Below are positions 1 to 28,122 of a stretch of 28,122 nucleotides of DNA, one piece after another. The DNA lies in the UHGV virus genome UHGV-1710763, one strand, 5' to 3'. The translations under genes were made by a program, and so were the position numbers. Below the pieces are notes generated by a model. The model had not been told where the DNA came from. It saw only the letters and a program-made list of their open reading frames with translations, and did not search any database. The stretch comes from a virus. Numbering within the stretch: the first letter of the stretch is position 1; each line of letters starts with the position of its first letter.

Positions 1-257
1 ACTTCGAACTGACCACGCTTTTACAAATTGCAACTGACAAAGAAGATGTAGCACTGTTTCACCGTATTGAAAGCGATTTGTTCAATGGTAAAATCATCAA
101 AGAGTCTTACGAAGTTGTCGGATTCAAAGACGGTAAAGCGTTCGGATTCTTTGACCTCGACAAAGGCAAAGCGGTTACAAAATATGATGTTTTATCTTGT
201 GAGATTCTGACAAAATACAACGAAAAAAGACTTGCAACATACGCCAACATGCAGTAA
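1..257 (+). CDS. 3' end of a gene truncated by the window edge (hypothetical protein)
   Basis: Frame 3 is open from the window start to TAA at 255-257; no start codon inside the window. Confidence 0.4.
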   Translation, partial: FELTTLLQIATDKEDVALFHRIESDLFNGKIIKESYEVVGFKDGKAFGFFDLDKGKAVTKYDVLSCEILTKYNEKRLATYANMQ

Positions 258-323
258 ATTACTAATCAACGGGAGGCGATAACCTCCCCACTAAATAAAA
301 CCCTTAAACTAGGAGATTCAAAA

Positions 324-572
324 ATGGCAACTATCCGCGCTACTGTCAATGCCTATGGCTGTTATACTCTGGACGTTAAATTCGATATTGGTGGAACTGA
401 TGAGTGTTTTTCATTAGTGAAGACAGTTATCAAACAAGTTATTCCAGATTATAACCCTACTGATGACTTCTGGAAAGATGCTGTAAAAGAGGCATTAAAC
501 GACGAGCATCACTATCATTACTGGGGTGACTTGATTGTTTCCCTGTACTACAATAAACAAGGTTACAACTAA
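324..572 (+). CDS. hypothetical protein (82 aa)
   Basis: ORF-track ORF; AGGAG ribosome-binding site at 311-315, ~8 nt before the ATG; followed by a terminator. Confidence 0.55.
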   Translation: MATIRATVNAYGCYTLDVKFDIGGTDECFSLVKTVIKQVIPDYNPTDDFWKDAVKEALNDEHHYHYWGDLIVSLYYNKQGYN

Positions 573-610
573 TCGACGCAGCGGGGCTAAATAGCCCCAG
601 ATACCTCAAC

Positions 611-632
611 AGCCCCTCATAGGGGCTTTTTT
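611..632 (+). terminator. Rho-independent terminator
   Basis: Stem AGCCCCT / AGGGGCT with a 3-nt loop followed by TTTTTT; a second GGGGCT-AAAT-AGCCCC hairpin lies at 583-598. Confidence 0.6.
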
Positions 633-1095
633 ACGTCTATCCAATCCTTATACAATCCCTTTCCCTCACCTTTCCAGAATCTTATCAGACCTTAAAAGCA
701 ATAACTCTATAGTCTACGCTATAACCTCTTATCAAATCAACTTAAATATAAGCCCATAACCCGAAAGGGAAGGGCAACCGTTTAAACGCTCTATAAAGCT
801 CTATAACAGCCTTATCAACCTAACTTAAGGGATTGCATTAACTCACCCTAAAAAGCCCTTTATAAAGCTTCCCAGAGACTTAAAAGAATCTTATAAGGGT
901 GTAAGCTTTATCGTCTCGTTAGTATTCTTGTGAATATCTAAAAAGGCTTGATAGTGTCTAAAAAGTATGTTATAGGGGCTATAAAGTTACTTTGAAGTAG
1001 CTTAAAAGTTACGTAAAAGAGGCTATAAAGTTACGTAAATGCTAGCCCCCTTAACATTTTCTTAACAATTTCTTAACAATCCCTACATAGTTATG

Positions 1096-1620
1096 CTTTT
1101 AAGGCACTTGTTAGCAACTTGTTAAATCTCTGTTAAGACCACGTAAAAGCCTTGTAAGAGTCTTTGACATAGCCTTAAAAGCTCCTGTAAAGCCCTATAA
1201 AGAGTTATCTGTACAGTTGAGGGGTAAATACTAGGAAGAGACTTAAAAGAGGCTATAAAGAGCTATAGAGGGCTTTTAAGAGGTATGTTTAAAGAATCAC
1301 TAAGAAGCAAAGGGAACGATAAGAAAAGAGATAGTGACCATGTTAATAGCTTGATAAAAAGATTAAACACTTGTTAGAAACTTGTTAATTATCTTAACAA
1401 AATAACTCTTAACATTTAACTACTTAGCCCTTGTTAGTCATTTGTTTAGATTCTGTAAAGCCTATTCAGCACTTGTTAGAAAACTGTTACGCCCTTGTTA
1501 GTTCTGTTAAGAATCTGTTAAGACCTTTGAAGAGTTGTTAAGAAGATGTGAGAACTGTTAAGAGATTGTTAAGGATATTTTAAAATTTTGCAAAGTACTT
1601 GTAAGGGAGCTGTTAAGGGC
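1096..1620. repeat. array of CTTGTTAG / CTGTTAAG / TTGTTAAG octamers (15 or more copies, irregular spacing)
   Basis: For example acttgttagcaacttgttaaatctctgttaag (1107-1137) and cttgttagttctgttaagaatctgttaagacc (1493-1525). Confidence 0.65.
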
Positions 1621-1985
1621 TACCAAGCAGATATACATCATGAGGTAGATTCTACCGAATCAACTAGACAGATATTTTTGAGTTCCTTCAAAGACCCTAA
1701 AAAATGACTTGACAGTCCTATTTTATAAAAATTTTAAGATTCTGAATAATTACCTATACAGTCTTTTAAAAATACAGGTAGAAACAGGCTTATAAGATAC
1801 CTTGTTAGTACCGTGTTAGACCTTGTGAGATAAGGTCTGTAAAGATATTCCTGTTAAGTTTGTTAAAACAGTCTATATAGAGGCTTAGTAGTACCTAGTG
1901 AACACCTATAGAGAGTGTCATAGCTAACCTAGAGATTAAGAGGTGTATAGGAGCTTCTAAGAGGGTATAGAGAGATGGTTAAGAT

Positions 1986-2080
1986 GATTGTATAGGTTGT
2001 TTAGAAGGCTTGTTAGAAGAGTGTTTAGATGGCTATTTAGAAGGGCTATACAGAGGGCTATTAAGACCACTAGATAGTTA
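1986..2080. repeat. tandem ~12-bp iteron-like repeats (GNNTGTTTAGAA x4, then GGGCTATACAGA / GGGCTATTAAGA)
   Basis: ggttgtttagaa|ggcttgttagaa|gagtgtttagat|ggctatttagaa|gggctatacaga|gggctattaaga read in register. Confidence 0.6.
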
Positions 2081-2213
2081 CTAAGATACTATATAGTACT
2101 ATATAACTATATATAGAGAGTAAGATTAAGAAGGTTGTTAAGAAGGATAGATATTTTATTCACATATGATGGTGACCCAGAGGTTGGGACAACCGATAAA
2201 ATTTTATAAAAAT

Positions 2214-2238
2214 TAAAAAGCCCCCAATTAAGGAGGCT
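2214..2238 (-). terminator. Rho-independent terminator ending the leftward operon
   Basis: Minus-strand reading AGCCTCC-TTAATT-GGGGGCT followed by TTTTT, 12 nt past the stop of the 2250..2468 gene. Confidence 0.55.
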
Positions 2239-2249
2239 CTTAAGATATT

Positions 2250-2468
2250 TTAAATCAGTGTTTCCAGAACTGTTTTCAATGATGACTTGGTTGTCTGATA
2301 AAAATGAGTGAACCCATTATTGTTATCGAATATCTGCATCATGATATCATCTCCCTTGATTGGGTACACTACACCAGTGGTGTCAACATCAAAGACCTTC
2401 ACAGAAGTAAGTGGTTTCTTTGTTTTAGAGCAGTAAACTGTCAATCTTTTACCAATAAGCTCTTTCAT
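2250..2468 (-). CDS. hypothetical protein (72 aa)
   Basis: ORF-track ORF, last gene of the leftward operon. Confidence 0.5.
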   Translation of the reverse strand: MKELIGKRLTVYCSKTKKPLTSVKVFDVDTTGVVYPIKGDDIMMQIFDNNNGFTHFYQTTKSSLKTVLETLI

Positions 2469-2520
2469 TTCGCTACCTTCTAAGTTTCTACAAAGGGGCT
2501 ATCAAGTAACCCCTAAGTTA

Positions 2521-2745
2521 TTACTCAGACTTTTCAGTCTTCTTGTCGGATTTCTTACTAGTCTTCTTCTCAGCTTTCTGTTCAGGCTCCTTCTCAGAAG
2601 TTGCCTTAATAACCATATCAAGAAGCTCTGATAAGTCACTCTTCAGCAAAGTAACAGGCTGCTCGTTGTAGAAGTTTTTGTCAAGATAAACTTTGAACTC
2701 TTCTATAGAAGGAAATCCAAAAATTGGTACAGGTGTCTTAATCAT
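2521..2745 (-). CDS. hypothetical protein (74 aa), Lys/Glu-rich C-terminus
   Basis: ORF-track ORF, same strand as neighbours. Confidence 0.5.
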   Translation of the reverse strand: MIKTPVPIFGFPSIEEFKVYLDKNFYNEQPVTLLKSDLSELLDMVIKATSEKEPEQKAEKKTSKKSDKKTEKSE

Positions 2746-2821
2746 TGTTTAGTCTCTCCATAGGCATCTTTTAAGATTGCCTTGTTAATCATTTCAGCGA
2801 TTGCAAAACGAACACATACAG

Positions 2822-3325
2822 CTATAATTGTAGGTTGCATTCTTTACTTACCTCTTCAAGTTTAACTTCAGAGTCCTTAAGTCGTTTCTTATGAACTCTG
2901 AATCTTAGTAGTGAGATTATGATACCAGCTAAAGGAACAGCATACAAGTACCAAACATCATATACCTTTGCAGTAATCTGTGTAATAGTCAAGTCTTGAG
3001 CTATGTAGCTGATTGCTGATACGGCTAGTAATGTTGCTAAGAAGAAAACCAGTATCATAGCAATATTCAGACAACCTCTGGCATGGTATTCATGCTTAAT
3101 GCACTTATTCTTCTCTTCAACAACACTGTTGTAGTCATTTGTAAAGTCTCTGTAGAAAGCTTTCAAGTATTCTTGAGTGTAGCCTTCAAAGCAACCTGTA
3201 CCATACCAATAATCACCACCAAAATGCGCTATGATACCGGTATCCCCATTTGGTTTGGTTACTCTCAAAGAGGTGTGATGACGAGTATCTTGATAGTCTA
3301 TTTTGTATCTTTCTTCATAAATCAT
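2822..3325 (-). CDS. putative membrane protein with two hydrophobic helices
   Basis: Hydrophobic segments IAMILVFFLATLLAVSAISYIA and VWYLYAVPLAGIIISLL in the translation. Confidence 0.5.
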   Translation of the reverse strand: MIYEERYKIDYQDTRHHTSLRVTKPNGDTGIIAHFGGDYWYGTGCFEGYTQEYLKAFYRDFTNDYNSVVEEKNKCIKHEYHARGCLNIAMILVFFLATLLAVSAISYIAQDLTITQITAKVYDVWYLYAVPLAGIIISLLRFRVHKKRLKDSEVKLEEVSKECNLQL

Positions 3326-3540
3326 TTTCCAATCCCTCTCAATCGTTTATTCCACTCAAGGTCAACAAGTCTTTGCAGGACTTTCCCTCTAGGTGTTACA
3401 CCTTTTAAATCTGCATCGTAGCAACGGTAAAAGTCACCTTCAGCGTGTTTACCGTAGCATTTTCTGATATTCTGACTCCTACGATATTGTTCTAATAGGG
3501 ACAGTTTGTAGTAATCTTCAACTGTAGTTAGTTTTTTCAT
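3322..3540 (-). CDS. hypothetical protein (72 aa)
   Basis: ORF-track ORF; 4-nt start/stop overlap with the downstream gene. Confidence 0.5.
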   Translation of the reverse strand: MKKLTTVEDYYKLSLLEQYRRSQNIRKCYGKHAEGDFYRCYDADLKGVTPRGKVLQRLVDLEWNKRLRGIGK

Positions 3541-3612
3541 TTTTCACCACGCATCTTCTTAAGAAGCTAAAAAGGGAACTACCTCTCGATAGCTCCCATT
3601 ATAGTCAATATT

Positions 3613-4203
3613 TTATACTCGGCAAGAGTACTTCTTAGGCATTAATGCACTGCGTTTGCTACTTTCTTCACTCAATAGTGCGATAAAGTCATCACCTTTA
3701 CCTTTCCACGGGCTGAATGAAGGGATATGCTCACGAATAGCCTCAATAACCGTCTTAAGTGCTGTATTTTTCATCCACCAATCAGAATCTGCTGATGCCA
3801 CTACGTAGTATCCACCTTCATCAGTCAGAATTGGCTCTGAGATACATGGAGAAATCAAAGTTGTGATGATTGAACCATTGTTCATGTAGTATGTACGCTT
3901 AATAACCTTTTCAAGAAGCTTGTGTAGGTCACCAAACAGTGTGACAAGCTCTTTATGGTCAATGTCTTTTTCGAGGCTTGCTCGATACTTCAATAGTGCA
4001 GCATCAACTTCTCTGTCATTGAATTTGAAGTATTGTACTTCATCAACAAGGCAAACACTGATATTGTTGACATTCATAGTCAACTTACAGACTTTTGCAG
4101 GAGAATTGATACTTGGTTGAAAAAGTGCAACACAACCTTCAATGTTCCCAAAATGTTGGACTAGTGTTACTTGTGGGGTAATATTCTGTTGCTCTTCGGA
4201 CAT
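3613..4203 (-). CDS. hypothetical protein (196 aa)
   Basis: ORF-track ORF, operon context. Confidence 0.55.
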   Translation of the reverse strand: MSEEQQNITPQVTLVQHFGNIEGCVALFQPSINSPAKVCKLTMNVNNISVCLVDEVQYFKFNDREVDAALLKYRASLEKDIDHKELVTLFGDLHKLLEKVIKRTYYMNNGSIITTLISPCISEPILTDEGGYYVVASADSDWWMKNTALKTVIEAIREHIPSFSPWKGKGDDFIALLSEESSKRSALMPKKYSCRV

Positions 4204-4547
4204 TACAGTTTCCTCATTAAATACTTTTTAAGTTGTGTGTTAGGTTTCTCAAAAACTTCTATAGAAGATATCTTGACAGATTCACCACGCATACCTGTAT
4301 GTTTGAATATATAGTACTCTAGCATTCCTATATACTTTGCTGGCAAGTCATGTTTGACATACACCGTTACAGAATCTTCAAATTCAACAACCTTTGTACC
4401 ATCTTTGTAGTTAAACTCTTTAGGATAGTTGTAGTTGTCGATGTCGTACATTAAAAAGAGTCTTTTCCGTTGCATGTCAAGCTTATTGGTTAAAGACTCT
4501 TTGATATCTGAGAAGTTTTTGTACACTATGACGTGGAGCTTACTCAT
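4203..4547 (-). CDS. hypothetical protein (114 aa)
   Basis: ORF-track ORF, abuts neighbouring genes. Confidence 0.5.
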   Translation of the reverse strand: MSKLHVIVYKNFSDIKESLTNKLDMQRKRLFLMYDIDNYNYPKEFNYKDGTKVVEFEDSVTVYVKHDLPAKYIGMLEYYIFKHTGMRGESVKISSIEVFEKPNTQLKKYLMRKL

Positions 4548-4833
4548 CGTTAAACTCTCTGACGAAGAAATAGTTGACTTTATTATTACCTACCATAAGG
4601 TCAAAGCAGGTGTTCTCAAAAGGCTTGTTGTAGGCATCATATGAAGTGTACGTATCAGCTACTTGCTTAGTAGTGAGCTTTTTACTTGATGGACTTAAGA
4701 GGCCACCATACAGTTTCTTGATAGCCTCTTCTACAACAGACCAGATAATTTCGTCAGTAATTTCTTCGTACAGGTCAAGTTCACGCTCTAGTGAGAAGTC
4801 ACAAATAGGGAAAACAACCTGTACTTTACTCAT
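4540..4833 (-). CDS. hypothetical protein (97 aa)
   Basis: ORF-track ORF, overlapping coupling with neighbours. Confidence 0.5.
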   Translation of the reverse strand: MSKVQVVFPICDFSLERELDLYEEITDEIIWSVVEEAIKKLYGGLLSPSSKKLTTKQVADTYTSYDAYNKPFENTCFDLMVGNNKVNYFFVREFNDE

Positions 4834-5222
4834 TAACGAATCACCTGTGAGACTTGAATTGCTTCAGTTACTGACAAGTCACCTACTTTCTCTTCTTTGA
4901 TAAATGTGAAGGTAAGTTCAACAGGCTCTTGCTCTTCTTGCTCAACTGGAATGCCATTAAGCTCATCTCGGATTGATTGAGTTGTCCAGTCTTCTCCACC
5001 ATCTGGATAATGGATGGCGTAAAGAGGAAACTCCATATCATACCAGCCAAATACAGGGCAACCATCTGCATCATCTCGCATTCTGCGAAGGGTGCTACCT
5101 GAGCCTGTAAAGCGAAGACTAATATTTCCATTACACTCAAAAATCACTGCGTCGGCAAGTCCAACATCTTCTCGACCATCATGGCCAAAAGTGTCAACTT
5201 TTACTTGAATCTCTTTATTCAT
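4833..5222 (-). CDS. hypothetical protein (129 aa)
   Basis: ORF-track ORF; preferred over the overlapping 4883..5140 frame because it tiles with its neighbours. Confidence 0.5.
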   Translation of the reverse strand: MNKEIQVKVDTFGHDGREDVGLADAVIFECNGNISLRFTGSGSTLRRMRDDADGCPVFGWYDMEFPLYAIHYPDGGEDWTTQSIRDELNGIPVEQEEQEPVELTFTFIKEEKVGDLSVTEAIQVSQVIR

Positions 5223-5613
5223 AAAAACCTCTCTCTGCTTGTTCGATTTTTGCTCTTAAAACTTCACATCGTTCTATGTGATATCTGGCCTCATGCTCAT
5301 GTGTTGCCAAAGTCCTTTCAAGAACTGTTTTATAGTAACTCGCAAGCTGCTCTCTTGTCAAGGGGTGTTCTGAAATAATATCAAGGCCGCTTTCACCCAG
5401 AGTATTAAACTGCCCGTGCTCATTTACATGGTAAGTTTCAAACTTGAACAGACCGTTGTTAGCAGATTCAATAGGTGAGAGTTCAGCCAACTCAACAGTG
5501 AACATTGTGTGCACCCTATCACCAACTGTAACAATGTTACTACCAATGATTCTCACCATTGAGCCATTGCGAGTGTACTTAAAAGTTCCAAAGTCACTAG
5601 CCCAAAGTTTCAT
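5215..5613 (-). CDS. hypothetical protein (132 aa)
   Basis: ORF-track ORF. Confidence 0.5.
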   Translation of the reverse strand: MKLWASDFGTFKYTRNGSMVRIIGSNIVTVGDRVHTMFTVELAELSPIESANNGLFKFETYHVNEHGQFNTLGESGLDIISEHPLTREQLASYYKTVLERTLATHEHEARYHIERCEVLRAKIEQAERGFYE

Positions 5614-5664
5614 AGTTTTCTCCTTAGAAAATAAAAAAGGCTCCCGAAGGAGCCTATGAAGATA

Positions 5665-6129
5665 TTACTTTGGGTATACACTGTCAAGATAAATGTCAGC
5701 TTCCATTCTACGTCTGTTTTTCAGGCCGTTTGAAGTGACCTTCTGACCTTTGACTGTAACCTTGTTCCACCACTGCATAGCTTCTGCACAACCTACCTTA
5801 TTACCAGCGTTGTGGCGCTTGATAAATGTAGAGTCCTGCATAGCTGTGATACCAATGTTGTATGTTTCACTTACAAGTGCATCAAACTCGTTCTGAGAAG
5901 TTGGAACCTTGATAGCTTTGTTCACTGCTGCAACGAACTTTTCAACATCTGCGAGAAGATACTGTTCAGCTTGTTCAGCGGTAATCTTCATACCCATCTT
6001 AACAGGCTTCCCACCAATACGAATTGTCCCATACCCAATTGTGGGGATTCCAGCAGAATCTTCGTAAGCCTCAAGCTTAAGACCTTCAAAGAACTTAATA
6101 GCTTCTAATCCTTTTCTTGAGAGTTGCAT
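5665..6129 (-). CDS. phage lysozyme / endolysin, glycoside hydrolase family 24 (T4 e / lambda R type)
   Basis: Translation carries the GH24 signature FEGLKLEAYEDSAGIPTIGYG (catalytic Glu, Asp, Thr spacing); size of 154 aa is typical. Confidence 0.8.
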   Translation of the reverse strand: MQLSRKGLEAIKFFEGLKLEAYEDSAGIPTIGYGTIRIGGKPVKMGMKITAEQAEQYLLADVEKFVAAVNKAIKVPTSQNEFDALVSETYNIGITAMQDSTFIKRHNAGNKVGCAEAMQWWNKVTVKGQKVTSNGLKNRRRMEADIYLDSVYPK

Positions 6130-7262
6130 TATGCCCCTCCTACTGGGTTAACTGTAACTGTTGCCGCATTAGATGTTACAGAGCCACCTGCACCAGTAAC
6201 TACACAAGTGTAGCTTCCTGCATCAGCAGTGGTTGCACCTTCTTTGGTGTAAGTTGCAGCAGTTGCATCGAGGATGTCTTCCTCACCTTTCTTCCACTGG
6301 TAACCTGTTGCACCTGTTGCCACAACATTCAGTGTTAAAGTCTCACCTTCAGTGATTTCTTGATTGGTTGGCTGTTGAGTGACTACCGGAAGTGCGTTAA
6401 CAATAACCGTTGCAGGGCTAGAAGTGACAGAACCACCTGCACCTGTTACAACGCAAGTGTATGAACCTGCATCTGCTGGCAGAGCACCAGACTTGCTATA
6501 GGTAGCATTTGTCGCTGAAGGAATGTCAGAGCCATCTTTCTTCCATTGGTAACCAGTTGCACCAGTTGCAGTAACTGCTAAGTTGATGTTTCCACCTTCA
6601 TTAATAGTCTGGTTAGAAGGTTGCTTGGTAATCACAGGTAGTGCGTTCACAGTCACTGTTGCTGCATCTGAGGTAACACTTGTTCCACCCTCTCCAGATA
6701 CAACACAAGTGTATGAACCAGCGTCAGAAGGTGCTACTGACTGTTTTGTGTAAGTTGCAGAATTGGCACTAGGGATATCCTCACCATCCTTCTTCCACTG
6801 ATATCCAGTGGCGTTAGTTGCTAGAATGCTTAGAGTAAGTGTGCCACCCTCATTGACTGTTTGACCTGTTGGTTGCTGAGTAATTGCTGGTGGCTTAATA
6901 GCATCCTTCAACTTAGCATTCAACATTGAGAACGGCTTAACTCTTGCCAACCATTCACAGTAAATTGTGTCAACATCTTTACCATTGATGATTGCATACT
7001 GCAAATCCATGAAGAAATCAGCAGTTCTCATCTGTGCACCAACACTGTAAAGCAATTCATCACTAAATGGAACTTTGTAGTCTGGTTTGTAGTCAAACTT
7101 CTCAACTTCTGCAATATCAGCTTCAGGCCAATATGAACTATAGGTAAGTGGTAAAATAGCCTCTTGATATGTTCTAAAATCATATCTCTTACCAGCCTTT
7201 ACATTTGCAATGAAACCCTTCACAAACTCTTTGAAGTCTGGGTAAGTCTTTGCTTTAATCAT
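6129..7262 (-). CDS. protein with an N-terminal domain of unknown function plus three tandem Ig-like (I-set type) repeats
   Basis: Three ~85-aa repeats each ending in the motif DAGSYTCVV(S/T)G and containing ATGYQWKK. Confidence 0.65.
   Translation of the reverse strand: MIKAKTYPDFKEFVKGFIANVKAGKRYDFRTYQEAILPLTYSSYWPEADIAEVEKFDYKPDYKVPFSDELLYSVGAQMRTADFFMDLQYAIINGKDVDTIYCEWLARVKPFSMLNAKLKDAIKPPAITQQPTGQTVNEGGTLTLSILATNATGYQWKKDGEDIPSANSATYTKQSVAPSDAGSYTCVVSGEGGTSVTSDAATVTVNALPVITKQPSNQTINEGGNINLAVTATGATGYQWKKDGSDIPSATNATYSKSGALPADAGSYTCVVTGAGGSVTSSPATVIVNALPVVTQQPTNQEITEGETLTLNVVATGATGYQWKKGEEDILDATAATYTKEGATTADAGSYTCVVTGAGGSVTSNAATVTVNPVGGA
6140..6900 (-). repeat. three tandem ~255-bp coding repeats (Ig-like domains) inside the 6129..7262 gene
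   Basis: Near-identical DNA blocks encoding the repeated Ig-like domain. Confidence 0.6.
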
Positions 7263-7573
7263 TTCTTTTTAGCCTCTAAATGTGCGTTTAGTCTAAAATA
7301 ACCTTTGTGATGCGGAGATACATCACCAACAACAATACCTTTAACCTTATAGCCTTTACCAATTACATACTGGATATCCATAAGGAATCTTCCAAGACCA
7401 ACAATATGGAACATTGGATATAATAGATTCTCAGAATCTGGAATATTGATTTCAGGTTTGTAGGTGCGTTGTTCGCTTGTTGGTGTAATATCTTCTTCAG
7501 GCCATTTACTGAGTCTCCATGTCAAAGGTGTTGGGATAACATCATTAAGGTTGTACCTTTCACCATTTTGCAC
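7259..7573 (-). CDS. paralogue of the N-terminal domain of the Ig-repeat protein; N-terminus apparently frameshifted (possible pseudogene)
   Basis: Shares PLT..WPE.DI...YKP...LLY...F.MD.QY.I with the 6129..7262 product; track ORF starts with GTG, while an ATG at 7629 in another frame encodes MKAKSAKDF, matching MIKAKTYPDF of the paralogue. Confidence 0.5.
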   Translation of the reverse strand: MQNGERYNLNDVIPTPLTWRLSKWPEEDITPTSEQRTYKPEINIPDSENLLYPMFHIVGLGRFLMDIQYVIGKGYKVKGIVVGDVSPHHKGYFRLNAHLEAKKK

Positions 7574-7676
7574 GGAATTGATATAGGATTGTAGGAAGCA
7601 ATAAAGTCTTTTGCACTCTTAGCTTTCATTAAATATCCTTATAAATAGTTAAAGGGGCATCAGCCCCTATTCACAC

Positions 7677-8267
7677 TTAAGCTTTGGTCTTAAGTAGGTT
7701 CTTAAGTTTTTTAAGATTCATACTCTCATCAAACTTAAAACCAAATCCATTGACATAATCAATGAACTCGGATTTCTTACTGAGTGACAATGCGTAACTC
7801 ATATCAAAGTTCTTACTTGTTTCTGCGTCTGGACTAGAGTTCACATCAAATGAAATTTCTGTAGGCTCTTGCTTACTTTTCCTCATATTATCAACCAACA
7901 AACATGTATAGTTTGCTGGATAGAAGTTTACACTACCATCAACGTAGCTGTACTTATTATTATGGATAAGGTTGGAAAATACCTTAAGGAATGTTTCTGA
8001 GTCGTGGCAAACAAGTTTGAATTGGCTGCTCTCTCCAAGCGCAACTAATGAGTACGGACTTTCACTATCAAAGTCATAATTTGGATTCGATGCCGTCACT
8101 GTTACACGCATCAAGTTATTAGCAATAGTCTTCTGTTTAAAAGAATTTTGAACATAGTGAAGACCTCTATCACACTGATTGACTAGCTCTTTAAGTAGGT
8201 CATTTGCATATGGTGAATTAATTGATACAGAGCCATCACTATTGTAATTAAAACTTACTGTTAACAT
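7677..8267 (-). CDS. hypothetical protein (196 aa)
   Basis: ORF-track ORF. Confidence 0.55.
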   Translation of the reverse strand: MLTVSFNYNSDGSVSINSPYANDLLKELVNQCDRGLHYVQNSFKQKTIANNLMRVTVTASNPNYDFDSESPYSLVALGESSQFKLVCHDSETFLKVFSNLIHNNKYSYVDGSVNFYPANYTCLLVDNMRKSKQEPTEISFDVNSSPDAETSKNFDMSYALSLSKKSEFIDYVNGFGFKFDESMNLKKLKNLLKTKA

Positions 8268-8494
8268 TTTTCAGTTCTCCTGCGATTTATGATTTTGCTG
8301 CAATAGAGAAACGAAGTAAACTCACTGGAAGAAACCATTAAGTGTTGTTCACTAGATTGAGCCATTGCCCTGAAATACATTCCAGTCAAAGCATCATAGT
8401 GACTATTCTTTCCAATTGAGGTTATATAGCCATGACTCTTTGCAGTTTGATATAAATCTATAATATCTGCGATTTCTAATTGGGAACTACACAT
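8261..8494 (-). CDS. hypothetical protein (77 aa)
   Basis: ORF-track ORF. Confidence 0.45.
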   Translation of the reverse strand: MCSSQLEIADIIDLYQTAKSHGYITSIGKNSHYDALTGMYFRAMAQSSEQHLMVSSSEFTSFLYCSKIINRRRTEKC

Positions 8495-8658
8495 AGATAA
8501 TCCTCTTGTCTTCTGTAATTTTGAAAGAACAGGTACAGACCAATTTCAGAGGATGAATAGTAGATTGACTCTACCCTTTTTGATTCCTTACAGTGATTGG
8601 TATTCTTACCTTTCTTCGGTTTATTTGATTTTCTCATTAAGTCTCCTTTGTAGAACAA
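8476..8658 (-). CDS. hypothetical basic protein (60 aa), first gene of the leftward operon
   Basis: ORF-track ORF. Confidence 0.4.
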   Translation of the reverse strand: MFYKGDLMRKSNKPKKGKNTNHCKESKRVESIYYSSSEIGLYLFFQNYRRQEDYLCVVPN

Positions 8659-8736
8659 GGCAGACCTACAGCTTTAAGTAAGATGGTACAGTAATCCATA
8701 CAACAAGTCAAGAACTATTGCAAGTTAAAAAAGTTG

Positions 8737-8765
8737 TTGACAAAGTACTTGACAAGGTGTAGGCT
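8737..8765 (+). promoter_or_regulatory. candidate sigma70-like promoter (TTGACA with a weak -10) inside the conserved AAAAAGTTGTTGACA context
   Basis: TTGACA at 8737-8742; -10 candidate TAGGCT at 17-nt spacing is poor, with TATAAAT further downstream; same upstream context as the stronger promoters. Confidence 0.3.
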
Positions 8766-8818
8766 TATAAATACTTAGAAGATTACTTAAAAGGTTCCTC
8801 TAAAAAGGCTATTTAAAC

Positions 8819-8838
8819 AGATATCTTTCTGGATATCT
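8819..8838. promoter_or_regulatory. 7-bp inverted repeat AGATATC-N6-GATATCT (possible operator)
   Basis: Perfect palindrome arms read directly in the region between the divergent gene blocks. Confidence 0.3.
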
Positions 8839-8886
8839 ATCTTTTATCTTAAAAGCCTTTTAAGAGGTCTTATAAGAGGCATACCA

Positions 8887-9258
8887 ATGAAAAACAGAAC
8901 AAACAAAGGCCAGTTTAAAAAAGGCCAGTCTGGAAACCCATCTGGAAGACCCAAAGGCTCTCGTAACAAAAGTTCACTCGTAAAAGCTCAACTGACCATT
9001 GATAATTCTGCTGAGTTTGCTGCAAAGTTGTTTGAGGCGATTGTTACAAGGGACGCTGCTAAGCTTGCAGAGTTCGGGTTAAACACAGACGACGTAACCA
9101 TCAAGAGTATGATTGAGGTCGGTAAAACTATCATGACTCACTCAGCAGGTGAGATGAAAGCCATTGCAGCAGACACTAAGAAGACTCCTGATAATGGTGG
9201 TCAACAACAGACAGATAACAAACCAACGTTCTCTGCTGTAGCGACTCTTAAAAAATAA
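8887..9258 (+). CDS. hypothetical protein with N-terminal basic GNPSGRPKGSRNK motif (possible nucleic-acid binding)
   Basis: ORF-track ORF starting at an ATG; the motif resembles basic N-termini of phage DNA-binding proteins. Confidence 0.55.
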   Translation: MKNRTNKGQFKKGQSGNPSGRPKGSRNKSSLVKAQLTIDNSAEFAAKLFEAIVTRDAAKLAEFGLNTDDVTIKSMIEVGKTIMTHSAGEMKAIAADTKKTPDNGGQQQTDNKPTFSAVATLKK

Positions 9259-9270
9259 TTTTAAAAGGTG

Positions 9271-9300
9271 TTGACAGACTCTATAAAGTTGCTCTAAAGT
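9271..9300 (+). promoter_or_regulatory. sigma70-like promoter (TTGACA-18-TAAAGT) overlapped by a 9-bp inverted repeat
   Basis: TTGACA at 9271-9276; TAAAGT at 9295-9300; palindrome arms TGACAGACT (9272-9280) and AGTCTGTCA (9298-9306). Confidence 0.5.
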
Positions 9301-9339
9301 CTGTCACATCAAACAACAAATGAGAGAAGAGAGTAAAAT

Positions 9340-10755
9340 ATGAGCGAATTATTTAAACATGCGCACCTTCATGCAGGTCGAACTGAAAATGGTGCTGTAA
9401 ACCATACTTCATCAATGTCTGCTCTTGTAGACTTTTACAAAGCTGCTGGTTCAAGCCGTAGCAATGTAGAAATCTTACCAGACCTGTTCTACAAAGCTTT
9501 GCGTGAGGATGTTGATGTTGCAGTTCGTATTTTACTGCATATGCGAGATGTACGAGAAGGTATGGGTGAGCGTAAAGCCTTCAGAACTGTTTTGCTTCAA
9601 GCAATTGAAGATAAAGTTTTAGAGCCTACACAGGTTCTTCGCATTATGGATAAGATTGCAGAACTTGGTCGTTTTGATGACTTCAAAATCTTCGTAGGTA
9701 CTCGTTTCGAGACAGATGCCTTCAAACATTTAGAAGCAGCATTACTAGACCCTGCAACAGCAGGTTTGGCAGCTAAGTGGTTACCACGAGTAAAACCACG
9801 TCACAAACAGTTTGTAAAACGTTTCTGCAAGTTTGCAAACTTGAGTGAGAAGGAGTATCGCACACTGTTATCTGCACTGTCTGATACGGTTGAGCAAAAA
9901 ATCTCTGCTAATGAGTTTGGTAAGATTGACTACAGTAAGATTCCTTCACTTGCTGCTGCACGTTACCAAAAACTCTTTAACCGTAAAGATGGAGAACGCT
10001 ACAAAGCTTACATTGAGTCCTTATCAAAGGGCGAGACTAAGATTAATGCTGGTGCTGTTTATCCATACGATGTGATTAAATCTGTTAAGTATGGTAATGC
10101 AGATGTTGCTAATGAGCAGTGGAAAGCACTACCAAACTGGATGGCAGAGGGTGAAAACATTCTATGTATGTCTGATGTTTCAAGTTCAATGTCTTGGGTG
10201 AATTTTGGTTCAATTACTGCTCTTGATATTGGTGTTTCACTTGCATTGTATGTAGCAGAACGTAATACAGGTTGCTTTAAGAATGAGTTGATGGTTTATT
10301 CAACAAACCCTCACTTCATTGAACTGAGTGGTGATTTACGAAACCGTCATCGTCAGGTGATGCGACACGTTGAATATGGCTCAACTAACTTACAAGCAGC
10401 TTTTGACCGTATTCTTGAGACAGGTAAAAGAAACAACTTGACTCAGAAAGATATGCCAAGTAAGCTTATCATCTTCTCCGATATGGAGTTCAATCAGGTT
10501 GATGGAGCTAACGGTCGTACAAACTTTGAAGCAATTCAGAGTAAGTACAAAAAAGCTGGATATGAGATGCCACAACTGGTATTCTGGTACTTAGCAAACC
10601 GTAATGGCACTTGCGAAGTATCTGTTAAGGATAACGGTGTAGCAATGGTATCTGGTTTCTCTCCAGCCACTTTAAAAGCTTTGCTTGGTGGTGAGAAGTT
10701 TGACCCAATCAGCGTAATGCTCAAAGCAGTAATGATTGACCGTTATATCTGGTAA
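9340..10755 (+). CDS. Ro60/TROVE-like protein: alpha-helical N-terminal region plus C-terminal vWA domain with MIDAS motif (Rsr-like)
   Basis: MIDAS DxSxS in ILCMSDVSSSMSW; C-terminal IIFSDMEF; YPYDVIKSV segment; helical N-terminus. These parallel Ro60 segments as recalled from memory (HPFHILIAL, LLAVDVSASMN, VFIVFTDNE). Confidence 0.55.
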   Translation: MSELFKHAHLHAGRTENGAVNHTSSMSALVDFYKAAGSSRSNVEILPDLFYKALREDVDVAVRILLHMRDVREGMGERKAFRTVLLQAIEDKVLEPTQVLRIMDKIAELGRFDDFKIFVGTRFETDAFKHLEAALLDPATAGLAAKWLPRVKPRHKQFVKRFCKFANLSEKEYRTLLSALSDTVEQKISANEFGKIDYSKIPSLAAARYQKLFNRKDGERYKAYIESLSKGETKINAGAVYPYDVIKSVKYGNADVANEQWKALPNWMAEGENILCMSDVSSSMSWVNFGSITALDIGVSLALYVAERNTGCFKNELMVYSTNPHFIELSGDLRNRHRQVMRHVEYGSTNLQAAFDRILETGKRNNLTQKDMPSKLIIFSDMEFNQVDGANGRTNFEAIQSKYKKAGYEMPQLVFWYLANRNGTCEVSVKDNGVAMVSGFSPATLKALLGGEKFDPISVMLKAVMIDRYIW

Positions 10756-10765
10756 AAAGTTTTAA

Positions 10766-10802
10766 AAAGGGTATTGACAATGTGTTTGATACCCTTTAAT
10801 AT
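10766..10802 (+). promoter_or_regulatory. sigma70-like promoter (TTGACA-17-TAATAT) embedded in a 9-bp-stem hairpin just after the Ro60-like gene
   Basis: TTGACA 10774-10779, TAATAT 10797-10802; inverted repeat AAAGGGTAT (10766-10774) / ATACCCTTT (10789-10797). Confidence 0.55.
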
Positions 10803-10864
10803 TTTCTACATAGAAACGAAATGAGAGCTTTTCTAAGATACTGAAAAATATTTTAAAAAAGTTC

Positions 10865-10894
10865 TTGACAATCACTAAAAAATAATGTTAAAGT
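10865..10894 (+). promoter_or_regulatory. sigma70-like promoter ahead of the first tRNA
   Basis: TTGACA at 10865-10870; TAAAGT at 18-nt spacing; AAAAAAGTTCTTGACA upstream context. Confidence 0.45.
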
Positions 10895-10920
10895 GGTTAC
10901 ATAGAGTTTGAAAAGTTTAT

Positions 10921-10997
10921 CTCTGTTTAGCTCAGCTTGGTAGAGCGTTCCGTTTGGGGCGGTAAGGCCGGAGGTTCAAGTCCTCCAACAGAGACCA
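10921..10997 (+). tRNA. tRNA-Pro (anticodon TGG)
   Basis: Hand-folded cloverleaf: acceptor CTCTGTT / AACAGAG, D-arm GCTC..GAGC, anticodon loop TTTGGGG, T-arm GGAGG-TTCAAGT-CCTCC, encoded CCA. Confidence 0.7.
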
Positions 10998-11004
10998 AAT
11001 TAAT

Positions 11005-11082
11005 GTTCCAGTAGACAAAATGGTAAAGTCACCACTCTTTCAAAGTGGATATCTGAGGGTTCAAATCCCTTCTGGAACGCCA
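11005..11082 (+). tRNA. tRNA-Glu (anticodon TTC)
   Basis: Acceptor GTTCCAG / CTGGAAC; anticodon stem CCACT / AGTGG with loop CTTTCAA; T-loop TTCAAAT; CCA. Confidence 0.75.
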
Positions 11083-11173
11083 GTTTTGACAGAAGACCAA
11101 TTACAGCAAACTTAATCTTATTCATCTGAAGGTAAATCGGACAAAGAAGAGATTTGGTCTGGTCATTAAGAAT

Positions 11174-11250
11174 TGCGGGTATAGAGAAAGGGCGTCTCAC
11201 ATGTCTCATTAGCATGGTATCGGCAGGTTCGACTCCTGCACCCGCCTCCA
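11174..11250 (+). tRNA. tRNA with CAT anticodon (Met, fMet or Ile-lysidine; identity unresolved)
   Basis: Anticodon stem CATGT / GCATG with loop CTCATTA; T-arm GCAGG-TTCGACT-CCTGC; acceptor has a 1:72 mismatch; CCA. Confidence 0.65.
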
Positions 11251-11334
11251 AATTTACAGAAGACCGTTTACAGCAATACTTATTAAATTTTTAGCGGAAA
11301 AAATTGAAATATACGGTCTGGTAATACTAAACAT

Positions 11335-11411
11335 GGTTAGGAAGCACATAAGGTATGTGCGGTCGCCTGTTAAGCGAATGGCACAGGGTTCGAATCCCTG
11401 ACTAACCGCCA
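11335..11411 (+). tRNA. tRNA-Asn (anticodon GTT)
   Basis: Acceptor GGTTAGG / ACTAACC; D-arm GCAC..GTGC; loop CTGTTAA; T-arm CAGGG-TTCGAAT-CCCTG; CCA. Confidence 0.75.
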
Positions 11412-11480
11412 AATTTAGGAGAGAAGCAATTGCTCACCGATTTGTAAGGTGCAAGTCCTTAGCCTGAATAGAAATTAAAT

Positions 11481-11568
11481 GTGTCGTTATCCCGTAGATG
11501 GTAGCGGTGGGGACTGTAAATCCCTTGTCATTGAGACTCGGTAGGTTCGACTCCTACACGGCACACCA
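11481..11568 (+). tRNA. tRNA-Tyr (anticodon GTA), class II with long variable arm
   Basis: Acceptor GTGTCGT / ACGGCAC; anticodon stem GGGGA / TCCCT with loop CTGTAAA; ~15-nt variable arm; T-arm GTAGG-TTCGACT-CCTAC; CCA. Confidence 0.65.
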
Positions 11569-11573
11569 ATAAA

Positions 11574-11651
11574 GGTTATGTAGTTTAATTTGGTTAAAAT
11601 ACTCCCCTGTCACGGGAGATGATGAGGGTTCAAATCCCTTCGTAACCGCCA
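11574..11651 (+). tRNA. tRNA-Asp (anticodon GTC)
   Basis: Acceptor GGTTATG / CGTAACC; anticodon stem CTCCC / GGGAG with loop CTGTCAC; T-loop TTCAAAT; CCA. Confidence 0.75.
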
Positions 11652-11834
11652 ATTTTGAGAGGGCTATTTAGCCCCTCCCTTAAAGGGTTCTTACGAGTAT
11701 CCTTTAAAGGAGCAGAAGACCAAATACAGCAAGTTACTTAAAATTTCAAGCCAATTTAATTTTGAAAAATTTAAAACTTGGTCTGGCTCAACAAATTTAC
11801 AGAAGACCGTTTACAGCAAAACTTAAACAATCTA

Positions 11835-11907
11835 TTTCTCCGGTAAAGAAAAGGCGAAGGTTCGATTCCTTCACTCGGCAGATGTCGAGTTGGTGTAATG
11901 GTAGCAC
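11835..11907 (+). ncRNA. circularly permuted tRNA-like element (anticodon-like hairpin, T-arm, acceptor stem closed by an AGAT loop, D-arm); candidate Y-RNA-like tRNA mimic
   Basis: Order read directly: TTTCT-CCGGTAA-AGAAA, GAAGG-TTCGATT-CCTTC, ACTCGGC-AGAT-GTCGAGT (7 bp), TG, GTG-TAATGGTAG-CAC; no 5' acceptor partner upstream and no 3' half downstream. Confidence 0.35.
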
Positions 11908-11932
11908 TTAAGATGATAAACAACGGTCTGGT

Positions 11933-12076
11933 AATTATCTTTGTAGATAAGTTATTAAGCTTACCTGTGAGTATGCGACCACAAAGGGTGAAAGGGTAAA
12001 TTCTAGATTTAAACCTAACAAGGCACATCGCTACAGACCTTAAGCAAGTCTGGGTAGCTTATCTACAAAGATAATT
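11933..12076. repeat. perfect 18-19-bp inverted repeat flanking a ~106-bp segment (long hairpin, possible RNase III site or miniature element)
   Basis: ATTATCTTTGTAGATAAG at 11934-11951 is the exact reverse complement of CTTATCTACAAAGATAAT at 12058-12075. Confidence 0.6.
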
Positions 12077-12080
12077 TAAT

Positions 12081-12156
12081 GGAAGTGTAGCAGAATGGTG
12101 ATGCGGCAGACTTTTAATCTGACAGGCGATGGGTTCGAATCCCTCCACTTCTACCA
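12081..12156 (+). tRNA. tRNA-Lys (anticodon TTT)
   Basis: Acceptor GGAAGTG / CACTTCT; anticodon loop CTTTTAA; T-loop TTCGAAT; CCA; paralogue of the Lys(CTT) gene at 13309. Confidence 0.75.
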
Positions 12157-12161
12157 AAAAT

Positions 12162-12238
12162 GGTTCAGTCGCAGATAAGGTAATGCAAGGGTTTCATAAG
12201 CCCTATGAATGTGGGTTCGATTCCCACCTGAACCTCCA
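12162..12238 (+). tRNA. tRNA with CAT anticodon (second copy; Met / fMet / Ile2 unresolved)
   Basis: Acceptor GGTTCAG / CTGAACC perfect; anticodon stem AGGGT / GCCCT with loop TTCATAA; T-arm GTGGG-TTCGATT-CCCAC; CCA. Confidence 0.7.
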
Positions 12239-12239
12239 A

Positions 12240-12315
12240 GCTGGTATAGTTAAGAAGGTTATAACACTCCCCTGATAAGGGAACATCGGTGGTTCGATTC
12301 CACCTACCAGTACCA
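12240..12315 (+). tRNA. tRNA-Ile (anticodon GAT)
   Basis: D-arm GTTA..TAAC; anticodon loop CTGATAA; T-arm GGTGG-TTCGATT-CCACC; CCA. Confidence 0.7.
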
Positions 12316-12330
12316 ATTTCAATAAAGTTG

Positions 12331-12359
12331 TTGACATTGAGATGTGACTACTTTATAGT
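12331..12359 (+). promoter_or_regulatory. strong sigma70-like promoter inside the tRNA island (TTGACA-17-TATAGT)
   Basis: TTGACA 12331-12336, exactly 17-nt spacer, TATAGT 12354-12359, with the AATAAAGTTGTTGACA upstream context. Confidence 0.6.
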
Positions 12360-12562
12360 AACCTTAGTTTTCGTTGCGTAGCGTCTATTTTGCAAATTTA
12401 AAATAAATGCAAACGACAATGTTTTTCTGGCAGTAGCTTGATAGGCTAAACACCAGTGAGGTCTTCCAATCCCTCATCAAAGAATTTGGCGTACTAGCCC
12501 ACGGTATGATTAATAAGGTGGGCATCTTTAAGGGCTTTCTAAGAGAGTCTTTAAAGATTAAT

Positions 12563-12639
12563 GCACCCTTAGTTCAATTGGATAGAGCAACGGTCTTCTA
12601 AATCGTTAGTTACAGGTTCGAATCCTGTAGGGTGTACCA
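12563..12639 (+). tRNA. tRNA-Arg (anticodon TCT)
   Basis: Acceptor GCACCCT / AGGGTGT; D-arm GTTC..GAGC; anticodon stem ACGGT / ATCGT with loop CTTCTAA; T-arm ACAGG-TTCGAAT-CCTGT; CCA. Confidence 0.75.
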
Positions 12640-12780
12640 ATTAGTTAGCAGATTACTTAGACGACCTAAGCGGGTCTTCCTGTAGGGAGGTGGTCTGTAT
12701 CTCATGTTTTCCAGAACATGTAAATAATCTGAGAAGGGGCTTTACAGTGTTGAGATAATACGGTAAGCTTCGAATTATAG

Positions 12781-12867
12781 TATGGGACGATGTTAAGACT
12801 CTAAGGCATGAGCAACGGCTTCCAACACCGTTTCAAAGGGGTTCAACTCATCCGTCCCATGCCAAAG
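12781..12867 (+). ncRNA. unresolved tRNA-like structured element (11-bp terminal stem, 9-nt-loop hairpin with CTTCCAA, T-loop-like GGGGTTCAA, ends GCCA)
   Basis: TATGGGACGATG pairs with CATCCGTCCCATG; internal hairpin AACGG-CTTCCAACA-CCGTT; no canonical cloverleaf could be drawn. Confidence 0.3.
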
Positions 12868-12877
12868 TCTTATTAGG

Positions 12878-12965
12878 GGTAGGTAGCGGCTAATGGTAGC
12901 CAAACAGTCTTGAAAACTGTTGCCACTGTAGAGATACGGTGAGGGTTCGACTCCTTTACTTACCG
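12878..12965 (+). tRNA. tRNA-Ser (anticodon TGA), class II; CCA not encoded
   Basis: Acceptor GGTAGGT / ACTTACC; anticodon stem ACAGT / ACTGT perfect with loop CTTGAAA; long variable arm; T-loop TTCGACT. Confidence 0.6.
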
Positions 12966-13223
12966 CCTAATAAGATTTTACACCGTCCATGCTTGCTCGC
13001 ATTTTCGGTTTATCCCTCGTGTATTGTCGTACACACTGATAAAGCACCTAGTAGGTGTCACGGAGAAGAGATAATATCAAGCTCTCCAAAGGTTCTAGCC
13101 ACCGGATTAAACAAGACTATGCAAAGACCTTTTTAGGTCTTTTTAGAGGGCTTCTAAGGTTATTACAGCTTGTTGTGGAACCTTGTTGCTTAGGTTCTTA
13201 GAAGTTCTCTAAAAAGATTTAAT

Positions 13224-13301
13224 GGGAGATTGACGGTAATTGGTAAACCTACCATCCTTAGAAGTTGGTGTTTGAGGGTTCGAATCCCTTGTCTCCTACC
13301 A
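13224..13301 (+). tRNA. tRNA, anticodon provisionally TAG (Leu) on a class-I-length scaffold; identity uncertain
   Basis: Acceptor GGGAGAT / GTCTCCT (two G-U pairs); loop CTTAGAA between CCATC / GTTGG (one mismatch); T-arm GAGGG-TTCGAAT-CCCTT; CCA; D-arm irregular. Confidence 0.5.
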
Positions 13302-13308
13302 AATTAAT

Positions 13309-13384
13309 GCAGGTGTAGCAAAATGGTTATGCGGCTGACTCTTAATCAGTAAGACGATGGGTTCAATTCCCTCCACCTGTACCA
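13309..13384 (+). tRNA. tRNA-Lys (anticodon CTT)
   Basis: Acceptor GCAGGTG / CACCTGT; anticodon stem GCTGA / TCAGT with loop CTCTTAA; T-loop TTCAATT; CCA. Confidence 0.75.
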
Positions 13385-13391
13385 AACAATG

Positions 13392-13467
13392 GGGGTCATA
13401 GTTTATATGGTTAAAATTCGAGTTTTGCAAACTTGGGAACTGAGTTCAATTCTCAGTGACTCCACCA
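13392..13467 (+). tRNA. tRNA-Ala (anticodon TGC)
   Basis: Acceptor GGGGTCA / TGACTCC; anticodon stem CGAGT / ACTTG with loop TTTGCAA; T-arm CTGAG-TTCAATT-CTCAG; CCA. Confidence 0.75.
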
Positions 13468-13473
13468 ATTAGT

Positions 13474-13548
13474 GCATCCATAGTTTAAACGGGAAAATTA
13501 CAGTCTTCCAAACTGAGGTTGAGGGTTCGATTCCCTCTGGATGCTCCA
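13474..13548 (+). tRNA. tRNA-Gly (anticodon TCC)
   Basis: Acceptor GCATCCA / TGGATGC perfect; loop CTTCCAA; T-arm GAGGG-TTCGATT-CCCTC; CCA. Confidence 0.75.
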
Positions 13549-13562
13549 AATTAAGGTGTGAT

Positions 13563-13976
13563 ATGAAAATATGCAGTACTTGCAGAATACCAAAAGATGA
13601 AAGCTTATTCCATAAGAATAAGAACAAGAAAGACGGTCTTCAAAGTCAATGCAAAGATTGTGCAAGACTTCGTGATGCAAAGAGTTATCAAGCAAATGAT
13701 AAAAGGAAAGAGGCTATTAAAAGCACTCGTAACTTCAAGAGAGAGCATAACAAGACTCTAGCTAGAAGGTACAAAGCTTTATGCAAATGTCATATATGTG
13801 GTGAGAAAGAACCAGTTGCACTGGATTTACACCATACAGACCCTTCCCAGAAAGATTTGAATCCTGCATCACTTTATTCATACTCCACAAAAAGATTAAA
13901 AGATGAAATCAGAAAGTGCATTGTCTTGTGCGCTAACTGTCACAGAAAAGTACATGCTGGTATCATAAAAGTTTAA
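13563..13976 (+). CDS. HNH family endonuclease (free-standing homing-endonuclease-like gene)
   Basis: Cys pairs CKDC and CKCHIC plus an HNH core (LDLHHTD ... N ... CANCHRKVH) in the translation; sits between tRNA-Gly and tRNA-Thr. Confidence 0.7.
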   Translation: MKICSTCRIPKDESLFHKNKNKKDGLQSQCKDCARLRDAKSYQANDKRKEAIKSTRNFKREHNKTLARRYKALCKCHICGEKEPVALDLHHTDPSQKDLNPASLYSYSTKRLKDEIRKCIVLCANCHRKVHAGIIKV

Positions 13977-13977
13977 T

Positions 13978-14054
13978 GCTGCTTTCGTATAATTGGCTAT
14001 TACACATCCCTTGTAAGGATGGAAATGCAGGTTCGAGTCCTGTGAGCAGCACCA
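13978..14054 (+). tRNA. tRNA-Thr (anticodon TGT)
   Basis: Acceptor GCTGCTT / GAGCAGC; anticodon stem CATCC / GGATG perfect with loop CTTGTAA; T-loop TTCGAGT; CCA; starts 2 nt after the HNH stop codon. Confidence 0.8.
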
Positions 14055-14149
14055 ATTCAGAGGTCAAGTGAAAGACCGCTGGTGTCAACTGAAGACCGTA
14101 ACAAATTCCACGGAGTTGAGTTAGCGGCACAACTTCAGACCTCTTTCAT

Positions 14150-14224
14150 ACTCGCTTAGTTTATATGGTAAAACATCACCCTTACAAGATGAAGAGAAAG
14201 GTTCAAGCCCTTTAGTGAGTACCA
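14150..14224 (+). tRNA. tRNA-Val (anticodon TAC)
   Basis: Acceptor ACTCGCT / AGTGAGT; D-arm GTTT..AAAC; loop CTTACAA; T-arm AAAGG-TTCAAGC-CCTTT; CCA. Confidence 0.65.
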
Positions 14225-14225
14225 T

Positions 14226-14303
14226 GTTCCAGTATCCCAATTGGCAGAGGATGCAAGCTCAAACCTTGTACTAGTGACGGTTCGAATCCGTCTTGGAACA
14301 CCA
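14226..14303 (+). tRNA. tRNA with CAA anticodon (Leu-type) but only a 6-nt variable region
   Basis: Acceptor GTTCCAG / TTGGAAC; anticodon stem GCAAG / CTTGT with loop CTCAAAC; T-arm GACGG-TTCGAAT-CCGTC; A73; CCA. Confidence 0.6.
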
Positions 14304-14308
14304 ATTTT

Positions 14309-14384
14309 GCAGGATTAGTTCAAATGGATAGAGCAACAGTCTACGAAGCTGTTAATAGGGGTTCGAATCCCTTATCCTGCGCCA
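14309..14384 (+). tRNA. tRNA-Arg (anticodon ACG)
   Basis: Acceptor GCAGGAT / ATCCTGC perfect; D-arm GTTC..GAGC; anticodon stem ACAGT / GCTGT with loop CTACGAA; T-loop TTCGAAT; CCA. Confidence 0.8.
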
Positions 14385-14403
14385 ATTTAAAGAGGCTATT
14401 TAG

Positions 14404-14961
14404 ATGAGATATTTGAAGTATGCTTCATGGATTTTCTTAGCTTTGTTAGAGCCATTTGCAGCAATCTTAGCAGTTATCTTAGCACCTTTTGTAGTTCCAT
14501 TCTACAGTGAGAAGAAAGGACACTTACCTTTCGGATTCAGATGGATGGAGACATATGACAACCCAATTGATGGTGATGAAGGTCACGTTAAAAGATGGGC
14601 TAATATTAGATGGATTGGTAAACTAGGTGTCTACATGCAAAGAGTCGGATGGCTCTGGAGAAACAAAGCTTATAACTTCTCTTACCATGTATTAGGAAGA
14701 GATGTAAAAGATGTTACTAAGTGGAAAGGTAATATCAACGTAAGTTCTAACCCTGAAGATAATCAGACAGGTTATCTCCTAATGTGGAACAGCAATGCTT
14801 GGGGATTATTCGCTTTTATCCCATCAATTAAAATCTTTGGTAAACAGTTCTACTGGAGAATTTATATTGGGTGGAAGCTAAAAAGTGTTGTCCCAGAAGA
14901 AAGAGCATTCTCAAGGGAAAGAGTTATGTTGGCATTCTTTATTCATCCACTAAGAAAGTAA
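14404..14961 (+). CDS. hypothetical membrane protein (hydrophobic N-terminus, Trp-rich)
   Basis: ORF-track ORF; N-terminal hydrophobic stretch WIFLALLEPFAAILAVILAPFVV; embedded between tRNA genes. Confidence 0.55.
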   Translation: MRYLKYASWIFLALLEPFAAILAVILAPFVVPFYSEKKGHLPFGFRWMETYDNPIDGDEGHVKRWANIRWIGKLGVYMQRVGWLWRNKAYNFSYHVLGRDVKDVTKWKGNINVSSNPEDNQTGYLLMWNSNAWGLFAFIPSIKIFGKQFYWRIYIGWKLKSVVPEERAFSRERVMLAFFIHPLRK

Positions 14962-14969
14962 AGATTTAA

Positions 14970-15045
14970 AGGGGATTAGTTTACAAGGTTAAAACCTCGG
15001 TCTTTGAAATCGAAGAAGTTGGTTCAATTCCAACATCCCCCGCCA
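14970..15045 (+). tRNA. tRNA-Gln (anticodon TTG)
   Basis: D-arm GTTT..AAAC; anticodon stem TCGGT / ATCGA with loop CTTTGAA; T-arm GTTGG-TTCAATT-CCAAC; weak 1:72 pair; CCA. Confidence 0.7.
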
Positions 15046-15047
15046 AT

Positions 15048-15126
15048 GCTCCATTACTCCAATTGGCAGAGAGGCCAGACTTAAAATCTGTGTTATGTAT
15101 CGGTTCGAATCCGATATGGAGTACCA
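15048..15126 (+). tRNA. tRNA with TAA anticodon (Leu-type) but only a 7-nt variable region
   Basis: Acceptor GCTCCAT / ATGGAGT; anticodon loop CTTAAAA; T-arm ATCGG-TTCGAAT-CCGAT; A73; CCA. Confidence 0.6.
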
Positions 15127-15131
15127 AATTT

Positions 15132-15207
15132 AGCGGTATAGCATAACTGGCAATGCAACAGTCTCTGAAGCTGTCTTATTAAGGTTCAAATCCTTATGCC
15201 GCTGCCA
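15132..15207 (+). tRNA. tRNA-Gln (anticodon CTG)
   Basis: Acceptor AGCGGTA / TGCCGCT; anticodon stem ACAGT / GCTGT with loop CTCTGAA; T-arm TAAGG-TTCAAAT-CCTTA; CCA. Confidence 0.7.
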
Positions 15208-15238
15208 CTTCTAAGGGTTCTTACGAGAGTCCTTAAAT

Positions 15239-15314
15239 GTGGCCTTATCATAAATGGTAATGACCCATGCTGTGAACATGGTCTATACGGGTTCAAATCC
15301 CGTAGGTCACCCCA
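15239..15314 (+). tRNA. tRNA-His (anticodon GTG)
   Basis: Acceptor GTGGCCT / AGGTCAC; D-arm TCAT..ATGA; anticodon stem CCATG / CATGG perfect with loop CTGTGAA; C73 discriminator; CCA. Confidence 0.75.
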
Positions 15315-15321
15315 ATTTATA

Positions 15322-15396
15322 GTCCAAGTAGCTTATATGGTTAAAGCGCGTGTCTGAAAAACATGAGAAGAGGGTTCAAATCCCACTGGACTACCA
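15322..15396 (+). tRNA. tRNA-Phe (anticodon GAA); acceptor register ambiguous
   Basis: D-arm GCTT..AAGC; anticodon stem CGTGT / ACATG with loop CTGAAAA; T-loop TTCAAAT; ends ACCA. Confidence 0.65.
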
Positions 15397-15412
15397 ATTT
15401 CAAAGGTGCTTA

Positions 15413-16147
15413 ATGAAAGAGATGACAGAACAAGGTAAGGAGATTTTTAATCTCTTAAAAACCGGTAAAGGGTTTTCTAACCCACTTATTACTGGTGCAG
15501 CAGTTCTCGGTGGAACCGTAGCTGCCTCTACATCACTTGTAAGCTCTATTAGCTCTGTAACAGACCCTACAACGAAGGAGAAACTTGTTGCTGCTGGACT
15601 TACAACAGTTCTTCTAAACAGCTTTACAACAAGCCTGACAAGCACTACAGCAACTACTAAGACCCTAACAGACTACGGTCAAAAGTCTATTGATGAGTTT
15701 TCATCACGTATGCAGGTGGCAAAGGGATATTCCAATGTTATGGGTGCAGCAGGAGAACAAGTTGGTTGTACACCATTCAGTGGTATTATGGGTGTTGCTA
15801 CAGAGTATGGTCAGCAAGCTATTGACATGATTAACAGCACACTAGACAGTGTTAACGGTGTGTTAAGTGACTTACAAGATGCTATTGACAAGGGTCTTGA
15901 TACTGTTTCTGATTTAGCTAACCAAGCTGTAAGTAAGATTAATGAAGGTATTTCAAAGATTACAGCTTATGCAGATGAAGTTGTGCAGATGATTGAAGAA
16001 GAAGCTGCCCTTATTGCAGAGTACCTTAAAACGAATATCAATGGGTTCTTAGCAGGTATCTTACCAGACTGGTTTGATGATGCCTGTAAAACTGGTGTAA
16101 TTGACACTATTGCAACACCAGAAATGAAGAACGCATTACAGAAATAA
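15413..16147 (+). CDS. hypothetical Ser/Thr-rich protein; start moved downstream of the track ORF (15350) to the first ATG clear of tRNA-Phe
   Basis: Track ORF 15350..16147 overlaps the tRNA at 15322-15396; the in-frame ATG at 15413 has AAAGGTG upstream. Confidence 0.55.
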   Translation: MKEMTEQGKEIFNLLKTGKGFSNPLITGAAVLGGTVAASTSLVSSISSVTDPTTKEKLVAAGLTTVLLNSFTTSLTSTTATTKTLTDYGQKSIDEFSSRMQVAKGYSNVMGAAGEQVGCTPFSGIMGVATEYGQQAIDMINSTLDSVNGVLSDLQDAIDKGLDTVSDLANQAVSKINEGISKITAYADEVVQMIEEEAALIAEYLKTNINGFLAGILPDWFDDACKTGVIDTIATPEMKNALQK

Positions 16148-16148
16148 T

Positions 16149-16241
16149 GGAAGATTAACCCTAAAAGGTAAGGGAGCAGTTTGCTAAACTGCCAGTAGCT
16201 GAGAAATCGGTGTACCAGTTCAAGTCTGGTATCTTCCTCCA
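16149..16241 (+). tRNA. tRNA-Ser (anticodon GCT), class II with long variable arm
   Basis: Acceptor GGAAGAT / ATCTTCC perfect; anticodon stem GCAGT / ACTGC perfect with loop TTGCTAA; ~20-nt variable arm; T-arm ACCAG-TTCAAGT-CTGGT; CCA. Confidence 0.8.
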
Positions 16242-16245
16242 ATTT

Positions 16246-16321
16246 GAATCCGTGACAGAAATGGCTATGTGCCTGTCTGCAAAACAGGTTTATAAGGGTT
16301 CGAGTCCCTTCGGATTCTCCA
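16246..16321 (+). tRNA. tRNA-Cys (anticodon GCA)
   Basis: Acceptor GAATCCG / CGGATTC perfect; anticodon stem CCTGT / ACAGG perfect with loop CTGCAAA; T-arm AAGGG-TTCGAGT-CCCTT; CCA. Confidence 0.8.
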
Positions 16322-16358
16322 AGTTATTTTACTCTCTCTCAATTAAAATAATAATAAT

Positions 16359-16418
16359 GCCCTGCTATAAGTATTCTTCCTTTCGCTACCGAAGAGTATT
16401 TTTAGACAGGGCTTTTTT
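16359..16418 (+). terminator. compound hairpin followed by a T-run (terminator closing the tRNA island)
   Basis: GCCCTG ... CAGGGC followed by TTTTTT at 16413-16418, with an inner imperfect hairpin. Confidence 0.45.
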
Positions 16419-16483
16419 ACAGAGTTATACTTTATAAGAAGCCTTATACAGTATGTCTCTGACGTACATTGTGGTTTCTCCTT

Positions 16484-16507
16484 GACGGTCTCTGTACCGT
16501 CTTTTTT
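16484..16507 (+). terminator. Rho-independent terminator
   Basis: GACGGT-CTCTGT-ACCGTC followed by TTTTTT. Confidence 0.6.
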
Positions 16508-16543
16508 AAGGGGAAACATGATTAACTATTTGGAGAAAACATA

Positions 16544-16744
16544 ATGAGCGAGACCGTTTATAAAGAACTTTATGAAGCTAATAAGAAGCTAGAATTTATG
16601 CAGAATACTATCATGGCAATTGCAGACAGATTGTCTGTAGCAACAGGTATTGATATTAAAGAAGCATCTATGGATGCACTTCTTGATGCTGTTGATGCAA
16701 AGTTCGAAGTTAAGAAAGAAGAGACTGCTACAGACTCTGAATAA
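16544..16744 (+). CDS. hypothetical protein (66 aa) immediately upstream of the large terminase
   Basis: ORF-track ORF; GGAG ribosome-binding site upstream; position is typical of a small packaging protein but nothing in the sequence confirms that. Confidence 0.45.
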   Translation: MSETVYKELYEANKKLEFMQNTIMAIADRLSVATGIDIKEASMDALLDAVDAKFEVKKEETATDSE

Positions 16745-16765
16745 TTCTATTTGCGGAGGCGCTTA

Positions 16766-18367
16766 ATGGACTTAAATGCTGTTAAGCAGAAGCGAGTGGA
16801 AGATGTTAGGAAAGTCCTAGCTGGAGAGTTGGGGCTTTCTGATGAAGTAAAAGAAATTATCAAATCATTCGGTAAAGACCCCTCTAAATTCCTTCCAACT
16901 CAAATTCTGACTTTATTAAGATACACACCAGACCAAGTTAGACTTATCTTCAAATTGATGACTGATAAGAACTATGTAGCCCCTCAGCCGGGTTCTCAAG
17001 AGGTCTTTTTAAATACTAATGCTGACTTGGTTCTCTATGGTGGTGCTGCTGGTGCTGGTAAAACTGCTGCATTGTTAATGGACTCTTTAAGATTTATTGA
17101 AGACCCTAACTATAATGCTGTATATTTCCGTCGAAATACAACACAGCTACAAGGTGGTTTATGGCCTGCTGCAAAGAAACTATTTGGTAAGTTTGGTGGG
17201 ATTCCTCACGAGCAGAAAATGACTATCACATTCCCTTCTGGGGCAACTATCAAGTTTACCTACCTAGAACTTGAAAAGCACGCTGAAGGTCATCAGGGTA
17301 TTGAATACTCAGCTATTTACTTTGACGAAGGTACACACTTCTCTGCTTCACAGATTTCATACCTACAAACCCGTCTACGTTCTGGTGCTGAAGGCGATTC
17401 ATACATGAAGATTTCCATGAACCCAGACAGAGACCATTTTATTTATGATTGGGTAGAACCATTCTTAGATGAAGAAGGTTATCCAGACCCTGAAAAGTGT
17501 GGTCGTATTCGTTGGTATGTAATGAACGATGGCGTGATGGTTTCTGATTGGGAGAGAGACAAGATTCTTGAAATGTTCCCTCTTGAGATTCCTCAAACAT
17601 ACACCTTCATCTCTGGTACGATTGATGATAACCCAATTCTTGACTTCTTAGAACCAAAGTATCGCGGTAAGCTTGAAACCAACACTCCTGTAAACGTTGC
17701 AAGACTTCGTTTCGGTAACTGGAAGGCTCGTGCAGAAGGTTCAAACTATTGGCAAAGACAATGGTGTGAGATTGTTGATTCACTCCCAGAAGATGTATTT
17801 GATGTTAGAGCATGGGACTTAGCAGCAACTTTACCATCTGAGATTAACCCTAATCCAGACTGGACAGCAGGTGTTAAGATGGGTAAATCTAAAAAAGACG
17901 GTTGCTATTATATCATTGATGTAGTAAGATTTAGAGATAGACCCTCTGGAGTCGAAACACAAATTAATTTGACTGCTGAAAGTGACGGTAAGCGAACTGG
18001 TATTTTTATCCCTCAAGACCCAGGCGCTGCTGGTAAATCCTACGCAACATCCCTCATCAGGAAACTTGCCGAGAAAGGCTATCGTGCAAGAGCTAAACCA
18101 ACAAATAAAGATAAAGTTACCCGCTTTGCGGGATTTTCTGCTGCTTCTGAAGCTGGACTTGTAAAAGTCTTGAGAGGTAGTTGGAATGAAGCTTACTTTC
18201 AAGAGCTTGAAGGCTTTTGTGGTGACGGCAAAACTAAAGATGACCAAGTGGATGCTACCAGTGATGCTTTCAACAGTCTGAACGAAGTTAAATTATTCAA
18301 GCCACCATCAATGGGTGCTCACACAGACTTAGTGAGAGGAAACCCATATGAGGGGCTTAGACGTTGA
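16766..18367 (+). CDS. terminase large subunit
   Basis: Walker A motif GGAAGAGKT in LVLYGGAAGAGKTAALL; ~530 aa; track ORF starts at a TTG at 16751, so the ATG at 16766 with GGAGG 5 nt upstream is preferred. Confidence 0.8.
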   Translation: MDLNAVKQKRVEDVRKVLAGELGLSDEVKEIIKSFGKDPSKFLPTQILTLLRYTPDQVRLIFKLMTDKNYVAPQPGSQEVFLNTNADLVLYGGAAGAGKTAALLMDSLRFIEDPNYNAVYFRRNTTQLQGGLWPAAKKLFGKFGGIPHEQKMTITFPSGATIKFTYLELEKHAEGHQGIEYSAIYFDEGTHFSASQISYLQTRLRSGAEGDSYMKISMNPDRDHFIYDWVEPFLDEEGYPDPEKCGRIRWYVMNDGVMVSDWERDKILEMFPLEIPQTYTFISGTIDDNPILDFLEPKYRGKLETNTPVNVARLRFGNWKARAEGSNYWQRQWCEIVDSLPEDVFDVRAWDLAATLPSEINPNPDWTAGVKMGKSKKDGCYYIIDVVRFRDRPSGVETQINLTAESDGKRTGIFIPQDPGAAGKSYATSLIRKLAEKGYRARAKPTNKDKVTRFAGFSAASEAGLVKVLRGSWNEAYFQELEGFCGDGKTKDDQVDATSDAFNSLNEVKLFKPPSMGAHTDLVRGNPYEGLRR

Positions 18368-18383
18368 TAGCTAGGTGAGAAGA

Positions 18384-19850
18384 ATGGCAGATATTACAGA
18401 AACACAAGAAAGCTTACCACCATTTAGAATGGGTGAAGTAGGTTCTTTGGGTCTGAAGGTTAAGAATGGAATAATCTATGAAGAACCTCGTCAGGCACTA
18501 AGGTTTCCTGAAAGTATTAAAACTTTCCAATTAATGATGCGTGACCCTGCTGTAGCAGCATCTGTAAATATTATTAAGATGTTTGTCAGAAAAGTCAACT
18601 GGAGATTCGTACCTCCAAAGGGAAAAGAGCAAGACCCTAAAATGCTTGAAAGAGCAGACTTCTTTAATTCTTTAATGGATGACATGGAGCATGATTGGGC
18701 AGATTTTATTAATTCTGTAATGTCATTCTGCACTTATGGGTTCTGTGTTAATGAAAAGGTTTATAAGAAGCGTCAGGGTAAGAAAGGAAAGTACCAGTCT
18801 AAATTTGATGATGGTCTAATTGGATGGGCTAAATTACCAATCAGAAACCAATCAACACTTGATAAGTGGTATTTTGACGAAGACTTTAGAAAAGTTACTG
18901 GTGTTAGACAGAATCTGAGAAATGTTTCACATATTGCTGGAGCAATTAATCTTGGAGAAAGACCACTAACAAGAAAACTCCCACGAGCTAAATTCATGCT
19001 GTTTAAGTATGACGATGAATATGGAAACCCAGAAGGTCGTTCACCATTACTTAATGCCTATGTGCCGTGGAAGTATAAAGTTCAGATTGAAGAGTACGAA
19101 GCAGTCGGTGTTTCAAGAGACTTGGTAGGTATGCCAAAAATTGGTTTACCACCAGATTATCTGGATGAAAATGCAGAACCTGAAAAGAAAGCTTTCGTAC
19201 AATACTGCAAAACTGTTGTTAACGATATGATTGCTAATGATAGAGCAGGTTTAATCTGGCCTAGATATATCGACCCAGATACTAAAGAGGATATTTTCGA
19301 GTTCTCATTAGTTTCTAGACAGGGTGCTAAAGCATACGATACAGGTTCTATTATTGACAGATATTCCAAGCAGATTATGATGGCATTTATGTCAGATGTT
19401 CTTGCTATGGGTCAGTCAAAATATGGTTCATTCTCTCTTGCAGACTCTAAGACAAGCTTACTAGCGATGTCAGTAGATATTCTGCTGAAGCAAATTAAGA
19501 ACGTAATTAACCGTGATTTAGTTGCACAGACTTATGCTCTTAATATGTGGGACGATGAAGAACATGTACAAATCACATATGATGATATCGAAACTCCAGA
19601 CCTTGAAGCAATTGGTTCTTATATCCAGAAGACTGTTGCAGTAGGTGCTTTGGAAGTTGACAAAGAGCTATCTAACAAGCTTAGAGAGCATATTGGTCTT
19701 CCTCCTGCTGATGAGTCTCAGCCAGTATCTGAAAAGCTTTCTCCAAATAGCCAAAGCCGTTCAGGAGATGGTTACAAGACCGCTGGAGAAGGTACTGCAA
19801 AGACACCTTCAGCGAAAGACCCAAGCACAGCAAATAAGGCAAATAAATAA
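18384..19850 (+). CDS. portal protein
   Basis: ~490 aa gene directly after the terminase, as in most tailed phages; track ORF starts at GTG 18375, ATG at 18384 preferred; acidic tail with basic C-terminus. Confidence 0.65.
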   Translation: MADITETQESLPPFRMGEVGSLGLKVKNGIIYEEPRQALRFPESIKTFQLMMRDPAVAASVNIIKMFVRKVNWRFVPPKGKEQDPKMLERADFFNSLMDDMEHDWADFINSVMSFCTYGFCVNEKVYKKRQGKKGKYQSKFDDGLIGWAKLPIRNQSTLDKWYFDEDFRKVTGVRQNLRNVSHIAGAINLGERPLTRKLPRAKFMLFKYDDEYGNPEGRSPLLNAYVPWKYKVQIEEYEAVGVSRDLVGMPKIGLPPDYLDENAEPEKKAFVQYCKTVVNDMIANDRAGLIWPRYIDPDTKEDIFEFSLVSRQGAKAYDTGSIIDRYSKQIMMAFMSDVLAMGQSKYGSFSLADSKTSLLAMSVDILLKQIKNVINRDLVAQTYALNMWDDEEHVQITYDDIETPDLEAIGSYIQKTVAVGALEVDKELSNKLREHIGLPPADESQPVSEKLSPNSQSRSGDGYKTAGEGTAKTPSAKDPSTANKANK

Positions 19851-20350
19851 TGGCTGAAGTTATCTCTATTTCAAATGCTACACGAGTGCATTCGTATAGA
19901 GGTGTTCTTATCATTACTGACAAGTTATCTGTAGAGGCTGGCTCAAGGGTCAGCCTTTCAGGTTATGTAAGTGATGGTGGAACCTCTGACGTTTTCACTA
20001 TTTGCAGGTTACTTGATGCACCAATGAGTGGAAAACCGTTTATTTCAGGAAATTGTAGTGAAATTGTTAAAATTCCATTTGACAGTTCATGCCTTTTGGG
20101 TGTAAAGTTATATAACTACGAGAATAAACGTATCAATGTTAATAGCATTGAAGCCGCTTTCATTACCCTCGACACTGCATTTCAATCTCCAATGACAGTT
20201 AATAAAGAAACAAACAGACTTGAATACATTTTTTCACAAAATGATTACAAAGTACTTGTCAAAGGCAAAGTATATGATATGGTTGTAAATGTGGTAGATG
20301 AATCTGGTAACCATTCAACAGTCCTTAAACAAAAAGTAAGGTTTAATTAA
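19850..20350 (+). CDS. hypothetical head-module protein (166 aa)
   Basis: ORF-track ORF whose start overlaps the portal stop. Confidence 0.5.
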   Translation: MAEVISISNATRVHSYRGVLIITDKLSVEAGSRVSLSGYVSDGGTSDVFTICRLLDAPMSGKPFISGNCSEIVKIPFDSSCLLGVKLYNYENKRINVNSIEAAFITLDTAFQSPMTVNKETNRLEYIFSQNDYKVLVKGKVYDMVVNVVDESGNHSTVLKQKVRFN

Positions 20351-20682
20351 TGGGAACATTAACTATTGATGGTAAGAATAAAATCCTCGCCACGCTAACC
20401 CCAACGACTATTATTTTACACAATGTAGACCCAACGGCAGACCCTACAGCAAATAAGGTTACTCAGCCAGTGGCTATTTATTTTTCTGAACCGGATAATG
20501 GCTTAATTGCCTCAGAAGATACAGTTAGTATTACTGTTCCAGCTTCTGCAACGGTCTCACACTATAGCTTGTGGGATGCTAACGATAAATGCGTGGCAAC
20601 TGGTGCTCTTAGCAAACCTCAATTCTTTGCTGAAGAAGGTATCTATGTTATCTCTTCAGTCTCTGTAGATTTAAACAAATAG
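20350..20682 (+). CDS. hypothetical head-module protein (110 aa)
   Basis: ORF-track ORF whose start overlaps the upstream stop. Confidence 0.5.
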   Translation: MGTLTIDGKNKILATLTPTTIILHNVDPTADPTANKVTQPVAIYFSEPDNGLIASEDTVSITVPASATVSHYSLWDANDKCVATGALSKPQFFAEEGIYVISSVSVDLNK

Positions 20683-20693
20683 GGTGAGTAAAA

Positions 20694-22040
20694 ATGAGTT
20701 CGAATATCTTCAGACTTGCTGATAGATTATTCAACCAACCTTTACTAGCCACTGAATCATTAGCTCACTCAGCAGCAACTTATGTGAATAACAGATTGCT
20801 GGGTGATGTCCAAGCAGCAGTAAACTTTGATAAACCCAAAGGTGAAGCAAGAAGTCTTTTAAAAGTAAAAGATGACATTGCTATTATCCCTATTATGGGT
20901 GGTTTAACCCATCGTATGACATTCATTGATGCAATGTGTACAGGTGGATTAAGCTCTTATGAAGGTTTACGCAGAGGCTTTGACGAAGCTTTAGCAGATG
21001 AGTCAATCAAGACAATTGTGCTACACATTGATTCAGGTGGTGGTGAAGCTTCAGGTTGCTTTGAATTAGCACGTCATATTATGGCTTCAAGAGGCCAAAA
21101 GAAAATTATTGCTTATGTAGATGAGTTCGCTTGTTCCGCTGCATACGCTCTTGCATCTTCTGCTGAAGAAATTATTGCATCACCAGATGCAGATGTTGGT
21201 TCTATTGGTGTAATTATGGTTCATCAGGAATTAACTAAGGCATTTGAAAAGAATGGCGTAACAATTAACGTCATTAAAGCTGGTGAGTTTAAAGGTATGG
21301 GTTCACCATTCCAAGCACTTTCAGAAGAAAGCAAAGAAAGACTTCAAAAGAGAATTAATGATACCTACGCAACCTTTACAGGTTTTGTAGCTGAATCTCG
21401 TAATCTCTCTGAAGAAGCTGTAAAGAATACTGAGGCGAATGTTTATTCTGCTCAGGAAGCTCTTGAACTTGGTTTAATTAACTCAATCATGTCTCAAGAT
21501 GATTTCTTAAATTACTTACAAGGTTCTGAAGAGGCTCCTGTAAGTTTAAACGTTAACAATTCAGGTGAAGAAATGACTGAACAAGAAAAGCAAGAACTAG
21601 AAGCTTTGCGTCTTCAGGTTGCTCAAATGAAAGCTAAAGAACAGGAAGCTGCTTTGTCAGATTTGACTAATAAGATTTCTGCTTCTGCTGAAGCTTTTGG
21701 ATTTGATGCAAAAGAAGCTGCAACGACTATTTTAGGTGCTGGTCTTGATAACCCTCTGAGTGTTCTGTTTATGAATGCTATGGAAGGTGCTAACCAGAAA
21801 CTTAATGAAACTATCGCGTCCCATGCTTCTGCAATGGAAGAAAAAGAATCAGAAATTACCAAGCTGAAAGAAACTGCTGGTGCTGTTCTTGAACATTCTA
21901 ATGCTATGGAAGAAATGGGTAATGACGGCGAAGCTGATTTGGTTGAAGAAGAAAAAGAACCAGCTAAGAATGCTTCCGAAGACACCGCTGAACAACGCAA
22001 ACTGGCTCTCCAGAATGCTCTAAAATCTCTTATCAAATAA
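20694..22040 (+). CDS. head maturation protease (S49 / ClpP-like serine peptidase) with C-terminal coiled-coil, scaffold-like region
   Basis: Peptidase-like core IPIMGG ... IVLHIDSGGGEASG ... DEFACSAAYALASS ... SIGVIM; C-terminal Glu/Ala/Lys-rich heptad-like sequence; placed between portal and capsid genes. Confidence 0.7.
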   Translation: MSSNIFRLADRLFNQPLLATESLAHSAATYVNNRLLGDVQAAVNFDKPKGEARSLLKVKDDIAIIPIMGGLTHRMTFIDAMCTGGLSSYEGLRRGFDEALADESIKTIVLHIDSGGGEASGCFELARHIMASRGQKKIIAYVDEFACSAAYALASSAEEIIASPDADVGSIGVIMVHQELTKAFEKNGVTINVIKAGEFKGMGSPFQALSEESKERLQKRINDTYATFTGFVAESRNLSEEAVKNTEANVYSAQEALELGLINSIMSQDDFLNYLQGSEEAPVSLNVNNSGEEMTEQEKQELEALRLQVAQMKAKEQEAALSDLTNKISASAEAFGFDAKEAATTILGAGLDNPLSVLFMNAMEGANQKLNETIASHASAMEEKESEITKLKETAGAVLEHSNAMEEMGNDGEADLVEEEKEPAKNASEDTAEQRKLALQNALKSLIK

Positions 22041-22051
22041 GGAACACAATA

Positions 22052-22429
22052 ATGGCATATCAAGGTTTTACTAAGTTAGGTAACAGAGAACCTCTGAATG
22101 ATATCATTCTTTGGGAACAGATTACCCCAACAGGCCACTCTCGTAAAGAGTACACTCCACAGGCATCTACAGAGTATCGTGTAGGTGAAGTTCTGAAAGC
22201 AGATGGTACTAAGGTACAAGCTGGAGAAGAAGCCCAAGCAGACTCTGTATGTATCGTTAATTTCTACGCAGACCTGCAACTGTCTTATCATGGTCAGTTG
22301 AAAGTAGTAGGTATCCACCGTGATGCAGAACTGAAAGACCTGCTAACTCTTGAATCAAGCGTTGATGCTACTGAAGTCAAGAAAGCTCTGGCTGCTAAAG
22401 GTATTGATTTCGTACCAACTGGCCTGTAA
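22052..22429 (+). CDS. putative head decoration protein (lambda gpD-like position)
   Basis: 125-aa gene directly upstream of the major capsid gene; assignment is from position and size only. Confidence 0.4.
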   Translation: MAYQGFTKLGNREPLNDIILWEQITPTGHSRKEYTPQASTEYRVGEVLKADGTKVQAGEEAQADSVCIVNFYADLQLSYHGQLKVVGIHRDAELKDLLTLESSVDATEVKKALAAKGIDFVPTGL

Positions 22430-22462
22430 TAACAATAATAAGACATTCTGGAGAATTTTACA

Positions 22463-23572
22463 ATGTTGACTAATTCTGAAAAAAGCAGATTTTTCCTTGC
22501 TGACCTGACTGGTGAAGTCCAGTCTATCCCAAATACTTATGGGTATATTTCCAACTTAGGTCTGTTCCGTTCAGCACCAATCACCCAAACTACTTTCCTT
22601 ATGGACTTGACTGATTGGGATGTTAGCTTGCTTGATGCGGTAGACCGTGATAGCCGTAAAGCAGAGACTAGCGCACCTGAGCGTGTTCGTCAAATCAGCT
22701 TCCCAATGATGTACTTCAAAGAAGTTGAAAGCATTACTCCTGATGAGATTCAGGGTGTACGTCAGCCAGGCACTGCAAACGAACTGACTACTGAAGCTGT
22801 AGTACGTGCTAAGAAGCTGATGAAGATTCGTACCAAGTTCGATATTACTCGTGAGTTCTTGTTTATGCAAGCTCTGAAGGGTAAAGTTGTTGATGCTCGT
22901 GGTACTCTGTATGCTGACCTGTACAAGCAGTTCGACGTTGAGAAGAAGACTGTTTACTTCGACCTTGACAACCCTAATGCTGACATTGACGCTTCTATTG
23001 AAGAACTGCGTATGCACATGGAAGACGAAGCTAAGACTGGCACTGTAATCAACGGTGAAGAAATTCACGTAGTTGTTGACCGTGTATTCTTCAGCAAACT
23101 GGTTAAGCATCCTAAGATTCGTGACGCTTATCTTGCACAGCAGACTCCACTGGCTTGGCAACAGATTACTGGTTCTCTGAGAACTGGTGGTACTGACGGC
23201 GTTCAGGCTCATATGAACACCTTCTACTACGGTGGTGTTAAGTTTGTCCAGTACAACGGTAAGTTCAAAGACAAGCGTGGTAAAGTTCACACTCTGGTTA
23301 GCATTGATGGTGTTACTCAGGATGGAACTGTAGGTGTAGGACATGCTTTCCCTAACGTTTCTATGCTGGGTGAAGCAAACAACATCTTCGAAGTGGCATA
23401 TGGCCCATGCCCTAAGATGGGTTATGCGAATACACTTGGTCAGGAACTATACGTATTCGAATACGAAAAAGACCGTGACGAAGGTATCGACTTTGAAGCT
23501 CACTCTTACATGCTGCCATACTGTACTCGTCCTCAGTTGCTGGTAGATGTTCGTTCTGACGCTAAAGACTAA
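22463..23572 (+). CDS. major capsid protein (lambda gpE-like family)
   Basis: 369 aa, the size and position expected of a capsid gene after protease and decoration genes; codon usage looks highly expressed; family from recalled resemblance to gpE. Confidence 0.65.
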   Translation: MLTNSEKSRFFLADLTGEVQSIPNTYGYISNLGLFRSAPITQTTFLMDLTDWDVSLLDAVDRDSRKAETSAPERVRQISFPMMYFKEVESITPDEIQGVRQPGTANELTTEAVVRAKKLMKIRTKFDITREFLFMQALKGKVVDARGTLYADLYKQFDVEKKTVYFDLDNPNADIDASIEELRMHMEDEAKTGTVINGEEIHVVVDRVFFSKLVKHPKIRDAYLAQQTPLAWQQITGSLRTGGTDGVQAHMNTFYYGGVKFVQYNGKFKDKRGKVHTLVSIDGVTQDGTVGVGHAFPNVSMLGEANNIFEVAYGPCPKMGYANTLGQELYVFEYEKDRDEGIDFEAHSYMLPYCTRPQLLVDVRSDAKD

Positions 23573-23593
23573 TATTCTTAAGGAGGGTTATGA

Positions 23594-24043
23594 ATGTGTT
23601 ATACAGGCGACCCAGCCAATAACCCTCTTGATAGAGTAAGAATCCTCTGCACAGATACCAATAATGACGAAATTCTTATTGAACAGTCTGTGCTAGAGTG
23701 GTTCTACCTAGAATCTGGAAAGGATGAAAAGAAAGCAGCCATCAAAGCTCTTAAATATTTACTCTTTCAAGTAGCCAAGATGGGAGATGAGAAGGTTGGT
23801 GGTGTTTATTTACGTAACTCTTCCAGATTCAAGTCTCTGAAAGCTGTTTATGACGACCTTGTTAAAAGCTCTGTTTCAGGACTACCCTATGCAGGTGGTA
23901 TTAATCAGTGTGATATTGACATGCGTCGTCAGAATCCTTGCTCTGTCAAGAAATACACAGAATATGGTGATGCTGCCAGATACGAAGGCAGAGATTACTG
24001 CAACCGTGTTAATGGCGTATTTATTATCGAGCGAGATGAATAA
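23594..24043 (+). CDS. hypothetical protein (149 aa), probable head completion / connector
   Basis: ORF-track ORF; AGGAGGG ribosome-binding site; function from position only. Confidence 0.5.
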   Translation: MCYTGDPANNPLDRVRILCTDTNNDEILIEQSVLEWFYLESGKDEKKAAIKALKYLLFQVAKMGDEKVGGVYLRNSSRFKSLKAVYDDLVKSSVSGLPYAGGINQCDIDMRRQNPCSVKKYTEYGDAARYEGRDYCNRVNGVFIIERDE

Positions 24044-24525
24044 TGGTTAAAAGGGTTATTCACCCCGCGAGAGCAAAATTAGTCGGGGCTATGAAGAACT
24101 TGCAAACGGCTAATGCTCAAGTTGGGTATTTTCAAGAACAAGGTCAACATAGCTCTGGTTTTTCTTATCCTGCTTTAATGTATTTACAAGAAGTTATTGG
24201 GGTTCCTTCAGCTTCTGGTAAAGTATATCGTAGGTTGTTTGAAATCACTATGATGCTAAACAAACAGACCTTGTTAGAGCAGACTAAGAAGAATCTATAT
24301 AAGCAACTTAGCAGTCTCAACACAGACCCTTCAAATACCTTAGAAGCATTTGCAAAGAATGCTCAAAAGGCAATTAAAAGGGGTTTTGGTAATTCTGCTA
24401 TCCTCCCTCCTAACGCACCTTCCACAGTCAAGAAAAAAGGCTTTAACGCACCTCTTGTTGAGACAGGTGACTTAAGAGATAACCTTGCTTATAAAATTTC
24501 TACTAAGAAGGGTATTAAGAAATGA
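24043..24525 (+). CDS. hypothetical protein (160 aa), probable head-tail joining
   Basis: ORF-track ORF with overlapping start; function from position only. Confidence 0.5.
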   Translation: MVKRVIHPARAKLVGAMKNLQTANAQVGYFQEQGQHSSGFSYPALMYLQEVIGVPSASGKVYRRLFEITMMLNKQTLLEQTKKNLYKQLSSLNTDPSNTLEAFAKNAQKAIKRGFGNSAILPPNAPSTVKKKGFNAPLVETGDLRDNLAYKISTKKGIKK

Positions 24526-24923
24526 GACTCTTAAACAGACACAGCTTTGTAGTAAAGCGTAAAGTCTCTGAAGACGGTTATTATAACGATGATGGTGATT
24601 GGGTAGCTTCACAAGATATTGTAGAGGTTAACTGTAAAGGTAATATCCAGCCATATATCAAAGGTTCTGTAAAGAACGGTACACAGATTGCTTTACCGGA
24701 AGGTATTAGACTTACCGATACAAGAATCCTGTATACCACATATAAGCTTAGAACTTCAGATGATGTAGAGTGGAATGAGTCTGATATTGTTATGATTGAT
24801 GGTCATGAGTATGAAGTATTTATGACTATGGATTGGTCACAGCAATTAGCCCATACGTCCCATTATGAATATATCATTATTAGAAGGGATAAAATGAATG
24901 CAGTTAGAAACAGCAGAACTTGA
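24522..24923 (+). CDS. hypothetical protein (133 aa), probable head-tail joining
   Basis: ORF-track ORF with 4-nt overlap. Confidence 0.5.
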   Translation: MRLLNRHSFVVKRKVSEDGYYNDDGDWVASQDIVEVNCKGNIQPYIKGSVKNGTQIALPEGIRLTDTRILYTTYKLRTSDDVEWNESDIVMIDGHEYEVFMTMDWSQQLAHTSHYEYIIIRRDKMNAVRNSRT

Positions 24924-25497
24924 AAAAGGTCTAGTTAGAACCTTAGTGGATGTTATTGGTCACAGATTAGCTCGTGATAAAAATAATAGGCCAAACGTAA
25001 TTAGGGCTTACCCTTCTGATAACTCAAATGACAAAGGTTTAAAACCTGACCAGCCATTTATCACCGTATATTGTCAAGATGCTGCAACACCTTATGGTTG
25101 GGTTCTTGATAAGTTTGTTGAGGATGATGTAGTTTGCTACAGAATTGCTTTTCAGATTCCAGTATTAATTACGGTGAATGGTAAAGGTGCTCACAGTATT
25201 ATGCTTGAGCTTAAACAACGATTAGAGATGAGTTCAGTCAGAGATTTAATCCTTGAAGAAACAGGAGCTACAGTACTGGACACTGGAGCAATCCCAAATG
25301 ATTACACTTATCTCAATACAGATTTCGAAAATTCTGCACCTCTTGTTGTAACTCTTGTAAAAAACTCAGTCCTGAAAGATGAACGTGGAAGTATTATTGA
25401 GCGTGTCATTGTTGATGGTGAGTTAGTTTATGAAGAAGGACAAGAGCCACCAGAATATATTATCCATCTAGATGTAGACTCCAAAGGGGTAAAATAA
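24898..25497 (+). CDS. hypothetical protein (199 aa), probable tail terminator / neck
   Basis: ORF-track ORF; function from position only. Confidence 0.5.
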   Translation: MQLETAELEKGLVRTLVDVIGHRLARDKNNRPNVIRAYPSDNSNDKGLKPDQPFITVYCQDAATPYGWVLDKFVEDDVVCYRIAFQIPVLITVNGKGAHSIMLELKQRLEMSSVRDLILEETGATVLDTGAIPNDYTYLNTDFENSAPLVVTLVKNSVLKDERGSIIERVIVDGELVYEEGQEPPEYIIHLDVDSKGVK

Positions 25498-26850
25498 ATG
25501 TGGAATCCAATTGTTAATGTAGACATTACATTGAACACCGCAGGAACTACAAGAGAAGGTTTTGGTTTGCCACTATTCTTAGCTTCAACAGATAACTTTG
25601 AAGAAAGAGTACGTGGTTACACTTCCTTAACTGATGTTGCTGAAGATTTCGATGAAAACTCTGCTGCATATAAGGCTGCTAAACAACTTTGGAGTCAGAC
25701 TCCTAAAGTAACTCAGCTTTATATTGGTAGACGTGCTATGCAGTACACTGTATCAATTCCTGATGCCGTTACCGAAAGTACAGACTACTCAATTACTGTA
25801 GCTGCTGGCGGTGGAATTTCTCAACCATACCAGTACACAGCACAAGATTCAGACACTGCTGAGGTAGTGTTGCAACAGTTTAAAACACAGATTGAAGCTG
25901 ACCCAACAATCAAATATAAGGTTTCTGTGAATGTAACTGGTAGCAATGGCTCTGCCACAATGATTATTACCAAAGCTGGTGATAATGACTTTGTGAAAGT
26001 AACAACCACAGCACAGACTGTATATATTGCAAGTACAACTGCCGATACAGCATCAACTGCTCTGGCAGCTATCGAAGCTTATTCTACCGACTGGTATTTC
26101 ATTGCAGCAGAAGACAGAACTCAACAGTTTGTCTTAGCAATGGCTTCTGAGATTCAGGCTCGCAAGAAAATCTTCTTTACAGCTAACTCTGATGTAGCAG
26201 CACTGCAAGGGACAGAATTAGCCAGTGCAAATGATGTTCCAGCACAGCTTGCTAAGAATATGTACACTCGCACAGTTTGCTTGTGGCATCACGCAGCAGC
26301 AGAAGATTACCCAGAGATGGCATACATTGCTTATGGTGCTCCATATGATGCAGGTTCAATTGCTTGGGGTAATGCTCAGCTAACTGGTGTAGCAGCTTCT
26401 CTACAACCTTCTAATCAGAGACCTCTGACAAGTATTCAGAAGTCAGCTTTAGATGCACGTCACTGTAACTTTATTGACCTTGATGGTGGTGTTCCAGTGG
26501 TTCGTAGAGGGATTACTTCTGGTGGGGAATGGATTGATATCATCCGTGGTGTTGACTGGTTAGAATCAGACCTGAAAACTTCTCTGAGAGACTTGCTAAT
26601 TAACCAGAAGGGTGGTAAGATTACTTATGATGATACTGGTATTACCCGTATTCGTCAAGTCATTGAAACCTCTCTGCAAAGAGCAGTCAACAGAAACTTC
26701 CTGTCATCTTACACAGTTAATGTTCCTAAAGCCTCTCAAGTTGCTTTGGCAGACAAGAAAGCTCGTATCCTGAAAGATGTTACCTTCGCAGGTATCTTAG
26801 CAGGGGCTATCTTGGATGTTGACTTGAAAGGTACAGTGGCTTACGAATAA
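25498..26850 (+). CDS. putative tail sheath protein
   Basis: 450-aa gene followed by a 148-aa gene, two small chaperone-like genes and a probable tape-measure start, the usual order for contractile tails; no motif-level proof. Confidence 0.45.
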   Translation: MWNPIVNVDITLNTAGTTREGFGLPLFLASTDNFEERVRGYTSLTDVAEDFDENSAAYKAAKQLWSQTPKVTQLYIGRRAMQYTVSIPDAVTESTDYSITVAAGGGISQPYQYTAQDSDTAEVVLQQFKTQIEADPTIKYKVSVNVTGSNGSATMIITKAGDNDFVKVTTTAQTVYIASTTADTASTALAAIEAYSTDWYFIAAEDRTQQFVLAMASEIQARKKIFFTANSDVAALQGTELASANDVPAQLAKNMYTRTVCLWHHAAAEDYPEMAYIAYGAPYDAGSIAWGNAQLTGVAASLQPSNQRPLTSIQKSALDARHCNFIDLDGGVPVVRRGITSGGEWIDIIRGVDWLESDLKTSLRDLLINQKGGKITYDDTGITRIRQVIETSLQRAVNRNFLSSYTVNVPKASQVALADKKARILKDVTFAGILAGAILDVDLKGTVAYE

Positions 26851-26865
26851 TAGAGGTAAATTGGA

Positions 26866-27312
26866 ATGGCTATGTATCAGCAATATTCCCCTAAAGACGT
26901 TGTATGTAGCTGGAATGGTATTGCCATTGAAGGCTTTGCCCCAGATTCATTCTTGCGTCTACAGAGAACATCACCGCTTGTGACACCAGTTGTTGGTGCA
27001 GGTGGTCAAGTTGCTCTGACAAGAAATGCAGACAAGACAGGTACTATTGAGATTGAGTTAATGCAGACTTCTCTCTCTAACCAGATGCTTTCTGCAATTC
27101 AAGCTAAACAAGACAATATGGAACTTGAAGAAGATATCTCTTCTAACTTCGTAATCTACGACCCATCAGGCTCTGTTCTGGCAACTGGTATTAATGCTTG
27201 GTTGCAGGAATTACCGCAGATTGAACTTGGTCGTGACCAGAACTCTAAAACTTGGATTTTTGGTTGTGAGAAGCTAGACTACACTTCTACAATTCCAGCG
27301 TCAAGTGTTTAA
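26866..27312 (+). CDS. putative tail tube protein
   Basis: 148-aa gene directly after the sheath candidate and followed by a strong terminator. Confidence 0.45.
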   Translation: MAMYQQYSPKDVVCSWNGIAIEGFAPDSFLRLQRTSPLVTPVVGAGGQVALTRNADKTGTIEIELMQTSLSNQMLSAIQAKQDNMELEEDISSNFVIYDPSGSVLATGINAWLQELPQIELGRDQNSKTWIFGCEKLDYTSTIPASSV

Positions 27313-27322
27313 TAAATCCTAT

Positions 27323-27357
27323 AAGGGGGAGACTTTAAAAGGTCTTCCCCTTTTTTG
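27323..27357 (+). terminator. Rho-independent terminator after the tube gene
   Basis: AAGGGGGAGAC-TTTAAAAG-GTCTTCCCCTT (11-bp stem with one G-U) followed by TTTTTTGTTT. Confidence 0.65.
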
Positions 27358-27385
27358 TTTCTTTTAAAAGTATTAAGGAATCACA

Positions 27386-27784
27386 ATGAAAACAGAATCT
27401 AGAGTAATTAATGGTAAGAAAGTAAATATTGTTCTGCTTGGGGCAAGAGATGGTATTAAGATGTCTATGAAGTTGGGTAAAATTGTTGTTCCAACTTTTG
27501 CACAGATGCTGTCAAGTCTGACTGACAAGGGTAAGAAAGAAGCTCCAATGGTTCCATTTAAAGAACTTGTTGAAGCTTGTTTTGACAGAATTGAAGAAAT
27601 TAACCTTGAAGAAATGGCTACCCTGTTATTTCAAGGGGCAACTGTTGATGACTTCCCACTTAATATTGATACATACTTCCAAGCAAACTATGGTGAATTT
27701 ATTGATTACTTAGCATTTGCGCTGGAGGCAAACTTCGGAAGTTTTTTCGAAGCAAGCATTTTCAAAAGCCTAACTTCTCAGTAA
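27386..27784 (+). CDS. putative tail assembly chaperone
   Basis: 132-aa acidic protein located between the tube candidate and the tape-measure start. Confidence 0.45.
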   Translation: MKTESRVINGKKVNIVLLGARDGIKMSMKLGKIVVPTFAQMLSSLTDKGKKEAPMVPFKELVEACFDRIEEINLEEMATLLFQGATVDDFPLNIDTYFQANYGEFIDYLAFALEANFGSFFEASIFKSLTSQ

Positions 27785-27786
27785 AC

Positions 27787-28026
27787 ATGGGTAACACTCT
27801 ACAGACACCACTGACTGATGCTGCTGTAGAGGCAACCTATGAAGAAGCAGACGAGATGAAATTTGTGCTTGCTATTTATGGTATGGAAGGGTGTAAAGAA
27901 ACACTTGACCAACTCTTTGCTATGACATTCTCTGATTTATTATCATTGAGACAATTTCTTGAAATTCAGAGGTCGTATAAAGAGGAAATTGCTTACAACG
28001 AACTTAGAAGAGCAGGAAAAATGTAA
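27787..28026 (+). CDS. hypothetical protein (79 aa), chaperone-like position
   Basis: ORF-track ORF. Confidence 0.45.
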   Translation: MGNTLQTPLTDAAVEATYEEADEMKFVLAIYGMEGCKETLDQLFAMTFSDLLSLRQFLEIQRSYKEEIAYNELRRAGKM

Positions 28027-28122
28027 TGGCACAATATACAGTTGATAGCTTCATTGTGGAACTTGGTTTCAGTGAAAAGGTAATTAAAGGCTTGCAAAGA
28101 GTTGAGAAAATGTCTATGCAAG
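28026..28122 (+). CDS. 5' end of a gene truncated by the window edge (likely tape measure protein)
   Basis: ATG at 28026 overlapping the upstream stop; open to the window end (MAQYTVDSFIVELGFSEKVIKGLQRVEKMSMQ). Confidence 0.4.
   Translation, partial: MAQYTVDSFIVELGFSEKVIKGLQRVEKMSMQ

What the first reader, a model, noticed from the sequence alone, without database searches (positions are those of the whole stretch)
11680..11707. Conserved hairpin motif AGGG(T/C)TTCT(T/A)A(C/A)GAGAGTC recurring upstream of tRNAs
Copies at 11680-11707, 12525-12557 (just before tRNA-Arg) and 15212-15235 (between tRNA-Gln and tRNA-His) share a ~20-nt core presented in the loop of hairpins whose stems differ in sequence. 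Degenerate versions occur at 13150-13200. A conserved loop with varying stems suggests a recognition element for processing or protein binding.
Basis: seen in the sequence. Interest (0 to 1): 0.45.

Follow-up and report, generated by a model that had tools for sequence, protein, structure and literature searches.

The report
Conserved RNA hairpins punctuating phage tRNA cluster
Four related RNA stem-loops sit between the tRNA genes and other small-RNA genes of this Felix O1-like phage; they are real and evolutionarily maintained, most likely mark and protect RNA ends during processing of the long precursor, and one of them closes an undescribed tmRNA-like RNA.

Summary
The window is the tRNA region of a Felixounavirus, 97% identical to Felix O1.

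Related copies lie at 11680-11707 (c1), 12524-12558 (c2) and 15212-15235 (c3). A split copy lies at 13133-13222 (c4). Chance expectation for the motif is 0.02 matches.

The conserved core is the stem, not a loop. The stem is rich in G·U pairs and capped by a UACG/UGCG tetraloop (c1, c3) or a triloop (c2).

**Evidence for a plus-strand RNA structure under selection:**
- Compensatory changes occur across Ounavirinae genera.
- c2 and c4 fold much better on the tRNA strand.
- c3 is 24/24 identical where flanking tRNAs are about 91% identical.

**What they are not.** They lack U-tracts and promoters, so they are not terminators or PeSL cassettes. They match no Rfam family.

**Position.** c2, c3 and c4 end 1-4 nt before a tRNA 5' end. 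c1 precedes a Y-RNA-like unit.

**c2 and the tmRNA-like RNA.** c2 is the last helix of a promoter-driven tmRNA-like RNA with tag ANDNVFLAVA and no tRNA-like domain. Its Erwinia-phage ortholog carries a c3-type hairpin.

**Best reading (about 0.45).** They are processing and stability punctuation hairpins in the polycistronic precursor. Cleavage and protein binding are untested.

The parts
11680..11707 (+). c1 hairpin: UUAAAGGGUUCU-UACG-AGUAUCCUUUAA. 12-pair stem with one U x U mismatch and one G·U pair, capped by a UACG tetraloop. It lies 30 nt after tRNA-Asp and 5 nt before Y-RNA-like unit 3.
   Evidence: Folds at -12.6 kcal/mol with z = -2.5. Covariance model R1 scores it 48.8 bits. Pair 7-22 is found as G-C, A-U, G·U, and A x C only in Felix O1.
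11657..11679 (+). GC-rich hairpin (GAGAGGGCU-AUUU-AGCCCCUC) directly 5' of c1. It is not followed by a U-tract.
   Evidence: Fold of 11652-11713. Read from the sequence.
12524..12558 (+). c2 hairpin: AUCUUUAAGGGCUUUC-UAA-GAGAGUCUUUAAAGAU. 16 continuous pairs, 3 of them G·U. It is the last helix of the tmRNA-like RNA and ends 4 nt before tRNA-Arg(UCU).
   Evidence: Inverted repeat I17. Folds at -17.4 kcal/mol (z = -4.8) on the + strand against -5.7 on the - strand. In Mooglevirus one pair changes C-G to U·G and another G·U to G-C. The hairpin is retained when the downstream tRNA allele is exchanged.
15212..15235 (+). c3 hairpin: UAAGGGUUCU-UACG-AGAGUCCUUA. 10 pairs. It fills the 31-nt spacer between tRNA-Gln(CUG) and tRNA-His and ends 3 nt before G-1 of tRNA-His.
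   Evidence: Folds at -8.0 kcal/mol. It is 24/24 identical in six Suspvirus/Mooglevirus-level relatives. It is present in every locus that covers this junction.
13133..13222 (+). c4: long stem of about 29 pairs. The inner arms AGAGGGCUUCUAAG / CUUAGAAGUUCUCU carry the motif, split by a 38-nt insert (13159-13196). Its 5' arm overlaps the 3' arm and U-run of a terminator-like hairpin (13119-13145). It ends 1 nt before tRNA-Leu(UAG).
   Evidence: Inverted repeat I1. Folds at -37.6 kcal/mol (z = -6.7) on the + strand against -26.2 on the - strand. All 4 DNA mismatches are G·U on the + strand. In Suspvirus and Mooglevirus one pair changes U-A to G-C, with four further one-sided pair-keeping changes.
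11933..12076 (+). Related long closing stem (22-nt arms, 95% complementary) around a 100-nt structured insert. Its 3' arm ends in AAAGAUAAUUUAAU just before tRNA-Lys, the same ending as c2 and c4.
   Evidence: Inverted repeat I2. Folds at -47.1 kcal/mol.
12331..12359 (+). Sigma-70 promoter TTGACA-17-TATAGT, equivalent to P45 of the Felix O1 genome paper. It drives the tmRNA-like RNA that ends in c2.
   Evidence: Matches 11 of 12 consensus positions. Reported as P45 in PMC3185647.
12366..12523 (+). tmRNA-like RNA body. It starts AGUUUUCGU. The resume context AAAUAAAU is followed by the tag frame GCA..GCU UGA UAG, encoding ANDNVFLAVA**. A helix-5-like hairpin holds the stop codons, followed by two pseudoknot-type helices. 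No tRNA-like domain was found.
   Evidence: Rfam tmRNA RF00023 scores below threshold, E = 0.004-0.006. The Erwinia ortholog differs by 4 synonymous changes plus a stop-to-stop change. Tag peptides across loci are listed. Helices are supported by covariation. ARAGORN calls no tmRNA.
12563..12639 (+). tRNA-Arg(UCU), directly downstream of c2. Its RNase P site would define the 3' end of the hairpin-capped RNA.
   Evidence: ARAGORN.
15239..15314 (+). tRNA-His, directly downstream of c3.
   Evidence: ARAGORN.
13224..13301 (+). tRNA-Leu(UAG), directly downstream of c4.
   Evidence: ARAGORN.
11710..11789 (+). Y-RNA-like unit 3 (CAGAAGACCAAAUACAGCAA ... UUGGUCUGG), which starts 5 nt after c1.
   Evidence: Direct-repeat families D11 and D12. 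Fold.

Best explanation
**Explanation.** The four elements are strand-specific RNA stem-loops in the long precursor that carries 26 tRNAs and several other small RNAs. They act as structural punctuation.
- Each forms a stable closed helix at the junction between two RNA modules.
- For c2, c3 and c4 (and the related long stem 11933-12076) the helix ends 1-4 nt before the 5' end of the next tRNA.
- RNase P cleavage there would leave the upstream RNA ending in a hairpin plus a very short tail. Such a 3' end resists 3' exonucleases.
- The clearest case is c2, which caps the promoter-driven tmRNA-like RNA.
- The helices would also keep neighbouring modules from mispairing, and could provide the adjacent structured element that RNase E uses.
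- The long versions (c4 with about 29 bp, c2 with 16 bp) are additionally plausible RNase III substrates.

**Shown:** RNA-level structure, selection on it, the positions, and the absence of terminator or promoter features.

**Inferred:** which nuclease acts, and that the hairpins protect or insulate.
For: **Structure on the tRNA strand**
- c2 folds at -17.4 kcal/mol on the + strand against -5.7 on the - strand. c4 folds at -37.6 against -26.2.
- Every stem mismatch at DNA level in c2 (3) and c4 (4) is a G·U on the + strand, and none is A·C.

**Covariation in the c1/c3/Erwinia alignment**
- 4 of 12 pairs show changes on both sides.
- 90.6% of cells are paired, against 84.1% in shuffles (0/500 reach the observed value) and 40-65% when the 3' partners are slid.
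- The c4 stem has a U-A to G-C exchange and four one-sided pair-keeping changes in Suspvirus and Mooglevirus.
- The tetraloop stays UNCG: UACG, or UGCG in L022.

**Purifying selection**
- c3 is 24/24 identical in six relatives in which tRNAs are 0.87-0.92 identical and other non-coding sequence is 0.83-0.89.

**Position**
- The stem ends at 12558 and the tRNA starts at 12563; 15235 and 15239; 13222 and 13224; 12076 and 12081.
- c2 stays with the upstream tmRNA-like RNA when the downstream tRNA allele is swapped.
- The single copy in the Erwinia phage sits at the 3' end of the orthologous tmRNA-like RNA, 13 nt before tRNA-Leu.

**Restriction to the cluster**
- The hairpins occur only in the tRNA/ncRNA cluster.

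**Literature**
- Simple stem-loops can replace an adjacent tRNA as the structured determinant of RNase E cleavage (PMC9841416).
- E. coli RNase III takes part in T4 tRNA maturation (PMC4810235).
Against: - There are no end-mapping data, so no cleavage site is shown.
- c3 follows a tRNA that already carries CCA. A stable 3' hairpin there would hinder trimming of tRNA-Gln rather than help it, so 'end protection' does not explain c3.
- c1 is not next to a tRNA.
- Structure alone does not require the observed sequence identity of both arms (c3 is invariant, and c1 and c3 share AAGGGUUCUUACGAG). That points to a sequence-specific partner or to recent duplication.
- c1 and c3 (12 and 10 bp) are short for RNase III.
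- Other Ounavirinae (Pectobacterium Arno162; Yersinia P778 at the Gln-His junction) process equivalent junctions without such hairpins.
Confidence: 0.45

Rival explanations
1. The hairpins are sequence-specific binding sites for a protein. Candidates are the phage's own Ro60-like (DUF2828/DUF7788, TROVE-type) 'RNA-binding protein' encoded just upstream at 9340-10755, or another phage or host factor. That factor would mark or chaperone particular junctions of the precursor.
For: - Both arms are conserved in sequence, not only in pairing. c3 is 24/24 identical across genera, and the G·U at pair 8-21 is fixed in all 8 variants.
- The cluster starts directly after a gene with DUF2828 (E = 4e-29) and DUF7788 (E = 2e-43) domains. 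RefSeq annotates it as an RNA-binding protein.
- The cluster also holds four Y-RNA-like units, and c1 abuts one of them.
Against: - The motif proposed for bacterial Ro60 binding, GNCGAAN0-1G near the 5' end (PMC4201824), is absent from the hairpins.
- The fetched 13.5 kb Erwinia locus has the hairpin at the tmRNA-like RNA, but no homolog of the TROVE-type gene was found there.
- c2 differs from c1 and c3 in register and in loop.
Confidence: 0.15
2. They are dedicated RNase III cleavage sites that separate modules of the precursor, as RNase III does in T4 tRNA maturation and in rRNA operons.
For: - c4 (about 29 bp), the 11933-12076 stem (22 bp) and c2 (16 bp) are long, nearly perfect double-stranded RNA just upstream of tRNAs.
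- RNase III is reported to take part in T4 tRNA maturation (PMC4810235).
Against: - c3 has only 10 pairs and c1 has 12 with an internal U x U mismatch. From general knowledge, that is at or below the minimal length usually cited for E. coli RNase III. Yet these two are the most sequence-conserved copies.
- No cleavage data exist.
Confidence: 0.15
3. They are DNA-level recombination junctions or scars, with no RNA function of their own. Short shared inverted repeats would let modules (tRNAs, HNH genes, small RNAs) be exchanged, much as PeSL cassettes do in T4-like phages. c1 and c3 would be 'empty' remnants.
For: - There is mosaicism exactly at these sites. Two hairpin alleles and two alleles of the following tRNA occur in all four combinations.
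- c4 is replaced by an HNH gene in Michonne.
- The apical module GGGGCTTGGCTTAAATGCAA of the Felix O1 allele also occurs inside a different closing stem in about 47 kb phage contigs.
Against: - The compensatory changes, the exclusive G·U (never A·C) mismatches and the strand asymmetry are signatures of selection on the RNA, not on DNA homology.
- c3 is more conserved than the tRNAs around it.
Confidence: 0.12
4. They are intrinsic transcription terminators or attenuators. The c3 copy is annotated this way in Citrobacter phage Michonne.
For: - A 'terminator' feature is annotated over the c3 ortholog in NC_028247.
- The hairpins are stable.
Against: - No U-tract follows any copy. The 3' flanks are AAGGAGC, UAAUGCA, AAAUGUGG and a single U before tRNA-Leu (GGGAGAU...).
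- The terminator scan calls none of them.
- Essential-looking tRNAs follow within 1-4 nt, with no promoter in between.
- Genuine terminators in these phages are GC-rich stems with UUCG-type loops and T-runs.
Confidence: 0.04

Closest known systems
Processing stems and leader hairpins in polycistronic tRNA/rRNA precursors (RNase III stems of rRNA operons; RNase III involvement in T4 tRNA maturation; RNase E sites guided by adjacent structure)
   Same: - Stable helices lie in spacers of a multi-tRNA transcript, on the transcribed strand, a few nucleotides from mature ends.
- The long versions are of RNase III size.
   Different: - A specific repeated sequence family with fixed G·U pairs and UNCG loops.
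- Two copies are too short for classical RNase III substrates.
- No cleavage has been mapped.
3'-terminal protective stem-loops (terminator-type hairpins that stabilise sRNAs and mRNAs)
   Same: After RNase P cleavage at the next tRNA, the upstream RNA (for example the tmRNA-like RNA) would end in hairpin c2 plus about 4 nt.
   Different: - The 3' end would be made by processing, not by termination.
- There is no U-tract.
- c3 follows a tRNA, where such a cap is not obviously useful.
PeSL (promoter-early stem-loop) cassettes of T4-like phages
   Same: Repeated stem-loops at the borders of exchangeable modules in a hyperplastic region, with mosaic alleles at the same sites.
   Different: - PeSLs combine a strong sigma-70 promoter with a terminator stem-loop (from my own knowledge of the literature).
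- c1-c3 have neither a promoter nor a U-tract.
- They show RNA-level covariation.
Bacterial Y RNAs (YrlA/YrlB) next to Ro60 orthologs
   Same: - Same neighbourhood: a TROVE-type gene followed by small stem-closed RNAs.
- In relatives, comparable closing stems enclose modules that contain a T-arm.
   Different: - The c hairpins have no tRNA-like domain and lack the GNCGAAN0-1G motif.
- Other elements in the window, the four CAGAAGACC...GGUCUGG units, are the Y-RNA-like ones. The fourth of them has the YrlA-like layout (V arm, T arm, acceptor-like stem, D arm).
tmRNA (RF00023), relevant to c2 only
   Same: c2 is the terminal helix of an RNA that has tmRNA's resume-codon context, an alanine-initiated degradation-type tag, stop codons in a helix-5-like hairpin, and pseudoknots.
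   Different: - No acceptor stem, T-arm or CCA end was detected.
- The Rfam score (11-15 bits) is far below the gathering score (47).
- The c2 hairpin stands where tmRNA continues into further pseudoknots and the tRNA-like domain.

Membership tests
Intrinsic (Rho-independent) terminator | Stable stem-loop immediately followed by a U-tract | tested here: not met
   The stems are present, but no copy has a T-run within 0-2 nt. The scan calls none of them.
Intrinsic (Rho-independent) terminator | Marks the end of a transcription unit, with downstream genes having their own promoter | tested here: not met
   tRNA-Arg, tRNA-His and tRNA-Leu start 1-4 nt after the stems. No promoter-like site lies in between.
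RNase III processing site | Double-stranded stem of roughly two helical turns (about 20 bp), or at least about 11 bp for a minimal substrate. Lengths are from general knowledge. | tested here: inconclusive
   c4 has about 29 bp and c2 has 16 bp, so both meet it. c1 has 12 bp with a U x U mismatch and c3 has 10 bp, so both are borderline or fail.
RNase III processing site | Staggered cleavage in the stem that depends on the rnc gene | not testable with these tools
   Needs RNA end mapping or an in vitro cleavage assay.
PeSL cassette (T4-like phages) | Strong sigma-70-type early promoter within the cassette | tested here: not met
   No promoter-like site overlaps c1, c2 or c3. A different hairpin at 10766-10797 does overlap a promoter.
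PeSL cassette (T4-like phages) | Located at the borders of shuffled modules | tested here: met
   All four combinations of hairpin allele and tRNA allele occur. HNH genes replace or flank these sites in relatives.
Y RNA (YrlA/YrlB type) | Encoded next to a Ro60/TROVE ortholog on the same strand | tested here: met
   The DUF2828/DUF7788 protein gene at 9340-10755 lies upstream on the same strand.
Y RNA (YrlA/YrlB type) | GNCGAAN0-1G motif near the 5' end, and for YrlA a tRNA-like domain with T and D arms (PMC4201824) | tested here: not met
   The hairpins are 24-35 nt and have no T or D arm. The nearest string, ACGAGAG, departs from the motif and spans the loop and the 3' arm.
tmRNA (for the RNA that ends in c2) | Resume codon plus a tag reading frame ending in stop codon(s), conserved as a coding frame | tested here: met
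   The tag reads ANDNVFLAVA**. Window versus Erwinia shows 4 synonymous third-position changes and TGA changed to TAA. Tags AN[DE]xx[FY]LAVA occur in 126 loci.
tmRNA (for the RNA that ends in c2) | Helix 5 holding the stop codon, plus pseudoknots | tested here: met
   RNAalifold on 20 diverse sequences recovers the CUGG/CCAG helix around the stop codons and two further helices, with 5-8 sequences showing compensatory changes. The loop-to-downstream pairings CCAA/UUGG versus CCGA/UCGG were seen by eye.
tmRNA (for the RNA that ends in c2) | tRNA-like domain: acceptor stem with G3·U70, T-arm and CCA end | tested here: not met
   ARAGORN calls no tmRNA in the window or in 126 related loci. The RNA starts at AGUUUUCGU, right after the promoter. 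The Rfam score is below gathering.
UNCG-tetraloop hairpin | Loop of the form UNCG, classically closed by a C-G pair | tested here: inconclusive
   The loop is UACG in c1, c3 and the Erwinia copy, and UGCG in L022. The closing pair is U-A rather than C-G. c2 has a UAA loop instead.

The most novel reading that the evidence does not exclude
**Proposed reading.** The hairpins are the minimal ('empty') form of a closing stem used by a modular, horizontally exchanged small-RNA cassette system in phages.
- Across Ounavirinae, about 47 kb siphovirus-like contigs, Vi01-like phages and 80-110 kb phages, an undescribed tmRNA-like RNA without a tRNA-like domain is followed or flanked by long covarying stems.
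- The apical parts of those stems are interchangeable modules: T-arm/tRNA-like modules, and the GGGGCUUGGCUUAAAUGCAA module that Felix O1 shares with unrelated contigs.
- On this reading, c1-c4 are junction or docking elements recognised by one common processing, ligation or binding factor.
- c2 would then be an integral part of a new class of phage tmRNA mimic that may interfere with, or redirect, host trans-translation.
Probability: 0.22. Interest if true: 0.8.

Novelty: new variant of a known kind. Interest (0 to 1): 0.5.

Why it matters
**If the hairpins set RNA ends**
- They explain how a virulent phage produces 26 tRNAs plus Y-RNA-like and tmRNA-like RNAs from a few promoters.
- They give precise handles, through stem and compensatory mutants, to test processing in a therapeutically used phage group.

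**The larger consequence**
- Following c2 exposes a widespread phage RNA with a conserved tmRNA-type degradation tag (AN[DE]xx[FY]LAVA) but no detectable tRNA-like domain.
- It is found in at least four phage lineages.
- That raises a testable question about phage manipulation of ribosome rescue.

Tried and rejected
1. **Terminators.** Rejected because there is no U-tract and tRNAs follow immediately.
2. **PeSL-type promoter cassettes.** Rejected because c1-c3 contain no promoter.
3. **Known RNA families.** An Rfam gathering scan of the window and an E-value scan of 10700-16450 give nothing for the hairpins. The only hit is a meaningless plant miRNA match over c4.
4. **Anticodon-stem-loop mimic or decoy.** The loop string UACGA resembles the tRNA-Arg(ACG) anticodon loop. 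No register gives a 5-bp stem with a 7-nt loop without breaking the covarying pairs, so this was rejected.
5. **Degenerate T-arm (GGGUUC...).** Rejected because the pairing partner and loop size do not fit, and covariation supports the long hairpin.
6. **Ro60-binding motif.** Not present.
7. **More copies.** Covariance model R1 run over 27 sources (238 kb) found only the known copies, c2 weakly, and a weak c-like hairpin in Yersinia phage P778 at L006 3241-3271, after tRNA-Asp. An IMG/VR scan for ARGGTTCTTACGAGAGT found copies only in contigs of Ounavirinae size, plus two chance hits in L024 and L026.
8. **A tRNA-like domain for the tmRNA-like RNA.** ARAGORN finds none. I could not decide whether neighbouring mini-tRNA-like elements serve as a separate acceptor piece.
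9. **Failed or wasted calls.**
   - Pattern with too few specified bases.
   - Pattern with the wrong gap length.
   - Supplementary tables of the Y RNA paper are not held, so I could not check whether Felix O1 is among its 22 phages.
   - Literature searches found no description of the hairpins or of a tmRNA-like RNA in these phages.

Full report
**Context.** The window is the tRNA region of a Felix O1-like myovirus (Felixounavirus). Positions 10500-16600 are 97% identical to Felix O1 and to many E. coli and Salmonella relatives. ARAGORN finds 26 tRNA genes on the + strand between 10921 and 16321, all with encoded CCA. Upstream lies a 471-aa protein (9340-10755) with DUF2828 and DUF7788 domains, annotated in RefSeq relatives as an RNA-binding protein. 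Sigma-70-type promoters lie at 10774-10802 and 10865-10894, before the first tRNA, and at 12331-12359. A T-run terminator lies at 16484-16501.

- The consensus as written, without indels, matches only c2 and c3. Chance expectation is 0.02 matches, and 0/100 shuffles gave 2 or more.
- With indels allowed, c1, c2 and c3 all match.
- A covariance model of the c1/c3 type scores c1 and c3 at 45-49 bits and c2 at 19 bits. It finds nothing similar in the other 22 kb of the window.
- The 'degenerate' copy is a true fourth member. Its arms (13133-13158 and 13197-13222) are separated by 38 nt.

**Anatomy.** Folding shows the opposite.
- c3 is UAAGGGUUCU-UACG-AGAGUCCUUA, with 10 pairs.
- c1 is UUAAAGGGUUCU-UACG-AGUAUCCUUUAA, with 12 stem positions including one U x U mismatch.
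- c2 is AUCUUUAAGGGCUUUC-UAA-GAGAGUCUUUAAAGAU, with 16 pairs.
- c4 is a stem of about 29 pairs whose inner part, AGAGGGCUUCUAAG/CUUAGAAGUUCUCU, is the motif.
- The conserved 'core' is therefore the upper helix plus a UNCG-type tetraloop. What varies between copies and between phages is the apical part and the outermost A/U pairs.

**RNA or DNA, and which strand?**
- All DNA-level mismatches in the c2 (3) and c4 (4) stems are G opposite T on the + strand. None is A opposite C.
- Accordingly c2 folds at -17.4 kcal/mol on the + strand against -5.7 on the - strand, and c4 at -37.6 against -26.2.
- This is the signature of an RNA helix on the tRNA strand.

**Comparative evidence.** I collected tRNA regions from several groups:
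- Felix O1, Suspvirus SUSP2, Mooglevirus (Michonne, Sf13) and an Erwinia Kolesnikvirus;
- Yersinia phage P778 and Pectobacterium phage Arno162;
- 23 IMG/VR contigs.

*c1.* Pair 7-22 is G-C in the window, A-U in most relatives, G·U in two contigs, and A x C only in Felix O1. One contig has the loop UGCG instead of UACG.

*c2.* In Mooglevirus one pair changes C-G to U·G and another G·U to G-C.

*c4.* The Suspvirus and Mooglevirus stems show a U-A to G-C exchange and four one-sided changes that keep pairing.

*Pair counting.* On the 8 distinct c1/c3/Erwinia variants:
- 4 of 12 pairs have changes on both sides;
- 90.6% of cells are paired, against 84.1% in shuffles (0/500) and 40-65% with slid partners.

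The sample is small and the sequences are related, so this supports the structure rather than proving it.

*c3.* It is 24/24 identical in six genus-level relatives. In those relatives tRNAs are 0.87-0.92 identical and other non-coding sequence is 0.83-0.89 identical.

**Where the hairpins sit.**
- c2, c3, c4 and a further long stem (11933-12076; 22-nt arms around a 100-nt insert) end 4, 3, 1 and 4 nt before tRNA-Arg(UCU), tRNA-His, tRNA-Leu(UAG) and tRNA-Lys.
- The 3' arms of c2, c4 and the long stem all run into AAAGAU(A/U)..UAAU just before the tRNA.
- c1 differs. It lies 30 nt after tRNA-Asp, next to a GC-rich hairpin, and 5 nt before a Y-RNA-like unit.
- The Yersinia phage has weak c-like hairpins at the same place.
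- Erwinia phages have a single copy (AAAAGGUUCUUACGAGAGUCUUU), 13 nt before tRNA-Leu(CAA).

**What c2 belongs to.** The stretch 12366-12523 between the strong promoter and c2 is a tmRNA-like RNA.
- The promoter TTGACA-17-TATAGT is P45 of the Felix O1 genome paper (PMC3185647).
- The RNA has the resume context AAAAUAAAU followed by GCA AAC GAC AAU GUU UUU CUG GCA GUA GCU UGA UAG, which encodes ANDNVFLAVA**.
- Rfam tmRNA matches below threshold, at E = 0.004-0.006.
- The Erwinia ortholog encodes ANDAQFLAVA**. It differs by four synonymous third-position changes and TGA changed to TAA. This argues that the frame is read.
- A scan of IMG/VR for the tag region found 118 stretches in several phage types. 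Their tags are AN[DE]xx[FY]LAVA.
- An alignment of 20 diverse members supports three helices by compensatory changes: one around the stop codons and two further ones.
- ARAGORN finds no tmRNA and no acceptor/T-arm domain.
- A 2014 exhaustive survey of RefSeq phages listed tmRNA only in mycobacteriophages and Bacillus phage G (PMC4131195).
- c2 is the helix that immediately follows this core.
- The Erwinia copy of the hairpin is at the same position but has the c3-type sequence. The c3-type sequence at this site may therefore be the older form of c2.

**Mosaicism.** After the tmRNA-like core, Felixounaviruses carry one of two hairpin alleles:
- c2; or
- a longer hairpin whose closing stem UCUAAAGGGUA/UACCCUUUAAAA encloses a 32-nt module.

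The next gene is one of two alleles: a canonical tRNA-Arg(UCU), or a D-armless tRNA-like gene with G3·U70 and A73. All four combinations occur.

The 20-nt core of the enclosed module, GGGGCUUGGCUUAAAUGCAA, also occurs in about 47 kb contigs inside a different closing stem (GGUAAGAGCA/UGCUCUUACC). One Ounavirinae contig has an intermediate stem, with two compensatory pairs relative to Felix O1.

In those other phages the tmRNA-like core is flanked by arrays of such stems with variable inserts. Some inserts contain T-arm sequences.

**What the hairpins are not.**
- *Terminators.* The c3 ortholog is annotated as one in Michonne. No U-tract follows any copy, the scan calls none, and tRNAs follow at once.
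- *PeSL-type cassettes.* There is no promoter in them.
- *Y RNAs.* They have no tRNA-like domain and no GNCGAAN0-1G motif.
- *Anticodon-loop mimics.* No 5-bp stem with 7-nt loop register fits the covarying pairs.
- *Any Rfam family*.

**Most likely function.** I commit to structural punctuation of the precursor.
- The helices close off one RNA module just before the RNase P site of the next tRNA.
- The upstream RNA would then end in a hairpin with a very short tail and be protected from 3' exonucleases.
- Neighbouring modules would fold independently.
- This fits c2 best, where it caps a promoter-driven RNA and travels with that RNA when the downstream tRNA is exchanged. It also fits c4 and the 11933-12076 stem.
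- RNase III is reported to take part in T4 tRNA maturation (PMC4810235). The long stems are plausible RNase III substrates.

Weak points:
- c3 follows a tRNA, where a 3' cap is not obviously useful.
- c1 is not next to a tRNA.
- The sequence identity of both arms suggests a sequence-specific partner.

I therefore give this explanation 0.45 and keep protein binding, RNase III-only sites and recombination scars as live rivals. That these are selected RNA hairpins I hold at about 0.9.

**Novelty and interest.** No description of these hairpins was found in the Felix O1 genome paper or elsewhere. As spacer or processing hairpins they are a new variant of a known kind and moderately interesting. 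The interest rises because one of them is part of an apparently undescribed, widespread phage tmRNA-like RNA, and because similar closing stems carry exchangeable RNA modules in other phages. That wider reading is not established here.

Noticed in passing
window 12331-12562 (promoter 12331-12359; RNA about 12366-12562): - A promoter-driven tmRNA-like RNA with tag ANDNVFLAVA**, a helix-5-like hairpin and two covariation-supported pseudoknot helices.
- No acceptor stem, T-arm or CCA was detected.
- Homologs with tags AN[DE]xx[FY]LAVA occur in 118 IMG/VR stretches from at least four phage types and in GenBank phages swi2, XDRKpn-1, SE14, moki and VLCpiS13.
- It is not in Rfam and was not found in the literature searched.
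   Followed up: partly
window 11087-11166, 11254-11324, 11710-11789, 11804-11929: - Four units with a conserved 5' strand CAGAAGACC-NN-UWYAGCAA and a 3' strand NNGGUCUGG, whose NN positions covary.
- The fourth unit encloses a V hairpin, a T-arm (GAAGGUUCGAUUCCUUC), a closed acceptor-like stem (ACUCGGC/GUCGAGU) and a D-arm. This is the YrlA (bacterial Y RNA) layout.
- They lie directly downstream of the Ro60-like DUF2828 gene.
- The Yersinia phage P778 has related units.
   Followed up: partly
L001 3147-3250 (Felix O1), also L012, L015, L016, L019, L022: - An alternative allele in place of tRNA-Arg(UCU): a D-armless tRNA-like gene, CGGGGCG-UAUCUCA-GCGGUCUUCUAAACCGC-...-GCGGGUUCGAGUCCUGC-CGCCUCG-ACCA.
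- It has G3·U70 and A73, which are alanine identity elements, with a UCU anticodon loop.
- ARAGORN does not call it. In Felix O1 an annotated HNH ORF overlaps its 3' part.
   Followed up: partly
L001 3106-3168; L059, L085, L118: A small structured module (UCCC-loop-GGGG, then CUUGGCUUAAAUGCAA) sits inside closing stems that differ and covary between Felix O1-type phages and unrelated contigs of about 47 kb. It looks like a mobile RNA module of unknown function.
   Followed up: partly
L034-L135 (contigs of about 46-50 kb, e.g. L034, L037, L041, L048): - Arrays of long stems (ACAACAGGUAAGAGCAUU ... AGUGCUCUUUCCGUUGUGG) flank the tmRNA-like core.
- The stems carry a conserved U x U mismatch and covarying variants, around variable inserts. 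Some inserts contain T-arm sequences.
- The 3' arm upstream of the core and the 5' arm downstream of it could also pair with each other.
   Followed up: no
L005 6196-6253 (Erwinia phage): A mini tRNA-like element lies just upstream of the promoter of the tmRNA-like RNA. It has a 7-bp acceptor-like stem with one mismatch, a small D-like hairpin, a T-arm and a GCCA end, but no anticodon arm. It might be a separate acceptor piece.
   Followed up: no
window 11933-12076: A long hairpin (22-nt arms, 95% complementary, -47 kcal/mol) encloses a 100-nt structured insert, directly before tRNA-Lys(UUU). It matches no Rfam family.
   Followed up: partly
window 14055-14149: The 95-nt spacer between tRNA-Thr and tRNA-Val folds into a strong structure (-30.7 kcal/mol). 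It is conserved in SUSP2 and Michonne and is probably another small RNA.
   Followed up: no
window 12785-12866: A tRNA-like sequence not called by ARAGORN. It has a GGGACGA/UCCGUCCC acceptor-like stem, an anticodon-like arm with CCA in a 9-nt loop, an imperfect T-arm and a GCCA end. It is possibly a degenerate or unusual tRNA-Trp.
   Followed up: no
window 13119-13145: A terminator-like hairpin (AAAGACC-UUUUUA-GGUCUUUUU) inside the tRNA cluster, with a variable loop and a conserved stem in relatives. Its 3' arm and U-run are also the 5' arm of the c4 stem, so the two structures are mutually exclusive.
   Followed up: partly
window 10766-10797: A hairpin (AAAGGGUAU...AUACCCUUU) whose loop holds the -35 box of the promoter at 10774-10802. 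Its stem resembles the closing stem of the Felix O1 allele-B hairpin.
   Followed up: no
window 13563-13976; L001 2253-2738 and 3226-3618; L003 3142-3594: HNH endonuclease genes are inserted at different inter-tRNA positions in different relatives. This is consistent with homing-driven mosaicism of the cluster.
   Followed up: no

Follow-up and report, generated by a model that had tools for sequence, protein, structure and literature searches.

Bacterial Y RNAs of the YrlA type (RF02553; PMC4201824) combine a protein-docking end, carrying the motif GNCGAAN0-1G (the presumed site of Ro60 contact), with a tRNA-like body in which a T arm, an acceptor hairpin without a free CCA end and a D arm follow one another. 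In the Rfam consensus, an analogue of the anticodon stem encloses the T arm, the acceptor hairpin, the dinucleotide UA and the D arm. YrlA genes are recognized by lying on the strand of a Ro60 (TROVE) orthologue, no more than 4 kb away from it, and the RNAs are bound by Ro60 in vivo and are modified to carry dihydrouridine and pseudouridine (Chen et al. 2014, PMC4201824). The YrlA of M. smegmatis is a substrate for RNase P cleavage and for CCA addition (Chen et al. 2014, PMC4201824). A phage counterpart is known from the Thermus phage phiLo, in which the Y-like RNAs Yrl1 and Yrl2 are adjacent to the gene of a protein with the Ro60 fold (PMC12135203). A tRNA-like order with the 3' half first and a short linker between the acceptor strands is also found in the permuted tRNA genes of Cyanidioschyzon merolae and in two-piece tmRNA genes.

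Here we analyzed a genome sequence of 28,122 nucleotides from a phage of the Felix O1 type (UHGV-1710763, hereafter the window) in which a circularly permuted tRNA-like domain had been predicted at positions 11835-11907. Our analysis leads us to consider the RNA that contains this domain a Y-RNA-like tRNA mimic, which would act by binding a protein of Ro60-like fold encoded nearby.

A permuted tRNA-like module inside a longer predicted RNA

The module runs on the + strand from an anticodon-like hairpin through a T arm and an acceptor hairpin to a D arm, with the following parts (evidence in parentheses).

11835-11851, + strand: anticodon-like (or variable-arm-like) hairpin, UUUCU-CCGGUAA-AGAAA (sequence, MFE fold, de-permuted ARAGORN)
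11852-11855, + strand: spacer, AGGC (sequence)
11856-11872, + strand: T arm, GAAGG-UUCGAUU-CCUUC (sequence, Rfam tRNA model, pattern scanner)
11873-11890, + strand: acceptor hairpin of 7 bp, closed by AGAU (compensatory variants in relatives)
11873-11879, + strand: 3' strand of the acceptor, ACUCGGC (sequence)
11880-11883, + strand: acceptor loop, AGAU (sequence)
11884-11890, + strand: 5' strand of the acceptor, GUCGAGU (sequence)
11891-11892, + strand: linker UG, in which U11891 is U8-like (sequence)
11893-11907, + strand: D arm, GUGU-AAUGGUA-GCAC (sequence, scanner, alignment)

The order given in the original prediction, 3' half, loop, 5' half, is correct, and the coordinates of all arms can be read from the sequence. 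The acceptor strands had been described as exactly complementary, but form six Watson-Crick pairs and one G-U wobble (G11878-U11885). This wobble and a U-G wobble in the D stem pair on the + strand only, and the + strand is thus the coding strand. ARAGORN detects 26 tRNAs across the window and none at 11835-11907, and the Rfam tRNA model reaches 22-23 bits here (threshold 29), covering the anticodon-like hairpin and T arm only. However, when 11884-11908 is joined to 11835-11880, ARAGORN reports a complete cloverleaf, that of a tRNA-Thr(GGU), which makes the module a genuine circular permutation with the break between tRNA positions 26 and 27. The prediction had named a conventional downstream 3' half, completing a normal tRNA, as evidence that would count against it; neither such a half nor a 5' half upstream was found, by sequence inspection or by ARAGORN. 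The anticodon-like loop has C rather than U at position 33 and is 6 nt long in phage 35FD. Phages Moogle and HP1 carry UUUCA-GGGUA-UGAGA, with a 5-nt loop, in place of this hairpin, and several distant family members lack it.

The module forms the core of a predicted RNA of about 140 nt (RNA 4), one of five structured RNAs in this region of the window.

10774-10894, + strand: two sigma-70-like promoters, TTGACA-17-TAATAT and TTGACA-18-TAAAGT (consensus scan, 10/12 matches each)
11086-11166, + strand: short Y-like RNA 1, between tRNA-Glu and tRNA-Met (exact motif matches, covariance models)
11253-11325, + strand: short Y-like RNA 2, between tRNA-Met and tRNA-Asn (motif matches, covariance models)
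11710-11789, + strand: short Y-like RNA 3 (Rfam Class I, 15.3 bits; conserved across Ounavirinae)
11796-11935, + strand: long Y-like RNA 4, about 140 nt, which holds the permuted module (model R1, 162 bits; MFE fold; conservation)
11797-11819, + strand: 5' half of the RNA 4 closing module: UUAC, AGA bulge, AGACCGU, single-stranded UUACAGCAA
11923-11935, + strand: 3' half of the RNA 4 closing module: ACGGUCU, G, GUAA, U (MFE fold, covariation)
11935-12077, + strand: fifth structured RNA, with a closing stem of about 24 bp (MFE fold)

In the MFE fold of RNA 4, the strand at 11797-11819 pairs with 11923-11934, UUAC forming the lower stem and AGACCGU the upper stem. RNAs 1-3 are without tRNA parts, yet have the same closing module. 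Common to all four is AGACC(R)(W)(W)UACAGCAA ... GGUCUGG, the motif reading UUACAGCAA in two of the RNAs and AUUACAGCAA and AUACAGCAA in the other two. RNA 1 consists of the closing stem and UUACAGCAA without the tRNA-like module, and scores 44.2 bits with R1 and 19.7 bits with Rfam Dicty_Class_I_RNA. RNA 2 scores 53.8 bits with R1, 19.2 bits with a dictyostelid-only model (R2, described below) and 21.3 bits with Rfam Class I. RNA 3 has the lower stem GAGC/GCUC, the upper stem AGACCAA/UUGGUCU and the motif AUACAGCAA. In their lower stems, the four paralogues differ by covarying pairs (UGAC/GUCA, UUAC/GUAA, GAGC/GCUC). The fifth RNA contains an internal hairpin, CAGAC-CUUAAGCAA-GUCUG, which in SUSP2 and Moogle reads CAAACC-CUUUAGCAA-GGUUUG, and both this hairpin and the long stem covary in these phages. 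It gave no match in an Rfam scan and is possibly a further docking site, its membership of the family being uncertain.

RNA 3, RNA 4 and the fifth RNA nearly touch, being only a few nt apart, and RNAs 1 and 2 lie between real tRNAs. Judging from their match to the consensus, the two promoters probably drive the whole array of tRNAs and Y-like RNAs; before position 12200 the only terminator-like site on the + strand is a hairpin at 10766-10797, which overlaps the first promoter. A further promoter candidate, TTTACA-16-AATACT at 11253, was unconvincing, as it falls within the repeated RNA motif. An open reading frame on the minus strand (11771-12028, 85 aa) was rejected as a gene because relatives differ by indels of lengths not divisible by three and because the G-U wobbles can form in a + strand RNA only. 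In the phage records listed, 11652-12080 either is without annotation or carries small hypothetical ORFs.

Folded in isolation, RNA 4 has an MFE z-score of only -1.6. Its inner junction can be drawn either with pairing between AUCU (11830-11833) and AGAU (11911-11914) and a variable-arm-like hairpin, or as a five-way junction closed by CUUAA/UUAAG, as in the MFE fold. We do not rely on the CUUAA/UUAAG helix since its 5' strand is unconserved in SUSP2 and Sf13, although the 3' strand is conserved.

Comparison with relatives shows that the structure is maintained. RNA 4 is kept in at least 250 Felix O1-like phage records. Within the Ounavirinae, the acceptor stem occurs in three compensated versions, with the variants ACACG/CGUGU in SUSP2 and Sf13 and ACCCUUC/GAAGGGU in Moogle and HP1; neither the T loop nor the D loop varies. 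Family-wide, double (compensatory) changes were found at 7 of 7 acceptor pairs, at 7 of 7 pairs of the outer, closing stem (97% paired) and at 26 of the 27 modelled base pairs, and standard pairs occupied 95.7% of pair cells compared with 62% after shuffling and about 40% after sliding, counts that lean towards structure as they come from an alignment fitted to the model (A5). Perfect closing stems of 6-9 bp with mutually unrelated sequences are present in 13 distant members. In a plain MAFFT alignment of 17 members (A4), which mis-registers the acceptor stems of the divergent ones, GGUUC.A..CC, U8, G18/19 and A21 are invariant. The acceptor loop contains N-CCA in some distant members; it reads G-CCA-AACA in Moogle and A-CCA-ACUAU in locus L080.

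In 893 kb, a strict scanner for a T arm, an acceptor hairpin of at least 6 bp and a D arm gave 15 matches on the same strand as the protein gene, compared with 1 on the opposite strand. On 20 dinucleotide-preserving shuffles of the same sequences it gave 1 match in total, which excludes a chance origin. By this pattern the permuted module is present in at least 12 distant loci. When ARAGORN was run on 11 scanner loci, the tRNAs called overlapped only a weak 5-bp match, in locus L053.

The Ro60-like gene and the RNAs linked to its relatives

The prediction had also referred to a Ro60-like gene nearby, which corresponds to the following feature.

9340-10755, + strand: gene for a Ro60-like protein of 471 aa, helical ring plus vWA domain (Pfam, PHROG, AlphaFold2, Foldseek)

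In terms of fold the description stands. The AlphaFold2 model (pLDDT 88, pTM 0.87) gave full-length Foldseek matches to the Ro60 entries 2i91, 1yvp, 2nvo, 9kop and 9l5y, with a TM of 0.67 to Xenopus Ro60 (2i91_A) and E values of about 1e-7 to several Ro60 entries. In terms of sequence family, the protein matches Pfam DUF2828 and DUF7788 and PHROG 850 (‘RNA-binding protein’), but not Pfam TROVE (PF05731), even at E <= 10; phmmer against PDB sequences also returned nothing relevant. We call the protein Ro60-like by its modelled fold, in which a ring built from helical repeats leads into a vWA domain, and presume it to be the protein partner of the Y-like RNAs. RNA 4 lies 1.04 kb downstream of the gene on the same strand. 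DUF2828/DUF7788 has thousands of phage and bacterial members, and papers on DUF2828 place the family in plants and mimivirus-like sequences too.

By tblastn, the protein is 97.9% identical to its homologue in phage JohannRWettstein, which we take to be Bas63. The tblastn tally for the protein included 120 Escherichia records, apparently too few for T4-like coliphages to be among them; the T4 species 1/2 RNAs were considered as potential relatives. Bas63 gp130 has been called Ro60-like and reported to counter the Ppl defence system, and the same study offered the guess that some ‘tRNA genes’ close to gp130 are Y RNAs, none of which was pinpointed (PhageMaP preprint, 10.1101/2024.10.10.617714). 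The Bas63 gp130 result, and that result only, suggests a counter-defence role for Y-like RNAs.

The association of such genes and RNAs extends well beyond this phage. In 905 kb of phage loci, for which encoding a DUF2828 homologue was the sole selection criterion, R1 gave 50 matches, 49 of them on the strand of the DUF2828 gene; several are right at the ends of DUF2828 genes. In 80 bacterial and MAG loci, the strand of the gene holds all 24 R1 matches and 32 of the 33 R2 matches. In the mycobacteriophage BigCheese, a ‘Ro-like RNA binding protein’ gene is immediately followed by a tandem set of three such RNAs, and the linkage to the Ro60-like gene is also seen in loci without tRNA arrays. In Listeria phage List-36, RtcB and ROOL RNA are neighbours. 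Some DUF2828 genes have RNA elements 14-60 nt upstream that could act as cis-regulatory leaders instead of being RNAs in their own right. Together, the long and short RNAs of phages and bacteria form one RNA family associated with DUF2828 genes.

Comparison with YrlA and other explanations

The proposed likeness to the tRNA-like part of Y RNAs is upheld by topology, since the order of the arms is that of the Rfam YrlA consensus. The two RNAs are also alike in having an enclosing helix that leads to a protein-docking end (docking being putative in the phage RNA), an optional extra hairpin (‘V’) upstream of the T arm, a gene near, and on the strand of, that of a Ro60-type protein (in the phage, Ro60-like by modelled fold), and shorter sister RNAs without the tRNA-like part (YrlB there, RNAs 1-3 here). 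Covariance models had been proposed as a check. The tRNA model found its partial match, and the Rfam YrlA and Y_RNA models gave no match at E <= 10 to the RNA in the window (11640-12090 and 11790-11940). At gathering thresholds, Rfam found nothing but tRNAs across the whole window. A mycobacteriophage member (locus L089, 5561-5625) matched the YrlA core with 38.3 bits and an E value of 4.6e-7, the gathering score being 69 bits.

Differences from YrlA lie mainly at the docking end. The motif GNCGAAN0-1G is absent near the 5' end of RNA 4, where the region reads UUUACAGAAGACCGUUUACAGCAA, and the sole GGCGAAG (11853-11859) is at the T-stem junction and is unconserved in 35FD, Moogle and HP1. The corresponding end of the phage RNA is UUACAGCAA after a bulged stem, and its presumed partner is a DUF2828/DUF7788 protein, Ro60-like by fold only, instead of a TROVE Ro60. 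In addition, the phage RNAs sit within an array of 26 tRNAs, unlike YrlA, and in the Felix O1 group the extra hairpin resembles a full anticodon arm, giving a complete permuted cloverleaf. The RNA in the window is thus outside the YrlA family as currently defined, but putatively YrlA-like in how it works. The phiLo system is similar in pairing a phage protein of Ro60 fold with adjacent Y-like RNAs, and the 9340-10755 protein has some of its best structural matches in the phiLo structures 9kop and 9l5y. It differs in that its Ro60 is described as a recognizable homologue found in UniProt and its Yrl RNAs have the CGAA motif, and the term ‘tRNA-like’ is not in the text of the paper (PMC12135203).

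We consider it likely that a phage Y-RNA-like noncoding RNA docks on the Ro60-like protein and that the permuted tRNA-like domain serves this RNA as its effector module. RNA 4 would be transcribed within the tRNA array from the promoters just 3' of the Ro60-like gene, and would be released by the same processing that matures the flanking tRNAs. The bulged stem and single-stranded UUACAGCAA probably dock all four RNAs on the DUF2828/DUF7788 protein, and the T arm, acceptor hairpin and D arm would form a tRNA-shaped body with no free CCA end. As in YrlA, this body may engage a factor that recognizes tRNAs; RNase P, nucleases and enzymes that modify tRNAs are candidates. It could hold this factor at the protein ring as a tether, or else be a competitor of tRNAs for the factor.

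We also weighed other explanations. The locus might be a genuine permuted tRNA-Thr(GGU) gene in which, as in C. merolae, the acceptor loop is cut and the pieces are rejoined or held together to give a decoding tRNA. The de-permuted sequence is indeed a valid cloverleaf called by ARAGORN, the array has a tRNA-Thr(UGU) without a GGU isoacceptor, an acceptor stem of 7 bp acts as a determinant for RNase P (Chen 2014, PMC4201824), and N-CCA occurs in the acceptor loop of some distant members. Yet C33, the altered loop sizes in 35FD, Moogle and HP1 and the loss of the hairpin in distant members set this unconserved anticodon-like loop apart from that of permuted tRNA genes. Moreover, the AGAU loop of the window is without CCA, and the 26/27 break is bridged by a conserved putative docking module whose closing stem and motif are common to three RNAs without tRNA parts. 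A maturation pathway of this kind is not known in bacteria, and we regard a decoding role as very improbable. The original prediction had offered a rearranged tRNA remnant as its alternative, that is, a functionless, decaying product of a tandem tRNA pair with the T arm of one and the D arm of the next. The resemblance of the module to a tandem-tRNA junction, and of the Moogle and L080 acceptor loops to a discriminator base, CCA and spacer, makes this a plausible origin. That the RNA is now such a remnant is contradicted by the compensated acceptor-stem changes across genera with invariant T and D loops, by the recurrence of the module beside DUF2828 genes in unrelated phages and bacteria, and by the lack of flanking halves to complete ordinary tRNAs, and is highly unlikely.

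Alternatively, the module may be mainly a processing signal, with a fold that recruits RNase P, RNase Z or the CCA-adding enzyme so that the polycistronic transcript is cleaved and adjacent RNAs receive their ends, and no role in an RNA-protein complex. This would suit an RNA embedded in a tRNA array without internal terminators, with only a few nt to RNA 3 and the fifth RNA, and has a precedent in M. smegmatis YrlA and in members with an N-CCA loop. However, the short RNAs at 11086 and 11253 have tRNA neighbours, making an extra signal superfluous, and the closing module of the short forms and the linkage in array-free loci would be left unexplained. We think it unlikely that processing is the main role, although such a role is compatible with docking on the Ro60-like protein. 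It also appears improbable that the RNA is a lone decoy or sponge for a host tRNA-targeting nuclease or tRNA-binding enzyme, merely co-located with the Ro60-like gene among genes for tRNAs and RNA repair. The tRNA mimicry is clear, it has been proposed that phages offset defences against tRNAs by means of their tRNA arrays, and RtcB and ROOL RNA are neighbours in List-36, but the short forms have the same module and the same tight, same-strand linkage to the gene, often at a distance of no more than 100 nt, without any tRNA-like part. This suggests the Ro60-like protein as the common partner.

Resemblance to dictyostelid Class I RNAs

The closing module also resembles a group of RNAs from social amoebae, Class I (RF01414; Kjellin et al. 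2021, PMC7919456), which have been reported as unique to Dictyostelia and whose function has been without explanation since 2004. Both have a terminal stem (6-7 bp in Class I) with variable sequence and compensated pairing, a conserved motif of about 11 nt, (C)CUUACAGCAA, directly 3' of the 5' strand of the stem, and a variable interior. The full motif, CCUUACAGCAA, is found in two bacterial loci (L118 and L126). The termini are (A)AG ... CUG(U) in Class I, (A)AAG-stem ... stem-CUG(A/U)UAA in the phage consensus and GAAG ... CUGG in the window. The four RNAs of the window match RF01414 in the same register with 12.8-21.3 bits, the gathering score being 41.5. Conversely, R2, built from 27 amoeba RNAs only, with nine sequences shifted by one column left out, finds phage and bacterial RNAs beside DUF2828 genes with scores of up to 27.5 bits. 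A T arm is also present in a few Class I RNAs (asu_can_20, ppa_can_99 and DpuR-22).

Nonetheless, there are differences. Class I RNAs are 42-65 nt long, compared with 60-80 nt for the phage short forms and 140 nt for the long form, and a lower helix and a bulge are additional features of the phage stems. Class I RNAs are eukaryotic transcripts of Dictyostelia with a DUSE promoter, whereas the phage locus has sigma-70-like promoters, and the sole direct binder shown for them is the RRM protein Rnp1A. [quoted passage not shown] In the literature that we searched, no paper linking DUF2828, Ro60 and Class I RNAs was found. We tentatively raise the possibility that Class I RNAs belong to one family with the RNAs that neighbour phage and bacterial DUF2828 genes, and that Class I are the ‘Y RNAs’ of a DUF2828-type Ro60-like protein. 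On this reading, the docking module that defines the family runs from AAG through a variable stem and (C)UUACAGCAA to the returning stem and CUG. If so, the inserts found in some members, which are tRNA-like and possibly also rRNA-like, would be effector modules that can replace one another, and DDB_G0281243 would be a prime candidate partner.

Felix O1-like phages are widely used for typing and therapy. For these phages, the five structured RNAs, four of them with a common putative docking module, turn the PhageMaP guess into specific, testable molecules. They provide a candidate RNA ligand for DUF2828/DUF7788, a large family known only by its DUF names, and extend tRNA mimicry by putative Ro60-type ribonucleoproteins beyond the TROVE/YrlA pair. 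Finally, should the likeness to Class I RNAs stem from a protein partner in common, a question asked for 20 years about abundant and developmentally important eukaryotic RNAs would become directly testable, and their uniqueness to social amoebae would need revision.

A permuted tRNA-like module within a tRNA gene array

By its sequence, the window belongs to a phage of the Felix O1 type (Felixounavirus). ARAGORN called 26 tRNA genes in it, all on the + strand and spanning 10921-16321; tRNA-Asp and tRNA-Lys are separated by 429 nt, and it is in this gap that the permuted module sits. Many Salmonella and Escherichia phage records match 11652-12080 at 98-99.8% identity; among the matches listed, this stretch either has no annotation or is given small hypothetical ORFs. 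Two sigma-70-like promoters, found as consensus matches, lie immediately 5' of the array, and no + strand terminator-like site was found as far as 12200 except a hairpin (10766-10797) overlapping the first promoter. Further along, the array is broken up by protein-coding ORFs at 13563-13976, 14404-14961 and 15350-16147, which match Pfam HNH endonuclease (weakly), DUF7338 and DUF7217. Two conserved hairpins, GAGAGGGCUAUUUAGCCCCUCCC and CUUUAAAGGGUUCUUACGAGUAUCCUUUAAAGG (11655-11712), lie in the interval from tRNA-Asp to the third short RNA; they are near-invariant across Ounavirinae and may be processing or termination signals. Elsewhere, the minus strand (6129-7262) encodes a 377-aa protein that has three Ig-like domains (Pfam Ig_3, Ig_2, I-set) and probably decorates the capsid or the tail.

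All elements of the module are present in the order given by the original prediction, and folding encloses them in a stem.

Elements of the module (from the sequence) and of the enclosing RNA and its 3' neighbour (from folding)
11797-11810, + strand: closing stem, 5' side (UUAC, AGA bulge, AGACCGU)
11811-11819, + strand: single-stranded UUACAGCAA, directly after the 5' strand of the closing stem
11835-11851, + strand: anticodon-like hairpin UUUCU-CCGGUAA-AGAAA, then spacer AGGC
11856-11872, + strand: T arm GAAGG-UUCGAUU-CCUUC
11873-11890, + strand: acceptor hairpin ACUCGGC, loop AGAU, GUCGAGU
11893-11907, + strand: D arm GUGU-AAUGGUA-GCAC, after UG
11923-11934, + strand: closing stem, 3' side (ACGGUCU, G, GUAA)
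11935-12077, + strand: fifth structured RNA, ~143 nt, with a closing stem of ~24 bp

The acceptor strands had been described as exactly complementary, but their helix contains one G-U wobble; this and the U-G wobble of the D stem form on the + strand only. That the module is not an ordinary tRNA gene was borne out, with ARAGORN calling no tRNA there and the Rfam tRNA model covering only the hairpin and T arm (22-23 bits). When the 5' half (11884-11908) was joined to the 3' half (11835-11880), however, ARAGORN called a complete tRNA-Thr(GGU). The module is thus a true circular permutation of the cloverleaf, with the break at positions 26/27. Across 893 kb, a strict scanner for the T arm, the acceptor hairpin and the D arm matched 15 times on the gene strand and once on the opposite strand; 20 dinucleotide-shuffle sets gave one match overall.

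The AGACCnnnUnCAGCAA pattern has four exact matches in the window, each with GGUCUGG downstream, and these pairs delimit three short RNAs (11086-11166, 11253-11325 and 11710-11789) as well as the long RNA (11796-11935). The short RNAs have the closing stem and UUACAGCAA motif of the long RNA without its tRNA-like part; across all four RNAs, the lower stem changes with its pairing kept (UGAC/GUCA, UUAC/GUAA, GAGC/GCUC). Two of the three exactly fill spacers between adjacent tRNA genes, and therefore tRNA processing would free them. The fifth RNA, for which Rfam gave no match, has a closing stem that covaries in SUSP2/Moogle. Its internal hairpin CAGAC-CUUAAGCAA-GUCUG (CAAACC-CUUUAGCAA-GGUUUG in relatives), with UUAAGCAA in the loop, resembles the presumed docking motif.

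A Ro60-like protein and the RNAs beside its gene

The original prediction placed a Ro60-like gene nearby, and this holds at the level of the fold. Pfam assigns DUF2828 and DUF7788 to the 471-aa protein encoded at 9340-10755, with no TROVE match even at E <= 10, and PHROGs labels it an RNA-binding protein. Its AlphaFold2 model (33 homologues as input; pLDDT 88, pTM 0.87) matched Ro60 structures over the full length with E about 1e-7, including Xenopus Ro60 (2i91_A, TM 0.67), Deinococcus Rsr (2nvo) and Ro60 of Thermus phage phiLo (9kop, 9l5y). Mycobacteriophage homologues (31-34% identity) are annotated "Ro-like RNA binding protein". The orthologue gp130 of phage Bas63 was reported to be Ro60-like and to counter the Ppl defence system in the PhageMaP preprint (10.1101/2024.10.10.617714), which also guesses that some tRNA genes are Y RNAs, naming none.

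We examined 75 distant viral loci chosen solely for a DUF2828 homologue at 38-47% identity. Permuted tRNA-like modules were detected by the scanner in at least 12 of them, all on the strand of the DUF2828 gene; in 11 scanner loci, overlap with a tRNA called by ARAGORN was seen only for a weak 5-bp match in locus L053. In every case checked, the outer stem was perfect, 6-9 bp long and of unrelated sequence, followed by CAGCAA or by CAGCAG/CAGCAU/CCGCAA. R1, a covariance model trained on seven sequences from Ounavirinae, gave 50 matches in viral loci, 49 of them on the gene's strand and several right at gene ends, with long forms of ~120-165 nt as well as short ones of 60-80 nt; in 80 bacterial/MAG contigs, all 24 matches were on the gene's strand. 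In the R1-derived alignment, which is fitted to the model and with which scanner and plain alignments agree, standard pairs fill 95.7% of pair cells versus 62% when shuffled and ~40% when slid, and 26 of 27 pairs show two-sided changes.

Mycobacterium phage BigCheese carries three tandem RNAs (short, long with the permuted module, short; locus L088, 5447-5706) immediately 3' of its Ro-like gene, each with the ends GUGGNC..-UA(A)CAGCAA ... CCAG, and then a terminator-like GC-rich hairpin and U-run. Yersinia phage vB_YenM_P778, whose DUF2828 protein is 53% identical to the window protein, mirrors the Felix O1 arrangement, with four R1 matches (locus L090: 6672-6813, 7136-7215, 7336-7410 at E 0.18, and 7780-7884; overall 6672-7884) interspersed among the tRNA genes that follow the DUF2828 gene. 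In Listeria phage List-36 (locus L091), the DUF2828 gene is preceded at ~1 kb by a ROOL RNA match (2426-2977; 91.5 bits, threshold 99.1) and followed at ~1.3 kb by a gene for an RtcB-type "tRNA splicing ligase" (6810-8021), a neighbourhood reminiscent of the bacterial rsr-yrlA-rtcB operon.

Several distant members (L001 3150-3205, L058 7563-7618, L080 7843-7901 and 10527-10582, L087 38-99) have acceptor loops made up of N-CCA and a few bases: G-CCA-AACA, G-CCA-AUU, A-CCA-ACUAU, C-CCA-AU and A-CCA-ACACUGA. Such loops look as if a discriminator base were followed by CCA and then a spacer, which suggests an origin from a tandem-tRNA junction, or RNase P cleavage as in M. smegmatis YrlA.

Likeness to YrlA and to dictyostelid Class I RNAs

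Four features define YrlA (Chen et al. 2014, PMC4201824): a 5'-proximal GNCGAAN0-1G motif; stem-loops of T, acceptor-like and D type, to which a V stem-loop may be added upstream of T; Ro60 proximity; and tRNA-type modifications. As anticipated, the topology is of Y RNA type, with a module order identical to the Rfam YrlA consensus, whereas the 5'-end motif differs from that of YrlA. The YrlA model scored the core of the family member in mycobacteriophage Krypton555 at 38.3 bits (E 4.6e-7; threshold 69) and gave the window RNA no score. In L080 (ACAAU/AUUGU), L087 (CUUU/AAAG) and L058 (UUUGU/ACAAA), a helix beside the D arm and variable loop runs straight to the outer stem, which is the YrlA geometry. 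The window's equivalent may be AUCU (11830-11833) with AGAU (11911-11914), and the 11835-11851 hairpin would therefore be the variable-arm analogue. The alternative inner junction of the MFE fold, a five-way junction, is not conserved.

One Rfam family, Dictyostelium Class I RNA (RF01414), was matched weakly by all four window RNAs, each time in the same register (21.3, 19.7, 15.3 and 12.8 bits, threshold 41.5). Class I RNAs are 42-65 nt long, start with AAG and end with CUGU; the sequence of their 6-bp terminal stem varies, with compensatory changes, and beside its 5' strand is an 11-nt motif, the interior being variable. They were reported from Dictyostelia only, with no function assigned (Kjellin et al. 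2021, PMC7919456). [quoted passage not shown] Long variants (DdR-66, DdR-67, DpuR-27 to DpuR-30) have a common insert, AGGUGUAGAAUAGGUGGGAG...GUGAAAUACCACCACU (Kjellin 2021 supplement). Class I sequences such as GUUGAC-CUUACAGCAA...GUCAAC-UG share the layout of the phage RNAs. An amoeba-only model built from 27 Class I sequences gave 56 matches at E <= 10 in 944 kb of phage loci, 53 on the gene's strand, with ~35 of 44 distant-locus matches at most 700 nt from the DUF2828 gene; in bacterial loci, 32 of 33 were on the gene's strand, some with the full amoeba motif (e.g., GGUUCCUUACAGCAA...GGAACCUG). A T arm is also found in three Class I RNAs, followed in asu_can_20 by an 8-bp hairpin with a tetraloop. 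The link thus has strong statistical support as a resemblance at the RNA level.

Conservation and possible role of the module

Across Felixounavirus, Suspvirus and Mooglevirus the T and D loops are invariant and the acceptor stem varies by compensated pairs: the window has ACUCGGC/GUCGAGU, SUSP2 and Sf13 have ACACG/CGUGU, and Moogle and HP1 have ACCCUUC/GAAGGGU together with a loop of 8 nt. That such a module is a dead remnant is very improbable. The anticodon-like hairpin is under weaker constraint, with a 6-nt loop in phage 35FD and a different hairpin with a 5-nt loop in Moogle/HP1; a permuted tRNA that decodes is hardly credible. A minus-strand ORF (11771-12028) is disfavoured by indels among relatives that are not multiples of three. 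A role purely as a processing signal is unlikely, and is compatible with the reading that we prefer; a free-standing decoy is decidedly unlikely.

We favour reading the permuted domain as the effector module of a phage Y-like RNA. The analysis shows the anatomy, the covariation, the linkage to the gene and the fold of the protein; expression, binding, the partner and a role in infection are what we infer. The stem and CAGCAA end would dock on the Ro60-like protein, and the tRNA-shaped body would engage a factor that recognises tRNAs, on the model of YrlA and of the Ro60-Y RNA-PNPase complex. The insert of the long Class I variants is, we presume, similar to a segment of large-subunit rRNA; if so, this would suggest that effector inserts besides tRNA mimics exist. 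The element joins tRNA mimicry of the YrlA type to a different, presumed docking module and to a branch of Ro60-like proteins that is distinct in sequence.

Follow-up and report, generated by a model that had tools for sequence, protein, structure and literature searches.

The tRNA island of the virus genome UHGV-1710763 contains a long inverted repeat, and this locus raises the question of whether the repeat acts as DNA or as RNA and, if as RNA, to what end. An initial annotation of the window (the whole 28,122-nt stretch analyzed here) described a perfect repeat of 18-19 bp enclosing about 106 bp beside a permuted tRNA-like element, and considered an RNase III substrate, the stem of a larger structured RNA, or a miniature inverted-repeat insertion that had disrupted an ancestral tRNA. 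The 28-kb window encodes 26 tRNA genes, all on the + strand (ARAGORN), and the hairpin formed by the repeat (11933-12076) lies in a stretch of 429 nt without tRNA genes, flanked by tRNA-Asp (11574-11651) and tRNA-Lys(UUU). The 451 bases around it share 98-99.8% identity with Felix O1-like phages (Felixounavirus), including Felix O1 itself (98.2%). The features of the locus are listed in Table 1.

Table 1. Features of the locus, in coordinates of the window.
Feature	Position	Strand	Basis or remark
Gene of protein with predicted Ro60 fold, 471 aa, Pfam DUF2828 + DUF7788	9340..10755	+	AlphaFold, Foldseek
Candidate sigma-70-like promoter, upstream of first tRNA	10865..10894	+	consensus scan
Unit 1: UGAC-AGA-AGACCAA(U)-UACAGCAA ... 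UUGGUCU-G-GUCA	11087..11165	+	
Unit 2: UUAC-AGA-AGACCGU-UUACAGCAA ... ACGGUCU-G-GUAA	11254..11324	+	
Unit 3: GAGC-AGA-AGACCAA-AUACAGCAA ... UUGGUCU-G-GCUC	11710..11789	+	
Unit 4: UUAC-AGA-AGACCGU ... ACGGUCU-G-GUAA, signature UUACAGCAA	11797..11934	+	encloses tRNA mimic
tRNA mimic in unit 4, V arm	11835..11851	+	
tRNA mimic in unit 4, T arm	11856..11872	+	
tRNA mimic in unit 4, acceptor-like hairpin	11873..11890	+	
tRNA mimic in unit 4, D arm	11893..11907	+	
P1 5' strand of long-stem RNA (AAUUAUCUUUGUAGAUAAGUUAUU)	11933..11956	+	first 19 nt = perfect repeat arm
Variable interior domain, 2-3 small hairpins	11957..12033	+	alignments, folds
Mini hairpin CAGAC-CUUAAGCAA-GUCUG	12034..12052	+	abuts P1 3' strand
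P1 3' strand (GGUAGCUUAUCUACAAAGAUAAUU)	12053..12076	+	pairing, covariation
tRNA-Lys(UUU)	12081..12156	+	ARAGORN, Rfam; starts 4 nt past P1
Second long-stem hairpin (paralogue)	13124..13222	+	ends 1 nt before tRNA-Leu(UAG); homologues in Sf19, L125

An inverted-repeat search returned arms of 22 nt (11933-11954 and 12055-12076) with 95% complementarity and a spacing of 100 nt. Read base by base, 11933-11951 and 12058-12076 form 19 perfect Watson-Crick pairs, which confirms the repeat as initially described, the enclosed length of about 106 nt being correct for this 19-bp version. Beyond these lie a U·G pair, two Watson-Crick pairs and two further U·G pairs, giving 24 pairs in all (11933-11956 with 12053-12076) around 96 nt. 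The inner CAGAC...GTCTG hairpin that had also been pointed out is present (12034-12038 with 12048-12052). The inverted repeat is far beyond chance: its arm sequence occurs in the window at its own two sites only (0.03 expected), and the one comparable inverted repeat in the whole window is another pre-tRNA hairpin (13133-13222), the remaining ones being at most 82% complementary. Folded as RNA, the hairpin reaches -47.1 kcal/mol (z = -4.7, 200 shuffles). It does not have the features of an intrinsic terminator, as its A+U-rich stem leads into UAAU and a tRNA, and a terminator scan was silent there. With Rfam 15, tRNA matches alone overlap the hairpin when hits with E as high as 10 are allowed, and six related loci gave no match to the long-stem RNA at E up to 0.1.

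We compared orthologous segments from Felixounavirus members with a different interior (pSJ21, NBSal004), from Mooglevirus (Sf19, KMM2, ESh21, Michonne, Moogle) and Suspvirus (SUSP2), and from distant contigs found via the upstream protein at 63-53% identity (L125, L126, L127, L132, L133 and Yersinia phage P778, or L130). Across nine lineages the stem has 22-30 pairs, one to four of them G·U in each lineage, and encloses 80-116 nt; its 5' arms share 46-83% identity between the nine lineages and at most 73% between distant ones. On an 11-sequence alignment the stem is 99.6% paired, with both-sided changes in 8 of 23 pairs, vs. 29-43% paired and 0-1 pairs changed on both sides in slid controls (partners shifted by 1-3 columns). 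A covariance model of the long-stem RNA reaches 138 bits with the + strand, compared with 30 bits for the - strand; the fold is strand-specific because of the G·U pairs. The same model finds orthologues at the expected place in L126, L127, L130, L132 and L133, and A·C mismatches (AA/CC type) interrupt the stem in L126 and L132. Since compensatory changes and + strand G·U pairs preserve the pairing, the repeat is an RNA helix and no DNA palindrome: it is P1, the closing helix of a conserved + strand structured RNA of about 145 nt (11933-12076). Of the initial proposals, the stem of a larger structured RNA is thus the one supported, by compensatory changes and + strand G·U pairs in nine lineages and by a conserved sub-structure inside the stem. 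The position is fixed as well. In every lineage tRNA-Lys(UUU) begins 1-11 nt after the long stem, and 250 of 250 phage records with this tRNA-Lys also carry at least the mini hairpin and the 3' arm.

The interior of the RNA is poorly conserved overall and exists in two divergent sequence forms, A in the window and Felix O1, and B in pSJ21, NBSal004 and the Moogle- and Suspviruses, with GAGU and AUUCUAGAUU as conserved islands. It starts with AAGCUU; read on from the end of the P1 5' strand, this gives UUAUUA-AGCUU, which resembles UUAUUACAGCUU of the second long-stem hairpin, the two hairpins sharing UUAUUA(C)AGCUU. The mini hairpin is kept in nine of nine lineages with the loop C-YUNAGCAA, and its stem has compensatory variants (CAGUC/GACUG, CAAACC/GGUUUG, CUGUUC/GAACGG, AGAGAC/GUCUCU and AAAGUC/GACUUU). 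In sequence, this small hairpin resembles a 'stem + AGCAA' unit reduced to its minimum, its insert being empty. The second long-stem hairpin consists of a small AAGACC/GGUCUU helix and then a stem of about 26 bp (13133-13222), with UUAUUACAGCUU after the 5' strand; it scores 25 bits with the covariance model, and its fold has z = -5.4.

Several other readings of the hairpin were rejected or, in the case of a kissing interaction, given little weight. A protein-coding role finds only ORFs of 22-85 aa, none of them conserved. Kissing of the hairpin loop CUUAAGCAA with the second hairpin's loop UUGCUUAGG would involve 9 bp in the window, but the flanks are without covariation in Sf19 and L125, where the 5-nt core AGCAA/UUGCU alone persists. 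Visual inspection showed no core motif of a small self-cleaving ribozyme such as the hammerhead, hairpin or twister, and Rfam matched none of these.

The window also holds four copies of the arrangement CAGAAGACC-NNN-U(A/U)ACAGCAA ... NNN-GGUCUGG (units 1-4). Each has an outer helix, an AGA/G asymmetric internal loop, an inner helix and the signature ACAGCAA, and both helices covary, the outer one as UGAC/GUCA, UUAC/GUAA and GAGC/GCUC, and the inner one as AAU/AUU, GU/AC and AA/UU. The 3' end of unit 4 overlaps the start of P1 by 1-2 nt, and the 'permuted tRNA' beside the hairpin lies within this unit. Its arms follow the order of YrlA, a tRNA-mimicking bacterial Y RNA with V, T, closed acceptor and D arms (PMC4201824). 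The acceptor-like hairpin is closed by 7 bp (ACUCGGC-AGAU-GUCGAGU). Across seven sequences, 95.9% of cells are paired vs. 36-49% in slid controls, and compensatory changes affect 14 of 32 pairs, among them 6 of the 7 pairs of the acceptor-like hairpin. In Michonne, Moogle and L126, the loop of this hairpin includes an encoded discriminator base followed by CCA, recalling the YrlA of M. smegmatis, which is cleaved by RNase P and receives CCA. The adjacent element is an intact, covariation-supported YrlA-type tRNA mimic and no disrupted tRNA.

Two further accounts of the permuted element were rejected. A permuted group I intron (PIE) giving a circular tRNA has no group I match at E = 10, and was dismissed because the flanks are independent conserved hairpins and the YrlA architecture fully explains the arm order. 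For a two-piece (permuted) tmRNA, ARAGORN finds none, and both the D and the V arm of the mimic are complete, while G3:U70 is absent; an Rfam tmRNA_permuted match lies elsewhere (12257-12441), below threshold. Nor are the short ORFs inside the hairpin (e.g., MSADEFLEHDSRLAY in form B) conserved, being truncated in pSJ21 and SUSP2 and of another sequence in form A. A CTTAA/TTAAG helix joining the ends of the mimic was likewise rejected, being lost in Sf19 and Michonne. The modules of the locus are separable in viable phages: ESCO49 has the hairpin without the mimic, L125 is without the mimic, SP116 is without both the hairpin and tRNA-Lys, and warpig is without units 2-3.

The hairpin lies about 1.2 kb downstream of a protein-coding gene on the same strand. 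The protein matches DUF2828 and DUF7788 alone in Pfam, with no Pfam TROVE match and no sequence match in PDB. Its AlphaFold model (pLDDT 85, pTM 0.86) retrieves Ro60 structures as all ten of the top Foldseek hits (E ~1e-7, TM up to 0.64), among them Xenopus Ro60, Deinococcus Rsr and the Ro60 of Thermus phage phiLo. The protein is therefore predicted to have a Ro60 fold, and is related to Ro60 by fold alone. It is 97.9% identical to the product of the Bas63 gene directly upstream of the Bas63 tRNA genes, which we take to be gp130. Bas63 gp130 is structurally Ro60-like and counters the Ppl defence (bioRxiv 10.1101/2024.10.10.617714), and the same preprint offers the guess that some Bas63 'tRNA genes' may be Y RNAs. 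At least 710 phage records contain homologues of the protein; the hosts are proteobacterial, actinobacterial or Firmicutes, and mycobacteriophage proteins annotated 'Ro-like RNA binding protein' are among the homologues. Between this gene and the first tRNA, the consensus scan places a candidate promoter that could start a transcript with units 1-4, the long-stem RNA and tRNA-Lys; the following strong sigma-70-like match is at 12331-12359.

Units of the form 'stem + (U/A)ACAGCAA' cluster in non-coding DNA beside homologous Ro60-like genes, on the strand of the gene. Aeromonas phage 4_4572 has five units, one with a 21-bp stem, Mycobacterium phage BigCheese has three, one of which is a tRNA mimic, and Campylobacter phage CP81 has two. 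Vibrio phage ValKK3 has a single unit in the 5' UTR, with the start codon within its 3' strand, and two further contigs (L128 and L131) also have ACAGCAA-stem units beside Ro60-like genes. These units correspond to no Rfam 15 family. Since they accompany Ro60-like genes of the DUF2828 type in many phages, the units are likely Y-RNA-like partners of that protein, and this Y-RNA-like set accompanying a phage version of Ro60 appears to be previously undescribed.

By the sequence features it shares with these units, the hairpin is most likely a long-stem paralogue of the family. We place it there because of its mini hairpin and because of the orthologues in L126 and L131, as P1 in the window is uninterrupted, without the AGA/G internal loop of units 1-4, and is followed by UUAUUAAGCUU, a degenerate (AAGCUU) version of ACAGCAA. 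In L126 the pre-tRNA-Lys stem starts with AAUUUGCAAAGAAUCU-UUCAGCA, the leader and signature of the L126 units, and has an AA/CC internal loop. The pre-tRNA-Lys(UUU) stem of L131 is of the unit type (UUAGC-AA-UGAAGUAG-UUCCGCAA ..., also GAAGUAG-UUCCGCAA), likewise with an internal loop; gene order differs in this contig, and the stem RNA and tRNA-Lys have their own predicted promoter. In L132, UUACAGC follows P1.

The canonical Ro60-binding motif of Y RNAs is GGUCCGA in animals and GNCGAAN0-1G in bacteria. Neither the hairpin nor the units contain a conserved match, as GCCGAAG occurs in Sf19 alone and GGCGAAG is part of the T stem of the mimic and absent in Michonne; the signature here is instead a stem plus (U/A)ACAGCAA with the AGA/G loop. 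In other respects the locus resembles those of bacterial and phage Y RNAs (YrlA, YrlB, Yrn1 and Yrn2, PMC4201824; Yrl1/2 of phiLo, PMC12135203). Like them, the hairpin lies near a gene of the Ro60 type and on the same strand, and its 5' and 3' ends form a terminal stem enclosing an internal module (24 bp and 96 nt, and seen in nine lineages). Also shared with Y RNA loci (PMC4201824) are the several paralogous RNAs, including a tRNA mimic with the YrlA arm order, and the predicted co-transcription with tRNAs resembles the Yrn2-tRNA-Asp-Yrn1 arrangement of D. radiodurans. The hairpin itself has no T or D loop of the YrlA-type mimic, features found in unit 4 instead, but 'long hairpin' Y RNAs are known too (YrlB, Yrn2). 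What sets the system apart, besides its signature, is a protein of the DUF2828/DUF7788 type and, in the hairpin, a much longer, uninterrupted stem, whose length and regularity are atypical of Ro60-binding stems. We would provisionally class the long-stem RNA as a new variation on Ro60/Y-RNA systems.

On balance, and with modest confidence, we favor the explanation that the hairpin is a long-stem Y-RNA-like paralogue that derives from a tRNA precursor downstream of the Ro60-like gene. An RNA of about 145 nt would be made within the polycistronic tRNA precursor that follows this gene, and would comprise P1, a variable multi-hairpin domain of about 80 nt and the mini hairpin with its AGCAA loop. 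RNase P cleavage at 12080/12081, the 5' end of tRNA-Lys(UUU), would set the 3' end of the long-stem RNA, and P1 would either stay as a rigid arm or be trimmed by RNase III. The mini hairpin with its AGCAA module may dock the Ro60-like protein, and the variable domain may tether or decoy another factor, as Y RNAs tether Ro60 to effectors. Against this explanation stand the lack of a conserved canonical Ro60-binding motif, the uninterrupted P1 with its degenerate signature, the modules missing from viable phages, the divergent interior and the atypically long, regular stem. We infer these steps of transcription, processing and protein binding, and with them the biological role of the RNA; no usable transcriptome of Felix O1-like phages was found in the literature. 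Small structured RNAs interleaved and co-transcribed with tRNAs are known from phage T4, whose tRNA cluster yields the stable species 1 and 2 (rnaC/rnaD). No sequence or Rfam relation of these to the hairpin was detected, and we know of no Ro60-like gene adjoining the T4 tRNA cluster.

The main rival to a Y-RNA-like paralogue is that the hairpin is a mere processing signal or 5' leader of tRNA-Lys, serving an RNase III cut or RNase P access, with the enclosed RNA discarded; we consider this rather unlikely. RNase III of E. coli needs about two helical turns, or at least 20-22 bp. The hairpin, with 19 perfect and 24 total pairs, reaches that size, as do all lineages, and since at least 22 pairs are kept in every one of them, P1 is a plausible RNase III substrate, as initially suggested. 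Known RNase III stalks, such as those of the 16S/23S rRNA flanks and the sites in T7 early transcripts, likewise place a stem of at least 22 bp around an RNA in a polycistronic precursor, although here the enclosed RNA is small, the stem of the Felix O1 lineage has no internal loop, and A·C mismatches occur in L126 and L132. A processing role would also suit the fixed place directly 5' of tRNA-Lys, the second long stem directly 5' of tRNA-Leu(UAG), and the fast divergence of the interior into forms A and B. However, a spacer needs neither the AGCAA mini hairpin nor the interior islands, which are kept even between lineages sharing about 53% protein identity, and 21 of the 26 tRNAs of the island have no long-stem or bulged-stem hairpin before them. 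Moreover, pSJ21 has an HNH gene in place of the second hairpin, directly before tRNA-Leu, so such a stem is dispensable for tRNA maturation, and the L126 and L131 orthologues bear the Y-like unit signature.

A hairpin that is tied to tRNA-Lys(UUU) itself, e.g., as a decoy or guard against host nucleases, and independent of the Ro60-like protein, seems to us improbable. This tRNA is a classic target of anticodon nucleases, the synteny with it is strict in all lineages, and the predicted promoter of L131 is dedicated to the stem RNA and tRNA-Lys. Yet the hairpin is without tRNA-like T or D elements, and the mini hairpin was rejected as a mimic of the tRNA-Lys anticodon arm, its stem not co-varying with the anticodon stem of the cognate tRNA in L125, L126 and L127.

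A role of the repeat as DNA (a cruciform, a protein-binding palindrome or a recombination site) is very improbable. A long, near-perfect, palindrome-like repeat in a frequently rearranged region might invite such a reading, but the G·U pairs of the lineages would turn into A·C mismatches on the opposite strand and in a cruciform of DNA, and it is the pairing that is conserved, not the arm sequence. The natural deletions join T arms (SP116) and ACAGCAA repeats (warpig), and do not end in the repeat arms. Least probable of all is a MITE or other selfish insertion that landed in a tRNA gene, as initially proposed: the hairpin has the size (about 144 bp) and terminal inverted repeats of such elements and lies in an island rich in homing-endonuclease genes, but the claim is contradicted by its single copy in the window and the lack of any match among 20,395 E. 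coli replicons or in 5,426 complete E. coli genomes, by flanks (TGGT and TAAT) without target-site duplication, by the same site 5' of tRNA-Lys(UUU) in all relatives, by RNA-type covariation, as the arms' compensatory substitutions and G·U pairs make sense in + strand RNA only, and by the neighboring 'broken tRNA', which is an intact YrlA-type mimic.

Together, Ro60 and Y RNAs form a conserved module for RNA surveillance, and what it does in bacteria and phages is poorly understood. The Y-RNA-like reading of this locus supplies concrete Y-RNA candidates with coordinates (four bulged-stem units, the tRNA mimic and two long-stem RNAs), and a short signature, stem plus ACAGCAA, found again next to homologous genes of unrelated phages; the Y-RNA question is therefore directly testable. 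The signature also lets annotators stop labeling such loci as empty spacers or hypothetical ORFs. Taken together, the data allow a wider reading, which we offer tentatively, as less likely than not. DUF2828-type Ro60-like proteins may work with a dedicated, undescribed class of 'stem + (U/A)ACAGCAA' RNAs; this class may have multiplied in Felix O1-like phages, its members becoming interleaved with tRNAs; and the long-stem RNA would be a specialized member physically coupled to tRNA-Lys(UUU). If this is true, the ribonucleoprotein would be the phage's agent against host defence (Ppl in the case of Bas63), possibly guarding, repairing or decoying around the phage tRNAs.

What had been described as a "permuted tRNA" in the window is a tRNA mimic of the YrlA type, with its arms rearranged and enclosed by a bulged stem. 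In the Mooglevirus phages Michonne and Moogle, as well as the distant contig L126, the acceptor-like loop of the mimic encodes a discriminator base and CCA, while the acceptor-like stem is only 5 bp in the distant contig L127 and the mimic is wholly missing from another, L125. The mimic lies within one of four paralogous bulged-stem units, among which both the inner and the outer helices covary, and two of the four flank tRNA-Met (11174-11250).

Units consisting of a stem and (U/A)ACAGCAA also adjoin DUF2828/Ro60-like genes elsewhere, namely in two metagenomic phages and in phages of Aeromonas, Vibrio, Mycobacterium and Campylobacter. The unit of Vibrio phage ValKK3 lies in the 5' UTR and includes the start codon in its 3' strand, a placement that could reflect autoregulation. 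Additionally, L127 has a match to the Rfam skipping-rope RNA (5501-5563) just 3' of its Ro60-like gene, below threshold (29.1 bits against a gathering score of 36.7).

Features of the tRNA island and of related loci
Feature	Coordinates	Description
Four paralogous bulged-stem units	window 11087-11165, 11254-11324, 11710-11789, 11797-11934	CAGAAGACC-NNN-UNACAGCAA ... NNN-GGUCUGG
tRNA mimic	window 11797-11934	arm order V, T, closed 7-bp acceptor-like hairpin, D; bulged stem around all
Repeated small hairpin	window 11681-11708, 15213-15235	AAGGGUUCUUACGAG(U/A)(A/G)UCCUU
Near-consensus promoter	window 12331-12359	TTGACA-17-TATAGT; in gap 12316-12562
Degenerate tRNA-like stretch	window gap 12316-12562	T-arm-like GUGAGGUCUUCCAAUCCCUCAUCA at about 12456-12479
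16-bp hairpin	window gap 12316-12562	ends just 5' of tRNA-Arg
Second long-stem hairpin	window 13124-13222	~26 bp; 1 nt 5' of tRNA-Leu(UAG); small AAGACC/GGUCUU helix ahead
Stem + (U/A)ACAGCAA units by DUF2828/Ro60-like genes	L138 2080-2475; L137 2460-2510; L139 3945-4200; L140 2360-2500; L128 5441-6135; L131 5525-5990	

The interior of the long-stem RNA, the hairpin directly 5' of tRNA-Lys(UUU), occurs in two divergent forms, as seen when window 11957-12033 is set against L002-L009. One of them, form B, is found in Mooglevirus, Suspvirus and the Felixounaviruses pSJ21 and NBSal004; because it sits inside Felix-like flanks in these last two phages, comparison of the sequences suggests that the interior cassette was swapped by recombination. 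The orthologous hairpins of L127 (~7065-7080), the distant contig L133 and Yersinia phage P778 contain a small hairpin with covarying stems (AGCG/CGCU and GUG/CAC) and a conserved 7-nt loop, UAACGUU, which includes the palindrome AACGUU. At a comparable interior place, the Felix and L125 forms carry the palindromes UCUAGA and ACUAGU, and the palindromic loop could be a site of loop-loop dimerisation.

Sf19 and L125 both conserve UUGUUGCU, the interior sequence of the second long-stem hairpin, which is complementary to the AGCAA motif. Nine base pairs are possible between the loops of the two long-stem hairpins of the window, the flanking positions being without covariation. The repeated small hairpin is found in L125 as well, and in altered form in P778. 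Weak matches to the long-stem covariance model enclose tRNA-Ser(UGA) in L127 (8091-8208), P778 (8502-8621) and L133 (8093-8208), suggesting a stem formed from sequences on both sides of this tRNA.

Across the island (10921-16321), ...(A/U)AAU precedes nearly every tRNA, and nearly every tRNA encodes CCA. The Rfam tmRNA_permuted model matches 12257-12441 below threshold (29 bits versus 47). Judged by sequence, the gaps at 13549-13977, 14385-14969 and 15397-16148 look protein-coding, and HNH endonuclease genes sit in the corresponding island of related phages.

Three relatives were compared with window 11250-12160 for natural deletions. In ESCO49, tRNA-Asp through the mimic is gone, and junction repeats were not identified; in SP116, the T arm of the mimic is fused to that of tRNA-Lys, and in warpig two AAAUUUACAGAAGACCGUUUACAGCAA repeats are joined. 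Rearrangement of the island is driven by repeated RNA modules.

Follow-up and report, generated by a model that had tools for sequence, protein, structure and literature searches.

Transfer RNAs that combine an 8-bp acceptor stem with a 4-bp T stem, the (8/4) tRNAs, are the closest described relatives of the element reported here. In one group, described from soil metatranscriptomes, an extra "E-loop" is present between the acceptor and D stems (PMC5389517; reviewed in PMC7609411). According to the published description, the known cases are encoded in soil polycistrons, probably acidobacterial, near toxin-antitoxin genes, and have a GCU anticodon and U73; neither GlyRS nor ThrRS of E. coli charged the only one tested (PMC5389517). 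Another group comprises the phage (8/4) tRNA-Ser and tRNA-His and the allo-tRNAs, which are described as lying in phage tRNA clusters and as compatible with bacterial translation, and the same report states that 8/4 tRNAs function in translation in E. coli (PMC5389517). For tRNA-Trp itself, the identity set of E. coli TrpRS has been reported together with a co-crystal structure; it consists of the anticodon C34 C35 A36, the discriminator G73 as a major element and A1:U72 and G5:C68 as minor elements, and the contacts made by the enzyme are limited to the anticodon and the acceptor arm (PMC12135181). In addition, UGA reading by tRNA-Trp(CCA) is promoted by unpinning of the anticodon stem and by changes at position 9 and in the D arm, and the body mutations A9C and G24A (Hirsh) have the same effect (PMC13092985). 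Bottom-unpinned tRNA-Trp genes occur in bacteria and were set aside in that study, which had phages outside its analysis (PMC13092985).

The locus analysed here lies in a 28,122-nt stretch of virus genome UHGV-1710763 (the window). The window is Felix O1-type myovirus DNA (Felixounavirus; best match 99% identical) and contains an array of 26 ARAGORN-called tRNAs, all on the + strand at window positions 10921-16321 and all except one with an encoded CCA (25/26). These 26 detectable tRNAs cover 19 amino acids, and Trp is the only one missing; the Felix O1 genome paper lists 22 tRNAs, and Trp is absent there as well (PMC3185647). In the 239-nt gap between tRNA-Arg(TCT) and tRNA-Ser(TGA) lies an 83-nt element at 12782-12864 on the + strand, inside the interval 12781-12867 in which an earlier note on this DNA had seen a tRNA-like element that does not fold as a canonical cloverleaf. 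The standard model of ARAGORN, with a default call as the criterion, finds no tRNA at the element, and neither does the Rfam tRNA model (RF00005) at its gathering threshold of 29 bits. A search of the gap alone at E<=10 also gave no tRNA match, and the same holds for the loci L002 and L007. The assignment of a standard tRNA by a covariance model, which according to the earlier note would have refuted its reading, was thus not observed. In the Felixounavirus records examined, there is no RNA annotation at this spot.

Our interpretation, to which we assign a probability of roughly 0.7, is that 12782-12864 is the tRNA-Trp(CCA) gene of the phage and that it has a non-canonical architecture common to many phages. 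The predicted parts of this gene are as follows, where A4 is an alignment of 15 sequences from at least 10 lineages and R1 is a covariance model of the wider class.

12782-12864 (+): whole gene, probable non-canonical tRNA-Trp(CCA) including the encoded CCA; R1 matches over positions 1-83, and ARAGORN -mt gives these boundaries in relatives.
12782-12789 (+): 5' strand of the acceptor stem, ATGGGACG, 8 nt, pairing with 12853-12860; all eight pairs have changed on both sides.
12790 (+): A9, unpaired, directly after the acceptor stem; invariant in A4 and A in 27 of 29 lineages.
12791-12793 (+): connector strand TGT of the extra helix, with pairs T12791-A12835 and G12792-C12834; T12793 and T12833 are unpaired.
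12794-12798 (+): linker TAAGA, which fits the class consensus U-A-A-N; in A4, conservation of T13 and A15 exceeds 90%.
12799-12812 (+): D hairpin with stem CTC/GAG (12799-12801 with 12810-12812) and loop TAAGGCAT with the conserved GG.
12814-12832 (+): anticodon arm, consisting of the 26-44 pair A12814-T12832, stem ACGG/CCGT, a mismatch and loop TTCCAAC; four stem pairs have changed on both sides.
C12819 and A12827, within 12814-12832 (+): the C31·A39 mismatch.
12822-12824 (+): anticodon CCA (Trp), with U33 before and A37 after it; invariant in all variants.
12833-12837 (+): variable-region strand TCA of the extra helix, followed by AA; the AA is invariant in sets not selected for it.
12838-12852 (+): T arm with 4-bp stem GGGG/CATC and loop TTCAACT; A12850 is private to this copy and turns a G-C pair into G·A.
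12853-12860 (+): 3' strand of the acceptor stem, CGTCCCAT; identified by covariation.
12861-12864 (+): discriminator G73, which is invariant, and the encoded CCA end.

Several marks of a canonical tRNA are present, i.e. an invariant GG in the D loop, the T loop TTCAACT in agreement with TTCRANY, U33, the purine A37 and the encoded CCA. The element does not have the 7-bp acceptor stem, 5-bp T stem and 2-nt connector (U8, N9) of a canonical tRNA. The connector from the acceptor stem to the D stem (12790-12798) has nine nt instead of two, U8 is absent, the D stem has just 3 bp in this lineage with a loop of 8 nt, and the variable region has 5-6 nt. In other lineages, the linker reads TAAC, TAAT, TAAA or TATA.

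This architecture is supported by comparative data at two depths. Among ~40 aligned Felixounavirus and Mooglevirus loci, the element is always 83 nt long with zero indels. Six pairs have changed at both partners, namely four of the anticodon stem and one each of the D and T stems, against none in slid controls, and 17 of the 19 variable columns are compensated or structure-neutral. In A4, 94% of cells are paired and 16 of the 20 pairs have changed on both sides, giving a covariation score of 0.68 versus 0.05-0.12 in slid controls, and none of 500 shuffles scored as high. RNAalifold, applied to the 15 homologs, independently recovered the 8-bp acceptor stem, the D and anticodon stems and the 4-bp T stem. 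The eighth acceptor pair is GC in eight, UA in five and UG in two of the 15 sequences in A4 and formed in 27 of 29 lineages, while the base preceding the T stem (A49) is unable to pair with position 65 in any lineage. With the eighth pair formed in every A4 sequence and A49 left without a partner, the branch must be 8/4 and not 7/5. The D stem, predicted independently by RNAalifold, covaries at all three pairs; its T-A pair is replaced by A-T in Mooglevirus-type copies, and G25 is invariant. The alternative D stem drawn by ARAGORN -mt (TTAA/TGAG) was rejected since it would be broken by the A-to-T change in Mooglevirus, for which CTC/GAG is compensated instead. Pair 27-43 at the top of the anticodon stem is formed and covaries (AU, UA, CG).

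The extra helix of 2-3 bp between the connector and the variable region was identified by covariation alone, being predicted neither by RNAalifold nor by MFE folding. In A4, pair 10-54 is UA, GC or AU and pair 11-53 is GC, CG or AU, and both are formed in all 15 sequences. Of 12 lineages, all have Watson-Crick bases at both pairs (shuffle maximum, 10); in the larger set, 25 of 29 lineages do (shuffle maximum, 14).

The element is not a chance resemblance to a tRNA. Nor, at the level of the family, is it a decaying pseudogene, one of the options put forward in the earlier note, given the lack of indels and the neutral or compensated changes in 17 of 19 columns; that option stays conceivable for the window copy on its own because of its private T-stem mismatch. 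Raw conservation was dropped as a sign of function since the element is no less diverse than the adjacent spacer (pi of 0.073 and 0.071, respectively). Some of the compensated pairs may trace to few events or to patch recombination.

The comparative alignment that the earlier note had recommended also separates the helices it described. The hairpin AACGG/CCGTT closing the 9-nt loop CTTCCAACA is conserved, is predicted by RNAalifold in the same form on the 15 homologs and covaries at four of its five pairs. The T-arm-like GGGG-TTCAACT and a terminal stem ending in G-CCA are likewise present. By contrast, of the 11 bp ascribed to this stem just eight are conserved and covarying; the other three need the private A12850, pair 10-69 is formed in one of 11 variants, and both the 11-bp stem and the other helix of the MFE fold are broken in relatives. 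The likeness of the loop core to that of tRNA-Gly is coincidental and arises from the letters of the U32 variant, as most relatives read C-CUCCAAA-A, and a tRNA-Gly identity based on CTTCCAA was rejected because the discriminator is G, the best match is the host tRNA-Trp and the relatives have CUCCAAA. An expanded anticodon loop had also been proposed. This is correct insofar as the element is a tRNA with 31-39 unpaired (C·A) and, formally, a 9-nt loop, but no base has been inserted: the enlargement is due to C31·A39, two positions that form a pair in other class members. A loop expansion of the frameshift-suppressor type was rejected as each base of the core YUCCAAM has its counterpart in the host CUCCAAA. 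Of the three options in the earlier note, a tRNA with an expanded anticodon loop is the closest; the main oddity of the element is the 8/4 acceptor/T arrangement together with a long 5' connector paired to the variable region, and not the anticodon loop.

Three lines of evidence point to Trp. Firstly, the closest of 28 compared tRNAs is the host tRNA-Trp, with 56 of 75 aligned positions identical, and homology to its loop (CUCCAAA) sets the register of the CCA anticodon. In mitochondrial mode (-mt), ARAGORN calls tRNA-Trp(cca) in relatives with boundaries identical to those of the element, and removal of any 6 connector nt causes standard ARAGORN to call a 77-nt tRNA-Trp in relatives; the length of the connector would thus explain the failure of standard detection. 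With relaxed ARAGORN settings (-ps, -i), the calls did not agree with one another (Pyl, "???", Cys or Leu with introns), and they were set aside. Secondly, the identity elements of E. coli TrpRS are all present, i.e. the CCA anticodon, G73, A1:U72 and G5:C68. Pair 1-72 is AU in 13 of 15 A4 sequences and in the window, and pair 5-68 is GC in 10 and GU in four of the 15, and GC in the window. Thirdly, a conventional tRNA-Trp can take the place of the element. Among the phage records, 23 (wV8, phiSUSP1 and Sf19 are examples) have, instead of the segment 12782-12865, a 71-nt tRNA-Trp(CCA), which is called by ARAGORN, and after it a 134-aa HNH-like ORF. The flanks on both sides are common to the two alleles, and in L004 the replaced segment is exactly this one. 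The element is present in ~230 records and the replacement in 23, together the 254 records matching the spacer. The phage wV8, which has the alternative allele, encodes tRNAs for all 20 amino acids, and neither a second tRNA-Trp nor an opal suppressor was found at any locus with a class member. The swap with an HNH-linked tRNA-Trp shows homing-type turnover within tRNA arrays.

In the model that we favor, the 8-bp acceptor stem stacks on the 4-bp T stem, thus keeping the total of 12 bp of the canonical acceptor/T branch. The link between the acceptor and D stems has nine nt instead of two, and base pairing of two or three of these to the variable region creates a short additional helix around the D and anticodon arms. 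The gene would be transcribed together with the rest of the + strand tRNA array, and the transcript would be trimmed to 83 nt with the encoded CCA end kept. The tRNA would then be charged by the host tryptophanyl-tRNA synthetase and decode UGG, supplying the sole amino acid left uncovered by the 26 detectable tRNAs. Activity in translation is plausible given the preserved 12-bp length of the acceptor/T stack and the reported function of 8/4 tRNAs in E. coli (PMC5389517). Counting against the element as a functional tRNA-Trp are the core elements that are absent or displaced (no U8, a long connector and a 3-bp D stem) and, as far as the published account goes, the failure of E. coli GlyRS and ThrRS to charge the one E-loop tRNA tested.

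The same architecture is present in at least 29 lineages, nearly all of them phage or metagenome contigs. A metagenome scan anchored on the 3' third alone recovered the distant homologs L043 and L050/L054, and scans anchored on the anticodon loop and the T arm recovered many more, on unrelated viral contigs of 20-216 kb; some of the patterns used for the class set fixed the anticodon loop, the AA dinucleotide and the T arm. Among 185,579 prokaryotic species genomes, only one of 15 pattern matches was real, and it lies on a 1.7-kb MAG contig; prokaryotic genomes were rejected as the source of the class. The shared plan of the 5' half is an 8-bp acceptor stem, A9, a 3-nt segment complementary to the variable region, U-A-A-N and a D hairpin with a GG loop; that of the 3' half is the anticodon arm, AA, a 4-bp T stem, G73 and CCA. 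The connector is constant in length among lineages and variable in sequence. With R1, members score 79-97 bits, the window copy 87.5 and L081 54.7, compared with at most 51 for ordinary tRNAs, and there is one class member per locus. Default ARAGORN detects one of 43 members. The Rfam tRNA model marginally passes one of four (30.8 bits), and the tRNA-Sec model is often the better sub-threshold match. One contig additionally carries a gene that resembles tRNA-Gly(UCC), shares the core and has U73; therefore, the architecture is not limited to Trp. A literature search found no paper describing this class.

One member of the class is already labelled in a public record. In Salmonella phage PVP-SE1 (GU070616, 64638-64718), the 81-nt homolog has the 8/4 branch, A9, an ACA/CGT pairing of connector and variable region and C31·A39, and is separated from its neighbouring tRNAs by spacers of 6 and 2 nt. 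The record labels it tRNA-Trp, which is a database label only; ARAGORN makes no call, and the gene is left unannotated in close relatives.

How does this class relate to the systems described above? From their published descriptions, E-loop tRNAs and the element are both missed by standard tools and tend to match the tRNA-Sec model, both build the 12-bp branch as 8+4, and both have extra nt between the acceptor and D stems, a likeness in geometry that is based on descriptions. As far as these descriptions go, the phage class differs in its location in tRNA arrays of virulent phages, its complete Trp identity set, its recurrent C31·A39 and the covariation-supported pairing of the extra nt with the variable region. 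The phage (8/4) tRNA-Ser and tRNA-His and the allo-tRNAs share with the element the 8/4 branch and the setting in phage tRNA clusters and, in their published form, a compatibility with bacterial translation that we expect of the element (PMC5389517). However, allo-tRNAs and tRNA-Ser are described as having a long variable arm and a Sec-like D arm (6-bp stem and tetraloop); the element has neither and was rejected as an allo-tRNA on these grounds. Within the class, only L050 and L081 have a Sec-like D arm, and the isoacceptors differ from those of phage tRNA-Ser and tRNA-His. E. coli trpT shares with the element the block GAGCA-NNNNN-CUCCAAA-A, G73, A1:U72 and G5:C68. In contrast to the element, its branch is 7/5, it has U8-A9, its D stem has 4 bp and its U31 and A39 are paired. 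Its R1 score is far lower than those of members, and the canonical phage tRNA-Trp of GodonK reaches 51 bits. The core of the class is rewired exactly where the A9C and G24A mutations of E. coli tRNA-Trp give opal suppression.

The window copy itself differs from every other copy by a single substitution, C12850A. The 3' strand of the T stem is CCTC or CCTA in all other copies, and A12850 is absent from all metagenome copies. No record among 206 related phage records matches the window region at 100% (best, 99.1%). The substitution turns G52-C62 into G·A and removes one of four T-stem pairs. The cloverleaf of the window copy is calculated at -15.5 kcal/mol, 6.6 weaker than the -22.1 kcal/mol of the nearest relative, and lies 7.6 kcal/mol above the MFE fold of the same sequence, which is a rod; the single-sequence fold is unremarkable (z = -1.9). 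It is because of C12850A that the rod and the three extra pairs of the "11-bp stem" arise, and the rod was rejected as a structure since its extra helices are broken in relatives without compensation. By these calculations, the window copy may be weakened by C12850A. It could even have been recently inactivated, making it functionally a pseudogene, or the substitution could be a sequencing error. The uniqueness of A12850 among the 206 records and the metagenome copies would fit with either, the lost G-C pair is one of the two on either side of a G·U in a stem of only 4 bp, the predicted fold switches from the cloverleaf to the rod, and the window copy is the only one on which ARAGORN -mt fails and on which standard ARAGORN still never calls a tRNA after deletion of 6 connector nt. 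Against this, the remainder of the element is intact, single T-stem mismatches occur naturally elsewhere (U·U in the L015 type, G·G in L042), helices can be stabilised by G·A pairs and tRNA modifications, and R1 scores the window copy well within the range of members. On balance, we regard an inactivated or misread window copy as somewhat unlikely.

The C31·A39 mismatch raises another alternative. It occurs in every Felixounavirus and Mooglevirus copy (~230 genomes) as well as in L043 and L050, and all of these were retrieved without selection for it. Its status as a universal hallmark of the class was abandoned: an earlier search pattern had fixed both bases, and a rescan with 31 and 39 left free found members with UA, UG, AU or GC at these positions. 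Similarly, PVP-SE1 has C·A and its close relatives U·G. Thus, C31·A39 is a recurrent variant and not a defining trait of the class. The published tRNA-Trp of the Blastocrithidia type resembles the element in having a CCA anticodon and four Watson-Crick pairs in 27-31/39-43 (PMC13092985). In that tRNA, however, 27-43 at the top of the stem is unpaired and the loop is of 7 nt, whereas the element is open at the bottom, has a formal 9-nt loop and adds the 26-44 pair. A tRNA-Trp with a 4-bp anticodon stem of that type was ruled out, as 27-43 is formed and 31·39 is unpaired instead. Still, the rewired position-9/D-arm region together with C31·A39 might let the CCA anticodon read UGA in addition to UGG, allowing programmed opal readthrough. 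This would be compatible with a tRNA-Trp gene. It draws on the creation of UGA reading in tRNA-Trp(CCA) by unpinning and by A9C or G24A (PMC13092985) and on the fixation of the mismatch in Felixounavirus and Mooglevirus and its recurrence in other lineages. But the published mechanism opens 27-43, which is paired and covarying here, 31-39 is paired in about half of the class lineages, and 23 phages have, in place of the element, an allele whose stem is fully paired. The window also has no sign of TGA recoding: its stop codons are TAA in 22, TGA in four and TAG in three cases, and no TGA-terminated ORF has a long in-frame extension. We therefore consider UGA reading quite unlikely. More broadly, if the unusual body altered UGA decoding or hid the tRNA from host defences that cleave tRNAs, the class would be more than a codon supplement and would serve phages to manipulate or protect translation, which we judge unlikely.

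With regard to such defences, phage tRNAs have been proposed to counter host tRNA nucleases via altered anticodon loops (PMC10264068), and most Felixounavirus species escape Retron Eco2, which nicks the acceptor stems of several tRNAs including tRNA-Trp. A tRNA-shaped RNA that does not decode, and instead acts as a nuclease decoy or resistant substitute or as an element for processing or structure of the array transcript, might account for the unusual body and for the variation at 32/38 (U..C or C..A) and 31-39, and the irregular 8/4 tRNAs of soil bacteria are reported, in the published account, as charged yet unused in translation or as uncharged; such a role is nonetheless very unlikely given that the CCA anticodon is invariant, the TrpRS identity set is full, the element fills the only empty amino-acid slot, a normal tRNA-Trp can replace it and the 12-bp acceptor/T length required by EF-Tu and the ribosome is kept. 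Moreover, a nuclease-resistant tRNA would still decode, so that the version with a resistant substitute collapses into the tRNA-Trp reading. For the tRNA mimic suggested in the earlier note, the identity set and the Trp-slot argument likewise make it the less likely reading.

If the element is a tRNA-Trp gene, more than 200 deposited Felix O1-type genomes seem to be without tRNA-Trp only because the detectors miss it. Because this architecture is missed in many phage arrays, counts of phage tRNAs and analyses of codon supplementation are biased. The class also represents a natural, covariation-supported case in which the core of the L-shape is built differently, i.e. with an 8/4 branch and a helix between the connector and the variable region. 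Its members occur in experimentally easy E. coli and Salmonella phages, and a bottom-unpinned tRNA-Trp(CCA) in such a tractable system makes the idea that unpinning widens reading to UGA directly testable. As for expression of the element, a promoter candidate directly upstream (TTGAGA-17-AATTAT) is no better than chance, and a near-consensus promoter is present further upstream at 12331-12359.

The rewired core of the non-canonical tRNA-Trp(CCA), in which an 8-bp acceptor stem is combined with a 4-bp T stem, is not restricted to Trp, because a gene on another contig has the same 8/4 core together with pairing of the 5' connector and the variable region, as in the tRNA-Trp class.

L067, 6576-6654: tRNA-Gly(UCC)-like gene, 79 nt, with the 8/4 core and the connector-variable helix GCT/AGC

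This gene has U73 and an anticodon stem that is paired throughout, and it was not detected by ARAGORN.

In several phages, the Trp slot of the array holds an alternative allele.

L004 (E. coli O157 typing phage 11), 1648-2137: tRNA-Trp of 71 nt whose D arm is shortened, together with an HNH-like gene

The same allele is present in wV8, phiSUSP1 and Sf19. Because identity is 96-100% over three genera, we suggest that homing, in which the adjacent tRNA was co-converted, spread this allele. Its tRNA is variously labelled in the records (tRNA-Trp, tRNA-OTHER, pseudo, or not at all), and the Sf19 copy, which has a single base change, receives no ARAGORN call. The upstream tRNA-Arg(TCT) is likewise uncalled in phages with the alternative allele (L004 ~1168-1500; L005, a related phage locus, 1062-1505). 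The annotation of L005 lists an unnamed 82-nt 'tRNA' and then an ORF resembling endonuclease VII, an arrangement suggestive of a further cassette exchange within the array.

An HNH-like ORF also lies inside the array of the window.

13563-13976, + strand: HNH-like ORF, 137 aa, between tRNA-Gly and tRNA-Thr

As the tRNA-Gly/tRNA-Thr gap is merely ~10 nt in three related loci (L001, L002 and L004), this ORF is a mobile insertion within the tRNA array. Its identity to the ORF accompanying the alternative tRNA-Trp allele is 48%.

The gap between tRNA-Ile and tRNA-Arg (12331-12562) has tmRNA-like features.

12331-12359: near-consensus promoter, TTGACA-17-TATAGT
~12408-12443: downstream tmRNA-like tag frame, ANDNVFLAVA followed by two stops
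~12452-12473: hairpin next after the tag frame, with three compensated pairs

Between-genus changes in the tag frame are exclusively synonymous or stop-to-stop. The gap matches Rfam tmRNA models below threshold, and no separate tRNA-like domain was seen for these features within it. In Mordin, ARAGORN reports a permuted tmRNA, and an ARAGORN ssrA call is already on record for phage Moogle (PMC4319497). L001 and L003 carry an 88-nt insertion, missing in the window, just 3' of the equivalent promoter, and the 3' portion of the gap exists in two alternative versions across relatives.

Two further features were found elsewhere in the array.

11823-11873: sub-threshold tRNA match, 22 bits over model positions 7-64, within the 430-nt gap that follows tRNA-Asp
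13118-13226: long, very stable hairpin (-40.2 kcal/mol, z = -5.8)

The former, which has a good T arm (GAAGG-TTCGATT-CCTTC) and lacks an obvious acceptor partner, may be a tRNA remnant. The hairpin ends 3 nt upstream of tRNA-Leu(TAG), and a related motif, ...TAAAGATTAAT, is found upstream of tRNA-Arg (~12525-12562); both may be processing or transcription signals.

Follow-up and report, generated by a model that had tools for sequence, protein, structure and literature searches.

A natural type I tRNA-Leu(CAA), with the 5-nt variable loop ACAGC, has been described in Streptomyces coelicolor, where type II tRNA-Leu is found in the same cytoplasm and there is a single LeuRS; this enzyme, which carries a specialised leucine-specific domain, charges the type I tRNA (Fan et al. 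2019, PMC6614811). The same study sets the minimum variable loop for activity at 5 nt, nucleotide 48 included, and reports that E. coli LeuRS (EcLeuRS), described there as type II-only, is unable to leucylate the S. coelicolor tRNA (PMC6614811). The determinants of the E. coli enzyme are reviewed as A73, A15:U48, G18G19, A20a and U8:A14, with the long arm dispensable and arm-less variants remaining active (PMC9976931); engineered arm-less E. coli tRNA-Leu is charged by E. coli LeuRS as long as it keeps A73 and its D/T-loop tertiary contacts (PMC9976931). Short variable loops also occur in animal mitochondrial tRNA-Leu(UUR), where A73 and A14 serve as identity elements (PMC9976931), and in the Leu-UAG of mycobacterial tRNA gene clusters, where the array gene is short-looped and the chromosomal isoacceptor long-looped (PMC6582537), the latter a passing mention with no identity analysis.

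The window, by which we mean the whole 28,122-nucleotide stretch of viral DNA analysed, belongs to a Felixounavirus with about 97% identity to Felix O1-like phages of E. coli and Salmonella, and has a GC content of 39%. Its tRNA array comprises 26 genes, among them three already annotated as tRNA-Leu in Felix O1-like phages, and an HNH-like ORF also sits in this array, as an HNH endonuclease gene does in the mycobacterial one (PMC6582537), which comes from another host phylum. The Leu genes and the class II genes of the same array with which they are compared are as follows:

11481-11568, plus strand: tRNA-Tyr(GUA), class II, 15-nt variable arm (comparator keeping the arm)
12878-12967, plus strand: tRNA-Ser(UGA), class II, 20-nt variable arm (comparator keeping the arm)
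13224-13301, plus strand: tRNA-Leu(UAG), type I (ARAGORN, anticodon tag, 78 nt)
14226-14303, plus strand: tRNA-Leu(CAA), type I (ARAGORN, anticodon caa, 78 nt)
15048-15126, plus strand: tRNA-Leu(UAA), type I (ARAGORN, anticodon taa, 79 nt)
16149-16241, plus strand: tRNA-Ser(GCU), class II, 21-nt variable arm (comparator keeping the arm)

The original prediction had read Leu-type anticodons TAG, CAA and TAA in the genes starting at 13224, 14226 and 15048, on scaffolds with A73 and variable regions of 5-7 nt, and had set them against class II Ser and Tyr genes in the same array. Each of these observations holds: ARAGORN and Rfam RF00005 agree on anticodon placement, the comparator arms measure as listed above, and arm-by-arm decomposition places the Leu-UAG anticodon at 13259-13261 and its 5-nt variable region TGTTT at 13269-13273, the Leu-CAA anticodon at 14260-14262 and its 6-nt region ACTAGT at 14270-14275, and the Leu-UAA anticodon at 15082-15084 and its 7-nt region GTTATGT at 15092-15098. 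None of the three has the stem-loop arm of more than 10 nt that defines type II, and all end in U48, as expected of the short loop of at least 5 nt, nucleotide 48 included, that defines type I tRNA-Leu. Host tRNA-Leu is of the long form (13-15 nt in E. coli leuW/Z/X/Q), so that short and long forms would coexist in the infected cell.

In other respects the three genes look intact. All have A73, an encoded CCA, seven of seven acceptor pairs and the T-loop TTCGAAT, which matches the tRNA pattern TTCRANY; their 7-nt anticodon loops, CTTAGAA (Leu-UAG), CTCAAAC (Leu-CAA) and CTTAAAA (Leu-UAA), are as originally predicted and carry U33. RF00005 scores are 40.0, 43.6 and 47.5 bits, respectively (E from 2e-6 to 2e-8), against a gathering score of 29 bits. 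Leu-UAA is a paralogue of Leu-CAA, and the two D arms read CTCC-AATTGGCAG-AGAG and TCCC-AATTGGCAG-AGGA, the latter forming a 3-bp stem with a C13.A22 mismatch. Leu-UAG is the weakest of the three, with an irregular D arm (ACGGT-AATTGGTAA-ACCT, its register shifted by one base), a U30.U40 mismatch in the anticodon stem and the lowest RF00005 score among the 11 tRNAs in region 13150-15200. The Rfam model fits this gene only with a register shift that starts the acceptor stem from G2 and loses U8; we set that register aside in favour of the ARAGORN one, since the T5 homologue, with a normal U8 and G9, lines up base for base, and we take the extra base to mean that the D stem is bulged or shifted. 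Single-sequence MFE folding did not recover the cloverleaves (z-scores from -0.3 to -1.6), a result that we set aside since misfolding in silico is frequent for tRNAs and the comparative evidence settles the matter. The anticodon loops also carry A37 in Leu-UAG, versus G37 in the host tRNA, and C38 in Leu-CAA. TrmD and MiaA have base requirements in the anticodon loop, and the modifications of these two loops are thus probably unlike the host's.

The full determinant set of E. coli LeuRS, from A73 and A15:U48 to G18G19, A20a and U8:A14, is found in three of three genes, which thereby retain exactly the features on which charging of the engineered arm-less E. coli tRNA-Leu depends; those variants were built in the laboratory, whereas the phage genes occur naturally and are subject to selection. 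Among 24 distinct short Leu tRNAs, U8, A14, A15, G18, A20a, A22, U48 and A73 are invariant and G19 nearly so (at least 90%), and A73 is present in 182 of 184 distinct short Leu genes across three samples. A15:U48 and A73 are common to long and short Leu tRNAs, with the 15:48 pair covarying to G15:C48 in six short Leu genes. We dropped A15, U48 and A73 alone as a Leu marker, as 34 of the 229 distinct non-Leu class I tRNAs in the same phage arrays carry the combination too, and the Leu assignment rests instead on a fuller D-arm signature: A15, U48, A73, A20a and a non-Watson-Crick 13:A22 pair occur together in 22 of 25 distinct short Leu tRNAs and in none of those 229. The anticodons UAG, CAA and UAA all fall within the leucine set NAG or YAA and read the sense codons CUN and UUR rather than stops, so a suppressor or recoding role was rejected.

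It is exceedingly improbable that these Leu-anticodon tRNAs are charged with another amino acid, their class I scaffolds having drifted from Lys, Arg or Ile tRNAs. E. coli LysRS, ArgRS, IleRS, ValRS and MetRS depend on anticodon bases, and the bases they need are missing from all three genes, which also lack the G3:U70 pair of tRNA-Ala and the G-1 of tRNA-His, while SerRS requires the arm. The full D-arm signature is exclusive to Leu-anticodon genes, and because the host's own tRNAs decode these codons as Leu, phage proteins would be scrambled by a second meaning. What speaks for mischarging, besides the poor specificity of the three-base marker, is the narrow spread of some isotype scores: in the orthologues of phage Sf14, tRNAscan-SE isotype models place Leu top for all three (67.4, 49.1 and 60.2), with the Leu-UAG margin small (Leu 67.4, Ile2 65.7, Lys 63.4) and Arg also close behind (PMC12482277). 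The original prediction had left two alternatives, atypical Leu tRNAs or genes of another identity misread by eye; the determinants, the exclusive signature and the Sf14 scores support the former, and the latter is contradicted by identical automated anticodon placement and by the top Leu isotype in Sf14.

Comparison with other genomes resolves the three genes into two lineages. Leu-UAG belongs to one that is common to T5 and Seunavirus, its direct homologue being the Leu-UAG of T5/BF23 (Tequintavirus), which at 83.8% identity shares the loop CTTAGAA, the T arm, the 5-nt variable region, A73, A15:U48 and the U30.U40 mismatch. The D arm is regular in T5 (ATGG-AATTGGCAT-ACAT), whereas the Felix-type gene carries an additional base, with the D stem shifted or bulged. 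T5 Leu-UAA (77 nt, variable region 5 nt) is also short but is of another sequence lineage than the Felix CAA and UAA genes, and ARAGORN detected no CAA isoacceptor in any T5-like locus examined, unlike in the window. The CAA and UAA genes, by their sequence features, represent an old type I lineage with the D arm NCCC-AAYYGGCAG-AGGN and the variable loop NNAGU, whose other members lie on actinobacterial chromosomes and in phages that infect many hosts. Chromosomal type I tRNA-Leu(UAA) of Actinobacteria and others shares with the window CAA and UAA genes the architecture of a GCCC-AAYYGGCAG-AGGC D arm, an NNAGT loop, A73 and A15:U48; these type I genes are single and chromosomal, lie in genomes of 60-75% GC and have 5-nt loops, whereas the window CAA and UAA genes have 6- and 7-nt loops and AT-rich stems and lie in a phage array. 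The NNAGY variable loop of the S. coelicolor tRNA resembles this lineage too, but it ends in C48; the phage genes instead combine U48 with A15, the pair demanded by E. coli LeuRS, and if they function at all it must be with an enterobacterial LeuRS. Animal mitochondrial tRNA-Leu(UUR) is degenerate and organellar, is served by a dedicated mitochondrial LeuRS and has no shown sequence kinship, while the D and T loops of the phage tRNAs are canonical.

The window genes thus belong to a widespread, little-discussed family that is not unique to this phage. Short-armed tRNA-Leu also occurs in T5, Seunavirus, Erwinia, Xanthomonas and Lactobacillus phages. Of the tRNA-Leu genes in two samples of loci, 87 of 91 and 47 of 181 are short, and type I makes up about 18-20% of the viral tRNA-Leu(UAA) genes sampled, as estimated from a broad IMG/VR scan with a gap of 12-42 nt. 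The premise of the original prediction that bacterial tRNA-Leu is normally class II stands for the E. coli host but not as a universal, type I tRNA-Leu(UAA) being chromosomal in many Actinobacteria. We did not find in the literature an explicit account of a short arm in the tRNA-Leu of T5 or Felix O1, and an older description is possible.

The short cloverleaf covaries strongly among relatives. The same three Leu genes recur in about 260-355 phage records, and when the 24 distinct short Leu tRNAs are aligned, pairing holds in 96.7% of cells, versus at most 54% when partners are slid, with 16 of 20 pairs changing on both sides and none of 500 shuffles reaching the observed covariation score. 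All four helices (acceptor, D, anticodon and T) are backed by covariation, and with this recurrence the three-gene short-arm pattern is not due to chance. Conservation also bears on whether the genes are stable tRNA-like RNAs, charged poorly or not at all and acting as nuclease decoys or regulators rather than decoders. The failure of EcLeuRS on the Streptomyces type I tRNA-Leu (PMC6614811) points that way, and a T5 study of mutants with tRNA-region deletions suggests by its title that such genes can be deleted; yet three Leu anticodons would be superfluous in a decoy, and here they stay distinct and match heavily used phage codons, and the full LeuRS identity set, the 7-nt loops with U33, the T-loop and the CCA are kept across hundreds of genomes. 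We therefore regard a non-decoding role as quite improbable.

Judging from the sequence evidence, the three genes are instead probably functional type I Leu isoacceptors that are charged by the host LeuRS and read Leu codons. They would be transcribed within the phage tRNA array and receive leucine from the LeuRS of the host, which most likely accepts them because it has no need for the arm; the window itself holds no LeuRS-length ORF, its longest being 533 aa. Once leucylated, the phage tRNAs would decode on the ribosome the UUA/UUG and CUN codons, which are common in this 39% GC phage and fall to minor tRNAs in E. coli. Among Leu codons in the window TTA accounts for 22.8%, TTG for 14.4%, CTT for 29.8%, CTA for 10.9% and CTG for 16.0%. 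The negative result with the S. coelicolor tRNA, the sole related charging experiment found, may not transfer to these genes, because position 48 of that tRNA is C where E. coli LeuRS needs U, yet it is a real caution.

Among the class II tRNAs examined, arm loss is seen for Leu alone: Ser (115 genes) and Tyr (49 genes) keep the long arm in all loci examined, the one nominal short Ser exception being a doubtful 74-nt 'Ser(act)' call. Near-identical Felix-like phages have swapped the Leu-UAG anticodon stem between CCATC/GTTGG, TCTCG/CGAGA and CCTCG/CGAGG, a fully compensated substitution in which the whole stem is replaced. Both observations count in favour of functional Leu isoacceptors. [quoted passage not shown] We give this an outside chance. 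No defence targeting the tRNA-Leu arm was found for enterobacteria, the type I form is a single chromosomal gene in many Actinobacteria and need not be a phage invention, and the phage Tyr and Ser tRNAs keep their arms though that of Tyr is a proven target. On this reading phages would have shed the arm of their Leu tRNAs as a liability, a handle for anti-phage toxins that recognise class II tRNAs, with LeuRS the sole class II-tRNA synthetase able to do without it, a proposal that is likewise doubtful. Were counter-defence the explanation, type I tRNA-Leu would represent a widespread structural immune evasion. It would also prove, by a natural example and against the published type II-only statement, that such tRNAs are charged in vivo by enterobacterial LeuRS.

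The preferred reading, in which the host LeuRS charges three decoding Leu isoacceptors, reveals no new kind of molecule. In the one paper devoted to bacterial type I tRNA-Leu, Fan et al. (2019) present it as rare, a feature of Streptomyces that is beyond the reach of E. coli LeuRS; the data presented here suggest otherwise, with the tRNA-Leu of the classic coliphages Felix O1 and T5 and about one in five of the viral tRNA-Leu(UAA) genes sampled being of type I. The phage genes offer a natural test for the in vitro result that bacterial LeuRS ignores the arm, and their compact, E. coli-compatible Leu scaffold could serve tRNA engineering. They also provide a concrete hypothesis tying tRNA architecture to anti-phage tRNA toxins.

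ARAGORN places 26 tRNA genes on the + strand of the window (10921-16321), and the three leucine genes among them coincide with the anticodons TAG, CAA and TAA that the original prediction had read at 13224, 14226 and 15048. All three exceed the gathering score of the Rfam tRNA covariance model (29), and are listed here with the long-armed genes of the array:

13224-13301, + strand: tRNA-Leu, anticodon tag (Leu-UAG; ARAGORN; Rfam tRNA model 40.0 bits)
14226-14303, + strand: tRNA-Leu, anticodon caa (Leu-CAA; ARAGORN; Rfam tRNA model 43.6 bits)
15048-15126, + strand: tRNA-Leu, anticodon taa (Leu-UAA; ARAGORN; Rfam tRNA model 47.5 bits)
11481-11568, + strand: tRNA-Tyr, variable arm 15 nt
12878-12967 and 16149-16241, + strand: tRNA-Ser pair, variable arms 20-21 nt

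Splitting the genes into arms yields anticodon loops CTTAGAA (Leu-UAG), CTCAAAC (Leu-CAA) and CTTAAAA (Leu-UAA), with variable regions of 5 nt (TGTTT), 6 nt (ACTAGT) and 7 nt (GTTATGT), respectively; 7 acceptor pairs, the T-loop TTCGAAT, the A73 discriminator and an encoded CCA are common to all three. In the host comparison, the variable arms of E. coli K-12 leuW, leuZ, leuX and leuQ measure 13-15 nt. Given these ARAGORN and Rfam calls, the arm decomposition and the lengths of the Tyr, Ser and E. coli arms, the earlier observation of 5-7-nt variable regions, those very loops and A73 beside class II Ser and Tyr genes is right in all details. CCA is encoded by 25 of the 26 array genes, the sole exception being tRNA-Ser(UGA) at 12878-12967, where G73 is followed by CCT. 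Three ORFs are interspersed among the tRNA genes:

13563-13976: 137 aa, CxxC...HH...CxxCH motifs; HNH match sub-threshold (17.4 bits vs. a cutoff of 21.4)
14404-14961: DUF7338 protein (E 1.6e-61)
15413-16147: DUF7217 protein (E 9.5e-87)

The relative FO1a features two extra annotated HNH endonuclease genes in the island, where the window's tRNA genes sit close together.

Comparative data show that the short cloverleaf is maintained. From tRNA-Leu genes of the window, T5, FO1a, one Seunavirus and 40 IMG/VR loci found by a Leu-UAG pattern, we built an alignment, A1, of the 24 short sequences that differ from one another. Folded as a standard cloverleaf whose variable region spans 5-7 nt, it has pairs in 96.7% of its cells, vs. 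40-54% after shifting the partners by 1-3 columns; both-side changes occur in 16 of 20 pairs, and none of 500 shuffles reached the observed covariation score. As A1 mixes isoacceptors, this demonstrates upkeep of the short scaffold rather than expression of each gene. Close relatives give a sharper signal: otherwise near-identical Felix-like phages have Leu-UAG anticodon stems of five pairs that read CCATC/GTTGG (the window, with U30.U40), TCTCG/CGAGA (FO1a) or CCTCG/CGAGG, the changes being fully compensated. The Leu-UAG genes of these ~97%-identical phages differ almost solely in that stem (window 13252-13268; comparison loci L002 4001-4078 and L027 4546-4623), and the window allele resembles the CCGTC/GTCGG of T5, with which it has the U30.U40 mismatch in common. 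Such turnover suggests either that the stem is under selection or that gene conversion takes place when phages co-infect a cell. In L027, an IMG/VR copy of an 84,419-bp Salmonella phage Si3-type genome, a lone hybrid 'Leu-taa' gene (5124-5202) takes its 5' acceptor strand and D stem from the CAA gene (GTTCCAG TA TCCC) and the remainder from the UAA gene, and the ~0.8 kb that would separate these paralogues, with Arg-ACG and Gln-UUG, is absent; recombination in the common AATTGGCAGAG D loop is its likely origin.

The short scaffold retains the determinants used by E. coli LeuRS. [quoted passage not shown] Invariant columns of A1 include U8, A14, A15, G18, A20a, A22, U48 and A73. One signature (A15, U48 and A73, A20a within a beta region of three bases, and a 13:A22 that is not Watson-Crick) marks 22 of the 25 distinct short Leu genes and none of the 229 distinct non-Leu class I tRNAs of the same arrays. 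Four E. coli Leu genes feature the same D-arm design, A15:U48 and A73 are common to long and short Leu tRNAs, and 15:48 covaries to G15:C48 in six short genes. No other anticodon-independent identity fits: the three genes carry neither G3:U70 nor G-1, and serine is ruled out for short Leu genes by its requirement for the arm. For the orthologous 26-tRNA array of Shigella phage Sf14, a 2025 study silent on the variable region reports tRNAscan-SE isotype models with Leu on top for all three (67.4, 49.1 and 60.2; narrow margin for UAG) (PMC12482277). The original prediction had left a choice between atypical Leu tRNAs and another identity misread by eye, to be settled against Leu by displaced anticodons or non-Leu isotypes; as ARAGORN agrees on the anticodons and the determinants, signature and Sf14 scores all point to Leu, the former alternative is borne out and the latter is not.

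Leu-UAG is the weakest of the three. Its 18-nt D arm (ACGGT-AATTGGTAA-ACCT), unlike the regular one of its T5 homologue (ATGG-AATTGGCAT-ACAT), leaves a C opposite position 11 in the ARAGORN register, and the Rfam model pairs GGT with ACC via a one-base acceptor-stem shift that gives up U8. Judging from this comparison, the Felix D stem probably has A10-U25 followed by a pyrimidine bulge at 11 (C in the window, T in FO1a) and then G-C, G-C and U-A. Positions 32, 37 and 38 set the loops at 13257-13263 and 14258-14264 apart from those of the host isoacceptors (CUUAGAA vs. UUUAGGU in Leu-UAG, CUCAAAC vs. UUCAAAA in Leu-CAA). Position 37 of Leu-UAG is A rather than the G of the host tRNA, and position 38 of Leu-CAA is C; given what TrmD and MiaA require, neither tRNA is expected to receive the modification that the host isoacceptors bear at position 37. 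The Sf14 study ties such loop changes to anticodon-nuclease resistance (PMC12482277).

The full 5.6-kb island is 97% identical to Felixounavirus genomes (93-98% for related Felix O1-like records, including Felix O1, FO1a and VpaE1), whose annotations already label the three genes tRNA-Leu. Single-gene matches in phage records number 355 (Leu-UAG), 292 (Leu-CAA) and 264 (Leu-UAA). Staphylococcus phage SA1 (GU169904.1, 62026-62103) matches Leu-UAA at 100%, a match more readily attributed to an assembly mixed with a Felix O1-like phage than to true sharing. The two Leu genes of T5 measure 77 nt each, with a variable region of 5 nt. Erwinia phage Coenus and Lactobacillus phage LpeD have three short Leu genes each, and Xanthomonas phage X1 one short and one long. 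Seunavirus-type phages pair a short UAG gene with a long UAA one (86 nt in L003 1807-1892 and L034 7782-7867). In MZ326168 the long Leu-UAA lacks tRNA annotation and lies under a hypothetical-protein CDS (locus 1711-1899).

An IMG/VR scan open to either class (CTTAAAA, 12-42 nt, GGTTCRANTCC; fixing C32 and G52-C62) returned at least 120 matches, at least 23 with class I spacing (22 of 23 confirmed by ARAGORN); among the 80 matches listed, 13 were confirmed short and 58 long (short ~18-20%), in contigs that may contain host tRNA genes adjoining prophages. Across 143 loci from two IMG/VR scans, 47 Leu genes are short and 134 long, and all 53 Ser and 22 Tyr genes are long, as in the first sample bar one doubtful 74-nt 'Ser(act)' call. 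On one 165.7-kb contig (L012), three 76-nt type I Leu genes adjoin a long-armed, amber-suppressor-like 95-nt ARAGORN 'tRNA-Pyl' (3304-3398, anticodon cta), which may be a phage suppressor tRNA. In bacterial genomes scanned with class I spacing, at least 110 tRNA-Leu(UAA) genes were confirmed as type I (106 distinct), among the matches listed nearly all lone chromosomal genes of Actinobacteria at 60-75% GC (Nocardioides, Nocardia, Mycobacterium, Gordonia, Arthrobacter and others), with some Planctomycetota, Bacteroidota and Firmicutes. The actinobacterial genes (GCCC-AAYYGGCAG-AGGC, variable loop NNAGT, A73) have the architecture of the window's CAA and UAA genes. The chromosomal range of type I tRNA-Leu(UAA) goes far beyond the one case, in Streptomyces, that the literature describes.

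A short form that is frequent for Leu and absent for Ser and Tyr is the pattern predicted from the synthetases, since serine identity rests mainly on the arm and E. coli LeuRS disregards it. Bacterial TyrRS too binds the long arm. A 2023 review describes serine identity as primarily arm-based and tRNA-Leu as long-armed everywhere, animal mitochondria excepted. The shortness may have been selected, may be neutral or may go back to an old type I lineage. Evasion of arm-directed toxins we consider improbable: retron-Eco7 and Septu do cleave the tRNA-Tyr variable loop, which T5 tRNA-Tyr resists through a differing loop, and MenT3 and AbiEii favor long-armed tRNAs, but no known toxin directed against the arm of tRNA-Leu turned up in the literature searched, and the chromosomal genes of Actinobacteria speak against a purely phage-driven origin.

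In the best reading, host LeuRS would charge the three phage tRNAs via A73 and the elbow, and this putative leucylation would then add decoding capacity for TTA, TTG and CTN. Most leucine codons in ORFs of the window are of these kinds (TTA 22.8%, TTG 14.4%, CTT 29.8%, CTA 10.9%, CTG 16.0%; GC 39.3%), while in E. coli CTG dominates and the other Leu codons are served by minor tRNAs. The window contains no synthetase-sized ORF. The main counter-evidence is that the type I tRNA-Leu(CAA) of Streptomyces coelicolor is not charged by E. coli LeuRS (Fan et al. 2019, PMC6614811); as that tRNA carries C48, whereas the phage genes carry the A15:U48 pair the enzyme needs, the negative result may reflect C48 rather than the absent arm.

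The three genes themselves are thus already known, and type I tRNA-Leu is a known kind, described in animal mitochondria (PMC9976931) and S. coelicolor (PMC6614811), with a short-looped Leu-UAG mentioned in passing in a mycobacterial tRNA array (PMC6582537); among the literature searched, the phrase 'type I tRNALeu' appears only in Fan et al. With the genes annotated, the type known and the literature confining it to few cases, the short Leu tRNAs of phages are well supported and constitute no new category, but are distributed more widely than the literature acknowledges, and a charging experiment on them is worthwhile.
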